Assembly: GCA_044342185.1 (NCBI GenBank)
Contig: JBIIQG010000001.1
Span: forward strand, 70,020-134,019
Length of the DNA stretch: 64,000 bases
Reading direction: 5' to 3'
Source: Ilumatobacteraceae bacterium
GTDB lineage: Bacteria > Actinomycetota > Acidimicrobiia > Acidimicrobiales > Ilumatobacteraceae
Shown here: piece by piece, positions 1-64,000 of the stretch
Position numbering within the stretch: the stretch's first letter is position 1
Layout: every line of letters starts with the position of its first letter
The notes under the pieces: model-generated
What the model was told of the DNA's origin: nothing
The model's input: only the letters and a program-made list of their open reading frames with translations
The model's database searches: none
Made by a program: the position numbers and the translations under genes

Positions 1-21
1 AAGTTGAGGTGTAGTTGCGGC

Positions 22-1275
22 TTAGCCGTGACCAGGAATCGACTTCCATGGTCCGCCGTCTGCACGTGGTTCCTTTGGAAGACCGAGAACTTGTTCTCCA
101 ACAATTCCTCGCTGTACCTGACTGGTACCGGCGTAAATGGTTCCGGCACGTGCATTCAAGAACACACCTACCCAGTTAGCCGAATCATTTGGTGATCCTG
201 GTGAATCTGTAGTGAACGCGGTGTGCGGTGTTTGACCAACGGGAACAAGGGCGTCTGCACCAAGAATGTCAACAGCAAGTTCCGTGACTTCCTTGTGATA
301 CTCGGACCACCACAACTTGCCAATTGATGCATCAGCGCCGGGCTGACTGCCATTCATGAATGCGGTGAGCACGCGATAACCGAGGAAACGCATGATCTCA
401 ACTTTTGAATGTGCCTTTGCAAGACGCTGACGAATGAACGGATCGGACGTCAAGCCTTTTTCTTTTGCAAGAGCAGTGAGCTTGTCTAGTTCGCCACGGA
501 ACGAAATGCTGTTTACTGCAGCGCCGGCGCCACGCTCGTTACCAAGAAGTGTCATTGCAACCATCCAGCCGCCATTCACTTCGCCCACAACATTTTCTTT
601 CGGACAACGCGCGTCGGTAAAGAACACTTCGTTGAACTCAGAGTCACCAGACATCATCTTGATGGGACGCACTTCAACACCTGGTTGACGCATGTCGACA
701 AGAAGGAATGTGATTCCGCGGTGCTTCACTTCATCCGGAGCGGTACGTGCAAGAACAAAGATGTGGTTTGCAAGATGACCTGCAGATGTCCAAATCTTTT
801 GACCATTAATGATCCATTCATCGCCGTCCAACACGGCACGACATCCCAAGTTGCCAAGGTCTGATCCGGCTGCAGGTTCGGAGTAGCCCTGACACCAGCG
901 GTCTTCGCCCGACAAAACGCGAGGCAAGAAATGCTTCTTCTGTTCTTCGGTACCAACTGAGATGATGGTGTTACCCAACATGCCAATTCCGAATGAATCA
1001 TTTGGTCCGCCACCTGGCACGCCAGCTTTTGCGAATTCTTCTGCAACAACCAACTGTTCGATGTGTCCGAGACCAGCACCGCCGTACGCCTTCGGCCATG
1101 TGACTGCAAGGAGATCGTTGTCGCGCAATTTATTGCGCCACTCTTCTGTGAACTCTGCAGCATCGGCATGATTCATTGCGCCAATGCCCTTCCAGTTCTT
1201 GGGAAGGTTTGCGTCGAGAAATGAGCGAACTTTCGCGCGGTATGAGTCAGCCTCGGGTGGGTAAACAAAATCCAT
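22..1275 (-). CDS. acyl-CoA dehydrogenase family protein
   Basis: 417-aa ORF. WPKAYGGAGL near the N-terminus and C-terminal IYAGTSQVQRGIVGEQVLGLP are typical of the ACAD fold. Confidence 0.85.
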   Translation of the reverse strand: MDFVYPPEADSYRAKVRSFLDANLPKNWKGIGAMNHADAAEFTEEWRNKLRDNDLLAVTWPKAYGGAGLGHIEQLVVAEEFAKAGVPGGGPNDSFGIGMLGNTIISVGTEEQKKHFLPRVLSGEDRWCQGYSEPAAGSDLGNLGCRAVLDGDEWIINGQKIWTSAGHLANHIFVLARTAPDEVKHRGITFLLVDMRQPGVEVRPIKMMSGDSEFNEVFFTDARCPKENVVGEVNGGWMVAMTLLGNERGAGAAVNSISFRGELDKLTALAKEKGLTSDPFIRQRLAKAHSKVEIMRFLGYRVLTAFMNGSQPGADASIGKLWWSEYHKEVTELAVDILGADALVPVGQTPHTAFTTDSPGSPNDSANWVGVFLNARAGTIYAGTSQVQRGIVGEQVLGLPKEPRADGGPWKSIPGHG

Positions 1276-1363
1276 TCCGTCACCCTATGTGATGGCCCCT
1301 AGAGGCCTTCCAACCGAATGGGGTACCGGTGGGAACTGTCCAGAATCTGCCTAGGCTGGAAAG

Positions 1364-1864
1364 GTGACCAAACTGCTCAACTTTCCATCCGAGGTGAACG
1401 ACACCTCCGCCCGCATTGTTGCCTCGGGAGCAGTTCTTATGGCCGCGGGTTACGCCGTCACTGGTTGGGCGTGGCTTCTCATACCTCTTACATATGGCTT
1501 TGTTGCCCGCGTTGTATCGGGGCCCACATTTAGCCCTCTAGCCCGGCTGGCCACACAAGTCATCACCCCTCGCATTGCGGGAACTCACCGAATTGTTCCA
1601 GGACCCCCAAAGCGATTCGCTCAAGGAATCGGCGCATTGTTCAGCGTGGCAGCGTCCGTGCTGTTCCTGCTCGATCTCACCACTGCATCGCGTTGGGTTA
1701 CAGCAGCATTGTCGGGCCCAGCATTTCTTGAAGCAGCTTTTGGCTTCTGTGTCGGCTGCAAGATGTTCGCTGGTCTCATGAGAATTGGTGTCATTCCCGA
1801 AAGCGTGTGCCTTGAGTGCAGCGACATCTCTTCGCGACTGCGCGCACAGGGAGTACAACAGTAA
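1364..1864 (+). CDS. DUF4395-like membrane protein
   Basis: 166 aa, GTG start preceded by GGAAAG. Four hydrophobic helices and a C-terminal FGFCVGC...CLEC pattern, as in DUF4395 proteins. Confidence 0.65.
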   Translation: MTKLLNFPSEVNDTSARIVASGAVLMAAGYAVTGWAWLLIPLTYGFVARVVSGPTFSPLARLATQVITPRIAGTHRIVPGPPKRFAQGIGALFSVAASVLFLLDLTTASRWVTAALSGPAFLEAAFGFCVGCKMFAGLMRIGVIPESVCLECSDISSRLRAQGVQQ

Positions 1865-1913
1865 GGAACATCTGTCCCGCTGTTCAGTTTTGCAACAGCA
1901 GTACGGTACGGGT

Positions 1914-4211
1914 GTGGAGCACGCCCGCGGACTTTCGTTAGTCCAAGTTGAAGAACGAACTGCTCTTGGCCATACAAACTACGTCAAACAATTGTCGTCT
2001 CGTAGTGTGCGAGAAATCCTCCAATCGAATGTATTCACGAGATTCAATGCAATTCTCGGACTTTTGCTCGCAGTTGTTCTTCTTGCTGGGTCACCCATCG
2101 ATGGGCTCTTTGGTTTCGTTCTCGTCGCTAACTCAACAATCGGTGTAGTCCAAGAATGGAGTGCCAAGCGAAAACTAGACAGGCTCGCATTCCTACACGC
2201 CCCTCTATCTCGTGTCATTCGAGACAATCACGAGATCGATATCCACTCAGAAGAGATTGTCTTAGATGATTGGGTTGTTCTTCGCGCGGGCGACCAAGTG
2301 CCCGCTGATGGAACAATACGAACGAGCGACAGCCTTGAAGTTAACGAAGCGAACTTGACCGGGGAAATTGAGCCGGTTGTCAAAAACTCTGGCGACATTG
2401 TGATGTCTGGAACAATTGTCACGGCGGGGTCTGGTGTATTCATCACCACTTCCGTTGGTCATGACGCATACGCACATCGACTTGCAGCAGAAGCAAAGGT
2501 ATTTGTTCGTGCTCCATCAGAGATTCAGCACAGCATCAACACCATTCTTCGGTGGGTCACCTGGGTTCTACTTGTCGCAACACCACTTCAGGTGTGGTCA
2601 CATTTTCGAACAGATGTCAGTGACGGATGGGAAGATCATGCAGTTCGCACCGTTGCTGGATTAGTCGGCCTTGTTCCTGAAGGACTTGTATTGCTCGCCA
2701 CATTGGCTTTTCTTAGCGCAGCGGTTTCGTTGGCGCGCCAACACGTATTAGTGCAAGAACTGCCGGCGGTAGAAGTCCTTGCACGGGTTGACGTTATTTG
2801 TCTAGACAAAACAGGGACCATCACGTCGGGCGACGTTGTCTTTGAGACATGCGAATTTCTGGTGGAATCTCAACAACAAGAGATCGAGTCCGCTATCTCT
2901 TCACTTGCCCACGACTCCGCAGCCAACAACACTCTGTTGGCGGTTTCATCTGCTTTCTCCACATCTGATTGGAATGAAGAAGTACACATTCCCTTTGATT
3001 CATCGCGTAAGTGGAAAGCATCTACGTATCAGCATCATGGCTCGTGGTATCTCGGTGCGCCCGAAATGCTTCTGCCCGCGAGTAGTCCGTTGCTAGCACG
3101 AGTCAATCAACTCGCTGAAACGGGTCGTCGTGTGATGTTGATATCGCAGTCACTCACAACTCCTGCAACAACGCAACTCCCACCGGACCTCACCCCCATG
3201 GCTTTCATCGTGCTGCGGGAAGAAATTCGTGACGATGCCGCAGAGACATTGAACTTTTTCAAAGAGCAAGGCGTGCAAGTGATGGTTCTCTCCGGAGATA
3301 ACCCTCACACGGTGGCGGCTATTGCAGAAACGGTCGGGCTACACAGCGATACACCCGTCGATGCGCGAACACTGGGAACAACACCCGAAGAACTCGCCGT
3401 TGCATTATCAGGGAACACCATTTTTGGTCGAGTGTCACCTGAGCAAAAGCGAAACATCGTTCATGCGCTTCAGAACAGTGGGCATGTCGTTGCAATGACA
3501 GGTGATGGCGTCAACGATGCACTTGCATTGAAGCGTGCGGATATTGGCATTGCTATGAATAACGGAGCACCTGCAACCAAAGCCGTGGCACAGTTAGTCC
3601 TTCTCGACGGGAAGTTCTCACATCTTCCACATGTCATCGCAGAAGGTCGACGAGTCATTGGCAATGTGGAGCGAGTTGCAAACCTTTTCTTAGCCAAGAA
3701 CGCAATGAGTCTTGTGGCCATTGTTCTGGCTGCCATCGCGGGAATTTCTTTCCCCATTCTTCCGCGACACATGACTCTTCTCTCCACCCTCACCATTGGC
3801 GTTCCTGCTTTCGTCTTGGCACTCGGACCCAACACCAAGCGCTATCAGCCTGGTTTCTTGAAACGCATTATTCGCTTTGCGTGGCCAGCTGGTGCAATCA
3901 GTGGCATCGCCGTTGTCATTGCAGACACATGGACCTCGGACCAAACAGGAACAGCAGCCACAGCAACTGCGTTGTTGTGCTTTTTCAGCATCTTGATACT
4001 GATGGCTCAGCCACTTCGCGGGTGGAAACTCCTTCTTATTGCCGCCATGGCGACATGCGCAATCACTGCACTTGCTGTTCCTGGACCACGAAACTTTTTT
4101 GATCTCTCTGTCACCACAGAAACAGTCTGGAAATCACTGATGACTTCCCTACCCGCATGTGTCGTTCTCTTCGTACTTCATCAACGCCATGTTCACGGCC
4201 GCAAGTACTAG
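1914..4211 (+). CDS. cation-translocating P-type ATPase (HAD-IC, P2-like)
   Basis: DKTGTIT phosphorylation motif, PEGL in TM4, MTGDGVNDALALKRADIGIAM hinge. The track ORF starts at 1785 but overlaps the upstream gene. In-frame GTG at 1914 gives VEHARGLSLVQVEER, a typical N-terminus. Confidence 0.9.
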   Translation: MEHARGLSLVQVEERTALGHTNYVKQLSSRSVREILQSNVFTRFNAILGLLLAVVLLAGSPIDGLFGFVLVANSTIGVVQEWSAKRKLDRLAFLHAPLSRVIRDNHEIDIHSEEIVLDDWVVLRAGDQVPADGTIRTSDSLEVNEANLTGEIEPVVKNSGDIVMSGTIVTAGSGVFITTSVGHDAYAHRLAAEAKVFVRAPSEIQHSINTILRWVTWVLLVATPLQVWSHFRTDVSDGWEDHAVRTVAGLVGLVPEGLVLLATLAFLSAAVSLARQHVLVQELPAVEVLARVDVICLDKTGTITSGDVVFETCEFLVESQQQEIESAISSLAHDSAANNTLLAVSSAFSTSDWNEEVHIPFDSSRKWKASTYQHHGSWYLGAPEMLLPASSPLLARVNQLAETGRRVMLISQSLTTPATTQLPPDLTPMAFIVLREEIRDDAAETLNFFKEQGVQVMVLSGDNPHTVAAIAETVGLHSDTPVDARTLGTTPEELAVALSGNTIFGRVSPEQKRNIVHALQNSGHVVAMTGDGVNDALALKRADIGIAMNNGAPATKAVAQLVLLDGKFSHLPHVIAEGRRVIGNVERVANLFLAKNAMSLVAIVLAAIAGISFPILPRHMTLLSTLTIGVPAFVLALGPNTKRYQPGFLKRIIRFAWPAGAISGIAVVIADTWTSDQTGTAATATALLCFFSILILMAQPLRGWKLLLIAAMATCAITALAVPGPRNFFDLSVTTETVWKSLMTSLPACVVLFVLHQRHVHGRKY

Positions 4212-5399
4212 CTAGCGCGCGACGTTGTCGCGTGCGTGAGCAAATACACGCAAGAAGTTTTCGGAGTTGAACTTGTCGACAGATTCTCGCGAGACATTCT
4301 GCATGCATGACTCAAAACGTGCGATGGGATCACGTCCGCCTTCGGTATGCGGGTAATCACTGGAGAACAAATACAAATCGTCATTCGATTGCTCGATAAG
4401 ACGTGAGACGTCTTCAAACACGAATGGAGTAAACGCCATCTGTTCGCGAATCTGTTCCGAAGGACGGCGAGAGAAGCTCTTCAAGCGGTCGTCCACTTTT
4501 GAATACGCCTTATGAATTTGATCGAGACGCACAAGTACTTCTGGTACCCAACCAGCACCAAGTTCTACCGACGCAAGTTTCAGATTGGGGAACTCTTCAA
4601 GAACACCATCCAAAACGAACATGCTGACGAATGTTTCAATTCCTTGATGGAGAACTGCTGCGTCGCGTGCACGAACGTTTTCTCCGCCACCCATCCAGTC
4701 ACGCGTGACTCCGCGACCGGTATTGCTCCACCCTGGAGGAAGTTGCAGTGGGTTTCCACCAACATGGAACACAACAGGAATTTGTGCTTCTTGTAGCAAT
4801 GCCCAGATGGGGTTGTAGTCAACGTGAGTGGGTGAACGGTCGCCCGCCAAACGATGTGGAATCCACATTGCCTGAAGTCCGCCTTCAAGAGCGAACTTCA
4901 CTTCTTCTAACGCAAGTTCTGGATTCTCTAACGGAATCGCTGCAACACCCATGAGACGATCATCAACAGAGCAAAAATCAATCATGTGTCGGTTGTGGGC
5001 ACGTGCACCGCCGTAGCGCAAATTGTCGGGGATCTTGTTGCTGGGAGAAAAAGGCATGTGAAGGCTGTGCGTTGCGAACACCAATTGCTTCATAAAGCCG
5101 AGCATGTCGTTGGCAATCACACGATCGTGCTTGTCGAATGAACCAAGGGCCTGAATCTCTTTTACCTCGGTAATCATTCGATCTCCGAGCGCAATGAGTG
5201 ACTCCTTGTGCTCGTCAGAGTGCTGAGCACCGTTCGACATAATCACTTCGACTTCTTCGTCGGTGACGATAGAGCGGCCATAACTCACTAAGGGGAGAAG
5301 GTCACGAATATCTGGGTCGGCAAACTTCCGCAAGAAGTCTGGCAATTCCATAATGTGCGTGTCTGCGTCGTACAGAATGCGGTCGCCTGCGTACGTCAT
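4212..5399 (-). CDS. amidohydrolase family protein (amidohydrolase_2 / ACMSD-like)
   Basis: 395 aa. N-terminal YDADTHIMELP metal-ligand segment, plus internal HVGG and a C-terminal SDYPHTEG motif. Confidence 0.75.
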   Translation of the reverse strand: MTYAGDRILYDADTHIMELPDFLRKFADPDIRDLLPLVSYGRSIVTDEEVEVIMSNGAQHSDEHKESLIALGDRMITEVKEIQALGSFDKHDRVIANDMLGFMKQLVFATHSLHMPFSPSNKIPDNLRYGGARAHNRHMIDFCSVDDRLMGVAAIPLENPELALEEVKFALEGGLQAMWIPHRLAGDRSPTHVDYNPIWALLQEAQIPVVFHVGGNPLQLPPGWSNTGRGVTRDWMGGGENVRARDAAVLHQGIETFVSMFVLDGVLEEFPNLKLASVELGAGWVPEVLVRLDQIHKAYSKVDDRLKSFSRRPSEQIREQMAFTPFVFEDVSRLIEQSNDDLYLFSSDYPHTEGGRDPIARFESCMQNVSRESVDKFNSENFLRVFAHARDNVAR

Positions 5400-5507
5400 G
5401 TTGATTCCCCCTTGGATGTACGGAAAACCGTACCAGCCGTGTCAAGAGGTACGAACTTGTCATCTCCCCGTAGGGCTGTGTTCACCACCGTGGGGCAAAC
5501 TAGAGGC

Positions 5508-6332
5508 ATGCGCATTCTGGTTACCAATGACGACGGCATCGATTCAGTAGGGCTTCATGTACTTGCGCGAGCAATGCAACCTTTCGGGGACGTGGTTATC
5601 GCCGCCCCCGACCAGGAGTACTCAGGCGCTGGCGCAGCCATCGGTGCCCTGCACATCATTCAGCCAGAAGTCCACAAGCGCTATGTAGAAGGCATCGACA
5701 CAGCGTGGGCAGTCAGCGGTCCGCCAGCGTTATGCGTGTTCTTTGCTCGACTCGGTTTGTATGGCGACCCATTCGATCTTGTTGTGTCCGGCATTAATCC
5801 GGGTGCAAACGTTGGGCGCTCGGTGTATCACTCGGGAACAGTTGGTGCTGCCATCACTGCACGCAACGGAGGCATCTCGGGAATCGCAGTTAGCCAAGCT
5901 GTCACTGGTTTCGGAATTGAAGGTCAGGGATGGGACGACGCGGTGAAAGGACAGAAGTGGCACTCCGCTGCAGATGTTGCTGCGAGTGTGGTGCAGGGCT
6001 ACTTGGCGAATACACCACCTGAACCAGTTGTCATCAATGTGAATGTGCCAAATCTTGAAGTGAGCGACATGAAGGGTTGGCGACGCACAACTGTTGGCAC
6101 CATTGTCCCCCGCGCAATGGTGAACGCAAATATGGAACCCAAAGAGGGTTACGAAGACTCGTACTACGTTCGAATGGAATACGGCGACACCAACAAGATG
6201 GACGACCACACCGATGGTGGCGCAGTAGAGAATGGTGAAGTGTCCATTACCTACCTTGGCCGTCTCGACGATGTGCCACATCACGGCACCGATGAAATTC
6301 ACAACGCTCTCAGCGGCCTTGTGAATAACTGA
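5508..6332 (+). CDS. surE: 5'/3'-nucleotidase SurE
   Basis: MRILVTNDDGIDSVGL signature at internal ATG 5508. The upstream part of the track ORF (5355-5507) overlaps the divergent gene. Confidence 0.85.
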   Translation: MRILVTNDDGIDSVGLHVLARAMQPFGDVVIAAPDQEYSGAGAAIGALHIIQPEVHKRYVEGIDTAWAVSGPPALCVFFARLGLYGDPFDLVVSGINPGANVGRSVYHSGTVGAAITARNGGISGIAVSQAVTGFGIEGQGWDDAVKGQKWHSAADVAASVVQGYLANTPPEPVVINVNVPNLEVSDMKGWRRTTVGTIVPRAMVNANMEPKEGYEDSYYVRMEYGDTNKMDDHTDGGAVENGEVSITYLGRLDDVPHHGTDEIHNALSGLVNN

Positions 6333-6382
6333 ATATCGTCCACTCATTTCCCTTCTTCTCTCGCATCACTAAGGTCGTTCTT

Positions 6383-7252
6383 ATGACCGACTGGCAAGAC
6401 CTCACTCGACGATCATCTTTTGCATCGCATCGACTCATTGGTTGGATTTTTTGGGATTCCACTGCACAAGACAATTTGGAAGCGCTCGGTGTGCCCGGAG
6501 GTATGGGCCACTACATCGTGAATCGTGGAGCCCCACTATGCCCTGCTGGTCCAGAAGCATTGTTTGCCGCGTACTACACCATCCACCGAGAGTTTGTTCA
6601 CTTCGCGTGGAACCACACTGCCCAACACATCAGTGATTGGTGTGCAGTATCTACCGCACGCGATGCCGCAGTACTCAGCGGTCTTCAGAGAATGACACCT
6701 GAAATCATTGAGCCATTGGGAGAACTTGCGGCACCACTGTGGGACGTTGTTGATGCACTTCCCGCTTCAGGTCGTGTGTTGTTTGCTGCGCACAAGTCGT
6801 GGCCGCGTCCTGAGCACGCTGCCCTCAGTGCGTGGAATGCGTTGAACACCATTCGTGAGTGGCGTGGTGACACACACTTTGGAATTCTTGTTTCTGAAGA
6901 CATCGGACTTGTAGAAGCCGGACTTCTCCACGACGCATGGATGGGATACCCCAAAGAATGGATTCCACGTAGTCGTGGTGCCGACGATGTATCAATAAAC
7001 GCAGCCCTCCGCACATTAGAACAACGAGGGTTTGTTACTGATGGAGAAGTGAACGATGCAGGCGTTGCATACCGTCAACAACTCGAGGAGAAGACAGACG
7101 CACTGCATGAAATTGCATGGCGATTACTTGGCGAAGAGAAAACGATGCAGTTTCTCTCACTCGTTGAACCCGTTGGTGAACGTTACGTTGAAGAGATCAA
7201 CACCACAGCGGGAGACAATTGGATGCCCGCAGCTCGTCCTCGCCGTCGGTAA
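6383..7252 (+). CDS. conserved hypothetical protein (possibly SCO6745-like, with C-terminal wHTH-like segment)
   Basis: 289-aa ORF with protein-like composition. The family name is from memory only. No catalytic motif recognised. Confidence 0.45.
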   Translation: MTDWQDLTRRSSFASHRLIGWIFWDSTAQDNLEALGVPGGMGHYIVNRGAPLCPAGPEALFAAYYTIHREFVHFAWNHTAQHISDWCAVSTARDAAVLSGLQRMTPEIIEPLGELAAPLWDVVDALPASGRVLFAAHKSWPRPEHAALSAWNALNTIREWRGDTHFGILVSEDIGLVEAGLLHDAWMGYPKEWIPRSRGADDVSINAALRTLEQRGFVTDGEVNDAGVAYRQQLEEKTDALHEIAWRLLGEEKTMQFLSLVEPVGERYVEEINTTAGDNWMPAARPRRR

Positions 7253-7960
7253 TTACGCTCGGCGCGGGAGCCCTATGCGAACTGACACACCAGGCGAGAA
7301 CATGACATGTGCGTCACCAGTGGGTTGCGAGAGTCCAGCCGCGGTGACTAACGAATCATCCAGATGTTGAAGTGTGGCTGAATACAACGGCCAGGTTTCA
7401 TGATCTACTGGCGCATACCGAAGCGATGTGCGAAATCCGCGCGAGTACAGGCCCCATCTGGCCGACAAGAAAACCGAAAGTTCATCGGGTTCGGCAATTC
7501 GTTCACCAGTGTGGATAGAGATTGATGTGTCAGCCCGACGTGGCCAACGTCGTTTCACTTGCGTGGTGAGGAGATTGCCCACACGTTGATGACGAGCGTT
7601 CCCCCAGCAATACGGCAGAAAGTATGTGGTCCTCGCTACAAGCGCTGGCAAGAAACGATTCACATCTAACGAAAAGAACCACACACCAGGAACACCATTT
7701 CGGCGTACGTACGTGCGCACGTTGACTTCGGGAAATGACCCGAAGTACGGAACCGCCGGAAGCCGCGGAAGCCCAATGTTTTTCATGGAGAACGGGATAA
7801 GCCCCACCCATGCCGAGCCATCAAACGTGTCGACTTCAAGTCCAGGTGGAAGCAGAGCTTGTACTTCGTCAACAGGGTAACGCCAGTGCACATACGCCAA
7901 GTCGCGCCACTGCTGCACCATCACTGCTCGTTTCACGGGCTCGGGGCAGTAATCCATCAC
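7253..7960 (-). CDS. DUF2071 (YqjF-like) domain protein
   Basis: WRDLAYVHWRYP...GLIPFSM...FPEVNVRTYV pattern is characteristic of DUF2071. Confidence 0.7.
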   Translation of the reverse strand: MMDYCPEPVKRAVMVQQWRDLAYVHWRYPVDEVQALLPPGLEVDTFDGSAWVGLIPFSMKNIGLPRLPAVPYFGSFPEVNVRTYVRRNGVPGVWFFSLDVNRFLPALVARTTYFLPYCWGNARHQRVGNLLTTQVKRRWPRRADTSISIHTGERIAEPDELSVFLSARWGLYSRGFRTSLRYAPVDHETWPLYSATLQHLDDSLVTAAGLSQPTGDAHVMFSPGVSVRIGLPRRA

Positions 7961-8027
7961 ACGTCACACACTACGCACCCCATTTTCGGTAGCAACCTGT
8001 TGTGACACAGATACCGTCAGCACGGCA

Positions 8028-9107
8028 ATGCGTCGATTCCTCCCCTCTCTACTCGCGGTAGCGATAGTGGCCACTTTGAGTGTGTTTCAAAGGGAACTTC
8101 TTCTCGACATCTTCCAGAGGCTTCAAGGCATTCATCCATTGGAGATCGTCCCCCTTGCTCTCGCTGGAATGGGAATGATCGTCACACGTGGTTTCTTTTT
8201 GCGATCTTGCTCTCCCGGAATATCTCTACGGCAATCAATCACTGCTGATCAATCCGCACTCGCTGCTGGTTATGGAATTGCATTAGGAGGTGGTGCAGTA
8301 GGAACCGGACTACGCATACACATGTTCACGCGCTGGAACATGCCATCTCAGGTGATTGCTGCATCAATTGTTGCAACTGCAGTGGTTCCATCGTTTACCA
8401 CCTGGGGACTTCCCATTTTTGTGTTGGCTCCCAAAGCCGTCACAACTTCATTAGACAATGTTCAGTTACTTGCAGTTGGCTTCGGAATCTTCATCATCGC
8501 AATCTCCATTGTGTTCTGGTGGTTTGCACTCATGCGCCCATCTCTCTTCACAGTGGTCGGCCGAATTGGGCTTCGACTTCAGCGTCTTTTTCTTCGTCGT
8601 GTTCCTGTGCGTTTCTGGAGATCTCGAAAAGTAGTGGAGAAAGCACAACCCGATTACTTCACCAACGAACTCCGCCTCAGTTTGCGCACATTGCTACGAA
8701 CACGAGGGCATCTCATCCTTCTGAGTTCTATGTCCACACTCTTGGCCGGATTCACCTGTCTTGCAGTGTCTGCACATGTATTTGGTGCACAAGGGCTCAC
8801 CATCTACGAAGCACTCATTGCCTTCTCGTTAGTGCGTGTGCTCATTGCGCTTTCCCCCATACCTGGTGCTGCCGGAATCGCAGAACTTGGCCTCATCGCA
8901 CTACTTGAAAGAGCTGGAGTGTCCCTGCTTGATGCAACAGGAACAACACTTTTGTACCGATTCCTCACATGGTTTGTTCCCATTGTTGTCGGCACCAGCT
9001 TGTGGTGGCGATACTCTCACAAACGTCAGGAGACTTCACATGGCCCGGTACATAACAACAATCAACAGCTCGAAGACACCAGAGGAAGCATTCCGCTACA
9101 TGGCTGA
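8028..9107 (+). CDS. flippase-like / UPF0104 (LPG-synthase TM-region-like) membrane protein
   Basis: 359 aa, about 8 predicted TM helices, GAAGIAELGLIALL segment near the C-terminus. Confidence 0.55.
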   Translation: MRRFLPSLLAVAIVATLSVFQRELLLDIFQRLQGIHPLEIVPLALAGMGMIVTRGFFLRSCSPGISLRQSITADQSALAAGYGIALGGGAVGTGLRIHMFTRWNMPSQVIAASIVATAVVPSFTTWGLPIFVLAPKAVTTSLDNVQLLAVGFGIFIIAISIVFWWFALMRPSLFTVVGRIGLRLQRLFLRRVPVRFWRSRKVVEKAQPDYFTNELRLSLRTLLRTRGHLILLSSMSTLLAGFTCLAVSAHVFGAQGLTIYEALIAFSLVRVLIALSPIPGAAGIAELGLIALLERAGVSLLDATGTTLLYRFLTWFVPIVVGTSLWWRYSHKRQETSHGPVHNNNQQLEDTRGSIPLHG

Positions 9108-9471
9108 TCTGCGCAATTTTGCGCAGTGGGATCGAAACATCATCAAGGTGGAACAAATCAACGGTGATGGTCCCGGGTTAAACACAGTGTTCGACATCAC
9201 GGTTCGAGGCATGGGCGGCAAACCTTCAGTTCTTCGCTACACCACCGTGGAGTTCAACGAATTCACCAATGTGTTAGTGAAAGGTCGCAACACAATTTTC
9301 ACATCGGTTGACCGAGTCACCGTCACACCAACAGCTACGGGATGCGATGTCACCTACGACGCAATTCTCACAGCAAATTGGATTGTTGCTCCGATGAACT
9401 TGGTACTAGGCGCAGTCTTCAAGAAAGTTGGAGACTCAGCAACAAAGGGTTTGCGCAAAGTTCTGGCATAG
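9040..9471 (+). CDS. SRPBCC family protein (polyketide cyclase/dehydrase-like)
   Basis: ATG 9040 preceded by AGGAGA (9028-9033). N-terminus MARYITTINSSKTPEEAFRYMADLRNFAQWD is typical of SRPBCC. The 5' part of the track ORF (8836-9039) overlaps the previous gene. Confidence 0.7.
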   Translation: MARYITTINSSKTPEEAFRYMADLRNFAQWDRNIIKVEQINGDGPGLNTVFDITVRGMGGKPSVLRYTTVEFNEFTNVLVKGRNTIFTSVDRVTVTPTATGCDVTYDAILTANWIVAPMNLVLGAVFKKVGDSATKGLRKVLA

Positions 9472-9473
9472 AA

Positions 9474-9641
9474 CTACGGACAACCAAGTCCGTTCAATGT
9501 TGCGCATTCTCTGCACAGCCATGCCTTTCCTTCCGGAGTGCTCCACGCGGTGGCAAGGTGCGAGCCACATGACATGCAGTCATGTTTTTCACGCACCTCA
9601 GGTCGAACCTGAAACCGTGGCTGTTCTTCATCAGTAGACAT
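9474..9641 (-). CDS. small zinc-ribbon protein (55 aa, not in ORF track)
   Basis: Hand translation gives MSTDEEQPRFQVRPEVREKHDCMSCGSHLATAWSTPEGKAWLCRECATLNGLGCP. CxxC-x17-CxxC pattern. Starts 14 nt after the monooxygenase stop on the same strand. In-frame TGA two codons upstream of the ATG. Confidence 0.4.
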   Translation of the reverse strand: MSTDEEQPRFQVRPEVREKHDCMSCGSHLATAWSTPEGKAWLCRECATLNGLGCP

Positions 9642-9655
9642 CACACGTCATCTTG

Positions 9656-11062
9656 TCAGAGCAACGAGGCCAAGAGAAGTTCAGACACTCTGCTTAACTC
9701 GTTGACGTCATTGGCTACGGCCGCAACATAACGGTCCGGACGCACGATTACTGCATATGCGCCTTGAACCGATTCCGGGGCAATCACGAACTGCGCTCCA
9801 ATACGTTGCAACGTGTCGGGCAACTCAATGGGTGCTTGTGTGACCACTGCAAACGACGCGCCATTCATGCGGACCGCAGTCGATACTTGCGGGTGATACC
9901 AGAACTGGTGTCCTACTCGGGGATCATCACCAAACACAATCCCTTGTTCAATGTGTGGGCTTGGACGCGTACCGCCATAGCCACTCTCAATGTCAACTCC
10001 GTGACTCACCCGACCACCAAGTTGATCGATGAGGCGACCCATATCAACAGCGTGTGCAATGGTGCTGCGAACATGCGGGGCGCGTTCAGTGGAGTACGTA
10101 TCGAGAATGTTGTTGGTGGCGATGCCCCGCTTAATGAAAGACAACTTCCACGCCAAGTTCAATGCATCACGCATTCCCGAATTCAACCCTTGCCCTGCAA
10201 ACGGCGGAGTTTGATGCGCAGAATCCCCAGCAAGGAAGACATTTCCTTCTTGCATGTTCGGCGCAACAACAGCATGAAAGCGATACACCGCGCTACGCAC
10301 TAATCGCGCCGTGTCGGGCGAAATCATTCCCTGCAACAGACTCCACAAGCCTTCTTCTGTGTTCAGTTGGCGAGCGTCTTCGTTTTCTTGAACTTGAAAT
10401 TCCCAACGGCGATAACGACGAACTCCTTGAACAAAAGTGAAAGGTCGGTCTTTGTGGCAGTACTGGCGAACTCCACGGGGAAGATCTACAACCGCACCTT
10501 CGTGTAGTTCGGCATCAACCACTAACCATTCTTGATCAAAGCGCAAGTCTTCAAGAGCGAGACCAATGTGTTTACGTGTCCAACTACTGGCGCCATCACA
10601 CGCCACATACCAACGCGATTCAACAGTCTCTCCATTGTCTAAAGTGGTGATTACCGAAGAACCAGCGTCCACCATGTTGACTGCTGTGCGACCCCACAGT
10701 ACCTGTGAACCGCGACGTTCTGCTTCTGCGCGCAACATGGTGTCTAAGTCGGGCTGATAATGAGTGACTACTGGTGGAACTCCTTGAAGGCCCAACGGCG
10801 GAATGTCTGCACCAATCACAACTTCATTTGTTGGTCCAACAAAATCTCCACGTTGTAGTGGTTCAGTGTTCTGTTGCAACCACTCGCCCATTCCATGGTC
10901 ATGAAAAGCACGCTGAATTTCATCGTCCATCACAATCGCTCGAGGAAGTTGATATGGCGCAACATCACGGTCAATCACAACATTCGAAACGCCCATGTCC
11001 GACAAAATGACAGAGAGAAAGCAACCCACTGGTCCACCACCAAGAATGGTGACATCAAGCAT
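9656..11062 (-). CDS. FAD-dependent aromatic-ring monooxygenase (MhpA/PheA-like)
   Basis: GGGPVGC dinucleotide fold at the N-terminus and GDSAHQTPPFAGQGLNSGMRDA FAD motif. Confidence 0.85.
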   Translation of the reverse strand: MLDVTILGGGPVGCFLSVILSDMGVSNVVIDRDVAPYQLPRAIVMDDEIQRAFHDHGMGEWLQQNTEPLQRGDFVGPTNEVVIGADIPPLGLQGVPPVVTHYQPDLDTMLRAEAERRGSQVLWGRTAVNMVDAGSSVITTLDNGETVESRWYVACDGASSWTRKHIGLALEDLRFDQEWLVVDAELHEGAVVDLPRGVRQYCHKDRPFTFVQGVRRYRRWEFQVQENEDARQLNTEEGLWSLLQGMISPDTARLVRSAVYRFHAVVAPNMQEGNVFLAGDSAHQTPPFAGQGLNSGMRDALNLAWKLSFIKRGIATNNILDTYSTERAPHVRSTIAHAVDMGRLIDQLGGRVSHGVDIESGYGGTRPSPHIEQGIVFGDDPRVGHQFWYHPQVSTAVRMNGASFAVVTQAPIELPDTLQRIGAQFVIAPESVQGAYAVIVRPDRYVAAVANDVNELSRVSELLLASLL

Positions 11063-11660
11063 TCCTCATCACCATCTCGTTGATGATCTGTGACTGAAAC
11101 CGTCTAGCCATAGCACGGATCTGTTCTTGTTCTTCTTGTGACTCTGCGTCAACCACCGAGAAGATGAAAGGTTCTAAAGCAGCCCATCCCATCTCCATGG
11201 CCATACCCAAACCCATCATCGCCTTTAGTTCAACGGTCGGTTCGTCCATGCCCTGCTGAGTTGCAACGTGCATCATCGCATTTCGCGGCACCGATACGTC
11301 TTCTGAAAGTTCGGTTCTGGCAAGAGACATCTCGTTGTCGAGAACCGCACGCACAACTGCACGAAGATACATAGGGTCGCCAATCAGCGTTAACGGTGCG
11401 GGAATGGGTTGCTGACGCGATTGTTCCATGGCGTAGTCATGATGCGCATGCACCAAGCGCTCCATAGCTGCGTGCAGCAGTGCATCTTTCCCACCGAAAT
11501 AGTGATGCACTAATCCATGGTTTACTCCGGCGCGTTCTGCAATGGCGCGAACGCTGAGAGAACGCGGACCCACTTCACCCAGTAGTTCTGCGGTTGCAGC
11601 TATCAACTTGTCTTCGGTGTCGACTCGCGTGCGACTCGACTTCTCTTCAACGGTAATCAC
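11055..11660 (-). CDS. TetR family transcriptional regulator
   Basis: N-terminal HTH SVRAIAERAGVNHGLVHHYFGGKDAL. Overlaps both neighbours by 8 and 4 nt. Confidence 0.85.
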   Translation of the reverse strand: MITVEEKSSRTRVDTEDKLIAATAELLGEVGPRSLSVRAIAERAGVNHGLVHHYFGGKDALLHAAMERLVHAHHDYAMEQSRQQPIPAPLTLIGDPMYLRAVVRAVLDNEMSLARTELSEDVSVPRNAMMHVATQQGMDEPTVELKAMMGLGMAMEMGWAALEPFIFSVVDAESQEEQEQIRAMARRFQSQIINEMVMRNA

Positions 11661-12181
11661 TTGCCAGCGGTTGCGTAATCGGTGACTGCAGCTACACCTT
11701 CGCCGGCGCGATAGCGCGCAATAAGAGTTTCGAAATCAACGTCGATTCCGATGGGGTTTGCTGCAAACAATGGCCCGGCCATAAATGCATCAGCTTCATC
11801 CATCGTCATGGAATCGAACTGTGTCTCCACTTGGTTGCCATCTGGATCGCGGTAGTACGCAGACAACGTCATGCCGTGGTTGATGGTCCAATACGGCGAC
11901 ACCCCGCATGCCTTCATGCGCTCGTACTGGCCGAACAGGTCGTCCAAACTTGCGTACGTGAAGGCGAAGTGCTCGGTTCCACATGCCGTGACGGAACGGT
12001 CTTCCAAATTCGGCAGGTTCACAATGGCAATGCGGTGATGCTCGTCGTCGTACGAGATGAACGAAATGAACCTGTTCTCGTGGCGAGCTTCTCCTTCAAG
12101 GAAGTTCTTCCACCAGTCGAGCATTTCTGGATAACGCGAAGTCTTCAAAACGACGTGGGCAAATTTGATGGGTGATGCCAT
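11657..12181 (-). CDS. VOC family protein (glyoxalase/extradiol dioxygenase-like)
   Basis: 174 aa. FAHVVLKT...EHHRIAI...HFAF...YYRDPDGN pattern of paired beta-alpha-beta-beta-beta modules. Confidence 0.75.
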   Translation of the reverse strand: MASPIKFAHVVLKTSRYPEMLDWWKNFLEGEARHENRFISFISYDDEHHRIAIVNLPNLEDRSVTACGTEHFAFTYASLDDLFGQYERMKACGVSPYWTINHGMTLSAYYRDPDGNQVETQFDSMTMDEADAFMAGPLFAANPIGIDVDFETLIARYRAGEGVAAVTDYATAGK

Positions 12182-12203
12182 TGCAGTTCCTTATCTGGGA
12201 TTA

Positions 12204-12219
12204 TTAGTCAACTGACTAA
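12204..12219. promoter_or_regulatory. perfect inverted repeat TTAGTCA-AC-TGACTAA, candidate TetR operator
   Basis: Read directly in the 49-bp divergent intergenic region between the VOC-TetR-monooxygenase operon and the FAH gene. Confidence 0.4.
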
Positions 12220-12230
12220 AACAGACTATA

Positions 12231-13088
12231 GTGCAGACTATGACACTGAAATTCGCCTCCAAGAACGGCCGTTCCCACATCGTTGTCGGCCCAGACAACG
12301 GCCTCGTCGACCTGGCCGAAGCGAGTGGAGGGAAGTTTTCCTCCGAGCCCATCGAGGCGTTCCGTCGCTGGGCCGAAGTGCGTGATTTCGCCGCCACCTA
12401 CACAGGTACAGGAACTCCGTGTGAGGTCAATGAATTAGATGCTCCATCACCATGGCCAACTCAAGTGTTTGGTATCGGCTTGAACTACCGCTCACACGCT
12501 GAAGAAAGTGGAATGGACATTCCAAAGTCTCCTCTTACATTCACAAAGTTCACCTCGTCCGTGGCACACGGAAATGCCGATATTCCAATCGACGGTGTCA
12601 TGGTTGACTGGGAAGTGGAACTAGTTGTTGTCATCTCATTTGGTGGTCGCAACATCGCCCATGCAGATGCATGGAATCACGTTGCGGGCATTGCCGTTGG
12701 TCAAGACATCTCTGATCGTCAACTTCAGTTTGCGAGCCAACCGCCGCAGTTCAACTTGGGAAAGAGCAAAAAGAACTACTCTCCCTTTGGACCATGGCTT
12801 GTTGATGCCCAAGACGTTGCACAACGCGACGCCCTTCATATGACGTGCACACTGAACGGTGAAGCGGTACAGGACACGATGACCGACGATCTCATCTTTA
12901 ATGTTTCCGACATCATCTCGTACTTATCGGGAATTGTTCAGTTGCTGCCCGGTGATGTCATCTTTACGGGAACACCTGGCGGCGTAGGTGTATCACGTAA
13001 GCCACCAGTATTTTTGAAGCCTGGTGACGTACTTGTGTCAACAATCGATGGTGTTGGCACAACCACCAATGTGTGCGTGCAGGGCTAA
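12231..13088 (+). CDS. fumarylacetoacetate hydrolase (FAH) family protein
   Basis: 285 aa. GIGLNYRSHAEE..., EVELVVVI and GDVIFTGTPGGVG motifs. Confidence 0.85.
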   Translation: MQTMTLKFASKNGRSHIVVGPDNGLVDLAEASGGKFSSEPIEAFRRWAEVRDFAATYTGTGTPCEVNELDAPSPWPTQVFGIGLNYRSHAEESGMDIPKSPLTFTKFTSSVAHGNADIPIDGVMVDWEVELVVVISFGGRNIAHADAWNHVAGIAVGQDISDRQLQFASQPPQFNLGKSKKNYSPFGPWLVDAQDVAQRDALHMTCTLNGEAVQDTMTDDLIFNVSDIISYLSGIVQLLPGDVIFTGTPGGVGVSRKPPVFLKPGDVLVSTIDGVGTTTNVCVQG

Positions 13089-13092
13089 ATAC

Positions 13093-14061
13093 CTAACTAA
13101 CAAACTGCCGAACTGAATCGACGCACCACGTCCACAGTGCATTGCGTGTTTGTGGTGTGTCGCTCTTTTTCGATGCAGAGGTCTTGTGCACTGCACGAAC
13201 TTCGCGGTCGCACCAGAATGTGCCGCTTTCGGCAGGTAAGGGACACACGGCCGCTAACCATGCAATGGTGTCGGCACCCTGGTCGGCGGTTCGCAAGATT
13301 GGTTTTGTCAGCAAGCGGAACAACGGAATGGAATCTTGTACTCCGGGAGTATCGGCCCAGCCTGGGTGCATAGCCACAAACTCAATATTTGGCTCTTCTT
13401 GTGCCCACATCTCATTCAGTGTGACCTGGGCGCGTTTCGCAATGGCATATTGACGTGAACCGTTGTACGACGACATCTCCATTGTGTCGCCTGCCTGCAG
13501 TTGTGGAAGTGGTGCCGCATACATGCCACCCGATGACACAGTGACAACCCGTCCGTTTGCGGCGCGTAGTGAATCTCTCAACATGGTGGTCATAAGAAAT
13601 GGTCCCAGCACATGAGATGCAAGGGTTTGTTCAATACCCTGCGCCGATTCAGTTCGCTCGTTCAGTAACGCACCAGCATTGTGAATGAGCACATCTATAC
13701 GGGGAAACTGTGAACGAAGAACGCGCGACGCTTCCGCCACAGATTGAAGATTTCCCATCTCTGCCACAACAACTACGGGGGGAACGTGTGGGAAATGTTC
13801 ACGAAGGTCGGTCGCTACCGCATCGCACTTGTCTTTGTTGCGACCCACCAACACCAGTTGTGCGCCAGTGGAAGCGAGCGTGCGTGCAGCTGATGCACCT
13901 AATCCAGATGTAGGCCCAGTTATCACAATGACTCGCCCACTCAGATTGGATTCGGACACTTTGTCCCACGCATTCATACGTGATCGGACAGCAAATCCAA
14001 GACGCGAAAACCCTGGGACTACCGCAGCATCGAGCGCAGAGCTGACAAAGTGCTTATTCAT
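13093..14061 (-). CDS. SDR family oxidoreductase
   Basis: ITGPTSGLGAS (TGxxxGxG) and YAIAK (YxxxK). Start taken at ATG 14061, which forms an ATGA overlap with the upstream stop. Confidence 0.8.
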   Translation of the reverse strand: MNKHFVSSALDAAVVPGFSRLGFAVRSRMNAWDKVSESNLSGRVIVITGPTSGLGASAARTLASTGAQLVLVGRNKDKCDAVATDLREHFPHVPPVVVVAEMGNLQSVAEASRVLRSQFPRIDVLIHNAGALLNERTESAQGIEQTLASHVLGPFLMTTMLRDSLRAANGRVVTVSSGGMYAAPLPQLQAGDTMEMSSYNGSRQYAIAKRAQVTLNEMWAQEEPNIEFVAMHPGWADTPGVQDSIPLFRLLTKPILRTADQGADTIAWLAAVCPLPAESGTFWCDREVRAVHKTSASKKSDTPQTRNALWTWCVDSVRQFVS

Positions 14062-14504
14062 GAGCGCTCTGCCAATGTGGCAAGCAGCATTCCTGCTGCA
14101 ACGAGACCACGCAGTGACCACGCAATTGTTCGCACCCAGTTGGTGGTGACGAGCTCACGGCCAACAGTGGGGTCTGGATTGCTGGCCATTCGAGCGTGTC
14201 GCGGAACTGACAACAACACCGTGGCTCCTAATGCCACAGCAATTGGAATTCCGGCAAGCCACGGCACAAACCATGCAACCCCTGCAGGCACCATTGCCAA
14301 CAGCAATAAGGTGGTGACGCCTTCGATGGTCATGGGCAGCATCACGACCCATCCAGTTCGGCGTTGGTGTTCTACAGCAACTGCAGATGCACTCTCGACT
14401 GGAACTAGGGAGAGCAATGGATAGTGCACGACTTGTACAAACCAAATAACGCCCACCATTGTCCATGACGCCAACACGTTGAGCACAAGGACAGCATCTT
14501 CCAT
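14058..14504 (-). CDS. small integral membrane protein (4 TM, DUF1772-like?)
   Basis: 148 aa, four hydrophobic helices, translationally coupled to the SDR gene. The family assignment is tentative. Confidence 0.5.
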   Translation of the reverse strand: MEDAVLVLNVLASWTMVGVIWFVQVVHYPLLSLVPVESASAVAVEHQRRTGWVVMLPMTIEGVTTLLLLAMVPAGVAWFVPWLAGIPIAVALGATVLLSVPRHARMASNPDPTVGRELVTTNWVRTIAWSLRGLVAAGMLLATLAERS

Positions 14505-14551
14505 GCCGTCACCGTACCTGTGCTGGTCACGAACTCCCTACGCTAAGGGTC

Positions 14552-14704
14552 GTGACGCGTGTCCCGAAGAAGAAGAATGGTTTTGAACCACGTGTCTGCC
14601 AGTCATGTGGGAGACCTTTTGAGTGGCGGCGCAAGTGGGCCCGCGATTGGCACAACGTTTTGTATTGCTCGGATAAATGCCGTGCGTCGGGGACAAAGTC
14701 CTAA
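14552..14704 (+). CDS. DUF2256 zinc-ribbon protein (50 aa, not in ORF track)
   Basis: Hand translation from GTG 14552 gives VTRVPKKKNGFEPRVCQSCGRPFEWRRKWARDWHNVLYCSDKCRASGTKS. This matches the DUF2256 pattern C-x2-C...RKKWA..W..V.YCS..C. AAGGG lies 6 nt upstream. Confidence 0.7.
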   Translation: MTRVPKKKNGFEPRVCQSCGRPFEWRRKWARDWHNVLYCSDKCRASGTKS

Positions 14705-15801
14705 GACAATCCGTATTCTGAAATGTCGACACTCCGTCGTTCGTCGATGGAACGGTGAGCCGCAGCACCAATGACAACACTCCACAAACCGTCTTCCACC
14801 GTGACTTCCGGAGATGTGCCTGCCACTACCGCATCAATGAATCGCTTGCACTCGAGAAAACTTGCTCCAAAATGAAAACCGACATGAGCAACGTCGGGGT
14901 CAATCGCTACATCCACTGAACGCATGCTGCGCGTTGCTCTGTCACCCACGAAAACCTGGCCATCACCAGGAACAAACGCTTCCACCTTGCCGGTGGAACC
15001 CACGGCCGTTATCTCTTGTTCGTGACGGGATCCCTCAGCGAACATACTGAGGTCCAACATGGTGCGAACACCGTTTGCATATTCAACAACGACATAGGCG
15101 TTATCCAGAATGTCGCTACGTTCATCGTTGTAGTACTCGTCGAGATGGTTCACATCTTGACCACCACTTGCCATCACTCGTACTGGTCGTGAGTCAACAA
15201 CCAAATTCATGAGGTCAAAGAAGTGACAACACTTCTCAACAAGCGTTCCGCCCGTGTTTTTGCTGAAGCGATTCCAGTTATCTACTTTCACGAGAAAGGG
15301 AAACCGATGTTCACGAATGGCGAGCATCTTCAGATCCCCCACGGCGCCAGCGCGTACTTGACGAACAAGTTCAGCAATAGGAGCCATGTAGCGGTATTCC
15401 AAACCCACCCACGTCAGAGCGGAACGAGAACGTTGTGCTTCCACCACAGAGACACAATCTTCAACAGTTGTGCACATGGGCTTTTCCACCAACACGGGAA
15501 TGTCAGTCGCCAGAATGTCATCAAGGATTGCCTTGTGAGTGAAGTTGGGTGACGCAACAAGTACTGCGTCCACCGTTCCGGATTCCAACAAATCCCGGTG
15601 GTCTGTAAATTCACTCACTCCACGAAACGCATCCCCCATGGTCAGACGCGCCCAGTGACGTGGCTCGTCATTGGGGTCACTGATAGCCGTCACGGAAACA
15701 TTGGGGAGGCCCATCAAGTTCTTCAGGTGCTCACACCCCATCATCCCTGTGCCAATGACTCCAACGCGCACTTCATTCATCCCCCTCACACTATGTGCCA
15801 C
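14701..15801 (-). CDS. Gfo/Idh/MocA family oxidoreductase
   Basis: N-terminal VGVIGTGMMG Rossmann motif and EKPM motif. Confidence 0.85.
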   Translation of the reverse strand: MAHSVRGMNEVRVGVIGTGMMGCEHLKNLMGLPNVSVTAISDPNDEPRHWARLTMGDAFRGVSEFTDHRDLLESGTVDAVLVASPNFTHKAILDDILATDIPVLVEKPMCTTVEDCVSVVEAQRSRSALTWVGLEYRYMAPIAELVRQVRAGAVGDLKMLAIREHRFPFLVKVDNWNRFSKNTGGTLVEKCCHFFDLMNLVVDSRPVRVMASGGQDVNHLDEYYNDERSDILDNAYVVVEYANGVRTMLDLSMFAEGSRHEQEITAVGSTGKVEAFVPGDGQVFVGDRATRSMRSVDVAIDPDVAHVGFHFGASFLECKRFIDAVVAGTSPEVTVEDGLWSVVIGAAAHRSIDERRSVDISEYGLS

Positions 15802-15880
15802 TATTTGCGTTTACCGTCCCGACAACTAATGTTCAGACAGAGCGCATCGGGGGATGCACTTCACACAAGGGGGAAATCTC

Positions 15881-16990
15881 ATGGCAATCGTTGATCTCAT
15901 CGAGTCTGGTTTGGGTCTTTTGAAGTCCGAAGCCGACATCACGCCGCAATGGGTGGAAGGTGTTCTTCGCGGAAGCGGACACTTGGAAGATGGTGTGTCG
16001 GTTACTGGCGTATCCACAGAACGAATCGGCGAGGGCGTAGGCATTCTCAGCATCTTGCAACGCATCACCCCTTCGTATTCCGGCACAACACAAAAAGGCC
16101 CGAAGTCTGTCGTGGTGAAGTACCCCACCGATGACCCAACACAACGCTTTACCGCAGATGCACTAGTTCTCTACATTCGCGAATTGGTGTTCTATAAAGA
16201 CTGCGCACCAGACGCCCCGTTCAAAACAGCGAAGTGCTACGGACAGGCCATCGCTAGCGACAACACCGACTTCACCATCGTGATGGAAGACATTGGCCAC
16301 ATGCGTCCACTGAACCAGTTAGACGGCATCAGCCTCGATGAATCGAAAGTTCTTCTCGAAAAACTCGCCGACTTCCACGCCATGTGGTGGGGCAGCCCAA
16401 AGCTGGAGAACTTCGCCACAACATTCCAACCCCTCGACAACCCCACCTACAACGCTGTTCTTCCCATGTTGTGGACCGGTGGTTGGCCAAATGTTGAGCA
16501 GTACGCCGGTCATCTTCTTCCCGAAAGCGTTCGTGAAATTGGTGGCATCTGGGCCGAGAAAGTGCCCTGGATGCTCGGCAACCTCATGGCACCTACCACC
16601 ATGTGCCACGGTGACTACCGCGCCGACAACATCATGTTCGATGGAAAAGATCCTGTGGTCATCGACTTCCAGCTCATTGGCACTGGTTCAGGTATGTACG
16701 ACGTTGGTTATTACATCAGCCAATCAATCGCCACCGATGTCCGCCGTGGTCACGACCGCGAATTAGTAGACGTGTACCTCAATCGTTTGGAAAGCCACGG
16801 AATTGAGATCGACCGCGAAGAAGCTTGGCGTCAATACCTTGTCTGCATCTGCTTCTGCGTCACTTACGGAGTCACCACCTTTGGTGGATTTGCTGAACAG
16901 AACGAACGCGGTCAGCAACTTCTTCAAGACATGTTGCTGCGCGCATTGCATTGCGTGGCCGACAACAACGCTCTTGAAGTGTTGAAGTAA
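15881..16990 (+). CDS. phosphotransferase (APH / ecdysteroid-kinase-like) family protein
   Basis: CHGDYRADNIMF (HxDxxxxN) catalytic loop followed by VIDFQ. ATG 15881 preceded by AAGGGGGA. Confidence 0.75.
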   Translation: MAIVDLIESGLGLLKSEADITPQWVEGVLRGSGHLEDGVSVTGVSTERIGEGVGILSILQRITPSYSGTTQKGPKSVVVKYPTDDPTQRFTADALVLYIRELVFYKDCAPDAPFKTAKCYGQAIASDNTDFTIVMEDIGHMRPLNQLDGISLDESKVLLEKLADFHAMWWGSPKLENFATTFQPLDNPTYNAVLPMLWTGGWPNVEQYAGHLLPESVREIGGIWAEKVPWMLGNLMAPTTMCHGDYRADNIMFDGKDPVVIDFQLIGTGSGMYDVGYYISQSIATDVRRGHDRELVDVYLNRLESHGIEIDREEAWRQYLVCICFCVTYGVTTFGGFAEQNERGQQLLQDMLLRALHCVADNNALEVLK

Positions 16991-17019
16991 ACCTCTACCC
17001 CATCGGGCAGACTACGTAC

Positions 17020-17388
17020 ATGACAGATCACTCGCATGACCACGGTCGTGGATTGCTACAACAACTTGGTGCAGAGGGCCGTGAATTGCGTGCGCTCATT
17101 CCCGATGTGTACAGCGGTTTCAGCGAACTTCACAAAGCTGCATTTGCCGAAGGTGCGGTCGACAAGAAAACAAAAGAACTCATTGCTCTTGCCATCGCAA
17201 TTTCAGTGAAGTGCGATGGGTGTATTGCCAGTCATGCTCGTGGAGCCGCATTGGCTAAGGCAACAGAACAAGAAGTTGCAGAAACCATTGGCGTGGCCAT
17301 CAGTATGAACGGCGGCCCAGGAACTGTGTATGGCCCCCGAGCACTTGCTGCGTTTAGGGAATTTGCTCGTCCTGAAGAAAAGTCTTAG
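17020..17388 (+). CDS. carboxymuconolactone decarboxylase (AhpD-like) family protein
   Basis: 122 aa with KTKELIALAIAISVKCDGCIASH (CxxC) motif. Confidence 0.8.
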   Translation: MTDHSHDHGRGLLQQLGAEGRELRALIPDVYSGFSELHKAAFAEGAVDKKTKELIALAIAISVKCDGCIASHARGAALAKATEQEVAETIGVAISMNGGPGTVYGPRALAAFREFARPEEKS

Positions 17389-18599
17389 TGACCAATTGAC
17401 TTGTTGATGCGCACAGGAATTGTGCGTGGTCCGCGAACTTGTCCGCCAGCCCAGGTGACTTCAGCATCTTCGATCAATTCAAAGTCGGGAACGCGTGCAA
17501 GGAATTCTTCAATAGCAACGCGCATTTCCATACGAGCAAGGTTTGAACCCACGCAGCGGTGAATTCCCGCACCGAATGCAACGTGGCGGTTGTGCTCGCG
17601 GTCGATGATGACCTGATCTGGATTTTCGAAATGGTCTGGGTCGCGGTTAGCAGCGGGGAATGCCATAAGAACACGGTCACCGGCGTGCATTGGGCAACCT
17701 TCGTACTCCATGTCTTCATTCACAAGACGTGCCATGGTGACTGGTGAGTAGGCGCGCAAGAACTCTTCGACTGCTGACGGAATGAGTTCTGGTTCTTGCA
17801 CTAAGCGTTCGCGGTCTTCTTTATGTGTTGCAAGGTGCCACAACGAAGAACCAATGCCGCTCCATGTTGTATCTACTCCAGCAATCAACAACAGGCCACA
17901 CATTCCCAAAATAAGACCGTCGGGGAATGGCTCTCCGTCGTGCTGTGCGTGAACAAGTTCGCCAATAAGGTCGGTTGTTGTGCCGGCTTCACGGCGCTTG
18001 ATGATTTCTCCCATGAAGAAATCTTGAAGTTCAGCACGTGCTTTGATTCGAAGTTCTGGATTTGTCAGACCAGCTTCAAGGCTCCAACGCACCCAGTTAG
18101 TGAAAGTGTCTTTCATGGTGGTGGGAACGCCCAACATTGTGGCAATCACCTGTGCAGGAATTTGCTGCGCGTAGTCAACTGCAGCATCGGCAGTTGGTTG
18201 TGCAGCAATTCCATCCATTAGCTCGCGACACCATGCACGAGTGAACACTTCAAGTTCATCAACTGCGCGTGGTGAGAATGCAGGGAGAAGTTGGCGGCGT
18301 GTCCATGTATGCATTGGCGCATCAACTGCAATGGGAGCACCCTTTGTCTCGCCATAGGCACCAGACCCTGGGGCTTCTGCTGGTGGAACAACCAAAATCT
18401 CGCGGGACGAAAACAGTTCTGGTTCGCGCGCCATCTTTGTAACGGTGTCGTACTTGGTGGGTAACCACGAACCGCCCCATTTGTCGGTGTGAGCGATGGG
18501 GCATTCATTACGCAGGTTGTCCCAAATCTCGAACGGACTCTCGATGTAGTCCTTGTCGAAAATGTCGAATGCAGTTGTCCAGTCGATTAACTCGCCCAC
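17385..18599 (-). CDS. cytochrome P450
   Basis: FGAGIHRCVGSNLA heme-thiolate motif, EEFLR (ExxR), AGVDTT I-helix. Confidence 0.9.
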   Translation of the reverse strand: MGELIDWTTAFDIFDKDYIESPFEIWDNLRNECPIAHTDKWGGSWLPTKYDTVTKMAREPELFSSREILVVPPAEAPGSGAYGETKGAPIAVDAPMHTWTRRQLLPAFSPRAVDELEVFTRAWCRELMDGIAAQPTADAAVDYAQQIPAQVIATMLGVPTTMKDTFTNWVRWSLEAGLTNPELRIKARAELQDFFMGEIIKRREAGTTTDLIGELVHAQHDGEPFPDGLILGMCGLLLIAGVDTTWSGIGSSLWHLATHKEDRERLVQEPELIPSAVEEFLRAYSPVTMARLVNEDMEYEGCPMHAGDRVLMAFPAANRDPDHFENPDQVIIDREHNRHVAFGAGIHRCVGSNLARMEMRVAIEEFLARVPDFELIEDAEVTWAGGQVRGPRTIPVRINKSIGH

Positions 18600-18696
18600 G
18601 GTGCCCCCTTGGTGTGACCGCTACGTCTGCGGTTCCTAAAGTGACAATAACTCCCCAATACGGCCGTGACCATAGTCATAGGCATACGATTCGGCC

Positions 18697-19935
18697 ATGA
18701 CTCAACTACCTATCGACGTTGACCCCGGTGAAGTGGGCCTCGACCCCCAACGACTTGCCCGTATTGAAAGCCACTTCGCCAAGTTCGTAGACGATGGCCG
18801 CCTCCCCGGCTGGCACATTGCGGTGTCGCGCGGAGGCAAATTGGCCTACAACGCCACGTACGGCCATGCCGACGTTGAGAACAACAAGCCCATCGCCGAC
18901 GACACCATCTACCGCATCTATTCCATGACCAAACCCATCTGTGCCGTTGCCGCGCTCATCTTGTGGGAAGAGGGCAAGTTCGAAATGCACGACCAGGTGA
19001 AGTGGTTTATTCCATCATTCGCAAACCAGAAAGTGTTCCGTAGCGGGACACTCACCGCCCCGCGCTTCGACCCCGTCACCGAGCCAATGGAGATGTGGCA
19101 TCTCTTTTCACACACCGCCGGACTGACATACGGCTTTGTGTATTCAAACCCAGTCGATCAGATGTATCGCAACGCAGGTTTCGAATGGGGTGTACCAAAA
19201 GATGCATCGCTTGCCGACATTTGTGACATCCTTGCTGGACTTCCTCTCATGTTTCAGCCAGGAACTGAGTGGGCTTACTCCATGTCTATTGACGTGCTGG
19301 GGCGAGTTGTAGAAATTCTGTCGGGCATGACTCTTGGTGAATTCATGCAGAAGAGAATTTTCGAACCACTCGGAATGACCGACACAGCGTTTCATTGCTC
19401 CGCCGACAAAGCAGATCGACTAGCCGCGTTATATGTGCCAAACCCTGCCGACAACCGTCGTCGTGTTCGCAACGATGCAATGGGTGCGGGTGCTGTTGTG
19501 GAGCCGAAGGCACATCTTGGTGGTGGCGGTCTTGTATCAACAATGTCCGACTACATGAAGTTTGCAGAAATGCTTCGCGGCGGCGGAGAACTCAATGGTG
19601 TCCGCATTCTTTCTCCACGCACGGTGTCGTTCATGGCATCAAATCATCTTCCAAACAATGCAGACCTCACCGCATACGGTCGACCACTCTTCGCAGAAAC
19701 TGCATTCGACGGTGTTGGATTTGGGTTAAGCGTCAGTGTCACGCTGGACCCAGTGAAAGCAAAAGTTCCTGGCAGTGCAGGCGACTACGGCTGGGGTGGA
19801 GCTGCAAGCACCAACTTCACAGTCGACCCGAAAGAAGACTTGGTGTACACAATCATGACGCAGTTGATGCCGTCAAGCACGTGGCCGCTACGGCCGCAGC
19901 TTAAGCAACTCGTGCACCAGGCGTTGGTCGATTAA
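18697..19935 (+). CDS. serine hydrolase (class C beta-lactamase / esterase family)
   Basis: YSMTK (SxxK) nucleophile motif and beta-lactamase-fold length (412 aa). Confidence 0.85.
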   Translation: MTQLPIDVDPGEVGLDPQRLARIESHFAKFVDDGRLPGWHIAVSRGGKLAYNATYGHADVENNKPIADDTIYRIYSMTKPICAVAALILWEEGKFEMHDQVKWFIPSFANQKVFRSGTLTAPRFDPVTEPMEMWHLFSHTAGLTYGFVYSNPVDQMYRNAGFEWGVPKDASLADICDILAGLPLMFQPGTEWAYSMSIDVLGRVVEILSGMTLGEFMQKRIFEPLGMTDTAFHCSADKADRLAALYVPNPADNRRRVRNDAMGAGAVVEPKAHLGGGGLVSTMSDYMKFAEMLRGGGELNGVRILSPRTVSFMASNHLPNNADLTAYGRPLFAETAFDGVGFGLSVSVTLDPVKAKVPGSAGDYGWGGAASTNFTVDPKEDLVYTIMTQLMPSSTWPLRPQLKQLVHQALVD

Positions 19936-20824
19936 CCGCACGGCGCATTTGCGCAGAGAGAACTCCGAGCACAACTAATCCGGTGGCGATAATGACGAGG
20001 CCTTGAGCCATCTCGTTGTTGATCCATTCCATAACGGTCATTACTACGCCAGCAACAACGCAGAACGCGCCAGCAACAAGCATTTCGGGTGCCAGAACGA
20101 TTGTTCCTGCAGCAAACAAAATTGCACCAGCGATGATTGGTGCGGGCCGCGTCCAATCTTCTGCCGAGCCAATATTCATTGAGCCGATAATGACGAACAA
20201 TGAACCAACGGCTCGAGCAATTTGTTGAGAACCAATTCGTTGATTCCCAACCAAGACAAGCGAGGCGGCAGCTACAAGGATGAAAGTTCCACCAAGTATC
20301 TGGCTGTCAGAGTTGATGAGCGAGCTGAGAGCAAGCGAGAACCCAATTGTTCCTACCGACATAGCAGCGGTTCCGGAGAATCGAGAACGTGTGCATCGAG
20401 ATACTCCCCACACAGCGGCTGCGCCAGTGAGCAACACACCAATCCATTCACTCTTCATGTCTGCTTGATCAAGAACTATTCCGGTAGCTCCAGCAGCGGC
20501 CCCCAGTGCGCCTAGTTCGAGTACTTCTGCAAAGCGTTTCATGATTTCCGAACCTGAAGACAACTTCCACGACGCCACACCCGCGGCAATGGCAACAACA
20601 TAAAGAGCCGTGGCAATTGTTCCCACTGATGCATCGTCGAAGGCCAGAGCCAAGAGACGAATGACGCCCACGGCAATGATGAGTGACGCGAGATATGTGA
20701 CTAGCTCACGAACCGAAAAAGACCAGCGAGGAGCATACGAGATGTTGTCGGCTTGGTCCGCGGTAATAACCCCATGAGTAACGAGGTCATCGAGAAGTTG
20801 ACGTTGTGTCCTGTCCTGTTCCAT
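19901..20824 (-). CDS. polytopic membrane protein (DUF2157-like?)
   Basis: 307 aa. Soluble N-terminal LLDDLVTHGVITADQADNI segment followed by about 8 Ala/Gly-rich TM helices. Confidence 0.45.
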   Translation of the reverse strand: MEQDRTQRQLLDDLVTHGVITADQADNISYAPRWSFSVRELVTYLASLIIAVGVIRLLALAFDDASVGTIATALYVVAIAAGVASWKLSSGSEIMKRFAEVLELGALGAAAGATGIVLDQADMKSEWIGVLLTGAAAVWGVSRCTRSRFSGTAAMSVGTIGFSLALSSLINSDSQILGGTFILVAAASLVLVGNQRIGSQQIARAVGSLFVIIGSMNIGSAEDWTRPAPIIAGAILFAAGTIVLAPEMLVAGAFCVVAGVVMTVMEWINNEMAQGLVIIATGLVVLGVLSAQMRRAVNRPTPGARVA

Positions 20825-20843
20825 GCCGCAAGTGTGTCACGAA

Positions 20844-22940
20844 TTAGGAGTTACTTTTGTACCAATCAACAACTGGTGCAACTGCGGCGTCTAACAGTGG
20901 TGCAACAAATATTGCGTAGGAACCCGTTATGTGGTTGTCATCTCTGTACACCAACAAGTTGCCCACAATTGTTGGACATACGGTGTCGGTACAGAACCAA
21001 TTGCGCACCCACACCACGTGTTCTCCGCTGGTATCAAAGTCCCGCATCATCTCAAACATGTCAACGCGATATGCATTGGTCATAGTGGGTGAACATTGTT
21101 GAACATTTGTGTAGTTCCTGCTCAGACATGACGGGACTAACTGCCCGGGGTACGGCGTGTCTTCCACCAAGATGGGAGTAATTCCTCGAGCACGTAATGC
21201 ATCGAGAGTTCCTTGCATTCCCTCTCGCCATTCTTTTTGCCACATGGGCTTACGAGTAGACGCAGATAACAAGCGATCAAAATGAATGACAAACGCGAAC
21301 TTCACACCGTCGGCCACCATGGCATCCAACGTGTTTGCTCTCCACTTTTTGCATTCGGGATACACGCGACCCAGCACCTTGTTGTACACCGGTATCTCTG
21401 CAGGCGGACAACCGGCCTTTGTGTACACATTCAGTTTCCAGTTGCGCTTGATGGCGACTTTCTCAAACGCAGGAAACCATTGTGCTGCGTGTGAGTCTCC
21501 GTATAAACCAACAACTGTTGTGGAATCGGTTTTTCCGAAACTGCATCCTGGTTTAGGTGCAACAGGTGTAAAGCGAACGTGACATCCATCTTCATAGATG
21601 ATGGGCTGATCAGAAACTGCTGCTTGAAGTGACGGGGTGAGATTCCCTGGTAACCCCGTTGCTTTCGCAGCATCAACAATGGCCTGCAGTGGTCGACCAA
21701 GTGCTGGCATCTCAGGAACCGCTGGAATTGTTGTTGTCGGACCAGGAACGGTTGTTGTTGTGTCCAGGACTGGCGTGGTGGCATCGGGTCCCAATGTGAT
21801 GCTGGGGGGATTGTTGCGCGCCATCACGGCTGTGCCACCCAAGAGCGACACCAACGCAACGGCGAGTGCAACTGCGCGCACGCCGCGAATAGAAATGTTC
21901 TGTCGAATGGGATTCTCCACCAACCGATACGAGAACTCCGAAAGTCCGAGCGTGATGGTAAGACACAACAGCCCATCCGCCACACTGAGCTCTCGGCCCA
22001 ATGCTGGTTCTGCGATGATGAGTATCGGCCAATGCCATAAGTACGCAGAGTAGGAACGTGAGCCCAACCACTGAAGTGGCCAGTAACGCAACACAGCAAG
22101 TGGCGCCCACGATGTAGCCATTCCACCATTAATGGCGAGGACTGTTGCCATAACTGGTACGAGTGCCCATGGACCAGGAAAAGTTGTTTCTTCACTGAAT
22201 GCAATAACACTGACAACAATTCCGACGATGCCAATCCAGCCACCTATTGCAGCGGCAGATTTGGCATTGCGAGATGCTGCAAGCGGAAGCACTGCAAGTA
22301 ACGCACCCAATGCAAGTTCGAATGCGCGGGTATGTGGCGAGAAGAACGCCCATGGCTGCGATGTTTGCATCAGCATCATGCAGGCCACAAAGGACGCAAC
22401 TGCGACGACTAGCGACAGTATGCCCACACGCACTCTGACTGTGAGGCGTGACCTATTGCTCATTCCAATGCACACCAACGCAATGAGTGCAGGCCATACA
22501 ACGTAGAACTGCTCCTCCACTGCCAAACTCCAATAGTGCTGTAGTGGCGATGGTGGAAACGACGACTGCAGATAGTCGGCACCACGATGTGCAAAGAGAA
22601 GATTCGAAGCAAATCCGGCGGTAGCGATCATGTCGCTGGTGAGCGACCGTACGCGAATGGGTTCTAGCCATATATAAGAGGCACCCAAGGTGAGAACGGC
22701 AACCAACGCCGAGACGGGAAGCAGACGACGAATGCGTCGGGCATAGAAAGAGGCCAGCGAGATAGTCCCCGATGTTGCTCTTTCATTCACCAGTAGCGAT
22801 GTGATGAGAAAACCAGACAACACAAAGAAGACATCGACGCCTACATAGCCACCATCGAGGCCCGGTACGCCAGCGTGAAAGAGAAGCACTGCGGCAACTG
22901 CGATCGCCCTAAGCCCTTCAATGTCTTGTCGCCGTTGCAT
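20844..22940 (-). CDS. acyltransferase family 3 protein with C-terminal SGNH-like domain (OafA-like)
   Basis: GLRAIAVAAVLLFHAG acyltransferase_3 start, about 10 TM, then an extracytoplasmic domain with YGDSHAAQW. Start set at MQRRQDIEGLR (22940). The track ORF extends to 22988. Confidence 0.85.
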   Translation of the reverse strand: MQRRQDIEGLRAIAVAAVLLFHAGVPGLDGGYVGVDVFFVLSGFLITSLLVNERATSGTISLASFYARRIRRLLPVSALVAVLTLGASYIWLEPIRVRSLTSDMIATAGFASNLLFAHRGADYLQSSFPPSPLQHYWSLAVEEQFYVVWPALIALVCIGMSNRSRLTVRVRVGILSLVVAVASFVACMMLMQTSQPWAFFSPHTRAFELALGALLAVLPLAASRNAKSAAAIGGWIGIVGIVVSVIAFSEETTFPGPWALVPVMATVLAINGGMATSWAPLAVLRYWPLQWLGSRSYSAYLWHWPILIIAEPALGRELSVADGLLCLTITLGLSEFSYRLVENPIRQNISIRGVRAVALAVALVSLLGGTAVMARNNPPSITLGPDATTPVLDTTTTVPGPTTTIPAVPEMPALGRPLQAIVDAAKATGLPGNLTPSLQAAVSDQPIIYEDGCHVRFTPVAPKPGCSFGKTDSTTVVGLYGDSHAAQWFPAFEKVAIKRNWKLNVYTKAGCPPAEIPVYNKVLGRVYPECKKWRANTLDAMVADGVKFAFVIHFDRLLSASTRKPMWQKEWREGMQGTLDALRARGITPILVEDTPYPGQLVPSCLSRNYTNVQQCSPTMTNAYRVDMFEMMRDFDTSGEHVVWVRNWFCTDTVCPTIVGNLLVYRDDNHITGSYAIFVAPLLDAAVAPVVDWYKSNS

Positions 22941-23038
22941 CCCACCAAGTATTGCGTGCCCGCCACGGCAACCTGAGTCACAGGTCACAGGCTGTTAGTC
23001 ACACCCAATGGAACTTTTGCCAGCTCACCGGTGTCTGT

Positions 23039-23662
23039 ATGTACGGAATGAACATCTGGCGCTCTTCTCTTCGTCTCGTGACAGCGACAACCATCTGTGT
23101 TGCGCTTACAGCATGTGGTTCAGATTCGTCAAACGAACTCCGTGGCTACCAAGCCCCATCAGCGAAGAGTTCTGCAGGTGTTTCCATAACGGATGCAGTC
23201 ACAGGAACGCCATTTGAACTTCGGGCTGACGATGGAGAGGTTCTCGTGGTGTATTTCGGGTACACACATTGTCCAGACATATGCCCCACCACGCTCGTTG
23301 CAGTAAAGAACGCGAAAGAGAAACTCGGCGCTCTGGGGAGCCGAGTTGATCTCGCCATGATCACGGTTGACCCAGAACGCGATACCGCCGACGTCTTACC
23401 TCTCTATCTCTCGTCATTTACCAACAAATTTCACGCACTAGTTCCTGCAAGCACTGAAGAGCTGAAGGCAGCCGAGAAAGTCTTTGACGCAACCTCTTCC
23501 GTCACCAAAGTCGACGGAAAAGTTGAGGTCATACACGGTGGCAATTGCTACATCGTTGATTCCAAAGGAGCCGTCGTTGATGAATGGCCATTTGGCATGG
23601 ACGCCCAATCAATGGCCCACGATCTCCGAATTCTCCTAAACGAAAGAGAGACAACAACATGA
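23039..23662 (+). CDS. SCO1/SenC family copper chaperone / thiol-disulfide lipoprotein
   Basis: Lipobox VALTAC, CPDICP copper-binding motif, thioredoxin-fold length. Confidence 0.85.
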   Translation: MYGMNIWRSSLRLVTATTICVALTACGSDSSNELRGYQAPSAKSSAGVSITDAVTGTPFELRADDGEVLVVYFGYTHCPDICPTTLVAVKNAKEKLGALGSRVDLAMITVDPERDTADVLPLYLSSFTNKFHALVPASTEELKAAEKVFDATSSVTKVDGKVEVIHGGNCYIVDSKGAVVDEWPFGMDAQSMAHDLRILLNERETTT

Positions 23663-24162
23663 AAACATCAATGAAGCGTGTCGCGCTAGCGGCGTTGTGC
23701 GCAACAAGCTTGATGGGTCTTGCGGCTTGTGGAAGTGATTCATCTTCTTCAGACACCACTGCAGTATCCGATGAGTCAGTTCCTGCAAAGCCAACCATTG
23801 CCGTGTCAGGTCAGTGGGCACGTACTAGCCCAATGGCCACCGACATGGGAGCGGCGTACATGACCATCAACTCAAATTTGGACGACGAACTCTTGTCGGC
23901 AAAGGTAGACATGTCTGTCGCCATGATGACTGAGGTCCACGAAACAGTGATGGGTGATGACGGCTCTATGAAGATGCAAGAGGTCGAAAAAATTGACATC
24001 ATTGCTGGCACCCCAACTGAACTAAAGCCAGGCGGTTACCACGTGATGTTGATGCAAGTGATCGAACCATTGAAGACAGGTTCAACAATCTCCGTCACTC
24101 TTACGTTCGCAAAAGCAGGTGACGTAGTGGTGGAAGTTCCTGTACAAGAAGAAGCACCCTGA
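23659..24162 (+). CDS. copper chaperone PCu(A)C (DUF461) lipoprotein
   Basis: ATGA overlap with the SCO gene. Lipobox GLAACG. M-rich segments and GGYHVMLM motif. Confidence 0.8.
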   Translation: MKTSMKRVALAALCATSLMGLAACGSDSSSSDTTAVSDESVPAKPTIAVSGQWARTSPMATDMGAAYMTINSNLDDELLSAKVDMSVAMMTEVHETVMGDDGSMKMQEVEKIDIIAGTPTELKPGGYHVMLMQVIEPLKTGSTISVTLTFAKAGDVVVEVPVQEEAP

Positions 24163-24212
24163 CCACATGTGACGAGACCATCCCCTCTGCACCGCAGAAG
24201 GGCAATAAGGGA

Positions 24213-24554
24213 ATGATTGCGGCATTAACTTTCGCAGTAATCATTCCCTTAATCGTCGCCATGGTGTTTGTTCTTCGGTCATCGGCGACTACGTACTCGT
24301 ACACCATTTCCCCGGGAACTCAAGAGGCCATTACCTACAGCCGACCCATTCCGAACGCCCTGCCACTCACACTGTCTCTCGAAGTGGGCGACACCTTAGA
24401 AGTCACCAACAACGACTCTTCGGCCCACACCTACGCGTTCCTTATTCTTCGACCTGGCGAAACTGGTCGGTACACCTTCCACAATTCAGGGGTTTTCACG
24501 GCGTCATGCACCGTTGGCGATCACGAGGAAGTGACAATCACCGTCCGCCGGTGA
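24213..24554 (+). CDS. membrane-anchored cupredoxin-like protein
   Basis: N-terminal TM helix. GDTLEVTNNDSSAHT ... PGETGRYTF ... GVFTASCTVGDHEEVTITV follows the cupredoxin strand pattern, with His, Cys and His at ligand-like positions. Confidence 0.5.
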   Translation: MIAALTFAVIIPLIVAMVFVLRSSATTYSYTISPGTQEAITYSRPIPNALPLTLSLEVGDTLEVTNNDSSAHTYAFLILRPGETGRYTFHNSGVFTASCTVGDHEEVTITVRR

Positions 24555-24566
24555 CACACTTGTGCC

Positions 24567-25046
24567 ATGGCACGAAAAGGCGACGACGCATTTGATCGCA
24601 TGATGCGAGACAATTTCGCATCTGTCACTGCCTATGCGAGATCAGCAACATCGCATCGCATGGTCGCCGATGAAGCTGTTCAGGAGACGTTCATTCGTGC
24701 ATGGAGGTACTGGCCCACCTTCCGAAACGAATCCAGTGCAATTTCGTGGCTCATTACAATTTGTCGCAGAGTCATTATTGACTTGGTGCGCAAGGAGAAA
24801 ATCTCCGAACAACTGCCCAGCCATCTCCCTTCACACCGAGACCAGTTCTCCGAAACAGCGATTAATGATCTCATTGCGCATCTTCCGCTTCCACAACGTG
24901 AAGCGTTCGTTCTGTGTGCAGTACTCGGGTTCGACTACGACAGCGCAGCTCAGACGCTCAACATTCCTATTGGAACTGTTCGGTCACGACTTGCACGTGC
25001 ACGCGAATCTCTCGGTCAGCAATACCAAGACGCACAAGCTGTGTAA
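24567..25046 (+). CDS. ECF-type RNA polymerase sigma factor (sigma-70 family)
   Basis: 159 aa. Region 2 (VQETFIRAWRYW) and region 4 HTH (YDSAAQTLNIPIGTVRSRLARAR). Confidence 0.85.
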   Translation: MARKGDDAFDRMMRDNFASVTAYARSATSHRMVADEAVQETFIRAWRYWPTFRNESSAISWLITICRRVIIDLVRKEKISEQLPSHLPSHRDQFSETAINDLIAHLPLPQREAFVLCAVLGFDYDSAAQTLNIPIGTVRSRLARARESLGQQYQDAQAV

Positions 25047-25048
25047 CT

Positions 25049-25585
25049 GTGGATTGCTCAACTGCTCGTAAGGTTCTTGTACAACCCGTCAGCACCGCCG
25101 ACGATCGCATGTCAGCCCGTCGCCACATGACCGAGTGTCCAATTTGCGCCGCAGAAGAAGATGCTGCCGTTGAGGAAGCCTTGGGTATGCAGCTCTCTGA
25201 CTTACGAGGCCCAGCGAATGCCTTACGCATAGGACTCTTGTGTATTGGAGCGCTTCAAGCATTCCTCGCACTACCTTGGATTTTCGGTGCAACTCCCTTG
25301 TGGGGCCCGAATGGAAATACGGCTATCTCACATCTCACGCGTGACGGTGTCATCGGCCTCGTCATGGGACTTATAGGAATCGCCGTTGGCATGAATAGCC
25401 GCTTGGCTTATTTTGCGCTCTCGGTCTGTGGTCTCTTGGTAGGGCTACAAGTCGTTGCATTCATTGCCGATCAGACCAGCGACAGGGTTCACCCTGTGTT
25501 CGAAATAGTCCATGGCCTGTCCATCATCATCACGGTTCTGGTTGCCATTGTGGCTTTCCCTCGAAAGCGCAGGCGTTTGGCCTAG
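25049..25585 (+). CDS. membrane-bound ZAS-type anti-sigma factor
   Basis: Starting at in-frame GTG 25049 (3 nt after the sigma stop) gives C3-x22-H26-x3-C30-x2-C33, a full zinc anti-sigma motif, followed by about 4 TM helices. Alternative ATG at 25109. Confidence 0.6.
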   Translation: MDCSTARKVLVQPVSTADDRMSARRHMTECPICAAEEDAAVEEALGMQLSDLRGPANALRIGLLCIGALQAFLALPWIFGATPLWGPNGNTAISHLTRDGVIGLVMGLIGIAVGMNSRLAYFALSVCGLLVGLQVVAFIADQTSDRVHPVFEIVHGLSIIITVLVAIVAFPRKRRRLA

Positions 25586-25643
25586 TGGCTCTGTGGTCTA
25601 AGGTTTAAAACGACCATTTCCACGTCATTCCCAAGGAGTCACA

Positions 25644-26444
25644 ATGGCCCGTCATACCCGTGTGCTTGCAGCAGTTGCAGCACTTTCACTCGTTATCACC
25701 GCTTGCGGTGGAGACGACTCATCATCAGACACAACCGTCGCTTCCGGCGGTGAACTTGAACTCGTCAAAGAGGGTTCACTCACCGTTTGCTCCGACGCAC
25801 CATATGAACCATTCGAGTTCCAAGACGAGAACGGCGAATGGACCGGCTTCGACATGGATGTTGTCCGCGCGATTGCTGAAGACAATGGTCTTGAGCTTGA
25901 AGTAAGCGTTCAACCATTCGACGGAATCTGGCTCGCACCTGCTGCAGGCAAGTGCGACATGGTGGCGTCATCAATGACCATCACAGCAGACCGCGAAGAA
26001 GCCGCAGACTTCACCAAGAGCTACTTCGATGCATTCCAGTCGTTGCTTGTTCGCAAGGACGATGCAGCTACCTTCAACTCACTTGATGCGTTGGCAGGAA
26101 AGACCATTGCTGTGCAGACCGGAACAACTGGCGAAACATTCGCAAATGCAAACAAGCCAGAGGGTGCAACCATTCAGTCATTCGACGAAGCATCGGCAAT
26201 GTTCCTGGCTCTTGAGTCAGGTCAAGTAGACGCAGTTCTGCAGGACTACCTCATCAACAAGGAGCGCGCAGACAAGCAAGGAACATCAGCTGTTTCTGTG
26301 AAGTTCGAAGACACACCAGAGCAGTACGGCTTTGCTGTAAAGACTGGTGACTCTGCACTCCTCGACATCTTGAACAAGGGCATTGACGCTCTCAAGGAGT
26401 CCGGCGAGTACAAGACCATCTACGACAAGTACTTCATCGGCTAA
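25644..26444 (+). CDS. amino-acid ABC transporter substrate-binding lipoprotein
   Basis: AAGGAG SD, lipobox VITACG, family-3 SBP pattern (YEPFEF...GFDMDV...). Confidence 0.85.
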   Translation: MARHTRVLAAVAALSLVITACGGDDSSSDTTVASGGELELVKEGSLTVCSDAPYEPFEFQDENGEWTGFDMDVVRAIAEDNGLELEVSVQPFDGIWLAPAAGKCDMVASSMTITADREEAADFTKSYFDAFQSLLVRKDDAATFNSLDALAGKTIAVQTGTTGETFANANKPEGATIQSFDEASAMFLALESGQVDAVLQDYLINKERADKQGTSAVSVKFEDTPEQYGFAVKTGDSALLDILNKGIDALKESGEYKTIYDKYFIG

Positions 26445-26480
26445 TTAGCCGACACTGAACTAACAGAAAACGAGGGGGCC

Positions 26481-27272
26481 ATGGCAATCAGCAAGCGCAA
26501 GCGTGCGATGTACACACGGTATGCCGTGTATGCACTCAGCATCGCTGCATTGCTGGCCGTGGCCCTTCTCGTTGACTGGAGCAAACTTTCCAATGCAATG
26601 TTCCGATGGAACCTTGTAAAGGAACAATTCCCCGACATCCTCACCAAAGCCGCGAAGAACACAGTCATCTTCACCATTCTTGGCTTCGCCGGCGGGCTCT
26701 CATTCGGACTCATCTTTGCGCTGATGCGCCTCAGCACGATTCGTCCGTACAGATGGTTAGCCGCCATCTACATTGAAATTTTCCGAGGCATTCCCCTCGT
26801 TGTCACTCTTCTCATTCTTGGTTTTGGCATTCCCATCGCTACGGGCTGGCAATGGCCAAACGCATACATGCAAGGTGCGGTTCCGCTTGCCTTAGTTGCC
26901 GCTGCATACATGGCTGAAACAATTCGCGCCGGCATTGAAGCCGTGCCCAAAGGCCAAATGGAAGCTGCGCGATCACTGGGTATGTCCTACCCGCGCGCAA
27001 TGGCCACCATCATCATTCCGCAAGCACTACGCATCATCATTCCGCCATTAACGAATGAATTCGTTCTGCTTATTAAAGACACCTCGCTTATCTCAGTCCT
27101 TGGCGTTACTGCTGCAACAAAAGACTTGGCGCGCTTTGGCCGTGACGGCGTCAACTCAACGGCCAATGCAACACCACTCATGGTGGCGGGTCTTGTGTAC
27201 TTAGCAATGACTCTTCCTCTCACGCAGTTAGTGGCATGGATGGAACGTCGCGCAAAGGCGGCAGGTAAATGA
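26481..27272 (+). CDS. amino-acid ABC transporter permease
   Basis: His/Glu/Gln/Arg/opine family EAA loop: [25 protein letters not shown]. Confidence 0.9.
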
Positions 27273-28030
27273 GTCAAGAACCAATTTTTATTGACGATTA
27301 CGTGGTCAGCATTTCTGACCTCAACAAGTCGTTCGGCACTAACCACGTCCTTCGTGGAATCGACCTTGAAGTACAACGTGGTGAAGTGGTGTGCATTATT
27401 GGGCCATCCGGATCCGGCAAAAGCACATTGTTGCGCTGTGTGAACATGCTGGAAAAGCCAAGCAGTGGTCGAATTGTTGTTCTTGGTCGCGAACTCACAC
27501 ATATCGATTGCGACCTTGACGAAGCCCGTTCAAAAATTGGCATGGTCTTCCAGCAGTTCAATCTGTTCCCCCACATGACTGCACTTCAGAATGTCTGTGT
27601 TGCCCAACGCAAAGTACTGAAGCGCAGTGCCGCGGAAGCCGAACAAACTGCTCGTGCGTTGTTGCAGCGAGTTGGCCTTGGTGAGAAAGCCGATGCCTAC
27701 CCCGGTCAACTCTCTGGTGGGCAACAACAGCGTGTAGCTATCGCACGTGCGCTTGCCATGAACCCAGATGTCATGCTGTTTGACGAAGCCACCAGCGCAC
27801 TAGACCCAGAACTTGTGGGCGAAGTACTACAGGTCATGCGTTCGCTTGCCGATGAGGGAATGACCATGCTGGTGGTCACCCACGAAATGAGCTTCGCATC
27901 GAACGTGGCATCGCGTGTTGTTTTCATGGACGGTGGCGTCATTGTGGAACAAGGACCGCCTTCACAAGTCATTTCTTCGCCTCGCGAAGAACGCACCCGC
28001 ACGTTCCTGTCGAACGTGCTGAACCACTGA
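27269..28030 (+). CDS. amino-acid ABC transporter ATP-binding protein
   Basis: GPSGSGKST Walker [16 protein letters not shown] signature, [11 protein letters not shown] Walker B. Confidence 0.9.
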
Positions 28031-28046
28031 ACACCCTCCCCCTAAG

Positions 28047-28733
28047 GTGCGTCGCATGAGCGACCAACGAGACCGAATTCAGGCACTTCTTACTCTGGCG
28101 CAACACCCCAACACGCCCCAGGCCGAGGCAGAAACCGCACTGGCTCTCGCATCAAAACTTATGCAAAAGCACGGCCTGTCAGAAAGTGACATTGCCGACT
28201 CTGCTCCCGCAGAAGACACAGAAGTTGTCATTCGTACATTCCTTATTGGTGGTCCGTACCGCGTGCGGCGCAAAGACCTGTTGTGGCACATTGCGCGCTT
28301 GCATTCATGTGCGGGCTACCGCGCATTCGACGACGATGACGACAACTGCGTCATGGTTCTCTACGGACGCGACAGCGACATCACTGCTGCGTACACCCTT
28401 TTCTGCGCAGCAGACTTACTTGGCGCTCGTGTGTTACCACGCGGAGACCGCTCGTGGCGCACTGCATGGTGGAATGGTTTCACGCAAGGAATTGTGGAAG
28501 CGCTCAACACATCACGGAAAGAATTCATCAGCGAAACACCAGGTTCAGGCTTGGTACTTGCAAGTCGCATGGATCGCGCAGCACGCGAGATGCGCGCTAC
28601 TGCTCCTCCGTTATCAGGAAGTCGCTCCTACACCGACACATCGTCTGGTGCATACGCAAATGGTCGCGCTGCCGGACAAGGTTTCTCCACCGGCGGACGT
28701 TCGTTCACCAGCGGAGTCCGCGGCGAATTATGA
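28047..28733 (+). CDS. DUF2786 domain protein
   Basis: N-terminal RIQALLTLAQHPNTPQAEAETALALASKLMQKHGL is the DUF2786 signature. Confidence 0.7.
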   Translation: MRRMSDQRDRIQALLTLAQHPNTPQAEAETALALASKLMQKHGLSESDIADSAPAEDTEVVIRTFLIGGPYRVRRKDLLWHIARLHSCAGYRAFDDDDDNCVMVLYGRDSDITAAYTLFCAADLLGARVLPRGDRSWRTAWWNGFTQGIVEALNTSRKEFISETPGSGLVLASRMDRAAREMRATAPPLSGSRSYTDTSSGAYANGRAAGQGFSTGGRSFTSGVRGEL

Positions 28734-29209
28734 GCCTCAGCATTCACGAACTTGTGGTCAGAGCAGAAACTGCCGCTACACGGTTTCCACGGTGCTCACG
28801 AGAACAGGCGCTCACGTATGCATGTGAATACGTTGCTGACGAAATTGTGGGGGCCCGCATTATGGAAGCCCACGAACTGGATGACTGGCTGCAATCGGTG
28901 TGCCACCGAGAAGACATCGATGTTCCTACTCTTCAGATCGCAAAAGCCAGACCGCGCACTCTTGCTTCCACAGACATTGATTCCCTCTCTATTTGTCTCT
29001 ATGGGCGTAACACCACGTTGTCTACCCTCTTGCACGAAGTGGCTCACGCCTCTGTTCGTCTCGACGGTCATGGCGTTCTGTTTCGCGATGAACTCGTGCG
29101 TCTCACCCGCGCCCATCTCTCTGTCGACTACGCAGCGCTTCTACATTCGTTGTTTGTAGGGCTGGGCCTAGACGCAGCACCATGGGGTGCAAGCGCCCAC
29201 CGTCGCTAA
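28730..29209 (+). CDS. putative zinc metallohydrolase (HExxH; SprT-like / TIGR04338-like)
   Basis: ATGA overlap with the DUF2786 gene. LLHEVAHASVRLDGHGVLF contains HExxH followed by a GHG segment. The family name is from memory. Confidence 0.55.
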   Translation: MSLSIHELVVRAETAATRFPRCSREQALTYACEYVADEIVGARIMEAHELDDWLQSVCHREDIDVPTLQIAKARPRTLASTDIDSLSICLYGRNTTLSTLLHEVAHASVRLDGHGVLFRDELVRLTRAHLSVDYAALLHSLFVGLGLDAAPWGASAHRR

Positions 29210-29237
29210 CTTCAGCTGCAGGTGACAGACTGCGTGC

Positions 29238-29888
29238 ATGACCATTACAGACGACTTCTATTCGCTTCTGTCCACCACTCGCTCTATTCGACGCATTCGC
29301 GACACACCCGTCGACAGCGAAACTCTGGAACGCATTTGCCAAGCCTCGGTGTGGGCACCAAGCGGCGGTAACCGTCAACCATGGAGACTCATTGCTGTTC
29401 GCGATCGCGCCATTAAAGAGAAATTGTCTGCACTGTATGTAGACGAATGGGCAAAGTATGTGGACTACAACTTGGCAAAGCTGGGTGACCAACCAGCAGA
29501 AGTCATTGAGAAAGTTCGCGCGCAATTCGGAACTGGCACTGCACTCGCAGAGAACTTGGCCCAAATTCCTGTCGTTGCGCTATTTGTTCACGACCCCGCC
29601 GCTCTCTACGTCACCGATGCGAGTCTTGGTCGTCACCCCGTTGTTGGTGGAGCCTCGTTGTACCCAGCAGTGCAGAACTTTCTTCTTGCCGCACGAGCCG
29701 AAGGTCTAGGTGGCGTGCTCACAACGCTGATTTGCTCACGTGAAAGCGAACTGCGAAACATTTTGAAGTTTCCGGAAGGTTGGGGTGTTCACGCCATGAT
29801 TCCCTTGGGATATCCGAAGGGAAATCATGGCCCGCTTCAACGTGCACCGCTGAACACCATGATGTCAATCGATACGTGGTCTCACTAA
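29238..29888 (+). CDS. nitroreductase family protein
   Basis: 216 aa. RSIRRIRDTPV...APSGGNRQPWRLI FMN-binding pattern. Confidence 0.8.
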   Translation: MTITDDFYSLLSTTRSIRRIRDTPVDSETLERICQASVWAPSGGNRQPWRLIAVRDRAIKEKLSALYVDEWAKYVDYNLAKLGDQPAEVIEKVRAQFGTGTALAENLAQIPVVALFVHDPAALYVTDASLGRHPVVGGASLYPAVQNFLLAARAEGLGGVLTTLICSRESELRNILKFPEGWGVHAMIPLGYPKGNHGPLQRAPLNTMMSIDTWSH

Positions 29889-31348
29889 GGCTGTTTGCGC
29901 CACGAAACATTGTCGGGCCAACGGCCCTTGCCGCCCTCTTCCACAAGAAAACCAGTAAGAGTTCTGTCGGCATGTTCCATTCGCCATTGCAGAGTTGCGC
30001 GAGCCTCTCGCCACAACACCGCGGGGTCATCGGTGGTCACACGTTGGTGTGGGTCGGCAAGTAGATCGAAACACAAATGGTCACCATCTGCGAATTGAAC
30101 AAACACGTGCGTATCGGTGCGCCGAACCGACAAGTTCAACTGCTCTAACCGGCGTTTCCACGGCCATTCAAATCTGTCGAATGGGATGAGGGCAAAGCGC
30201 CAGTCGTATTCCCAATGCGCTGCGTCTCGCCACCATTCTGGTTCCACGCCTTCAAGAAATGGAGTGAGCGGAAGGCCATCGCACTGCGCTGGAATTGAAA
30301 TACCCATTGCTTCACACAGCGTTGGCATGATGTCGACGTTCTCAGTGAAGTGAGAAACAGTGGTGCCGTGCCCGGCGGGATGCCGCGGATCGCGAACAAT
30401 ACCCACAATGTGTTGGCTGGTATCCCAGTACCCCACTTTTTCCTTTAACCCGTGGTCACCTAATAGTTCTGCGTGATCAGCAACAACAACAACGACCGTG
30501 TTGTCCCATTCGCCACTCTCGCGAAGCGCCTCCCAGATACGACCAAGTTGTGCATCTACTTCACTAATCATCCCGAAGTACTGCGCACGCATATGAGCGA
30601 GCTCGTCAGCGTCCTCTGGGGCTTTTGTTGAGTCGAGTTGCAACATCACTTCATGAAACGGATGAATATTCTCTGCACGTTGAATTGGTTCACCCACACT
30701 CTCAGGTGAATACATAGTTGCGAATTTTCCTGCAGCCGCATACGGAGGATGCGGGCGAATGAAACTTGCGTGTGCAAACCAAGCACCGGACTGGTGACTG
30801 ATCCACCGCAAGAGTTCAGTGGTGAGAAATGACGACACACTCACGTCTTCGTGCCGTTCTCCTTCAGACTTCAGAAGATCAAGAATCCCCATGGCAGTGT
30901 CTTGACCGTGCGACTTCAAGAACTCTCGCCATGGACGAAAGTTTCCTGTGAGATCTAGTTGGCAATCAAACCCTGGAAGCACACCTTCATATGTAGACAA
31001 GCGGTCGTCTTCAGGCCCACTGGTGACTCGTGGATCAACAGACTGATCGGTGTATCCAAAGAGTGCTGGTGAATATCCGGCGCGCCGTGCAGCCAATGCG
31101 ATGTTGTCGAAACGTTCGTCTAAGGGTGTGCCGTTGGCAACCACACGATGATTCATTTGGTACATGCCCGTGTACAACGACGCTCTTCCGGGTGCGCACG
31201 GTGAAGCTTGGCTGTAGTGGCGCGTGAATCGAACTCCGTTTGCTGCCAAGGCATCCAGATTCGGCGTCTGTACGAGTGGATGACCAGCGACCGACAAACA
31301 ATCACCGCGGAATTGATCGAGTGTAATCAGCAAGATATTGGGGGTCAT
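29885..31348 (-). CDS. Cys-type sulfatase (alkaline-phosphatase superfamily)
   Basis: NILLITLDQFRGD metal site and SPCAPGRASLYTG (CxPxR formylglycine motif). Confidence 0.85.
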   Translation of the reverse strand: MTPNILLITLDQFRGDCLSVAGHPLVQTPNLDALAANGVRFTRHYSQASPCAPGRASLYTGMYQMNHRVVANGTPLDERFDNIALAARRAGYSPALFGYTDQSVDPRVTSGPEDDRLSTYEGVLPGFDCQLDLTGNFRPWREFLKSHGQDTAMGILDLLKSEGERHEDVSVSSFLTTELLRWISHQSGAWFAHASFIRPHPPYAAAGKFATMYSPESVGEPIQRAENIHPFHEVMLQLDSTKAPEDADELAHMRAQYFGMISEVDAQLGRIWEALRESGEWDNTVVVVVADHAELLGDHGLKEKVGYWDTSQHIVGIVRDPRHPAGHGTTVSHFTENVDIMPTLCEAMGISIPAQCDGLPLTPFLEGVEPEWWRDAAHWEYDWRFALIPFDRFEWPWKRRLEQLNLSVRRTDTHVFVQFADGDHLCFDLLADPHQRVTTDDPAVLWREARATLQWRMEHADRTLTGFLVEEGGKGRWPDNVSWRKQP

Positions 31349-32151
31349 GGACGCTGTCCTGTCGTAAGAAATTGACGAGCGTCAATCATCGCTTGCTTGT
31401 CTTGCCCCGAAAAGATGTGTCCGCCCTCATAGATAGCCAGTGAAGCATCGGGGATTCGCTTCACAATCTCTTCAGAATTCGATGGTGGGGCAATTCCGTC
31501 ATATCGGCCTGCCATCACAAACGTAGGAGCGGTCACACGATGCAGGCGGTCTGCAACGTCGTGTCCAATTCGTGTAACCAACTGAAGTCGTTCACCGCGA
31601 ATCACATCGGGGGACTTGGGGCGAGCAGCTTGTTCGTTTCTCATGGCCACCATTTGCGCATCTGCTGCATGTTCCGCAAGCCACGTGGGGGTCCATCGCG
31701 TGTCGGTCAGTTCTGTCACCTTGCGCGCACGCTCGTCTGGAGAAAGAGATCCCAACTCGTGCAACGGATACGAAGACCCCGCATTTCCACCAGCCGACGT
31801 ACACATCAGAACTAGTCGCTCAACGCGCTGTGGATAAGTCACAGCAAACTCTTGAGCAACCATGCCACCAAAGCTGATTCCGAACACAGCACAAGTTTCC
31901 CAACCAACATGATCGAGCAGAGCTGCACCATCTTGTGCGTACTGCTGCATGGTGTACGGGCCGTCAGGAATGCTTGTACGACCAAGCCCGCGTTGATCAT
32001 GTGCAAGAACCGTGCACTGCTTTGCAAGTGCAGAGATAAGCAATTGCGTGGATTCCAATGTTGCACCAGAACCATTGAAGAAAAGAACACGCTGGCCTTC
32101 GCCGCTGATCTCGTAATTGATGGTGATGTCTGATTGCTCGAAGAATGGCAC
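31345..32151 (-). CDS. alpha/beta hydrolase
   Basis: GISFGG (GxSxG) nucleophile elbow. Start placed at GTG 32151, giving MPFFEQSDITINYEISGEGQRVLFFNGSG, a typical N-terminus. The track ORF extends to 32337 with implausible sequence. Confidence 0.8.
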   Translation of the reverse strand: MPFFEQSDITINYEISGEGQRVLFFNGSGATLESTQLLISALAKQCTVLAHDQRGLGRTSIPDGPYTMQQYAQDGAALLDHVGWETCAVFGISFGGMVAQEFAVTYPQRVERLVLMCTSAGGNAGSSYPLHELGSLSPDERARKVTELTDTRWTPTWLAEHAADAQMVAMRNEQAARPKSPDVIRGERLQLVTRIGHDVADRLHRVTAPTFVMAGRYDGIAPPSNSEEIVKRIPDASLAIYEGGHIFSGQDKQAMIDARQFLTTGQRP

Positions 32152-32338
32152 GATGCAAGTGTGGCACCGACAGGGGTATCCACCATTCACGGACCAAAAC
32201 AAGCCACTATCAAGACCCGTGCACACGATTGTGGAAGAAGTGAAACGCTCGCTCGCAGAGCAACACAGTTCCCTCTCATGGCGTCGAGTCACAATGCCTG
32301 GTCTCTCCGTTGCGTGGGTGGGACTGAATGTTCCCACC

Positions 32339-32830
32339 GTGGAAACCGGAGGGCGGCCGTGGGTGTGGGAAGTAGTTACTCCCGATCAATACGACTCGTC
32401 ACAACGTCTGCAAGACGACCCACTTGTGCTTTCCGTTGCGCACGACACGGTTGTGGCCGAAATTTCTCACGCCGACCATTCCGGCCCCATTGTGCGAATG
32501 CAAGTTCCTGTTCGCGAAACGCCGTCCGAAATCTCTCTCCCTGGCCCCCGGTCCCACGCTGGTCACTGGAATGTTCGCTTGGAAACCGGGTGGACCCTCC
32601 AGACCTTGGGGGCCGCCGCCCAGTGCTGGATTGACCGCGAAGCCCCTGGAACGGCTCGCCTGCAGACCCCAGCGGAGCCCGTTTCTTCGCCCCAGCTCTA
32701 TCAGTTGCACCCTGCTATCAATATCGAGTCGGCAGCCTTCGACCACTTGCTTACACTCGATCCCGATGACGCAGCCGAAGTCACTTCCCTTCTCTCCCAG
32801 GTTCACGAGGCACTTCGGCCGTATCGCTAA
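32339..32830 (+). CDS. orphan hypothetical protein (GC-rich, start uncertain)
   Basis: Frame of the 32117 ORF. Candidate starts are ATG 32294, GTG 32339 and GTG 32363 (GGAGGG 9 nt upstream). No recognisable motif. Three other frames are also open here. Confidence 0.4.
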   Translation: METGGRPWVWEVVTPDQYDSSQRLQDDPLVLSVAHDTVVAEISHADHSGPIVRMQVPVRETPSEISLPGPRSHAGHWNVRLETGWTLQTLGAAAQCWIDREAPGTARLQTPAEPVSSPQLYQLHPAINIESAAFDHLLTLDPDDAAEVTSLLSQVHEALRPYR

Positions 32831-32857
32831 TGCCATGGGCCACGGGAGGACCACCCC

Positions 32858-34339
32858 GTGATCACAACATTTGCCACCACCCTCACCGCCGTCGATTATT
32901 CCGAACGCGACCGCATCACCCTTGTTGACCTTGTCACCGACTGGCAGATGGAGCATTACCCATTTGACGAGAATGCTCCTGGAACTTCCGTTCGTGTGCG
33001 CGAAGGTACAGACGACCCCGTGTTTCGACTCACCATCACACAGAGCGCAACCGGAAAGCCATATGCACAGACAATTACCGCAACTGTTGTAGCGCTAGAC
33101 AGCATTCTGCTTTTCGATTTACGAATCGTTGCTACGCCAACAACCGTTCGCGTAGCACCGTATGTAGTGCAACCACTGCCGCCGCATGTCGTGCGGTTGG
33201 TGAATTCAGTACTTGCTTCCGTTCGCATGGAAGATGCAAACGAGTACCTCAGTGGAACCACATCTGTCATCACTACCGAAGATGGTGGCGCTCGTGTTGG
33301 TGCTCTGGTTCATGCTCCGCGACGAACACTTCCCGTTGTTGTTGAGATTGTTGACTTTGTAAATGGCGCTGCGCCAATTCTTCCGAATGCTCTTGGCCCA
33401 CTCACTGGTCTTGTCCATCAATTTCGCATCACCACGCCAGATGCACTTCGCGGATACTTGTCGCTAGCCGGCACCGCACTCACTGGTCCAGGCCACTTGC
33501 TCGTTCACTGGGCCGGATCATTAGAGCCGCACATTGAACGACGACAAGATGTTCGCGCCGGACAAGAGTTTTCTGTTGTACAACGGCTTGCCACTCTGAT
33601 TACCGAAATTGCAGCGCGAACGGTGAGTGCACCGCGACTACCGCCCCCGCCGCGTTACGAAGACGACCCCATCGTGGAGTCGAATCGCGATACTGCAACT
33701 GACGACGACGAAGTTGATGATCAGGCCTTACATATTGAGCAACTTGAAGCCACTGTGGAAGACATGCAAGCTGCACTTGCTGATGCCGACCGCATCATTG
33801 CGGAACAACGCATCCAAATTGAACAAAAGGGTGGTCAATTAGACGAACTCATCCTGCGCAATGTGTCTTTGGAGATTCAAGCGGGCAGCACTCCTCAAGT
33901 GCGCGCAGTTGCTTCTATGAAAGAAGCCCTTCGCCTTGCACAAGACCATTGTCCACAACTTGTATTTCACGAACGTGCGCTGGAGTCGGGAGAACACCTT
34001 GAAGGTCCAGAGCCCGTGAGTGTTCTTCAAGATCTTGTCCGCTTAAACGAAGTAGCTCGTGCATGGCGTGCCGGAGAAATCTCTGGCACCAGCATCGTGT
34101 TGGCGTGTCGTCAAATGGGACTCGACTTTGCGCCGCGTATATCTGATAACGCACGTCAGAAATTTGAAGAGGACTATCTCATCACGTGGCGTGGAGAAAC
34201 TGTTCGTGCAGAAGCGCACTTGCGTCGCGGAAGAAAAGCTCACCTCGTGCGTATTCATGTGTATTTCGACCAAGAGACGCAAGAGGTAGTAGTGGCCTAC
34301 ATCGGCCGGCACCTACGCGACAAGGGCACCCAGTCCTGA
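32858..34339 (+). CDS. orphan modular protein (N-domain / acidic-Pro linker / coiled coil / C-terminal RelE-ParE-like tail)
   Basis: GTG 32858 lies 7 nt after GGGAGGA. 493 aa. Heptad-like IEQLEATVEDMQAALADADRIIAEQRIQIEQKGGQLDELILRN. C-terminus HLVRIHVYFDQETQEVVVAYIGRHL. Confidence 0.6.
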   Translation: MITTFATTLTAVDYSERDRITLVDLVTDWQMEHYPFDENAPGTSVRVREGTDDPVFRLTITQSATGKPYAQTITATVVALDSILLFDLRIVATPTTVRVAPYVVQPLPPHVVRLVNSVLASVRMEDANEYLSGTTSVITTEDGGARVGALVHAPRRTLPVVVEIVDFVNGAAPILPNALGPLTGLVHQFRITTPDALRGYLSLAGTALTGPGHLLVHWAGSLEPHIERRQDVRAGQEFSVVQRLATLITEIAARTVSAPRLPPPPRYEDDPIVESNRDTATDDDEVDDQALHIEQLEATVEDMQAALADADRIIAEQRIQIEQKGGQLDELILRNVSLEIQAGSTPQVRAVASMKEALRLAQDHCPQLVFHERALESGEHLEGPEPVSVLQDLVRLNEVARAWRAGEISGTSIVLACRQMGLDFAPRISDNARQKFEEDYLITWRGETVRAEAHLRRGRKAHLVRIHVYFDQETQEVVVAYIGRHLRDKGTQS

Positions 34340-34358
34340 TGCGCCTAGCCTGTCTCAC

Positions 34359-35738
34359 ATGAGCCGTCGCAAGATTCTGCAAGTACTTGCTGGCGCCATC
34401 ACCTTCTTTGTGGCTCTCACGGGTTTTTCTGCTGGGCGTTATGTATTGGCAAATCCGAATGAACCGCTACAACAGAACCTGGCGTCGTGGGCTCGCAATA
34501 AAGGGCTTGGTGGAGTTGTCGACCAACTTGAAGCGTGGCTTCACAACGACCCGCCCGCCGTAGCACCAGCAGACACATTGGCTCTTCTTCCTGCCGACAC
34601 TGAACCACCCCAAGACACCCTCGCGCCCCCCACCAGCATCGGTTCACCAACATCGTCTGTTCCAAGCAGTACGGGGTCCACCACCACCCTTAAGCCGGGA
34701 GGAAGTTCAGCTCCTGCACAACAAACATCTCGGGTGCGCACTGCAAGTTGTCCAAACATTGGTCCCACCACCACAACAACTATTGAACCCACCACCACTG
34801 CGGTGCCCACCACAACAACCACTTCTACTACAACAACAAGTTCCACGATTCCTGGCGAAACAACCACGACAACAACAACCACAACCACACTTCCTGCTCG
34901 TCCTACCGATATCACCCCACAGGTCACTCCAGCGTTGCGTGGTGAAGGTGAATGGGTATCGGTGATGCGTGTGCGCACGAAGCCCATCATTTACGCAAGT
35001 TCAATTCGCCCGTTGTGGTGCTACGGATCTGTTGTGGCCACCATGGCAACGTACGACCCAAACAAAGTACGAGCAGCTTTGTTTAACGGAAATGAAGTAC
35101 CTGGCGGAAGAGGGTGGCGCAACACATCGAAGATCAAGGGCTCTGCAAAGAAATCCCTCATTGCAAGTTTCAACGGTGGATTCCGCTTTGAACATTCACC
35201 CGGCGGATATGTCACTGAAGGAAAGATTGTTCAGAAAATGCGTAAGGGCTATGCCACGTTTGGCATTCGCGCAGATGGCACAAGCACCGTCGGTGTGTGG
35301 GGCAAGAACATGACCAATGACGGAACATGGACTTCGCTGCGACAGAACCTTCCACCACTCGTCCATGAAGGAAAAGTGGTGTACCACACGTACGACAAAG
35401 TTGACTGGGGTAAAGACTTTGGAAACAAGGTGTACAACTTCCGTTCTGCTGTGTGTGTGCGTACCGACGGGCTCATGATGTTTGTTGCCGTCGGAAAAGT
35501 GAACATCGCATTGCTTGCCGACACTCTCTTAGTACTCGGATGTTCCACTGCAATGGAACTCGACATCAACGGAACATGGCCTTTCTTCGCTGTGTACCAA
35601 GACTTCGGAAAGATTGATCGCGTTGGCCGCACAATCGATACGCGCATGGGCGACCCACAACGACACCTCAACGGTTCTACAAAAGACTTTTTTGGTCTTT
35701 TCGACCCGGAAACTCTTGCCCCAGGTTCTGTTCGTTAA
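34359..35738 (+). CDS. membrane-anchored phosphodiester glycosidase (NAGPA/DUF2233) family protein
   Basis: N-terminal TM anchor, Pro/Thr-rich linker, C-terminal domain with SFNGGFRF...GYATFGIRADGT...RSAVCVRTDG...AMELDINGT pattern. Confidence 0.7.
   Translation: MSRRKILQVLAGAITFFVALTGFSAGRYVLANPNEPLQQNLASWARNKGLGGVVDQLEAWLHNDPPAVAPADTLALLPADTEPPQDTLAPPTSIGSPTSSVPSSTGSTTTLKPGGSSAPAQQTSRVRTASCPNIGPTTTTTIEPTTTAVPTTTTTSTTTTSSTIPGETTTTTTTTTTLPARPTDITPQVTPALRGEGEWVSVMRVRTKPIIYASSIRPLWCYGSVVATMATYDPNKVRAALFNGNEVPGGRGWRNTSKIKGSAKKSLIASFNGGFRFEHSPGGYVTEGKIVQKMRKGYATFGIRADGTSTVGVWGKNMTNDGTWTSLRQNLPPLVHEGKVVYHTYDKVDWGKDFGNKVYNFRSAVCVRTDGLMMFVAVGKVNIALLADTLLVLGCSTAMELDINGTWPFFAVYQDFGKIDRVGRTIDTRMGDPQRHLNGSTKDFFGLFDPETLAPGSVR
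34764..34890 (+). repeat. coding low-complexity ACC/ACA (poly-Thr) tract
   Basis: Encodes TTTTTIEPTTTAVPTTTTTSTTTTSSTIPGETTTTTTTTTT. The antisense strand gives a spurious poly-Val ORF. Confidence 0.8.
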
Positions 35739-36694
35739 GCCAGTGCGTACTCGCCCAACAAACGTGGTGCACCGCCATCGGTAGTAACAACCACGCCGTC
35801 GTCTACCAACTTGCGAATATGTGACCACACACTGCGACGCGCAGGACGATGCAGTCTCTTGTCAACCGCGGCGTAGAGAACTTTCACAATTCCTGGAATA
35901 GTGGCATTGCCCAGTGAGATTTGATGAATGATTTGCTGTTCGCGCTCTAAACGATGCGCGAGATACGCAACCAAGAACGTGTTGGGGTCAGTCACTGGCC
36001 CGCCATGTGTTGGCCACAGAATTGAGTCGTGGCGACCAATGACCTTGTGCATTGAATCGATATAGGCGCGCATGTCTCCATCGGGTGGAGACACCACAGT
36101 TGTTGACCACCCCATCACGTGGTCACCCGTAAACAAAGCGCGATCAACATCCATAGCCACCGCAAGATGATTTGACGTGTGCCCCGGAGTTGCAACGGCT
36201 GTCAACGAGAACTCGCTAGTGGAGATAATTGTTTCTCCATCTTTCACCGCAATATCTGGTGCGAAGGCAAGATCAATCGTTTCGCGCTCTTCGTCGTCGT
36301 CTTTCTTCTCGGATGGGTCGTCTTCAGACGGATCATGATCGTCTTCTTCAATGAAACCTTCGTACACCTTGTGTGGACCAATGGCGAAACGTGGTGCTTG
36401 TGTTTCTTCGTGTAACCACGCAGTGAGTGGTGAATGATCCGAATGACAGTGTGTGACAACAATGCCCACCACGTTTCTGCCCTTCAGTGCGACCGCTAAC
36501 GCATCGCGGTGAGAATTCAAAGTAGGGCCCGGATCAATGACCACCACATTCTGGGTACCCAACAGGTACGTACCTGTTCCGTGGTAACTGAACTTTGATG
36601 GGTTCTGTGCAATGACCCGCTGAATGAGTGGGGTCATCTGTTCCGCGACCGCATATGGCGCATCATCTATGCGGGGAACAAACGGTATTGCCAT
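35735..36694 (-). CDS. MBL-fold metallo-hydrolase
   Basis: VVTHCHSDHS (HxHxDH) motif, followed by an acidic insertion and a C-terminal wHTH-like tail. Confidence 0.8.
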   Translation of the reverse strand: MAIPFVPRIDDAPYAVAEQMTPLIQRVIAQNPSKFSYHGTGTYLLGTQNVVVIDPGPTLNSHRDALAVALKGRNVVGIVVTHCHSDHSPLTAWLHEETQAPRFAIGPHKVYEGFIEEDDHDPSEDDPSEKKDDDEERETIDLAFAPDIAVKDGETIISTSEFSLTAVATPGHTSNHLAVAMDVDRALFTGDHVMGWSTTVVSPPDGDMRAYIDSMHKVIGRHDSILWPTHGGPVTDPNTFLVAYLAHRLEREQQIIHQISLGNATIPGIVKVLYAAVDKRLHRPARRSVWSHIRKLVDDGVVVTTDGGAPRLLGEYALA

Positions 36695-36699
36695 GTCAA

Positions 36700-37665
36700 T
36701 TACTCAATTCCAACGGCGCGCACACTGCCAACGGGCTGTCCATGACCCAACACCACTTCTTGAATGCTGTCGGGCACTCGACTGACATCAACACCAAGTT
36801 TGCGCAGTGCGGCGAGCAGCACTGTGGGCGTCGCTCGTCCTGAACCATCGGACAGTTTCAATGCCACTGCATGACCTTCACGTGTTGCCGCTACGTACAC
36901 AGACTCTGCGCCGTCTTTTGCAAACAAACCCGGAACATTTGAAACGATTGTGGTGACATGACGTCCGTCGCCGCCCACCATGTACGAATGCTGAGACATA
37001 GCGGTGAAAATCTGATGTCCAGATTCTCCGGCATCACCAACGGCAATTGCGCGCATGGCGGAAGCAAGACCCACAAGCTCCACCACATGTGCAGGAGCAC
37101 CGCAACCGTCAATACCAATAGCCGCTGGTTCTTTGCCCGTCAGTTCGGTGATGACCTTGGTGATGGCCTGCTGCAAGGGATGATCCGGCTGCAAGTACGA
37201 ATCCAACGGCCAATTGTTCAGTACACATGTGGCCAACATTCCGGAGTGCTTGCCACTGCAATTCATCTGTAGTGGCGACTTTCCACCGCCGCGATGAATC
37301 TCTGCGTGAGCCGACGCAACATGGAGCGGAAAGTCAGATGTATTCAACAAAGCATCTTCCGTCAGCCCCGCACTTGCCAAGATTGATCGAGCCGTGTCGA
37401 GGTGAACACTTTCTCCGTTGTGACTTGCACACACCAACGCCAACTGTTCTGGTGCCAGAGACAAACCTGCGCGCACCATTGCTAACGCTTGAAATGGTTT
37501 GGTAGACGAACGCGGGAAAATTGTTGTAGTGGGATCACCAATAGAAAAACTCACAGTGCCCTGTGAGTCGAGTGCGACAAGTGCCCCGAAATGAATGCTT
37601 TCGTCTACTCCATTGCGAGAAACAACTGCGAGCGGCGCAACCTGTGACGGATGAACTCCGCTCAA
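36700..37665 (-). CDS. asparaginase (L-asparaginase II family)
   Basis: 321 aa. SRNGVDESIHFGA...RSSTKPFQALA...NCSGKHSGMLA pattern of the Rhizobium-type asparaginase family. Confidence 0.75.
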   Translation of the reverse strand: MSGVHPSQVAPLAVVSRNGVDESIHFGALVALDSQGTVSFSIGDPTTTIFPRSSTKPFQALAMVRAGLSLAPEQLALVCASHNGESVHLDTARSILASAGLTEDALLNTSDFPLHVASAHAEIHRGGGKSPLQMNCSGKHSGMLATCVLNNWPLDSYLQPDHPLQQAITKVITELTGKEPAAIGIDGCGAPAHVVELVGLASAMRAIAVGDAGESGHQIFTAMSQHSYMVGGDGRHVTTIVSNVPGLFAKDGAESVYVAATREGHAVALKLSDGSGRATPTVLLAALRKLGVDVSRVPDSIQEVVLGHGQPVGSVRAVGIE

Positions 37666-38813
37666 CTTGGATCTTTCCAGCCGCCGGCGCTCTTACGCTT
37701 GCGTTGCTTCTTTTCTTGCAACGTTGTCAACGGATCATCAATTACTTCATGGCGTGTACCCCACGCAGAAATAAGTGCTTGCGCCATGGCGACTGCAGGC
37801 AATGCGAGGATTGCGCCAATTGGTCCAAGAACCGCACCACCAGCAAGTGCACCGCCAAAAGCAAGCGCGGGGTGAAGTTCTAGCGTTCGTGCTGTGATGC
37901 GTGGCGCCAACAAATAGTTTTCAAGTTGCTGGTACACCAGAATGAAACCAATAACCGCGAGTGCATCAATTGGTGACTCAATGAATGCCAGTAGTACCGG
38001 GAGTACTCCCGCAAGATATGTACCAATAACTGGCAAGAACTGCGAAACGAGTCCCACCCAAATGGCCATTGCGATAGGTGCTGGTGCTCCGATTGCTTGT
38101 AGCGCAATCCAGTGAAAGAACGCAGACACCACTGCAAGCAATGCGCGTGAATAGAGAAAGCCACCCGTCTTTGTAATGGCAAGTTCCCATGCATCGAGAA
38201 CTGCTCGTTGGCGCTCAGGGTTCAAACGTGAGCAAATAGAACGACGCAATCGCGGTCCGTCCGCAACTAAATAGAACGAGAACAACAAGACAGAGAAGCC
38301 TTGGAAGACGACACCTAACGCTTGCACTGACACTCGAAACACATTGTCTTGTTGTGCATCAATAAATTTCTGAACGGGACCATTCGGATCGGCAATTCGT
38401 TCATTTACTGCCGCCGGATCAATATTTGAATTGAACGTGTCGTTAATGATTTTGACGGTGTCGTTCACGTACTTCTCACTGTTGCTCAGCAAATCTGCAA
38501 TTTGTTGAGTCACGACTGTTCCCATGGCGCCTATAAACACAAGAACGGCGAGAACGACTGCAACGATGAGAAGTGCTGTAGCGCTTCCTCGTTTGAAGCC
38601 ACGCACCACCATCTTGTTGACCGCTGGTTCAAGTGCCAGCGCAATGAACAAACCAACAAGCAACAGGATGAGCAAATTGCTCAGACGGTGGAATGTGAAC
38701 CGACCAACAAACGTTGCCAAGTACCCCAACCAGAACAATGCGATAGCCCGTGGAACCCACCGTGGCATTCGACGTCCGTTGTCTAACGAGCCTGAATCTT
38801 GAGCATCTGTCAC
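37662..38813 (-). CDS. AI-2E family transporter (PerM-like)
   Basis: About 8 TM. Conserved C-terminal LENYLLAPRI...HP..AFGGALAGG segment. Start GTG 38813 or ATG 38768. The track ORF extends to 39062, over the divergent gene. Confidence 0.8.
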   Translation of the reverse strand: MTDAQDSGSLDNGRRMPRWVPRAIALFWLGYLATFVGRFTFHRLSNLLILLLVGLFIALALEPAVNKMVVRGFKRGSATALLIVAVVLAVLVFIGAMGTVVTQQIADLLSNSEKYVNDTVKIINDTFNSNIDPAAVNERIADPNGPVQKFIDAQQDNVFRVSVQALGVVFQGFSVLLFSFYLVADGPRLRRSICSRLNPERQRAVLDAWELAITKTGGFLYSRALLAVVSAFFHWIALQAIGAPAPIAMAIWVGLVSQFLPVIGTYLAGVLPVLLAFIESPIDALAVIGFILVYQQLENYLLAPRITARTLELHPALAFGGALAGGAVLGPIGAILALPAVAMAQALISAWGTRHEVIDDPLTTLQEKKQRKRKSAGGWKDPS

Positions 38814-38888
38814 GTTCTGAGCGTAGTGGTCACACGGAGTGACACATTCGCACGTGGAGACAACGAAAACGTCTGGCACGATACGGGT

Positions 38889-39779
38889 ATGGCAACTCTC
38901 CCCGCCCCTCTCACAGAACGAGTAGAGGCAGTTCGTCACGCCATTGCCGAGGCGCTTCGTGAACGCGTCATCGGAGATGGAGCCGAGGAGAAACAGGCAG
39001 CGGTCATGCTGGCTCCTGGACCCCGCTGGTTTGCCCCCGACCGTCCCATCCATCGAGTACACGGTGACTCATCAATGTTTATTGGTGGCATGCGTGCGTT
39101 GCTGCTGCAGTCGCTTCACCCGCGCGCCATGGCCGGGGTAGCTCAGCACTCGGACTACAAGAACGACCCGTGGGGTCGCCTTCAACGCACCGCCGACTTT
39201 CTGGCCGCAACATCATTTGGTCCCGCCGATGTTGCCCAGATGGCAGTGGATCGTGTGTGGGCAGTCCATCAGCGTGTCTCTGGAACCACCACAGATGGTC
39301 AGCCATATTCTGCAAATGACCCACATCTTCTGCGTTGGGTTCATGTGGCCGAAGTCGACAGTTTCTTACGCGCACATCAGGAGTACGGCGAACATCCACT
39401 CACAGAGGATGAATGCGATGAGTACGTCGCGGACATGGCCGTGATTGCGTCGAAGCTTGGAGTGCCTGCCCCACCAACGTCGGTTCGCGGACTTCGTGAT
39501 CAGCTCGCCATGTTCCGATACGAAATCAAGGGGACGCCCGAGTCCAACGATGTGGTGAAGTACTTGTTGTTGCAACCACCACTGCCACCAGTCGCACGTG
39601 TTCCGTACTCGCTCATTGGTGCTGCTGCAGTTGCCTTGCTGCCCGCATGGGCTCGCGCAGAACTTCGACTTCCGTACTTGCCGCTCACCGAAAGGGCCTT
39701 CGTACGCCCTATTGGTTCGGCAATTGCTTCAACTATTCGCTGGGCTATTTCGCCTTCGCAAGTTTCGCCAACGGCCTAG
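38889..39779 (+). CDS. oxygenase MpaB family (DUF2236) protein
   Basis: From ATG 38889. FIGGMRALLLQSLHPRAMAGV...DPWGRLQRT pattern of DUF2236. Confidence 0.7.
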   Translation: MATLPAPLTERVEAVRHAIAEALRERVIGDGAEEKQAAVMLAPGPRWFAPDRPIHRVHGDSSMFIGGMRALLLQSLHPRAMAGVAQHSDYKNDPWGRLQRTADFLAATSFGPADVAQMAVDRVWAVHQRVSGTTTDGQPYSANDPHLLRWVHVAEVDSFLRAHQEYGEHPLTEDECDEYVADMAVIASKLGVPAPPTSVRGLRDQLAMFRYEIKGTPESNDVVKYLLLQPPLPPVARVPYSLIGAAAVALLPAWARAELRLPYLPLTERAFVRPIGSAIASTIRWAISPSQVSPTA

Positions 39780-40962
39780 ACAAGTCTCCGTTAGATCCCA
39801 CACGCACACTGTGTAGTCCTAGCCACGTCGCCATCAGTCGTAGTTCGGCCATCAATTCCGACGTCACGTGTGCAATATCGACATCGGGCTCGCTGTACGC
39901 ACCGGGCACCAACAGAACACCTTCTTTACGATCTGCTTTCACATCAACGCGCGCTACAAGGGAATCACCCAACAGAAATGGCAATACGTAGTACCCGTAG
40001 ATTCGCTTTGGCGCGGGCGTGTAAATCTCAATTCGATAATGAAAATTGAACAAACGCTCAATGCGTGGTCGACACCACACCACCGAATCAAACGGCGACA
40101 ACAGTGCCCGAGCATCTACCGAACGTGGTCGTGCAGCACTTGGCAACATGAACGCTGCGTCACGCCATCCTTCAACGCGCACCTGTTCCAAATCACCCGC
40201 TTCCACAAGGTCTTTCACGATTCCACGAATTCGAGTCGGGGTTTGGCGGTGATAATCCGCAAGATCACTCAGGGTTCCAATGCCCACACTCTTTGCGGCA
40301 CGTAAGACAAGTTCCTTACGCGCTTCGTCTTCAGATGGCGTCTTTGCTTTCAAAATGTGTTCAGGAAAAACATCCTTGAGCGAGTAATACATACGCGCAA
40401 AATCACTTGGGCGTCGACGTGCGGTGATCTCTCCAGTCCAGAACAGATACTCCAACATCGCCTTTCCTGTATCCCAGTCCCACCACGAACCCTTTGGGCC
40501 AGTGCGCGTCTTCACATCTCCGGCAACAAGCGGACCGTCATTCTGAACTCGATGACGAATCTCATTCAGCAACTTCGGGTTGTTCTTCGCTGCTCGAACT
40601 AAGCCGCCCCACATTTCGCCGCGCTTTGCTTGTTCCATGCGCCATCGCATCAACGGCTGCATTTCAATGGGTAAGTGTGATGCTTCGTGGCACCAGTACT
40701 CAAAGAGTTCGCCGTCATGTGTGGCATCAGAGATCAACGTTCGTGGATGATTTCCGAGTCGAGAAAACAACGGAAGTTCTTGACTGCGGACAACCACATT
40801 CACTGAGTCAATTTGAATAAGCCCAACGTGATCGAGCACTTTTCGCAGATGACGTCGATCTACTCGTCCTGAGGGTCTAGGCGTTGAAAAGCCCTGTGCG
40901 GCTAGCGCTATTCGCTTCGCCGACGCTAAGGAAACTTCAGTCTGCGACTGTGATGGTGACAC
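39745..40962 (-). CDS. winged-helix DNA glycosylase AlkZ/YcaQ-like family protein
   Basis: 405 aa. N-terminal AKRIALAAQGF and internal QIDSVNVVVRSQELPLFSRL, typical of the YcaQ/HTH_42 family. Confidence 0.7.
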   Translation of the reverse strand: MSPSQSQTEVSLASAKRIALAAQGFSTPRPSGRVDRRHLRKVLDHVGLIQIDSVNVVVRSQELPLFSRLGNHPRTLISDATHDGELFEYWCHEASHLPIEMQPLMRWRMEQAKRGEMWGGLVRAAKNNPKLLNEIRHRVQNDGPLVAGDVKTRTGPKGSWWDWDTGKAMLEYLFWTGEITARRRPSDFARMYYSLKDVFPEHILKAKTPSEDEARKELVLRAAKSVGIGTLSDLADYHRQTPTRIRGIVKDLVEAGDLEQVRVEGWRDAAFMLPSAARPRSVDARALLSPFDSVVWCRPRIERLFNFHYRIEIYTPAPKRIYGYYVLPFLLGDSLVARVDVKADRKEGVLLVPGAYSEPDVDIAHVTSELMAELRLMATWLGLHSVRVGSNGDLSRPLAKLAKAK

Positions 40963-41494
40963 TGTTAATCACCACGTCGTCAATAGGTCGGTCGCCACGT
41001 GCAGTGGGAACCTTCTGCATTGCGTCAACAATGTCGAGACCCTTTACCACTTGACCGAACAATGCGTATGCAGGTGGAAGCTGCACACCACTTGCTCCAG
41101 AGATGAGGAAGAACTGTGAACCGTTGGTGTTTGGTCCGGCGTTTGCCATTGCAAGTGAACCGATTTGGTATTGACCTGGCTTTGGAAGTTCGTCTTCGAA
41201 GCGATAGCCGGGTCCGCCCATTCCAGTACCTGTTGGGTCTCCGCCCTGACACACGAAGCCGTTGATGATGCGGTGGAAAATGATGCCGTCGTAGTAGTGG
41301 TACGCAGCGAGATACACAAAGTTATTCACGGTCTTTGGTGCGCGTGCCGCATCAAGTGCAATGACCAAAGTTCCCATAGACGTTTCCATAGTGGCGGTGT
41401 AACGCTTCGAAGGGTCGATACCCATGTCTGGGGCCGAAGGAAACTTCTGCGTCTTTGGGGCGGATCCGTCAAGTGGAGGAAAGGGCAAACTCAT
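40937..41494 (-). CDS. peptidyl-prolyl cis-trans isomerase (cyclophilin type)
   Basis: FHRIINGFVCQGGDPTGTGMGGPGY and NTNGSQFFL motifs. Start chosen at MSLPFPP (41494). Confidence 0.9.
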   Translation of the reverse strand: MSLPFPPLDGSAPKTQKFPSAPDMGIDPSKRYTATMETSMGTLVIALDAARAPKTVNNFVYLAAYHYYDGIIFHRIINGFVCQGGDPTGTGMGGPGYRFEDELPKPGQYQIGSLAMANAGPNTNGSQFFLISGASGVQLPPAYALFGQVVKGLDIVDAMQKVPTARGDRPIDDVVINSVTITVAD

Positions 41495-41560
41495 GCAGGC
41501 GAGGCTACAAGTACACGCGCCCGCCACCTCGTTCGTAGCCACAGAGCATGTGCGCCTACG

Positions 41561-41740
41561 ATGACAGGCGTGAATCCTGAAGAGCCCCTCAACCTTGACC
41601 AGATGGAACGCGATCTCGCAGATGTAGAGCTTGCGCTTGGTCGTTTAGAGAACGGCACCTACTGGACCGATGAATTGACCGGTGCGCCAATTGACACGGC
41701 GCATCTTGCGGCCAACCCAACGGCTCGCCGCAACCAATAG
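41561..41740 (+). CDS. Cys-less TraR/DksA-like small protein
   Basis: 59 aa. ALGRLENGTYWTDELTGAPIDTAHLAANPTARR aligns by eye to the DksA zinc-finger segment (ALxRIxxGTYGxCExCGxxI...RL.A.P), but all four Cys are replaced. Confidence 0.5.
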   Translation: MTGVNPEEPLNLDQMERDLADVELALGRLENGTYWTDELTGAPIDTAHLAANPTARRNQ

Positions 41741-41746
41741 CAGTCT

Positions 41747-42553
41747 TTACTGTTCGCGGAGTTTTGCAAGCAAGCGCAAAATTTCCAGGTACAGCCACAC
41801 CAATGTGACGGTGACGCCAAGTGCGCAGTACCACTCCATGTGAGCTGGCAATTTGTTAGCAACGCCGCGCTCAATCGTGTCGAAGTCGATTGCCAAGTTG
41901 AAGGCGGCAAGTCCGGCAACAAACACGCTGAAGCCAATTCCCAATGGGCTTGCATCGTTAATGAATGATGGCATGTTGCCAAAGATTCCGAAGATGAATG
42001 ACACCAAATAGAACGCCATCAGGCCAAGCATTGCACCCATGATGATGCGGCGGAACTTGTCGTTCACTTTGATGACGCGGCTGCGATACAGCAACAACAT
42101 CACAACAAAAACACCAAGCGTTGCACCAACTGCTTGCATGACGATGCCGCTGTAGGCCTCTGAATATGCGCGACTAATTGCACCAACAACAACACCTTCA
42201 GCAAGTGCATACACAGGTGCAGCAAACTTTGCGAGGTGTGGTTTGAACGTTCCAACAAGAACTGCAACGAGCGCAACGATGAATCCGCCAATGACCCATC
42301 CGGTGGGAAATTGAATGACGCCACCAGGAAGTGGTTCGTCAATTGACATCCACGTGACCGTGGCGGATGCAATAAGCAGTACCAACAACATGAGAGTTGC
42401 TGATGCTGTTCCTCGCACCGTCATGATTCCGCTGTCCCAACGACTGATGGGGCCATCGGTCATGGGTTCGGTGGTGGGTGGAGCCCAGGTGTTGTTGGGT
42501 TGGTCAAGGTTGCCAAGGCCCATGGCCTTGTCGTTCAGCAGAGGGTTAGCCAT
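41747..42553 (-). CDS. Bax inhibitor-1/YccA family membrane protein
   Basis: 268 aa, 7 TM, typical actinobacterial N-terminal MANPLLND extension. Confidence 0.75.
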   Translation of the reverse strand: MANPLLNDKAMGLGNLDQPNNTWAPPTTEPMTDGPISRWDSGIMTVRGTASATLMLLVLLIASATVTWMSIDEPLPGGVIQFPTGWVIGGFIVALVAVLVGTFKPHLAKFAAPVYALAEGVVVGAISRAYSEAYSGIVMQAVGATLGVFVVMLLLYRSRVIKVNDKFRRIIMGAMLGLMAFYLVSFIFGIFGNMPSFINDASPLGIGFSVFVAGLAAFNLAIDFDTIERGVANKLPAHMEWYCALGVTVTLVWLYLEILRLLAKLREQ

Positions 42554-42701
42554 GCCGAAAACCTAACTGTTTTGGGGCTTTTTGTGGTGTCACCCCTGTG
42601 TATAACCAATTGTTTTGGCTGGGCTGTGGCTGCTGGGAATGCACTCGGTATCCTGCCCCTATTCACCCTTTTGGGGTTGCGAATACAAGGTGAGGTTAAG
42701 A

Positions 42702-43637
42702 GTGGCAAAGGACAGGATTGACCGCGACGAAGAAGACCTCGTCAGGCTCTATCTCACAGACATCGGTCAGTACACACTTCTCACTAAAGATGACGAAGTC
42801 CGCCTGGCAAAGGCAATTGAAGCGGGCAAGATCGCTTCTGCCGAGATGGAACAGGCCAAAACCCTCACTGCCACCAAGCGCCGAGAACTGCGCAAAGCCA
42901 TTCGTGAAGGCGAAATTGCCGAGCGAGCTTTCGTTCAGTCCAACTTGCGCCTTGTGGTCTCTATTGCAAAGAAGTACCAAGCATCAGGTCTTCCACTGCT
43001 CGACCTCATTCAAGAGGGCAACCTTGGCCTTATGCACGCCGTCGAAAAGTTCGACTGGCGCAAGGGCTTTAAGTTCTCCACCTACGCAACATGGTGGATC
43101 CGCCAGGCAATTACCCGCGGTATTGCAAACACTGGTCGCACCATTCGACTTCCAGTCCATGCCGGCGACACACTTGCTCGTCTGCAAAAGGCTCGCTCGC
43201 GCCTCGAGCTGAAGTTTGGTCGCCCTGCCACTCTTGCCGAATTGGCAAAAGAAGTAGAGATGCCAGAAGACAAGGTCACCGAAGCATTGCGCTTTGCCGC
43301 TGAGCCATTGTCGTTGTCCGAACCACTTCGTGAAGATGGCGATGCAGAACTTGGTGACGTGGTGGAAGATCGCTCCGCCGAATCTCCGTTCGAAGTTGCT
43401 GCAACATCGTTGCTTCCCGAAGAAATTCAGCGTCTGTTGGCTCCGCTCGACGAACGTGAACGCGAAATTCTCAAACTGCGTTTCGGTTTGAACGGCGGCG
43501 AAGGTCGCACATTGGAAGAAGTGGGAGAACACTTCAACCTCACACGTGAGCGCATTCGTCAAATTGAAGCTCGCGCAATGAGCAAGTTGCGTCACCCGTC
43601 GTCAGACACCGGTGCGCGCGACCTTCTTTCGGTCTAA
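42702..43637 (+). CDS. RNA polymerase sigma factor, group 1/2 (sigma-70 regions 1.2-4)
   Basis: DLIQEGNLGLMHAVEKFD, STYATWWIRQAITR, region 4 EVGEHFNLTRERIRQIEARAMSKLRHP. GTG 42702 preceded by AAGGTGAGG. Confidence 0.9.
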   Translation: MAKDRIDRDEEDLVRLYLTDIGQYTLLTKDDEVRLAKAIEAGKIASAEMEQAKTLTATKRRELRKAIREGEIAERAFVQSNLRLVVSIAKKYQASGLPLLDLIQEGNLGLMHAVEKFDWRKGFKFSTYATWWIRQAITRGIANTGRTIRLPVHAGDTLARLQKARSRLELKFGRPATLAELAKEVEMPEDKVTEALRFAAEPLSLSEPLREDGDAELGDVVEDRSAESPFEVAATSLLPEEIQRLLAPLDEREREILKLRFGLNGGEGRTLEEVGEHFNLTRERIRQIEARAMSKLRHPSSDTGARDLLSV

Positions 43638-43640
43638 CGC

Positions 43641-44615
43641 TTACGCAGTTTTCTGTAGCGGCGGGCGCACTATGCGCGTCACGCCGTCTATGGCACACAC
43701 CAACCCAATTCCCATCAAGCTGGGCAAGGTTACGCGCGCCATCCATGGCCACTCAATACCTGGCACGTATGCAGCACGTATCTGATCAACGCACAGCCAC
43801 GCAACAATCACCAAAGCGACTCCGGCACCAGCGTTCAAACTGACGGCAATGTGGTGTCCGCCATCTCGACGCGATGCAGCAACTGCCATCAATGAGATGA
43901 CCAAGGCACCGGCGCTGAACATGAGCAGTACGGGAGTTATGCGTGCATCGTCTGGCAAACCAGTGAATTCCAAATAGCCAACAATGACTCCCTTGACGGA
44001 CGCAACTACGGCCAGCCACAAGAACAGACGCCGACGAGTGAGCGCTAAAACAACGGCAAGCAAAATTGCGGGAATTCCAAACAGCCACCACGCGATGCTT
44101 GCTTTGTCTCGTATGTACAAAGTGCCAGAGACCATAGTGCGCGTGCCAGCAATGATCATTGGAATGTCCCAATCGAGAACTTTTCCGTTTTCATCAATAG
44201 AAGCGGGCGGTTTTGGACTCATCCAATGAGAACGATGGTCGTGCCACATCGCTACACCATTGGTACTAGTAACGCGCCACTTCGGGATGCCAGAAGTATC
44301 CACGTTGGAGACATCTACATTTCCGTATCTGTCTCCGTTCAGCACCGAGGTCATGGATGCATCGTTGACTTCCACCACGCCCTCTGCCGAGATACGCAAA
44401 TACTGTTCGTCGTCGTACCCGTGTACTTCCACACGTACGCCGTCGGATTCAATTCGCATGAACGTGTCGCCGCCAACAATGGTGACGCGCACACCGTCGG
44501 GAAGAGCGGGACTGATGGTATTGATGACAGATTCTGTATCGCGGGGTTGCACACTGTCGCCCGAGCCCAGGTGGGCTGGTGCCAGCGACAGCACCGACAG
44601 GAAACCAAGAATCAT
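43641..44615 (-). CDS. membrane protein with extracytoplasmic His-rich domain
   Basis: Signal peptide from MILGFLSVLSLAPA, an extracytoplasmic domain of about 170 aa containing WHDHRSHWM, then about 6 TM. The track ORF 5' extension (to 44897) overlaps the divergent dehydrogenase. Confidence 0.55.
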   Translation of the reverse strand: MILGFLSVLSLAPAHLGSGDSVQPRDTESVINTISPALPDGVRVTIVGGDTFMRIESDGVRVEVHGYDDEQYLRISAEGVVEVNDASMTSVLNGDRYGNVDVSNVDTSGIPKWRVTSTNGVAMWHDHRSHWMSPKPPASIDENGKVLDWDIPMIIAGTRTMVSGTLYIRDKASIAWWLFGIPAILLAVVLALTRRRLFLWLAVVASVKGVIVGYLEFTGLPDDARITPVLLMFSAGALVISLMAVAASRRDGGHHIAVSLNAGAGVALVIVAWLCVDQIRAAYVPGIEWPWMARVTLPSLMGIGLVCAIDGVTRIVRPPLQKTA

Positions 44616-44663
44616 GCGCACGACACTGACGGTACTGCCCCCGGGTCCCTCGTTACATAGTCT

Positions 44664-45638
44664 GTGGCAATGACCACAGGCGACAGTCATCCCGTTCTTC
44701 TCATTAGCGACAACGTGTGGAGCCGCGAAGGCGATGCGTTGCGGGAGATTGCTCCGAATGTGCAGCCCGTCGTTTACGTTGGCGATGAGCCCATTGCGGA
44801 CGATGTTGTCTCCACTATTGATATCGCTTTCTACTCCAGCGACTTGTGGCCTGAGCGCTCTCGTGGAATTGCACTGTCCATCATTCGAGCAACACAACTA
44901 AAGTGGCTACATACATTCTCTGCCGGAGTAGACAATCCCTTCTTCCAGCAGTTGCTGGAACGCGGAGTTCGACTGTCTAATTCCACCGGCGCAACCGCTT
45001 CACCTATTGCACAAACTGCAATCTTGTACATGTTGGCACTCAGTAGAAATGTGCGCGCATGGATGAAGCACCAAGAGGCTCGCGAATGGGAACGCCATGA
45101 GTTCAATGAATTGGACGGCGCTCGCCTTGCGGTCATTGGTATGGGTCCCATTGGTATGGAGATTGCTCGTTTAGGTGTCGCTCTCAATATGGATGTCGAA
45201 GCCATTCGCCGCACGCCCGCAGGAAATGAGCCGTGCCCTACATACGGATTTGATCAATTAGATGCTGTTTTGTCTCGTGCCGATTGGATTGCAGTTGCAT
45301 TGCCGCTTACAGACGACACAGTGAATTTGTTCGATGCCGCACGCTTGTCGCGGACAAAGCCCGGAGCGCACTTCATCAACGTGGGACGTGGCGAGTTAGT
45401 AGAAGAACCAGCACTTATTTCAGCACTGCAGTCAGGTCACATTGCTGGTGCCGGTCTTGACGTATTCGCTGTGGAACCACTCCCGCAAGATTCACCGCTG
45501 TGGTCAATGCCTAATGTCATTGTGACACCGCATAGTTCTGGCGCCTCTCCAAAATCTGCGATACGCGCAGAGAAAATATTTGTTGAAAACTTTCGAAGCT
45601 TCATCGCGGGTGCTCCACTTCGTAACGAAGTGAAATAG
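44664..45638 (+). CDS. D-isomer-specific 2-hydroxyacid dehydrogenase family protein
   Basis: GMGPIGMEIA NAD fold and the catalytic R...E...H arrangement (VTPHSSG). Confidence 0.85.
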   Translation: MAMTTGDSHPVLLISDNVWSREGDALREIAPNVQPVVYVGDEPIADDVVSTIDIAFYSSDLWPERSRGIALSIIRATQLKWLHTFSAGVDNPFFQQLLERGVRLSNSTGATASPIAQTAILYMLALSRNVRAWMKHQEAREWERHEFNELDGARLAVIGMGPIGMEIARLGVALNMDVEAIRRTPAGNEPCPTYGFDQLDAVLSRADWIAVALPLTDDTVNLFDAARLSRTKPGAHFINVGRGELVEEPALISALQSGHIAGAGLDVFAVEPLPQDSPLWSMPNVIVTPHSSGASPKSAIRAEKIFVENFRSFIAGAPLRNEVK

Positions 45639-45693
45639 AACTTCCGCCGCTGAACTCGGTGGCACACATGACCTCCAACCTGATTGGAGAATC

Positions 45694-46335
45694 ATGTCCC
45701 TTATCTTCACTTCACCAAAAGGTGGGAACGGCACAACGGTGACAGCGGCAGCGTACGCACTGCTGTCTTCCTTGCGCGGACAACGCACGGTGCTTATTGA
45801 TTTGTGTGGCGACCAGCCCGCCACCGTTGGAATGGCAGAACCACAGGGGCCCGGAGTCAATGATTGGTTGTCGGAAAATCACCACGGCGACTCTGCTGCA
45901 CTTCTCGCTATGGGAAATGAAGCTGTGCCCAACTTGCTTGTTGTGCATTGCGGATCTCAGTTCATTCACGGTGAACCGCGCTGGGCGGCACTGGCCGACG
46001 CCATTTCCACTCTGCCCTACACCGTTGTTGTCGATGCCGGAGTAGGTCGATTACCCACCGTGTTGCACGACGCAGCTACAAAGGTCATCACGGTTTCGCG
46101 TCCGTGCTATCTCACACTTCGTCGAGCAACTCATCTTCCACGCCCAGTACATGCGTATGTTCTTGAAGAACCAGGGCGGGCTCTCACCACCAACGATGTT
46201 GTGCACGTTCTTGGCGCCACGCTAGAAGCTCGTATTCCCTACGAGCCTGCTATCGCTCGTGCTGTCGATGCCGGCCTGTTTCCGTCTCGTGTTGAACAAC
46301 TGTTGGGTCGCCACATTAAGACCGACGACAACTGA
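45694..46335 (+). CDS. Ssd/TadZ-like ParA-family protein with deviant Walker A
   Basis: SPKGGNGTTVTAAA stands in place of KGGxGK[ST]. Lies directly upstream of the TadA-like ATPase, as in actinobacterial ssd loci. Confidence 0.6.
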   Translation: MSLIFTSPKGGNGTTVTAAAYALLSSLRGQRTVLIDLCGDQPATVGMAEPQGPGVNDWLSENHHGDSAALLAMGNEAVPNLLVVHCGSQFIHGEPRWAALADAISTLPYTVVVDAGVGRLPTVLHDAATKVITVSRPCYLTLRRATHLPRPVHAYVLEEPGRALTTNDVVHVLGATLEARIPYEPAIARAVDAGLFPSRVEQLLGRHIKTDDN

Positions 46336-47219
46336 TGCATGTGGGGCTGGCACCCATCAGCGATCTCATGGCATCACCCGATGTCTTAGAGATCATGGTG
46401 GTGAATGGCAGCGACGTCTGGGCGGAACGCGCTTCTGGTTTCTCTCACCACTGTTCGCTTTCTACTGCTGAACTCACGCTTCTCGTTGAGGGAATCAGTC
46501 GGCTCTCACATCGCCGAATTGATGCACTCTCCCCCATCCTTGACGCTCGACTGCCCGATGGTTCCCGCGCATGCGTTGTTCTTGCGCCCATAGCTCTTCA
46601 CGGCACCAGCATCAACATCCGCAAGTTTCCACAGCGCACACTTCCTCTTGCCGCTTTCGGGTCGGAACACCATTGCGAATTAGTCCGACAACTCGTCATC
46701 TCGCGAGCAAACGTTGTTGTCTCCGGAGAAACATCGTCGGGAAAAACATCACTTGTTTCTGCAGCAACAGAATGGTTCTCACCGCACGACCGTGTGGTGT
46801 GCGCAGAGGACACCGCCGAGATTCGATTTCGCCACCCGCACGTAGTGGCGCTACAAACCCGACCAGCAAACCAAGACGGAATGGGGGCAATCACATTGCA
46901 TGACTTGGTGCGCACATCTTTGCGTATGCGACCAGATCGTCTTGTAGTGGGAGAAGTGCGTGGTACCGAAGTGGTCGACATGTTGCTGGCACTCAGTTCG
47001 GGCCACTCTGGAAGTTGGACCACTGTTCATGCGTCGTCCGCCGATCACACCACACAGAGACTGGTGTCATTGGTTTTACGGCACCACCCGCAATGGACAC
47101 AACGTGATGCAACTGAATTAGTGCTCAGTGCCGTCACCGCGGTGGTACACATCACCCGACTCGCAAATGGTCGTCGCACAATTACCGCGGTTCGCTCCCT
47201 CACGGAGCATTCATGCTGA
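46335..47219 (+). CDS. TadA/CpaF-like secretion ATPase (short form)
   Basis: VVSGETSSGKTS Walker A, Asp/His boxes (VVGEVRG..., SGHSGSWTTVHA). 294 aa. Confidence 0.8.
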   Translation: MHVGLAPISDLMASPDVLEIMVVNGSDVWAERASGFSHHCSLSTAELTLLVEGISRLSHRRIDALSPILDARLPDGSRACVVLAPIALHGTSINIRKFPQRTLPLAAFGSEHHCELVRQLVISRANVVVSGETSSGKTSLVSAATEWFSPHDRVVCAEDTAEIRFRHPHVVALQTRPANQDGMGAITLHDLVRTSLRMRPDRLVVGEVRGTEVVDMLLALSSGHSGSWTTVHASSADHTTQRLVSLVLRHHPQWTQRDATELVLSAVTAVVHITRLANGRRTITAVRSLTEHSC

Positions 47220-48337
47220 GAATGACATACCAGGCATTACTCACGTGCAGTTTGGTGTGGGTACTCACACCCAGGCTTTTCGCACATGCAGACTCACGTC
47301 TCGCACGAGACCGTTTCATCAGACGCAACAATGTTGGAAGCACTCAGGCGCCAACACTGCCATCGGTACAGGAACTGTCACCAGCGGAATTCTGCGATGC
47401 ACTGGCGACTTCTGTACGCATGGGTGTGAACTCTTCTGAAGCATTCCACGACCATGCATGTCGACCGAATGCTCCGATGATCCTTCGCCACATTGTGCAA
47501 GAGAACAACCTCGAATCACTTGCTCTTGGGGATGCTCTCGTGGTGGTCCACCAAAACACACGTGGAACACCACACGAAAGTCTTGCTTTGTATCTGTTGT
47601 TGTCGTGTGAGTCAGGAACTCTTCATCCCGCCGCACTGTCTCTAGCAGCACAATGTTTACGCGATGACGACGCACAAAAAGCAGAGCTTCGTGTAGGAAC
47701 AGCCCACGCTCGGGTGACGGCCCGCATTCTCACATCGCTCCCCATTGTGTGCTTGTTCGTGGGGTGCCTTGCCTCGTCATCACTTCGACGTTCAGTTCTC
47801 ACTCCCGCGATTGTCATTGTTCTTGTACTCGGCATGACCATCAATGCGGCAGGTTGGTTCTGGATGCACCGCTTATCTGCGTCAATCAGTCGTACTTCAC
47901 GCCACAGTGAGTTTCAGCGGTTCACATTTGCTTTCTGTGTTGCCCTTCACGCAGGCCACTCTCTTGTTTCTGCGTGTACTACTTGGAGATACCTCTCTCC
48001 CATTGGAGACCACATTGCACGACAACTAGAAGAAGGCGTCTCCCTTCACGCAGCGCTCTCACCGCTCGCTGATAACTTCGGCCAGCCCGGGCACATGTTG
48101 TCACGAACTATTTCTGAATCTGCCGAAAGCGGCACCCCGGCCATCTCTGTTGCGGCACGATTACTCGCCGATGCTCGTAGTGATTCACGCCGTCACGTTG
48201 AGTTTCAACTTCGTCAGTTGCCCACCAAGTTGACATTGCCCATCGTGTTCTGCGTTCTTCCCGCATTTCTTTTAGTTGCACTCATGCCATTTGCTTTGGC
48301 CGGGCTTACATCACTTCCCTCCACAACGCTGACCTAA
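47213..48337 (+). CDS. fused TadB-TadC-like platform protein (two T2SS-F-like modules)
   Basis: 374 aa. Two successive cytoplasmic-domain-plus-TM modules (about residues 60-215 and 235-370). Confidence 0.6.
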   Translation: MLRMTYQALLTCSLVWVLTPRLFAHADSRLARDRFIRRNNVGSTQAPTLPSVQELSPAEFCDALATSVRMGVNSSEAFHDHACRPNAPMILRHIVQENNLESLALGDALVVVHQNTRGTPHESLALYLLLSCESGTLHPAALSLAAQCLRDDDAQKAELRVGTAHARVTARILTSLPIVCLFVGCLASSSLRRSVLTPAIVIVLVLGMTINAAGWFWMHRLSASISRTSRHSEFQRFTFAFCVALHAGHSLVSACTTWRYLSPIGDHIARQLEEGVSLHAALSPLADNFGQPGHMLSRTISESAESGTPAISVAARLLADARSDSRRHVEFQLRQLPTKLTLPIVFCVLPAFLLVALMPFALAGLTSLPSTTLT

Positions 48338-48347
48338 CGGGAGACGT

Positions 48348-48533
48348 ATGACTACTCAGAAGAATCGCGGGCAAGCCACGACCGAATATGCATTGGTATT
48401 GCTTGTCGCCGCCATTATTGCCACTCTTGTCATTGCGTGGGCCACAGCGGGTGGTGGTGCCGGAAAAATTGGATCACTGTTCGACAATGTGTTCGAGTCA
48501 ATTCTCTCTAAGGCCAATGCCCCTGTTGAGTAA
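48348..48533 (+). CDS. Flp-type pilin-like protein (DUF4244)
   Basis: 61 aa. KNRGQATTEYALVLLVAAIIA Flp-like processing/hydrophobic motif. Confidence 0.7.
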   Translation: MTTQKNRGQATTEYALVLLVAAIIATLVIAWATAGGGAGKIGSLFDNVFESILSKANAPVE

Positions 48534-48885
48534 GCAACGCGGCCAAGCAACTGTGGAGTTCGCCCTCGTCACACCATTAGTTCTGGCATGTGTTGCGCTG
48601 CTCGTGGGCACCACTGTGACCTGCTTGCAGTTCATCGCCTTGCACGACACCGCCCGTATCGCTGTTCGCGCCGCAATCACTGCAGATGACCCCGCAATGG
48701 CGGCACAAAATGCCATACAAAACCGAAACATCTCGGTGTCAGTCTCCGAAGACATTGTGCACGGCCATCTCACCGTGACGGCCAAGCGAACCGGTGGTCT
48801 GTGGTGGTTCGGCAAGTTCTTACCCACAGGAGTTCTGTCTCAATCCGTCACCATGATGCGCGAGGCACCGATTGTGCTTGGATGA
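48517..48885 (+). CDS. TadE-like pseudopilin
   Basis: RGQATVEFALVTPLVLACVALLV TadE N-terminal motif. Overlaps the pilin gene by 17 nt. Confidence 0.7.
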   Translation: MPLLSKQRGQATVEFALVTPLVLACVALLVGTTVTCLQFIALHDTARIAVRAAITADDPAMAAQNAIQNRNISVSVSEDIVHGHLTVTAKRTGGLWWFGKFLPTGVLSQSVTMMREAPIVLG

Positions 48886-48897
48886 AAAGGCATTAGC

Positions 48898-49236
48898 GTG
48901 AGACATATGGATTTGTCTCTTCGTCGTTCCCACGTGGGAGAACGCCACGTACTTGTGGTGGCGGGCGACATTGACATTGTCTCTATTCCCCGCTTTAACG
49001 ATGCACTCACCCGATTAGTAACGGATGGTCGCGGAACAAAAGTTGTTGTGGACCTTGACGGCGCAGGCCTTGTTGACGATGCCGGCTTTGGTTTGTTGCT
49101 GGGCGCAGCAGGCCGAGCACGAAACACGGGCGGAGACCTAGTGGTGGTATCAACCGAACCACGAATGCGTCAACGCCTTATTGACACGGGCTTTGATCGC
49201 GCCGTCACCGTTGTTGAATCCATTTCGGGTTCATAG
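48898..49236 (+). CDS. STAS-domain anti-sigma factor antagonist (BldG/SpoIIAA-like)
   Basis: 112 aa. VVDLDGAGLVDDAGFGLLLGA pattern. Position matches bldG near topA in other actinobacteria. Confidence 0.8.
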   Translation: MRHMDLSLRRSHVGERHVLVVAGDIDIVSIPRFNDALTRLVTDGRGTKVVVDLDGAGLVDDAGFGLLLGAAGRARNTGGDLVVVSTEPRMRQRLIDTGFDRAVTVVESISGS

Positions 49237-49259
49237 TTCTCTATAGCAAAAACACAGAA

Positions 49260-49288
49260 CAGCTGGAGCCCGCAATGGACTCCAGCTG
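49260..49288. terminator. perfect 9-bp stem hairpin (CAGCTGGAG-11 nt-CTCCAGCTG)
   Basis: Read directly. Lies in the 95-bp gap between convergent genes. No clear U-tract on either side. Confidence 0.4.
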
Positions 49289-49331
49289 CCTGAAGGGGAA
49301 ATCAATGTGTTGCCGTAGCGGCACGCACGAT

Positions 49332-50279
49332 TTATGCGTTGGCTGATGTGCCTTGTGCAGGTGCGGTACCGGGTTGAGCAGGTGCTTCGCCCATTGGACC
49401 GTGACTACGACCATGTCCACCGCGGCCATTGTGACCACCAGCAGGGCGAACGCCGTTCACCATGTCGTCAAGGCGAGTCTTGAACTCAGCAAGCTTTGCG
49501 TCGGCTTCGGCCTGTGTGTGCTTTCCAGATGCAACTTCTGCATCGAGATGTGCTGTGAAGTCAGATTCAAGAACTGCTTTCACATCGGCGATGTCAACGT
49601 TCTTTGCATCTGCGATTTGTTTGAGTGACTTTCCTGATTGAAGTTCCGTCTTCAGTTCTGCTTCGGTCAACTTCAACACGGTGGCAAGGTTTGCGGTAGC
49701 AAACTTTGCTGGACCATGTCCGCTGCGACGGCCATGATCTCCCCTGCCGCCACGTGGAGGCAAGCCATTCTTGTTCACCATTTCGGTAACGCGAGTTTGA
49801 AACTCAGCAAGCTTTGCGTCGGCTTCGGCCTGTGTGTGCTCACCCGATGCAACCTCCGCATCAAGGTGAGCCTTCACTGCCGCTGTCATTTTTGCGATAA
49901 CTGTGTCGATGTTGACGTTCTTTGCATCGGCTACTTGCTTGATGGACTTTCCGCCCTGAAGTTCTGTCTTCAGTTCTGCTTCGGTCATGCCAAGTGCTTC
50001 AGCAGCTGCGGCCAAGATTTGTGGGCGACTCTTCACTTCACCAGTTGATGTCTCTGCGGAATCTGCACTGACAGATCCTTCTACTTGTGGCGTTCCAAGA
50101 TTTGATGAATCTGTGGTGCCGCTACCAACAGCGTTGCCGTCTGCGACAGTGACTACCGCCGATGACGGACCTACAAACTGTGCACTTGCAAAACCGGTGA
50201 GACCAAGGACTGCCGCGCCTGTTGCGACGACGAGTCCGGAGGCCACTGCGACCTTTGCGAAACGGGAGTTGATTTTCAT
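49332..50279 (-). CDS. secreted protein with two 106-aa tandem repeats and His/Gly/Arg-rich spacers
   Basis: Signal peptide MKINSRFAKVAVASGLVVATGAAVLGLTGFASA. Repeat unit L(T)EAELKTELQ.GKS.KQ.ADAKNV.I...HLDAEVASG.HTQAEADAKLAEF.TR...MVN followed by GG(H/R)-rich tails. Confidence 0.6.
   Translation of the reverse strand: MKINSRFAKVAVASGLVVATGAAVLGLTGFASAQFVGPSSAVVTVADGNAVGSGTTDSSNLGTPQVEGSVSADSAETSTGEVKSRPQILAAAAEALGMTEAELKTELQGGKSIKQVADAKNVNIDTVIAKMTAAVKAHLDAEVASGEHTQAEADAKLAEFQTRVTEMVNKNGLPPRGGRGDHGRRSGHGPAKFATANLATVLKLTEAELKTELQSGKSLKQIADAKNVDIADVKAVLESDFTAHLDAEVASGKHTQAEADAKLAEFKTRLDDMVNGVRPAGGHNGRGGHGRSHGPMGEAPAQPGTAPAQGTSANA
49385..50010. repeat. 318-nt-period tandem duplication inside the CDS
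   Basis: A 40-nt identical run starts at 49483 and again at 49801. A 22-nt identical run starts at 49648 and again at 49966. Both offsets are exactly 318 nt. Confidence 0.85.
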
Positions 50280-50344
50280 GATGTGGGTTCTTTCTGTGTG
50301 TGGGTTTCACCAGGTGTTCCTGGCTGGACCCACTTTCACGCTCC

Positions 50345-50377
50345 TAGGTAAGGAGTAAACATGAGTTAGGTAAGAAG
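50345..50377. promoter_or_regulatory. direct repeat TAGGTAAGGAG / TAGGTAAGAAG spaced 22 nt, candidate response-regulator site
   Basis: Read directly in the divergent intergenic region between the repeat-protein gene and the OmpR-family regulator gene. Confidence 0.35.
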
Positions 50378-50436
50378 ACTTCAAGAATCCAGCCAAGGAT
50401 CATGAAACCCTTGTGTTCCATGGCTACGGTGAGGTC

Positions 50437-51120
50437 ATGGACACCCGAAAAGTACTCATTGCAGAGGATGATCCGGCCGTTCGTAAGGCTGTTCAACGGG
50501 TCCTAGAACTTGAGAACTACGAGGTCACCGCCGTTAACGATGGCCAGGCAGCTTTAGAAGCACTCAGTAAATCTCGCTTCGATCTTGCCGTCTTAGACGT
50601 CATGATGCCTTTCGCAGATGGCCTGACGGTGTGTCGTGAAGCCCGTCATCGTGGAGTGTTGACTCCCATCTTGTTGTTGACCGCACGCGTTGAAGTTGGC
50701 GACCGTGTTGCAGGTTTAGATGCCGGAGCCGACGACTACTTGGTAAAGCCTTTTGTCATTGATGAACTTCTCGCGCGATGTCGTGCACTTTTACGTCGTT
50801 CTGCGCCAAGCGCATCAACGTCGGTGTTGCGAGTTAGTGATCTCACATTGAACTCGCTCTCGCGCGAAGTAAAGCGTGGTGACCGTGAACTGGTTCTGAC
50901 GAAGACCGAGTTTGATTTATTAGAGCTGTTAATGCAGCGACCCAGCACAGTGATAACGCGTGAACAAATCTATGAAGCCATCTGGGGATACGACTTTGAA
51001 ACAAGTTCAAAGTCACTCGATGTGTACATCGGATACTTGCGACGCAAGACCGAAGAGAACGGTGAAAGTCGTGTTGTCTTCACTGTTCGTGGCGTGGGAT
51101 ACACGGTAAAAGAATCATGA
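50437..51120 (+). CDS. OmpR/PhoB-family response regulator
   Basis: Receiver domain (LIAEDD...LDVMMP...KPF) and winged-helix output (LTKTEFDLLELL...VRGVGY). Confidence 0.9.
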   Translation: MDTRKVLIAEDDPAVRKAVQRVLELENYEVTAVNDGQAALEALSKSRFDLAVLDVMMPFADGLTVCREARHRGVLTPILLLTARVEVGDRVAGLDAGADDYLVKPFVIDELLARCRALLRRSAPSASTSVLRVSDLTLNSLSREVKRGDRELVLTKTEFDLLELLMQRPSTVITREQIYEAIWGYDFETSSKSLDVYIGYLRRKTEENGESRVVFTVRGVGYTVKES

Positions 51121-52454
51121 ACCTTCGTACACGTTTTGTTCTCATTACCGCGAGTTTGGTGTTCGTACTTGCCACCGCAATGAGTATTGGTGCGTACCAA
51201 ATTGCCACAGCGCAGTTATCGCAACAAGTGAACGAGTCACTCAACAATCGCATCACGCGCATTCTTCAGATTGTTGCCGACCCACGATTCAGCTGGTCTG
51301 ACGCCTTTGGCCGCGGACCAGTGAACAGAGCAATTCTGGAAACAGAAACAGACTCAATTACGCAAGTTGTACTTCCTGATGGTCGAATTCTCGGACGTCA
51401 AGAGAACCCCACTCTTCCCATCACTGAAGCAGAACGTTCGTTGGTTCCTGGCGGATTAGAAGTAAGCCACGGCACAATCACTATCAATGGCCATCAGTTC
51501 AAAGTGTCGACAGTCGCGGCATCCGACGGAACACTCATTCAAGTTGCCAAAGACAATCAAATTGTTGTTGATGCCCAACAGGGAATGCGGTTATGGCTTC
51601 CTCTCTTCGCAATGATTGCTGTCCTCATCTCTGGTGCAGCCGGGTGGTTGTTTGCGCGTCGTATTAGTCAACCCATTGAGAATCTTGCTGAAACGGCTGA
51701 ATCTATTGCCGCGACACAAGACCTGAATCGCTCCATCGACGTCACCGGCAGTGATGAAGTGTCTCAATTAGGTCGCAGTTTCAACACAATGTTGGGTGCA
51801 CTTCGCGACAGTAGTGATCGCCAACGTCGACTCATTCAAGATGCAAGCCACGAGTTGCGTACTCCCCTCACAAGCTTGCGTGCAAATGCAGAGTTACTGG
51901 AACGCGCCGCACTGACCGAAGCAGATCGGGAATCTGTCCTGGCCGACATCAAAGCGGAAGTGGACGAACTAGTTGACCTCAGTGCAGAGTTGAACTCGCT
52001 GGCCACAGACCACCGCACAACAGAGAACGTAGAACGTATCGACCTTGCCGAATTGGCTAATGACATCGCAGCTCGAGCCGCACGCCGTACATCGGCTTCT
52101 GTCACTGTTCACGTCACAGACAATTCAGTAATTACTGCGCGACCTCACCAACTTGAACGCGCAATTTCAAATTTGCTGGACAATGCCATCAAGTTCAGTA
52201 ACGGAGAATCACCTGTTGAAATTCATGTAGGTGCTTTGCGTGTTGAAGTTCGAGACAGCGGCCCCGGAATTAGCGACGAAGACAAGCCGCTCATTTTCGA
52301 TCGCTTCTACCGATCTACCGCAACACGCTCAATGCCGGGCTCCGGTTTAGGGCTTGCCATCGTTGCTCAATGCGCTCACGACCATGGCGCGAGCGCCTAC
52401 GTATTAGACAACGCCGGTGGTGGCGCAATCGTCGGCATGCAGTTCGTGAACTAA
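51117..52454 (+). CDS. sensor histidine kinase (2 TM, HAMP, HisKA, HATPase_c)
   Basis: H-box SHELRTPLTSL, N-box LLDNAIKFS, G-boxes DSGPGI and GSGLGLAI. Confidence 0.9.
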   Translation: MNLRTRFVLITASLVFVLATAMSIGAYQIATAQLSQQVNESLNNRITRILQIVADPRFSWSDAFGRGPVNRAILETETDSITQVVLPDGRILGRQENPTLPITEAERSLVPGGLEVSHGTITINGHQFKVSTVAASDGTLIQVAKDNQIVVDAQQGMRLWLPLFAMIAVLISGAAGWLFARRISQPIENLAETAESIAATQDLNRSIDVTGSDEVSQLGRSFNTMLGALRDSSDRQRRLIQDASHELRTPLTSLRANAELLERAALTEADRESVLADIKAEVDELVDLSAELNSLATDHRTTENVERIDLAELANDIAARAARRTSASVTVHVTDNSVITARPHQLERAISNLLDNAIKFSNGESPVEIHVGALRVEVRDSGPGISDEDKPLIFDRFYRSTATRSMPGSGLGLAIVAQCAHDHGASAYVLDNAGGGAIVGMQFVN

Positions 52455-53437
52455 CGCGTTGGTTTGCGACGCACGCCGCGACGATCTTGTGCCCGTTCGC
52501 GTTCCAATTGCTCTTCTTCCACTGCAAATTCTTCTGCAACCAATCTGCGAAGAGACGTCAGGCGAATTTCTGGAAGAGTTTCATTCTCTATTGCGGCAAG
52601 AACTGCGCAATCTGGTTCGTCCATATGTTTACAGTCACGAAAACGACACTTCTCCGCAATGTCAAAGACATCTCGGAATGCACGTTCAATTCCTACACCG
52701 CTTGTCCACAACGTGACGGCGCGTAACCCAGGCGTGTCTAACAACCATGCACCACCCGGGAGAGCTATAAGTTCGGCCGCAACGGTGGTGTGTCGCCCTC
52801 TTTGATCGTCCTCGCGCACTTCGCCCGTGCGTTGCACTTCGTGACCTACTAGCGCATTCACCAATGTGGATTTGCCCACTCCACTTGCGCCAATAAACGC
52901 CACGGTGTCGCCCTCTGGGGCGTGCGCACGAATGGAGTCGAGGCCATCGCCTGTACGTGAACTGACAAGGACAATGTCGACATCTAATGCAACTTCGGCC
53001 AGTGATGCAGCAACGCTTTCTGCTTGTTCTGGCGTGACTGTGTCGGTTTTTGTGAGAACTACAACAGGTGTTGCCCCACTATCAAACGCCAACACCAACT
53101 CACGTTCCAATCGGCGTTGATTCACATCTGTGTTCACTGCGTGCACAACAAACACGGTGTCAATGTTGCTGGCAACAATTTGGCGAGTTCCACGTGCGCC
53201 TTCAAATGAACTTCTACGAGTGAGTGCACTTCGTCTTTCGTGAACAGACTCAATTCGTTCGTGATCGGCGCTGATAGTGACTCGATCACCAACCGCCACC
53301 TCAACACCCAAATTGCGCACTCGCACAACTTCTGCAGAATCGAGGCGAACTGTGCTCCACCCTCGATCGAGACGGGTCACGCGACCGAATAGCGCGGGGT
53401 CTCCCGGCGTCTCGGTATGTGTGACATGTGAACTCAT
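52451..53437 (-). CDS. rsgA: ribosome small-subunit-dependent GTPase A
   Basis: Circularly permuted GTPase: VLTKTD (G4) before GASGVGKSTLVNAL (G1). Zinc knuckle CRFRDCKHMDEPDCAV. Confidence 0.85.
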   Translation of the reverse strand: MSSHVTHTETPGDPALFGRVTRLDRGWSTVRLDSAEVVRVRNLGVEVAVGDRVTISADHERIESVHERRSALTRRSSFEGARGTRQIVASNIDTVFVVHAVNTDVNQRRLERELVLAFDSGATPVVVLTKTDTVTPEQAESVAASLAEVALDVDIVLVSSRTGDGLDSIRAHAPEGDTVAFIGASGVGKSTLVNALVGHEVQRTGEVREDDQRGRHTTVAAELIALPGGAWLLDTPGLRAVTLWTSGVGIERAFRDVFDIAEKCRFRDCKHMDEPDCAVLAAIENETLPEIRLTSLRRLVAEEFAVEEEQLERERAQDRRGVRRKPTR

Positions 53438-53519
53438 CTACAGAAACCGTACCGTTCATCTCCGTCTCCTGCGAGGGGACTGCCTAGCCTTTGCTTGCCC
53501 CCAAATCAAAGGACCCCCT

Positions 53520-55796
53520 GTGCTGCGCAAACTCGCCACATTTGCCGTTCGTCGTAAGAAAACCATGGTTCTTGGAATCTGGCTTCCCTTCGTCATTCTC
53601 ATCTCAATCGCAAGCTCTTCACTTGGAGACGCCTTTCGAACCGAAATGGAATTGCCAAATAGCGATGCTCGCGACGCACAGGAAATGATCTCGCGCGTCA
53701 GCCCCAGCGATGGTGGCGAAAGTAGTCAGATTGTCTTCAAGACCACAGGGTCAATTGATGACCCAGAGACAAAGGAAGCAATCACCTCTGCACTCACAGC
53801 AGTTGCAGAGATTCCACGTTTGCGCGTGTTGAGCCCATACGAAGTTCCCACTCAGGCCAACCAGAATCGCACGATTGCGTTTGCTCAAGTGACAACACCA
53901 GAAAACATGTCCATGCAGGAAATGGAAGTTGTTGCAAAGGACATCAAGAAGGTAACTGAATCACTTCGTACAACAGATGGCATCACCGTTGAATACGGTG
54001 GTCAACTCTTCCGCGTGTTTGAGATGCCAGAGAGCGAAGCGCTCGGTCTTCTCGCCGCCGTCATCATCTTGGTGCTTGCTTTTGGTTCTGTCATTGCCAT
54101 GGGTCTTCCCATTGGTATTGCGCTTCTCGGTCTTGCAGCGGCATCAGGAATTGTGATGATCGTCAGCAATCTCATGTCCATGCCTAGCGAAGCAACGTCC
54201 ATGGTGGCCATGATTGGCCTCGGCGTAGGTATTGACTACGCGCTCTTCATCGTGACGCGATACCGCGAAGCACTTCACGACGGAATGTCGGTGGAAGATT
54301 CGATTGTTGAAGCGATTGACACATCGGGACGTGCAGTGCTGTTCGCGGGCATCACGGTCGTTGTGGCTCTTCTCGGGTTGTTGTCCATTGGGCTTGCTTT
54401 CGTCAGTGGATTCTCCGTTGCTATGGCAATTGGCGTTGCCGTCATGATGATTGCGTCCGTCACGTTGCTTCCGGCACTGCTCGCCATGGTTGGTCATCGC
54501 ATTGACAACACGTCACGTGCTGCTGTTCTCTCCCTCGCAATTGCGGTGTTCAGCGCGATGATCGCCATCTTCACGCACACCGCGGCCATTGTGCTCGCGG
54601 GTGTAATTGTGGCAATTGCAGTGCAAATACTGCGTTTCTTCATTGCGTCACTGCGTGCACCATTGCCCCATCGCGCTCAGAACAACCACCAACATTCGGT
54701 GTGGTGGCGATGGAGTCGCGTTATTCAGCGTCGCCCATGGACATCACTCATCGGTTCGGTGGTGTTACTTGGCGTGATGTCTGCACCTATGTTCTCGCTG
54801 CGCCTGGGCTTTAGCGACAACGGAAACGCAGACAAGTCCACCGATGTGCGTCGTGCATACGACCTCATCAGCGAAGGCTTTGGTCCAGGGTTCAATGGCC
54901 CGCTGTATATCTCTGTTGGCGGAAACACACCGAGCGACCCTGCTGCAATGAACCAGTTCGCAGCAACAATCTCTCAAGCAGAAGGAATTGCAGCAGCAGT
55001 TCCCGTGCCACTTCCAAGTGATGAAGTTGGATTGGTTATTGCGTACCCCACAACTTCACCACAAGACGAAGCCACATCAGACCTCGTACACCGATTACGT
55101 TCCGATGTCATTCCTGCAACAAATGTTGACGCAAAAGTGGGAGGATTCACCGCCGGCGGAATTGACTTCTCTGACTACTTGTCGCAACGACTTCCATGGC
55201 TCATCGGAATTGTGTTGGTGTTGTCATTCATTCTCTTAATGGCGGTCTTCCGCAGCATTCTCGTTCCACTCAAAGCAGTGCTTATGAACTTGCTGTCGGT
55301 CGGTGCGGCATACGGCGTGGTTGTTGCGGTGTTCCAGTGGGGCTGGGCTGGTGACTTTTTCGGAATCGGCAAACCAGGTCCAGTGGAAGCGTGGGCTCCC
55401 ATGTTCTTGTTCGCCATCGTGTTCGGCTTGTCCATGGACTACGAAGTGTTCTTGCTGTCGCGTATGAAAGAGGAGTACCACCGCACCGGCGACAACGCCA
55501 CCGCAGTTGCCGACGGCGTGGCCGCAACTGCACGCGTGATCACTGCTGCTGCACTCATCATGGTGTGCGTTTTCGCTGCATTCGTTCTGGCTCCGGACCG
55601 TCAACTGAAGCTCTTCGGAATGGGCATGGCCGTGGCCGTCTTCATCGACGCCACCGTGGTGCGAATGTTGCTCGTGCCCGCCACCATGGAACTGCTGGGG
55701 GACCGCAACTGGTGGATTCCAAAATGGCTGGATCGGGTGCTTCCCCGTATCGATGTGGAAGGAACCCACCACGTCCATGTGGAGCCCAAACCCTAG
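53520..55796 (+). CDS. MMPL family RND-type transporter
   Basis: Two repeats of one TM + extracytoplasmic domain + five TM. GVGIDYALFIVTRYRE and FGLSMDYEVFLLSRMKEE motifs. GTG 53520 chosen because the upstream part of the track ORF is antisense to rsgA. Confidence 0.85.
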   Translation: MLRKLATFAVRRKKTMVLGIWLPFVILISIASSSLGDAFRTEMELPNSDARDAQEMISRVSPSDGGESSQIVFKTTGSIDDPETKEAITSALTAVAEIPRLRVLSPYEVPTQANQNRTIAFAQVTTPENMSMQEMEVVAKDIKKVTESLRTTDGITVEYGGQLFRVFEMPESEALGLLAAVIILVLAFGSVIAMGLPIGIALLGLAAASGIVMIVSNLMSMPSEATSMVAMIGLGVGIDYALFIVTRYREALHDGMSVEDSIVEAIDTSGRAVLFAGITVVVALLGLLSIGLAFVSGFSVAMAIGVAVMMIASVTLLPALLAMVGHRIDNTSRAAVLSLAIAVFSAMIAIFTHTAAIVLAGVIVAIAVQILRFFIASLRAPLPHRAQNNHQHSVWWRWSRVIQRRPWTSLIGSVVLLGVMSAPMFSLRLGFSDNGNADKSTDVRRAYDLISEGFGPGFNGPLYISVGGNTPSDPAAMNQFAATISQAEGIAAAVPVPLPSDEVGLVIAYPTTSPQDEATSDLVHRLRSDVIPATNVDAKVGGFTAGGIDFSDYLSQRLPWLIGIVLVLSFILLMAVFRSILVPLKAVLMNLLSVGAAYGVVVAVFQWGWAGDFFGIGKPGPVEAWAPMFLFAIVFGLSMDYEVFLLSRMKEEYHRTGDNATAVADGVAATARVITAAALIMVCVFAAFVLAPDRQLKLFGMGMAVAVFIDATVVRMLLVPATMELLGDRNWWIPKWLDRVLPRIDVEGTHHVHVEPKP

Positions 55797-55862
55797 TGCT
55801 GTAAGGGTTTCAGGGTTCTGCCTTGACAAGGCAGGGTCAAATCACATAGCGATGAAAAAGGT

Positions 55863-58541
55863 ATGCCCAAGTCATTAGTCATCGTTGAGTCCCCCGCCAA
55901 GGCCAAAACCATCTCCCAATACCTCGGTCCGGACTTTGATGTTCGCCCCTCGGTGGGCCACATTGCAGACCTTCCTAGCAAGGGTCTCGCGGTGGATGTG
56001 GAGAACGGTTTCAAGCCTTCCTACGAGCTCACCGAGCGTGGACGCACAGTAGTGAAGGAACTGAAAGCCGCACTGAAAGATGCCACTGCGCTGTATCTGG
56101 CAACGGACGAAGACCGCGAAGGCGAAGCTATTTCTTGGCACTTGTTGGAACAATTGAAGCCAAAGGTACCCGTGCATCGCATGGTGTTCCACGAGATCAA
56201 CGCCAAGTCCATTCGTGAAGCAGTGGAGAATCCACGCGATCTTGATTACGGACTTGTGGACGCCGCAGAGGCGCGTCGAATTCTTGACCGCTTATATGGC
56301 TACGAAGTGTCACCCGTTTTGTGGCGACGTGTCAACCGTGGTCTTTCTGCAGGTCGCGTACAAAGCCCGGCGTTGCGACTTGTTGTTGAGCGTGAGCGCG
56401 AGCGAATTCTGTTCCGTGCTGCCGACTACTTCTCGCTGGAAGCCGTTACCTCTACTACTCCGTCATTCACAGCCAAGTTGGTGTCGGTCAACGGTCAGCG
56501 CGTTGCAACGGGCAAAGACTTCACCGAGCTTGGCGTACCCAATGGCGACGTGCTTGTCATTACAACAGCACTAGGAACCGAATTGGCTAATGGCCTTGCC
56601 GGAACAGATCTTCTGGTTCGCAAAGTAGATACCAAGCCATACCGTTCGTCACCAAAGCCACCGTTCACTACCAGCACACTGCAACAAGAGGCTGGCCGCA
56701 AGTTGCGGTTGTCGGGTCGACAAGTCATGAGCATTGCGCAGGGTCTGTACGAGCGCGGATTCATTACGTATATGCGTACCGACTCAGTCACGTTGTCCGA
56801 TGAGGCAATTGGCGAAATTCGTTCGTACGTGCAACGCGATTACGGAAACGACTTCGTGCCGCAGAATGGACCACGTAAGTACCAAACCAAGGTGAAGAAC
56901 GCACAGGAAGCACACGAAGCAATTCGTCCGGCCCTCCCCTTGCGTTCACCCGACAGCCTCGCTAGTGAACTGCGCGGACAAGACCTCAGCGTGTACCGCC
57001 TTATTTGGCAGCGCACACTTGCATCACAAATGGCCGACACCATCGGTTCAACAACAAGTGTTCGTTTAGGCGCAACTGCAGCCAACAACGATCGAAGCGA
57101 CTGCGAATTCTCTGCAAGCGGAACAACAATTACGTTCCCTGGCTATCGCGCTGCGTACGAAGAGTCTCGCGATGAAGACGAAACCGAGAGTGACGACGAG
57201 AAGTCACTGTTGCTTCCCGTTCTCGCAGAAGGAAACAGTGTCCCAGTATCGGAATACACGTCTACATCGCACTCCACATCGCCACCACCGCGCTACACCG
57301 AAGCGTCATTAGTGAAAGAACTTGAAGCAAAGGGAATCGGACGCCCGTCGACGTGGGCTTCCATTATCTCCACCATGGTGGATCGTGGCCATTACTTATG
57401 GAAGAAGGGAACATCTCTTGTTCCCACATGGACAGCGTTCTCTGTTGTGAAGTTGATGGAGAACAATTTCAACTCACTTGTTGACTACGAATTCACAGCC
57501 GACCTCGACGCCGACCTCGACGCCATTGCGCGCGGTGAGTTGAACAAGAAGGACTGGCTGCAAGAGTTCTACTTCGGTGGCGAACACGAGCCAGGTTTGC
57601 GCAACATTGTCACCAGCAACTTGGACACCATCGATGCAGCCGAACTAAACACGTTCCCGTTGGGCACACACCCCGACACAGGCGAAGACGTTGTGGTGAA
57701 GCCCGGCTTATACGGACCATACGTTCGAAGCGGCGAAGTCACAGCAAGTGTTCCCGACACCATGACGCCAGACGAGTTGACATGCGACGCCGCTGTTGCA
57801 TTGCTGAAAGCCCCGAAGGGCGACACCCCAATTGGCGAGCACGATGGTTTCCCTGTGTTCGTAAAGTCTGGTCGTTACGGCCCGTACGTGCAGTGGGGCA
57901 CTATGGACGAACCACCAACTGGTTTAGAAAAGCCAAAGATGGCGTCTTTGTTCAAGACAATGAATGTTGATCGCATGACATTGCAAGATTGTTTGGACTT
58001 GTTGTCATTGCCGCGCGTTGTGGGTGCAGACCCAACCGACGGTGAACTCATCACTGCCCAAAACGGTCGTTACGGCCCATACGTTGCAAAGGGCAAAGAG
58101 AGTCGTTCGCTACAAACAGAAGAACAGCTGTTGACGGTGTCTTTGGAAGAAGCACTTGCTCTTCTTGCAACTCCACGTACGTTTGGCCGTGGTCGTGCTG
58201 CAGCGAAGCCACCGCTGCGAGAGTTCGGAAACGACCCGGTCAGCAGCAAACCAGTTGTTGGAAAAGAAGGACGTTTTGGTGATTACGTCACCGATGGCGA
58301 GACAAATGCGGGACTCACTCGTGGTGACCGTATGGAGGCCATGACGAACGAACGTGCGTACGAGTTGTTGCAACTTCGTCGCGAGTACATCGAAGCAAAC
58401 GGTGGGCCGAAGAAGAAGTCGGGCGCTCGTAAAGCTCCTGCGAAGAAGGCTGCGGCAAAGAAGGCACCAGCGAAGAAGAAGGCACCGGCCAAAAAGGCTG
58501 CAGCAAAGAAGAAAGCTGCGCCAAAGGCAGACGACGAGTGA
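55863..58541 (+). CDS. topA: DNA topoisomerase I
   Basis: Toprim start LVIVESPAKAKTI, active-site GFITYMRTDS, C-terminal Lys/Ala-rich tail typical of actinobacterial TopA. Confidence 0.95.
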   Translation: MPKSLVIVESPAKAKTISQYLGPDFDVRPSVGHIADLPSKGLAVDVENGFKPSYELTERGRTVVKELKAALKDATALYLATDEDREGEAISWHLLEQLKPKVPVHRMVFHEINAKSIREAVENPRDLDYGLVDAAEARRILDRLYGYEVSPVLWRRVNRGLSAGRVQSPALRLVVERERERILFRAADYFSLEAVTSTTPSFTAKLVSVNGQRVATGKDFTELGVPNGDVLVITTALGTELANGLAGTDLLVRKVDTKPYRSSPKPPFTTSTLQQEAGRKLRLSGRQVMSIAQGLYERGFITYMRTDSVTLSDEAIGEIRSYVQRDYGNDFVPQNGPRKYQTKVKNAQEAHEAIRPALPLRSPDSLASELRGQDLSVYRLIWQRTLASQMADTIGSTTSVRLGATAANNDRSDCEFSASGTTITFPGYRAAYEESRDEDETESDDEKSLLLPVLAEGNSVPVSEYTSTSHSTSPPPRYTEASLVKELEAKGIGRPSTWASIISTMVDRGHYLWKKGTSLVPTWTAFSVVKLMENNFNSLVDYEFTADLDADLDAIARGELNKKDWLQEFYFGGEHEPGLRNIVTSNLDTIDAAELNTFPLGTHPDTGEDVVVKPGLYGPYVRSGEVTASVPDTMTPDELTCDAAVALLKAPKGDTPIGEHDGFPVFVKSGRYGPYVQWGTMDEPPTGLEKPKMASLFKTMNVDRMTLQDCLDLLSLPRVVGADPTDGELITAQNGRYGPYVAKGKESRSLQTEEQLLTVSLEEALALLATPRTFGRGRAAAKPPLREFGNDPVSSKPVVGKEGRFGDYVTDGETNAGLTRGDRMEAMTNERAYELLQLRREYIEANGGPKKKSGARKAPAKKAAAKKAPAKKKAPAKKAAAKKKAAPKADDE

Positions 58542-59146
58542 CAACTCCGGCCTACATCGCGCTCGAAGGACTTGAGGGATGCGGAAAGAGCACGCACACA
58601 AAGCGGCTTGGAGAACATCTGAACGCAGTCATCACACGTGAACCAGGTGGCACACGTATTGGTTCGCTGTTGCGCGCAATTTTGGCCGATACGGAAAACA
58701 CCGACCTAGACCGACGTACCGAAGCGCTGTTAATGGCAGCCGATCGTGCTCAACACATGGCTGAAATTATTCAGCCAGCACTGACTCGCGGACAACATGT
58801 GGTGAGTGATCGATCCATTTATTCAACCCTCGCCTACCAGGGCTACGGCCGCCAGTTGGGAACCGATGCTTTGTTGTCCATCTCCACGTGGGCTCTCAAC
58901 AATCGCCTTCCCGACATGGTCATCTATATAGATGTGCCCACCGACATTCTGAATGAACGTTTGGCCAAGCGCGACCTAGACCGCTTTGAGCGCGAAGGGC
59001 CCGAGTTCTTTGCCCGAATCGCTCAAGGATTCACCGAATTACGCAACGCCGACCCTGCTCGATGGATCGTTATTGACGGCACTATGTCAAAAGACGACGT
59101 AGAAGCCGACATTCGCACCAAGGTGCTCGACAGACTCGGTGAGTAG
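58538..59146 (+). CDS. tmk: dTMP (thymidylate) kinase
   Basis: IALEGLEGCGKST P-loop and DRSIYSTLAYQG. GTGA overlap with the topA stop. Confidence 0.9.
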   Translation: MTTPAYIALEGLEGCGKSTHTKRLGEHLNAVITREPGGTRIGSLLRAILADTENTDLDRRTEALLMAADRAQHMAEIIQPALTRGQHVVSDRSIYSTLAYQGYGRQLGTDALLSISTWALNNRLPDMVIYIDVPTDILNERLAKRDLDRFEREGPEFFARIAQGFTELRNADPARWIVIDGTMSKDDVEADIRTKVLDRLGE

Positions 59147-60248
59147 TCTCAACACCGTGACATCGGTGTGGGATTTTGTTCTTGGCCAAGACCGCGCAGT
59201 GCAGCACTTGCGCCGCGCCGTCGAGCAGCCCGTCCATGCTTATTTGTTTGTCGGTCCGGAAGGGTGTGGCTCTTCCGAAGCGGCACGTGCCTTCGCCGGT
59301 GTGTTGCTGTCCAACTCCGATGATTCCTCTGACCGCATTAACGACATGGCGTGGCGTGGCACACACCCCGACATTCACGAAGTAAAACGTGAAGGCGCGT
59401 CCATTCTGAAAGACCAGGCGGAAGAGGTCATCAAGATTGCTTCCACCACACCAACAGAAGGTGCACGCAAAGTCATCATCATGCACGAGGTGCATCTCAT
59501 GCAGCCCGCCGCCATTGTGCGGTTGCTGAAAACTCTTGAAGAACCGCCTGCTGGTGTGTTCTTCATCATGCTGGCCGAACAAGTCGACGACTCACTTGTC
59601 ACTATTGCGTCCCGTTGCATCAGCATTCACTTTGGTCCACTTGATAATTCAGTTATCTCATCCATTCTTCAAAATGAAGGTGTTGCTGCCGATGTTGCAG
59701 ATGCTGCAGCAAAGTCTTCTCACGGAAGCTTGACTCGTGGTCGATTGTTGGCAAATGACAAACAACTTTCGCATCGTCGAGATTTCTTTGCCAACATCCC
59801 GCGTCGTATTGACGGAACTGGTGCAACTGTCGCAGCCATTGTTGAACAAATTCTCGGACTCATTGACGATTCCACCGAACCATTAACGCAACGGCACGAG
59901 CAAGAAGCCGCCGACATTGAAAAGACGTTGGTGTTAATGGGTGTGAAGCGTGGTGGCAAGAAGCAACTAGAAGAGAATCACAAGCGAGAGATTCGTCGTC
60001 ACCGAACAGACGAGCTTCGCGCAGGCCTCACCGAAGTTGCCGGTGTCTACCGTGATGAACTTGTGCGCAATGCACACCTGTTGCACCCCGATGCCTACAC
60101 CACGGCCATCACTCGTTTACACGAAGCCATGCGTCGTTTAGGTTTGAATGTGAACGAGGCAATTTTGTTGCGCGATCTAATCTGGTCGCTCCCCTCACCT
60201 GCAGCTGATGCAGCGCTGCAATTCGTACTAGCGGAGAATGCCGAATGA
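59139..60248 (+). CDS. holB: DNA polymerase III subunit delta'
   Basis: HAYLFVGPEGCGSSEAARAFA and LLKTLEEPP clamp-loader motifs. Conserved tmk-holB order. Confidence 0.8.
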   Translation: MSSLNTVTSVWDFVLGQDRAVQHLRRAVEQPVHAYLFVGPEGCGSSEAARAFAGVLLSNSDDSSDRINDMAWRGTHPDIHEVKREGASILKDQAEEVIKIASTTPTEGARKVIIMHEVHLMQPAAIVRLLKTLEEPPAGVFFIMLAEQVDDSLVTIASRCISIHFGPLDNSVISSILQNEGVAADVADAAAKSSHGSLTRGRLLANDKQLSHRRDFFANIPRRIDGTGATVAAIVEQILGLIDDSTEPLTQRHEQEAADIEKTLVLMGVKRGGKKQLEENHKREIRRHRTDELRAGLTEVAGVYRDELVRNAHLLHPDAYTTAITRLHEAMRRLGLNVNEAILLRDLIWSLPSPAADAALQFVLAENAE

Positions 60249-60667
60249 ACACACAGTTTTGGAATCGCGTTGCAGTTGTGATGGGACTGTTCATTGGGTT
60301 TGCCGGTGTGATGCACTTTGCATCGCCGGAATTTTTCAACGACATTGTTCCACCCTGGCTTCCGCCTAGTGAAGCGTTTTGGACATACATAAGTGGTGCT
60401 GCCGAACTTGTGATCGCGTACTTGCTGCTTCGATCGTCAACGCGTCGAACTGGTGCGCTTGCGGCGGTGTGGTTGTACATCGCGGTGTATCCGGCCAACT
60501 TGTACATGGCGTGGGACTGGCGCGACAAGCCATTCAGTGACCAAGTGGTCTCGTATGGTCGCTTGCCATTTCAATTCCTCTTTATTTGGTTGGCGTGGAA
60601 GATTGCGCAGGCGCAACAGGATTCAGACAGACCAATGGCACCCGGCGACGTGTCTCTTCGTGGGTGA
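60245..60667 (+). CDS. small membrane protein (DoxX-like)
   Basis: 140 aa, 4 TM. Overlaps the holB stop by 4 nt. Confidence 0.5.
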   Translation: MNTQFWNRVAVVMGLFIGFAGVMHFASPEFFNDIVPPWLPPSEAFWTYISGAAELVIAYLLLRSSTRRTGALAAVWLYIAVYPANLYMAWDWRDKPFSDQVVSYGRLPFQFLFIWLAWKIAQAQQDSDRPMAPGDVSLRG

Positions 60668-60703
60668 CCACGCCGTTCGGTCGGTAAAGTTAAAGACCTA
60701 CCC

Positions 60704-60779
60704 GCCCAGGTAGCTCAGTCGGTAGAGCAACGCACTCGTAATGCGTAGGTCGTGAGTTCGATTCTCATCTTGGGCTCCA
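60704..60779 (+). tRNA. tRNA-Thr (anticodon CGU), CCA encoded
   Basis: Cloverleaf folded by hand: acceptor GCCCAGG/CTTGGGC, D arm GCTC-AGTCGGTA-GAGC, anticodon arm ACGCA-CTCGTAA-TGCGT, T arm GTGAG-TTCGATT-CTCAT, discriminator T, CCA. Confidence 0.9.
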
Positions 60780-60884
60780 TATTTGGCTAAATACAACCCC
60801 ACACAACATTCATTTATGGTGCTTGAAAGAATGAACAGGGCCACTCGAAACGGCATGTATTATCGAGCGTAAGGGGGGTAGCAA

Positions 60885-61244
60885 ATGTCTACAGAAGAAG
60901 AACTCAAGTGGATGACCAAGCGGTATTCGTGGAGGTACATCCCATTCCGATACCAGGCCATGGTGGCCACAGTCGTTTCCGGATTTCTCTATTTCAATAT
61001 CTTCACAGCCATCTTCCGCTCAGAGAATGGGGCAGGTGGTGCATGTGGGTCACTGTTAAGGCCTGTGACGGAAGATGGTGACGTGAATTGGTTTTCCTTT
61101 GATCTCTTTGCAAGAAACGATGATTTGAACTGCTCTCGTTATATGCAGGTTCGCGCATGGGAATTGGTTGCGTCATTTGCCGCCCTTGCTATCTGCGGTC
61201 TCGTGATGCGTCGCGCAATCAAACGAGAAGCCGCCAGCGCATAA
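60885..61244 (+). CDS. hypothetical 2-TM membrane protein
   Basis: 119 aa. Strong SD AAGGGGGG upstream of the ATG. No recognisable family. Confidence 0.5.
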   Translation: MSTEEELKWMTKRYSWRYIPFRYQAMVATVVSGFLYFNIFTAIFRSENGAGGACGSLLRPVTEDGDVNWFSFDLFARNDDLNCSRYMQVRAWELVASFAALAICGLVMRRAIKREAASA

Positions 61245-61403
61245 CGCCTTTGCCGAAGCACATTGCAGCAGGTCTCTACCGTTTGGAATGGCTAGTTCAG
61301 AGCCGCAGGTACGACACTCCAGACTGAGTTGGCATGGCTCTTGTAACTGAGAAACGTTTCTCCGAGATTCTTAATTCAATGAGAGCCCGTTAGTTTCCAT
61401 ACT

Positions 61404-62237
61404 GTGAAACACCTTGCTGGACTCGTGGTCGTCATTGCACTCTTGGGTGCATGCTCCACAACGTCGGCAAACACTCAAACCGCGCCTCCACTCGTTCTTG
61501 CTACAACCACAGACGCTGTCGCCACCACAACTAGTGCTCCACTTCTCAATCCGGCATCGGGAGAGATGGCCATCACGTGTGATTCAAAAGCCGTGAGTGC
61601 GCTGTACGGAGAAAAGGTCAAACTTGAAAAGTGCACCACAACGTGGGCATACGGAGATACAGACCGTGATTCGTGGAACTGCCCCGATACGGGATGCTCC
61701 CATACTCGCCTATTTCATTTAGAGAACAACATCTGGGTCAACACGGCGTCATGTCAACGAACTCTTCCTCTCACTCGTTACACAATGAGTTGCTACATCC
61801 CCAATGTTGGTGCCGCCACGTTGGCGCAACTTCCACCAAGCGATGTTGCATGTCTCATCTGGCCCGCAAATACATTTTTGAAATACACAGCAGAAACTGG
61901 GTGCACGCCGTCAAAGACTGACATTGTCGCTCAAATGAATGGTGCCTGCACCGGCTACTACGACGCAGTGGAGTTTCCTATTGAGAAGTGTGATCGAGGT
62001 CGCGCTGTTCGCCTCATGCAAGAACGATTGAAGAAAGCCGGATACAACACCAACGTTGATGGGTACTTCGGCCCAAGCATGGCAAAGGCCGTGTATGACT
62101 TCCAGGGAACAGCAAAACTTCAACAAACTGGAATGATTGACCAAGCAACTTGGCTGGCACTGGAACCAAACCAATCGTCACTTCCTGGTACCGACGCAAA
62201 CGCTGACGGAGTTGTTGGGCCGAACGAACTGAAATAG
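61404..62237 (+). CDS. lipoprotein with Cys-rich N-domain, peptidoglycan-binding (PG_binding_1) domain and C-terminal EF-hand-like loop
   Basis: Lipobox LLGACS. GRAVRLMQERLKKAGYNTNVDGYFGPSMAKAVYDFQ PG-binding repeat. Terminal DANADGVVGPNE fits DxNxDGxVxxxE. Confidence 0.7.
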   Translation: MKHLAGLVVVIALLGACSTTSANTQTAPPLVLATTTDAVATTTSAPLLNPASGEMAITCDSKAVSALYGEKVKLEKCTTTWAYGDTDRDSWNCPDTGCSHTRLFHLENNIWVNTASCQRTLPLTRYTMSCYIPNVGAATLAQLPPSDVACLIWPANTFLKYTAETGCTPSKTDIVAQMNGACTGYYDAVEFPIEKCDRGRAVRLMQERLKKAGYNTNVDGYFGPSMAKAVYDFQGTAKLQQTGMIDQATWLALEPNQSSLPGTDANADGVVGPNELK

Positions 62238-62359
62238 CGGTACGTTCATCCTTCGCAACAGATGCACACCATTTATATGGTGATGTCATCGCGCCATCAC
62301 ATCATTCCACCGACACATTCAATCGAGTTCTCGGTCTCTCCCATGTCACTGCAAGTGGA

Positions 62360-63589
62360 GTGGGTGTCATCATTGGTGCGGGCATCTACATCTTGATTGG
62401 CCCTGCAACAGAGCGCGCAGGTGGTCTCGTATGGCTATCGCTGCTCACTGCATCAGCACTGTGCGCATTGACTGCTTTCAGTTACATGGAACTCACCAGC
62501 ATGTTCCCGAAAGCGGGTTCTGAACATGAATTCGCGCGACAGGTCTTCCCCGATTGGGTCGCATTCACCACTGGTTGGTCAATGGCAGTAGCACTTGTTG
62601 TTGCGTCAGCAGCTGTTGCGTTGGGCTTTGGGGAGTATTTGTCAGAGTTTGTTTCACTCGATGAGCGACTTGGTGCTCTCATTCTTTTTGCAGCAGTTGC
62701 AACTGTGGCTCTTAGTGGAATGCGGCACGCAAAGTGGTTGGTGCTTGTCCTCAGTACCGTTCAAGTAGGTGGGCTTCTACTAATAGTTGGCGTCGGTGCT
62801 CATCACATTGGAGATGTCAGCCTGACAACCGGCAACGGATTCTCGGGTGTTCTCGGTGGTGCATCGGTCATCTTCTTCGCATACATCGGTTTCGATGAAG
62901 TCATCACATTGGCCGAAGAAACAAAAGACCCGCACCGCACAGTTCCACGCGCGCTTATGTTGGCTCTGGTGATTTCAACTCTGCTGTATGTGCTTGTTGC
63001 AATCGTTGCGGTCAGCGTCTTGGGTACCTCAACACTCGCTTCGTCCGACCAACCGCTCACAGCGGTGATGCGTGATGCTGTGGGTTCATCTGCTGCACGC
63101 GTGATTGGCGTGATTGCTTTAGCCACCACAGCAAACACCACGTTGCTCGCAAGCACTGCTGCATCACGAATGATCTACAGCATGGGAAACACCGGTCAAC
63201 TTCCCGGCAGGTGGGCAGTAGTGCATGAACGAAGTTCTCCCCGTCTTGCCACCGCAGCAGTGATTGGTAGTTCTGCCATTCTTGCGATAGTGGGCGGGTT
63301 GTCACTTCTTGCAGAAGCGGCAAATGCATTGGTGTACGTCATGTTCTTGGTGGTGAATGTGGTGGTCATCATGCTTCGCATTCAACGACCGGATGCATCG
63401 CGGCCCTTCAAGATTGCAGGAACCATCAAAGAAGTTCCTGTGTTACCCATACTTGGAATCATTGCCACCGTGGCCATGTCGGCACAGCTTGAACTGCGCC
63501 CCGTGCTCGTAGCACTTGCATTACTTGCATCGGGGACAACTCTTCACCTCATCGGACAACGTTTTTCAGGTACCCATACGCCACAATGA
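62360..63589 (+). CDS. APC superfamily amino-acid permease (5' end unresolved)
   Basis: GVIIGAGIYILIG TM1 motif, about 12 TM. Homologous-looking sequence (TFNRVLGLSHVTASG) continues upstream of the first canonical start. See findings. Confidence 0.8.
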   Translation: MGVIIGAGIYILIGPATERAGGLVWLSLLTASALCALTAFSYMELTSMFPKAGSEHEFARQVFPDWVAFTTGWSMAVALVVASAAVALGFGEYLSEFVSLDERLGALILFAAVATVALSGMRHAKWLVLVLSTVQVGGLLLIVGVGAHHIGDVSLTTGNGFSGVLGGASVIFFAYIGFDEVITLAEETKDPHRTVPRALMLALVISTLLYVLVAIVAVSVLGTSTLASSDQPLTAVMRDAVGSSAARVIGVIALATTANTTLLASTAASRMIYSMGNTGQLPGRWAVVHERSSPRLATAAVIGSSAILAIVGGLSLLAEAANALVYVMFLVVNVVVIMLRIQRPDASRPFKIAGTIKEVPVLPILGIIATVAMSAQLELRPVLVALALLASGTTLHLIGQRFSGTHTPQ

Positions 63590-63593
63590 AGTA

Positions 63594-63758
63594 ATGACCC
63601 CAGAAGCACAAGCCGCACACGACCGTGCTGTCGCTGCTGGGTCAGATTTCTACACAGACCCACATACGGGGCTGATGGTGATGACTTCTCTGTATCTCAC
63701 TCGTCGCGGCTACTGCTGCAAGAACGAATGTAGACACTGCCCATACGGCGACGATTAG
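63594..63758 (+). CDS. DUF5522 Cys-rich small protein
   Basis: 54 aa from ATG 63594. YTDPHTGLMVMTSLYLTRRGYCCKNECRHCPYG matches the DUF5522 pattern. Confidence 0.7.
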   Translation: MTPEAQAAHDRAVAAGSDFYTDPHTGLMVMTSLYLTRRGYCCKNECRHCPYGDD

Positions 63759-64000
63759 GTAAGCGCTAGTCGTTCAAACTGTTCTGCAGGCGCATCAATC
63801 TCTGTTAATGCAACGCGCAACAGTTCTTCAGCATCTTTCGCAATGGAATCGTTAATGCGATTCACGGACTCTGCGGGGTCTTCGTAACGGTTGAACAACA
63901 ACGTTTCGTATTGTTTTGCACTTGCCCAGAACGGCAGCATGTCACCTTCAACAAATGGCTGACGAATAACAGGAATAGTGCTGCCCGGCATGTAGTCCAA
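63755..64000 (-). CDS. partial CDS (C-terminal end only; sulfatase-like tail?)
   Basis: The ORF runs off the right edge. LLFNRYEDPAESVNRIND resembles the LYDL..DP.E..N tail of sulfatases, but this is weak. Confidence 0.35.
   Translation of the reverse strand: MDYMPGSTIPVIRQPFVEGDMLPFWASAKQYETLLFNRYEDPAESVNRINDSIAKDAEELLRVALTEIDAPAEQFERLALT

Follow-up and report, generated by a model that had tools for sequence, protein, structure and literature searches.

A divergent HEC-07-family protein with a predicted PB-BECR1/RelE-like RNase domain at a conserved chromosomal locus of freshwater Ilumatobacteraceae

HEC-07 (Hma-embedded candidate 07) is represented by a validated P. aeruginosa protein of 549 aa (WP_039244286.1), which lowers phage plaquing in E. 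coli (Payne et al., bioRxiv 10.1101/2024.01.29.577857). Three folds have been ascribed to it, namely an AdoMetDC-like N-terminal domain, a thioredoxin-like second domain and a RelE-like C-terminal domain, the last of which was assigned to RelE (HP0892-like) and carries a conserved histidine, H543; the presumed trigger of the validated protein is phage infection, and no mutational test of the histidine was found in the preprint (bioRxiv 10.1101/2024.01.29.577857). A second point of reference is the Menshen system, composed of NsnA (ParB-DUF262 and ParBDB), NsnB (ABC ATPase and DUF3696) and NsnC, the latter combining an inactive-PIN N-terminal domain with a C-terminal PB-BECR1 domain that bears an H-R-H triad (Li et al., NAR 2025, PMC12065111).

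The window analyzed here, a stretch of 64,000 nucleotides of an Ilumatobacteraceae bacterium (assembly GCA_044342185.1, contig JBIIQG010000001.1, positions 70,020 to 134,019 of the forward strand), encodes on its plus strand (32858..34339, stop codon included) a protein of 493 aa that, judged by profile comparison, belongs to the HEC-07 family along its full length, as a divergent member. The open reading frame, already delimited in a previous sequence-only reading, begins with GTG and is preceded by a Shine-Dalgarno-like GGGAGGA, read directly from the sequence (32844..32850, plus strand, 7 nt 5' of the start codon). The choice of this start is backed by the N-terminus MITT[YF]A, kept in orthologues, and by its superfamily counterpart MxxxYA. 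A promoter and terminator scan at the locus gave nothing above chance. Models of Pfam, NCBIfam and PHROGs matched neither any segment of the 493-aa protein nor the C-terminal domain of 20 clade members, and searches of PDB sequences, both with the single sequence and with a profile, returned coiled-coil matches only.

The sequence-only reading could not place the protein in a described system, and PADLOC supplied the placement, with matches to all four HEC-07 models (PDLC04161 at E=3.6e-15, plus PDLC04158, 04159 and 04160) and to NsnC. Matches to the HEC-07 and NsnC models are confined to residues 276-489, and therefore the coverage filter of PADLOC might skip the protein. All of the 78 superfamily members sampled matched PADLOC HEC-07 (best E=3e-63). 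In hhalign comparisons, the clade profile aligned with that of the superfamily at 100% (E=1.7e-67, 487 columns), and did so again when six near relatives were left out (100%, E=2e-57, 482 columns) and when the N-terminal 260 residues were used alone (99.0%, E=3.5e-18). On the other side, the N-terminus of validated P. aeruginosa HEC-07 aligned with the superfamily profile at 99.2% (E=6e-20), and a phmmer search with it gave a direct match to one clade member (P0119, E=6.6e-5). The direct profile comparison between the clade and validated HEC-07, for which 399 of the 549 aa were used, without the C-terminus, is weak (6.9%, E=0.005), so the link between the two is a transitive one through the superfamily. 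The two proteins are alike in their length class of about 500-550 aa, in homology along the entire protein, in a helical or coiled-coil middle followed by a RelE-like C-terminal domain with a conserved His, and in the motifs P-x-R-x-(LP)VV, G-(L/V)-A/V-H-V and (Y/H)W/K-P/A-G of a two-domain N-terminal region. The window protein differs in being highly divergent, with the PADLOC HMMs covering only its C-terminal half.

The predicted structure shows a topology compatible with the HEC-07 folds (beta-alpha-beta4-alpha, alpha/beta and RelE-like, in this order), with weak Foldseek support (N-terminal domain E>=2.7e-3). N-terminal domain 1 (residues 1-121; 32858..33220, plus strand) was modelled by AlphaFold as a TBP-like/AdoMetDC-unit-like beta-alpha-beta4-alpha unit, for the most part with pLDDT >85. 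It is homologous to the N-terminus of the HEC-07 superfamily, gave weak Foldseek matches to YwmB, DcrB, PsbP and TBP-like proteins (best E=2.7e-3), and is presumed to be a sensor or regulatory domain. N-terminal domain 2 (residues 130-255; 33245..33622, plus strand), whose secondary structure was taken from the AlphaFold model, is of the alpha/beta type and harbours the motifs P-x-R-x-LPVV, GL(A/V)H and (Y/H)W(P/A)G, common to the superfamily consensus and validated HEC-07. According to the AlphaFold model and Foldseek, the N-terminal fold is not PIN-like, which distinguishes the window protein from NsnC with its inactive PIN. Search of a viral structure library gave no significant match. With the full-length model as query, Foldseek returned mostly weak N-terminal matches that were uninformative for the C-terminal domain, which was therefore modelled separately.

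The two halves of the protein are joined by a P-x-x-PPPPR motif (residues 259-266) and an acidic disordered linker reaching to about residue 288 (together 33632..33721, plus strand). The motif is invariant in the clade, the length of the linker varies after PPPPR in the alignment, and AlphaFold predicts disorder at residues 270-282; with 11 D/E and 6 P among the 32 residues 259-290, the acidic and proline-rich composition noticed earlier is borne out. A single long helix with heptad character follows (residues 283-342; 33704..33883, plus strand), as indicated by profile search, AlphaFold and a shuffle test. Its hydrophobic a/d occupancy of 0.76 was matched by 56 of 5000 shuffles, and when only LIVMF were scored, the observed value was reached by 13 of 5000. 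In agreement with the heptad stretch proposed from sequence, the profile search of PDB matched this region to GCN4-type coiled coils, and the modelled helix is a probable coiled-coil dimerisation stalk.

The C-terminal domain (residues 354-487; 33917..34318, plus strand) is predicted, from PADLOC, AlphaFold, Foldseek and the literature, to be a PB-BECR1/RelE-like RNase. Residues 347-487 aligned with positions 175-304 of 305 in the PADLOC NsnC profile (E=6e-10; HMMs PDLC03879, 03912 and 03914), so that this module of about 140 residues spans the entire C-terminal domain of the NsnC HMMs. The separate AlphaFold model (pLDDT 87.8, pTM 0.85) retrieved from PDB nearly exclusively toxins of the RelE superfamily (RelE, HigB2, YoeB, MqsR, HigB and the ParE-like PfiT), with weak Foldseek scores (best E=0.015, target TM 0.41-0.52). 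The Pfam models of RelE, ParE, YafQ and HigB gave no match to the domain even at E<=10, and local hhalign comparison of its profile with E. coli YafQ, RelE, YoeB and HigB produced no signal, a negative to which we attach little weight. The RelE-type tail suggested by the sequence-only reading thus gains the links to HEC-07 and NsnC and a Foldseek list dominated by RelE, at E-values that are weak throughout. The domain is predicted to have the fold class of RelE, YafQ, HigB and YoeB, in which an antiparallel beta-sheet comes after the helices and the catalytic residues are placed on the final strands and in the C-terminal tail; it differs in its size of about 140 aa with helical insertions, in its fusion to a 350-aa N-terminal region, and in the lack of a sequence-level match to the classical families. 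A classical type II toxin, which stands alone with some 80-110 aa, was rejected as an identity for this domain, as it forms the C-terminus of a 493-aa protein.

Putative active-site residues lie within 34175..34312 (plus strand), and are Y440 (34175-34177), H454 (34217-34219), R465 (34250-34252), D471 (34268-34270) and H485 (34310-34312). All five are invariant within the clade. In the superfamily (89 sequences), conservation reaches 100% for Y440 and H454, 97% for D471 and 87% for R465, while position 485 is occupied by H in 73% and by K in 27%; the C-terminal tail is the best-conserved part of the protein. Candidate residues H454, R465 and H485 correspond to the H-R-H triad of PB-BECR1. The motif G-H-V-G-x-H has its second His 6-8 residues before the end in the relatives nearest to HEC-07, a position that agrees with H543 in a protein of 549 aa, and H485 is likely the equivalent of HEC-07 H543, which we infer from these relatives because the HEC-07 sequence compared here lacks its C-terminus. 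A further histidine at position 481, found in 64% of the superfamily, is replaced by Tyr in the clade, unlike in HEC-07.

The protein had been described as an orphan, a label that did not survive database searches. In its place stands membership in HEC-07, together with a predicted PB-BECR1 RNase domain, neither of which is picked up by Pfam, NCBIfam or PHROGs. Sequence search returned 136 matches, more than 100 of which are full-length orthologues, with identities of 45-98% in freshwater Acidimicrobiia (acIV/Ilumatobacteraceae). A relative is encoded in 101 stretches of GTDB species genomes, at identities as low as 27%, and the C-terminal domain profile collected 1038 protein clusters (50% identity) at E<=1e-3. 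The HEC-07 family is consequently far larger than the Hma-embedded proteobacterial cases, with over 1000 clusters at 50% identity, and it reaches uncultured freshwater Actinomycetota.

We favour, with moderate confidence, the view that the gene encodes a single-polypeptide sensor-effector of the HEC-07 family, built of a two-domain N-terminus, an acidic linker, a coiled-coil stalk and a predicted PB-BECR1/RelE-like RNase. The protein is most likely an autoinhibited RNase. The coiled coil would bring two chains together in a dimer in which the RNase is held silent; sensing of a trigger by the N-terminal domains would release the RNase, and the freed enzyme would cut cellular or invader RNA, leading to translation arrest. 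The architecture anticipated by the sequence-only reading, a toxin-like module tethered by a coiled coil to a sensor-like domain, was largely right and is that of HEC-07. Its interpretation as a conflict protein is supported in part, by this architecture, and lacks the support of genomic context. A defence or abortive-infection role in the Ilumatobacteraceae organism is accordingly something that we infer from family membership, as the surroundings of the gene lend it no support.

These surroundings speak for a second account, which we regard as rather unlikely, in which a protein of HEC-07 type has become fixed in the chromosome of Acidimicrobiia as a domesticated housekeeping RNase that turns over RNA, takes part in ribosome quality control or governs growth and stress, instead of acting in phage defence. 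Wherever identity lies between 41% and 98%, the locus belongs to the same syntenic block, which comprises genes of metabolism and transport and none of defence. The earlier reading had named a constant core-genome context of homologues as evidence against a conflict function, and in this lineage such a context is what was found. A second clade, of 473-aa proteins, occupies a partly orthologous locus, and a third is a stable neighbour of a divergent DeaD RNA helicase. The gene occurs once per genome. Its dN/dS of about 0.05 (0.04-0.06) and its dS are equal to those of the enzyme-coding neighbours, and the presumed sensor is not evolving faster by this measure. None of 10 neighbours matched a PADLOC model, and no tRNA or mobile-element landmark was found near the gene. 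The family is rare on plasmids, where two partial matches were obtained (a Euzebya megaplasmid and a Cupriavidus chromid), and no member was detected in phages at the sensitivity used. Judged from these sequence comparisons, the gene is fixed in the chromosome of freshwater Ilumatobacteraceae and passed down vertically, as an ordinary core gene is, and it differs from HEC-07 in lying outside any Hma system or defence island, in its core-like descent in Acidimicrobiia and in purifying selection of housekeeping level. Cargo of a prophage or island was rejected on the grounds of uniform GC, synteny, and dS equal to that of the neighbours. Against domestication stand the antiphage activity that is the sole experimental datum for the family, the protein-level evolution of the N-terminal region, about 3-4 times faster than that of the C-terminal domain, as for the sensors of defence proteins, and the compatibility of defence with a core location. 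Membership in Menshen was also considered and rejected: unlike NsnC, the window gene has no adjacent NsnA or NsnB, and its neighbours (abhydrolase, the upstream gene described below, NAGPA and lactamase_B) match no Nsn model.

Being syntenic, single-copy and under a dN/dS of about 0.05, the HEC-07-type sensor-effector proposed here offers a tractable case in which constitutive immunity can be set against domestication for RNA control. It is possible, and we suggest it tentatively, that the core genome of acIV, a group of abundant Acidimicrobiia from fresh water, captured a defence-type sensor-RNase as a gene of single copy and vertical descent, and that this protein newly recruited a clade-specific partner. 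If so, it might represent a 'hard-wired' innate immunity of acIV lineages, or alternatively might regulate translation or RNA turnover, with the partner as a modulator.

The partner is encoded directly upstream on the same strand (32219..32830, plus strand). A start at GTG 32219, the one chosen in the majority of called homologues, gives 203 aa; the longest ORF begins at 32117. From the stop codon of the partner to the HEC-07-like gene there are 27 bp, and the two genes are probably co-transcribed. In every locus of at least 41% identity having upstream sequence, the partner lies 0.7 kb upstream in the same orientation, with 57-72% identity among loci; its homologues, all at least 50% identical and of about 200 aa, are confined to Ilumatobacteraceae/Acidimicrobiales. 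No match was obtained with Pfam, NCBIfam, PADLOC or PHROGs, and no relative among PDB sequences. A duplicate origin was rejected, since the partner bears no relation to any part of the HEC-07-like protein. This conserved gene is a handle for experiments.

In relBE, the antitoxin gene comes first. The partner-first order at the present locus, the constant 27-bp gap and the purifying selection on the partner (dN/dS 0.09-0.17) resemble such an arrangement, and the 203-aa protein could on these grounds neutralise the RelE-like domain, as its dedicated antitoxin or inhibitor, within an addiction or stress module. We consider this improbable, as the partner is restricted to the clade and is absent from the clade of 473-aa proteins, from the clade next to DeaD and from validated HEC-07, which functions as a single gene. 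The tested neighbours of this single-copy locus match no defence model, and the co-occurrence of the two genes is inseparable from shared descent because the entire block is syntenic. A classical type II pairing was rejected for want of a recognisable antitoxin or HTH/RHH signature in the partner; unlike type II systems, the locus has no small DNA-binding antitoxin.

Finally, a dead scaffold, in which the RelE-like domain would have lost its nuclease activity and only bind RNA or the ribosome, is very improbable: the Tyr in place of His481 in the superfamily motif G-H-V-G-x-H and a classical RelE catalytic motif that is not recognisable from sequence would fit it, but the five candidate residues are clade-invariant and strongly conserved in the superfamily, and the C-terminal domain is the most constrained region of the protein, with a dN/dS of 0.02, which argues that the effector is kept functional.

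Profile comparisons revealed that the 493-aa protein encoded at positions 32858-34339 (+) of the window is, judged by its sequence, a new and highly divergent full-length homologue of HEC-07 (Hma-embedded candidate 07). HEC-07, a candidate defence system of one gene that was discovered inside Hma systems, was one of seven candidates found to lower phage plaquing in E. coli, and is composed of AdoMetDC-like, thioredoxin-like and RelE (HP0892-like) domains, the last with a conserved histidine, H543 (Payne et al., bioRxiv 10.1101/2024.01.29.577857). No Pfam, NCBIfam or PHROGs model matched the window protein, and the PADLOC matches were confined to its C-terminal half, namely HEC-07 (PDLC04161, E=3.6e-15, residues 276-489 against positions 325-551 of 553) and NsnC of the Menshen system (PDLC03879, E=6e-10, residues 347-487 against positions 175-304 of 305). 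An exhaustive HMMER search with the C-domain profile recovered 1038 clusters at E<=1e-3, of which 264 reached E<=1e-10; in these clusters the module lies nearly always at the extreme C-terminus of proteins mostly of 480-550 aa. All 78 long relatives sampled from this search matched HEC-07 models (best E=3e-63), and Pfam detected no domain in them apart from stray TPR or coiled-coil matches. The alignment of the profile of our clade, i.e., the orthologues from freshwater Acidimicrobiia (acIV/Ilumatobacteraceae), with the superfamily set paired residues 1-492 with positions 20-539 of 546 over 487 columns (100% probability, E=1.7e-67), and extended over 482 columns when six set members near our clade were left out (100%, E=2e-57); without these near members, the N-terminal 260 residues alone still aligned at 99.0% (E=3.5e-18). 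The experimentally validated HEC-07 of P. aeruginosa, compared through the first 399 residues of WP_039244286.1 (preprint Supplementary Table S2), aligned with the superfamily at 99.2% (E=6e-20), and plain phmmer with the same residues matched dozens of superfamily members plus one member of our clade (E=6.6e-5). The direct alignment of our clade with validated HEC-07 is weak (E=0.005) and in register at the common motifs P-x-R-x-x-VV and G-x-(A/V)-H-V. The sequence-only reading, which could not place the protein in a described system, is thereby superseded, and a novel fusion protein is rejected, given that homology to the HEC-07 superfamily spans the full length.

The anatomy proposed by that reading was right. 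The open reading frame is real, with a GTG start preceded by the Shine-Dalgarno sequence GGGAGGA 7 nt upstream; conservation of the N-terminus MITT[YF]A among the orthologues supports this start. The acidic, proline-containing linker (11 D/E and 6 P among the 32 positions of residues 259-290) is predicted by AlphaFold to be disordered at residues 270-282, followed by a single long helix (residues 283-342). The best heptad register of this helix has 76% hydrophobic a/d positions, a value equalled in 56 of 5000 shuffles (13 of 5000 for the heptad occupancy of LIVMF only), and a profile search of PDB sequences matched only GCN4-type coiled coils within the stretch, bearing out the proposed coiled coil. 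The motif P-(R/H)-(L/V/I)-P-P-P-P-R (window 33632-33655, residues 259-266), which closes the N-terminal region, is invariant in the clade and followed by an acidic linker of variable length; its conservation does not extend to the HEC-07 superfamily at large. A run of four prolines is a known ribosome-stalling, EF-P-dependent sequence. Conservation is highest in the C-terminal third of the protein. Modelled alone (pLDDT 87.8, pTM 0.85), residues 345-493 adopt a short strand and helices followed by a five-stranded antiparallel sheet, and the top 30 Foldseek matches in the PDB were nearly all RelE-superfamily toxins (RelE 4FXE/2KC8, ParE-like PfiT, HigB2, YoeB, MqsR, HigB and M. tuberculosis RelE/HigB1), with weak statistics (best E=0.015, TM-score on target up to 0.52). 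The RelE/ParE-like tail suggested earlier is plausible at the level of the predicted fold. No classical RelE/ParE/YafQ Pfam model matches the C-domain, nor did its profile match the single sequences of the E. coli toxins YafQ, RelE, YoeB and HigB used for comparison, a negative of little weight.

Five residues of the C-domain are catalytic candidates: Y440 and H454 occur in all 89 superfamily sequences compared, D471 in 97% and R465 in 87% of them, while position 485 is His in 73% and Lys in 27%. The H-R-H triad published for the PB-BECR1 domain of NsnC (Li et al., NAR 2025, PMC12065111) has its natural counterpart in H454, R465 and H485. H485 is probably equivalent to HEC-07 H543, because the relatives closest to HEC-07 carry the second histidine of G-H-V-G-x-H 6-8 residues before the C-terminus; the first histidine of the motif, position 481, is Tyr in our clade. 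Y440, H454, R465, D471 and H485 are all invariant within our clade, and a catalytically dead C-domain is a less likely explanation of the protein.

Described earlier as an orphan, the protein has in fact numerous relatives: 136 matches in 5.8 billion proteins, over 100 of which cover the full length (485-512 aa) and share 45-98% identity, those with a name coming from Actinomycetota/Ilumatobacteraceae MAGs, together with 101 stretches in GTDB contigs (one genome per species; 78 distinct loci retained). All GTDB relatives belong to freshwater Acidimicrobiia (acIV), with identity ranging from 98% in the nearest, a Lake Erken MAG, down to 27%, and full-length coverage everywhere except at loci cut by contig ends. 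Among the loci listed the gene is single copy per genome, each of two apparent duplicates being a single gene split over contig ends; searches that started from the window protein found hardly any member of the family on plasmids and none in phage genomes. Several public MAG records carrying the Ilumatobacteraceae block (L007, L009, L010, L011, L025, L029, L034, L040, L045, L073 and L079) bear the title 'uncultured Bifidobacterium sp.' or 'Bifidobacterium breve', which looks like taxonomic mislabelling of the deposited assemblies. The Euzebya pacifica plasmid pEDY32-46I (L087, 8713-9429) encodes a 238-aa protein with the PB-BECR1-like C-module only (34% identity to residues 354-493), adjoined by genes for MerR and an AAA-ATPase and lying 7 kb from a DUF262 protein; the module therefore also occurs outside the ~500-aa architecture. 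At L085/L086, a divergent HEC-07-like gene (P0273, 537 aa) lies head to head with an SbcCD-like Metallophos and AAA_15/SMC_N gene pair, a neighbourhood that, in contrast to that of the window, may be of defence type.

At every locus of at least 41% identity the gene lies not in a defence island but in the same syntenic block, with occasional insertions: ABC transporter, DUF2786, a 159-aa ORF, nitroreductase, sulfatase, abhydrolase and a 203-aa partner precede it, and NAGPA, lactamase_B, asparaginase II, AI-2E transporter, MPAB_Lcp_cat and AlkZ-like genes follow. None of ten neighbours matched a PADLOC model, GC content is uniform, and the window's only tRNA is 26 kb distant. Pairwise dN/dS is 0.04-0.06 for the whole gene (C-domain 0.02, N-region 0.03-0.09) and 0.03-0.10 for its neighbours; for the closest pairs (L005, L076) gene and neighbours have equal dS, which is saturated and uninformative at greater divergence. 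The gene is thus inherited vertically with its block under purifying selection, without an arms-race signal, and in context and evolution the clade is unlike a typical defence gene. The defence role proposed earlier is plausible by homology to HEC-07, but the context lends it no support.

On the best-supported reading, whose every step we infer from architecture and family, the protein would be a sensor-RNase kept in an autoinhibited state: its two N-terminal domains would sense a trigger, the coiled coil would dimerise the protein, and the BECR/RelE-like domain, once released, would cleave RNA and so arrest translation. The antiphage phenotype in E. coli is the sole part demonstrated for the family, by others (bioRxiv 10.1101/2024.01.29.577857). 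The main rival is domestication for cellular RNA control, which the context data favour above island-type defence. In a third, more distant clade of Acidimicrobiia (26-36% identity to the window protein; L066, L067, L069-L072, L074, L075, L078, L079), the gene occupies another, equally stable position adjoining a DEAD-box RNA helicase gene (DeaD/DbpA domains) in divergent orientation, an adjacency that could hint at a role in RNA metabolism; a Bmp-type substrate-binding protein also adjoins it, and the closest of these loci (L066, L067, L069, L071, L079) have an ECF-sigma-like ORF downstream of it. A second, very abundant freshwater actinobacterial clade (473 aa, N-terminus MITTFGASL; L083, L084; P0276-P0386), with hundreds of metagenome clusters, shares Peptidase_M14, DUF885, AI-2E_transport and MPAB_Lcp_cat genes with the partly orthologous window block and lacks the partner.

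The partner gene (32219-32830, +) ends 27 bp before the HEC-07-like gene and was found in all loci of the syntenic clade with upstream sequence, and only in this clade. Its product is more conserved than the HEC-07-like protein (57-72% identity vs 46-61%; partner dN/dS 0.09-0.17) and is related to no part of it; searches of Pfam, NCBIfam, PADLOC, PHROGs and PDB sequences detected no relative. A TA-like role for it is less likely than either sensor-RNase or domestication, and its linkage is inseparable from the shared ancestry of the whole block. Notably, an uncultured freshwater lineage of ecological dominance here has a conflict-system protein that shows core-gene behaviour and is accompanied by a new partner.

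Within the block, the DUF2786 protein (PF10979; also phrog_421, E=5e-28) and the family-less 159-aa ORF (28047-29209) look phage-derived by the PHROG match; their place in the block is retained at nearly all Ilumatobacteraceae loci, so they are not a recent prophage remnant. The NAGPA-type phosphodiester glycosidase (PF09992, 34359-35738) combines a hydrophobic segment at the N-terminus with a long low-complexity linker that is rich in Thr and Pro and has Thr runs up to 9. Given the 19-bp gap, it may be co-transcribed with the HEC-07-like gene; some relatives carry an inserted DUF885 gene between them.
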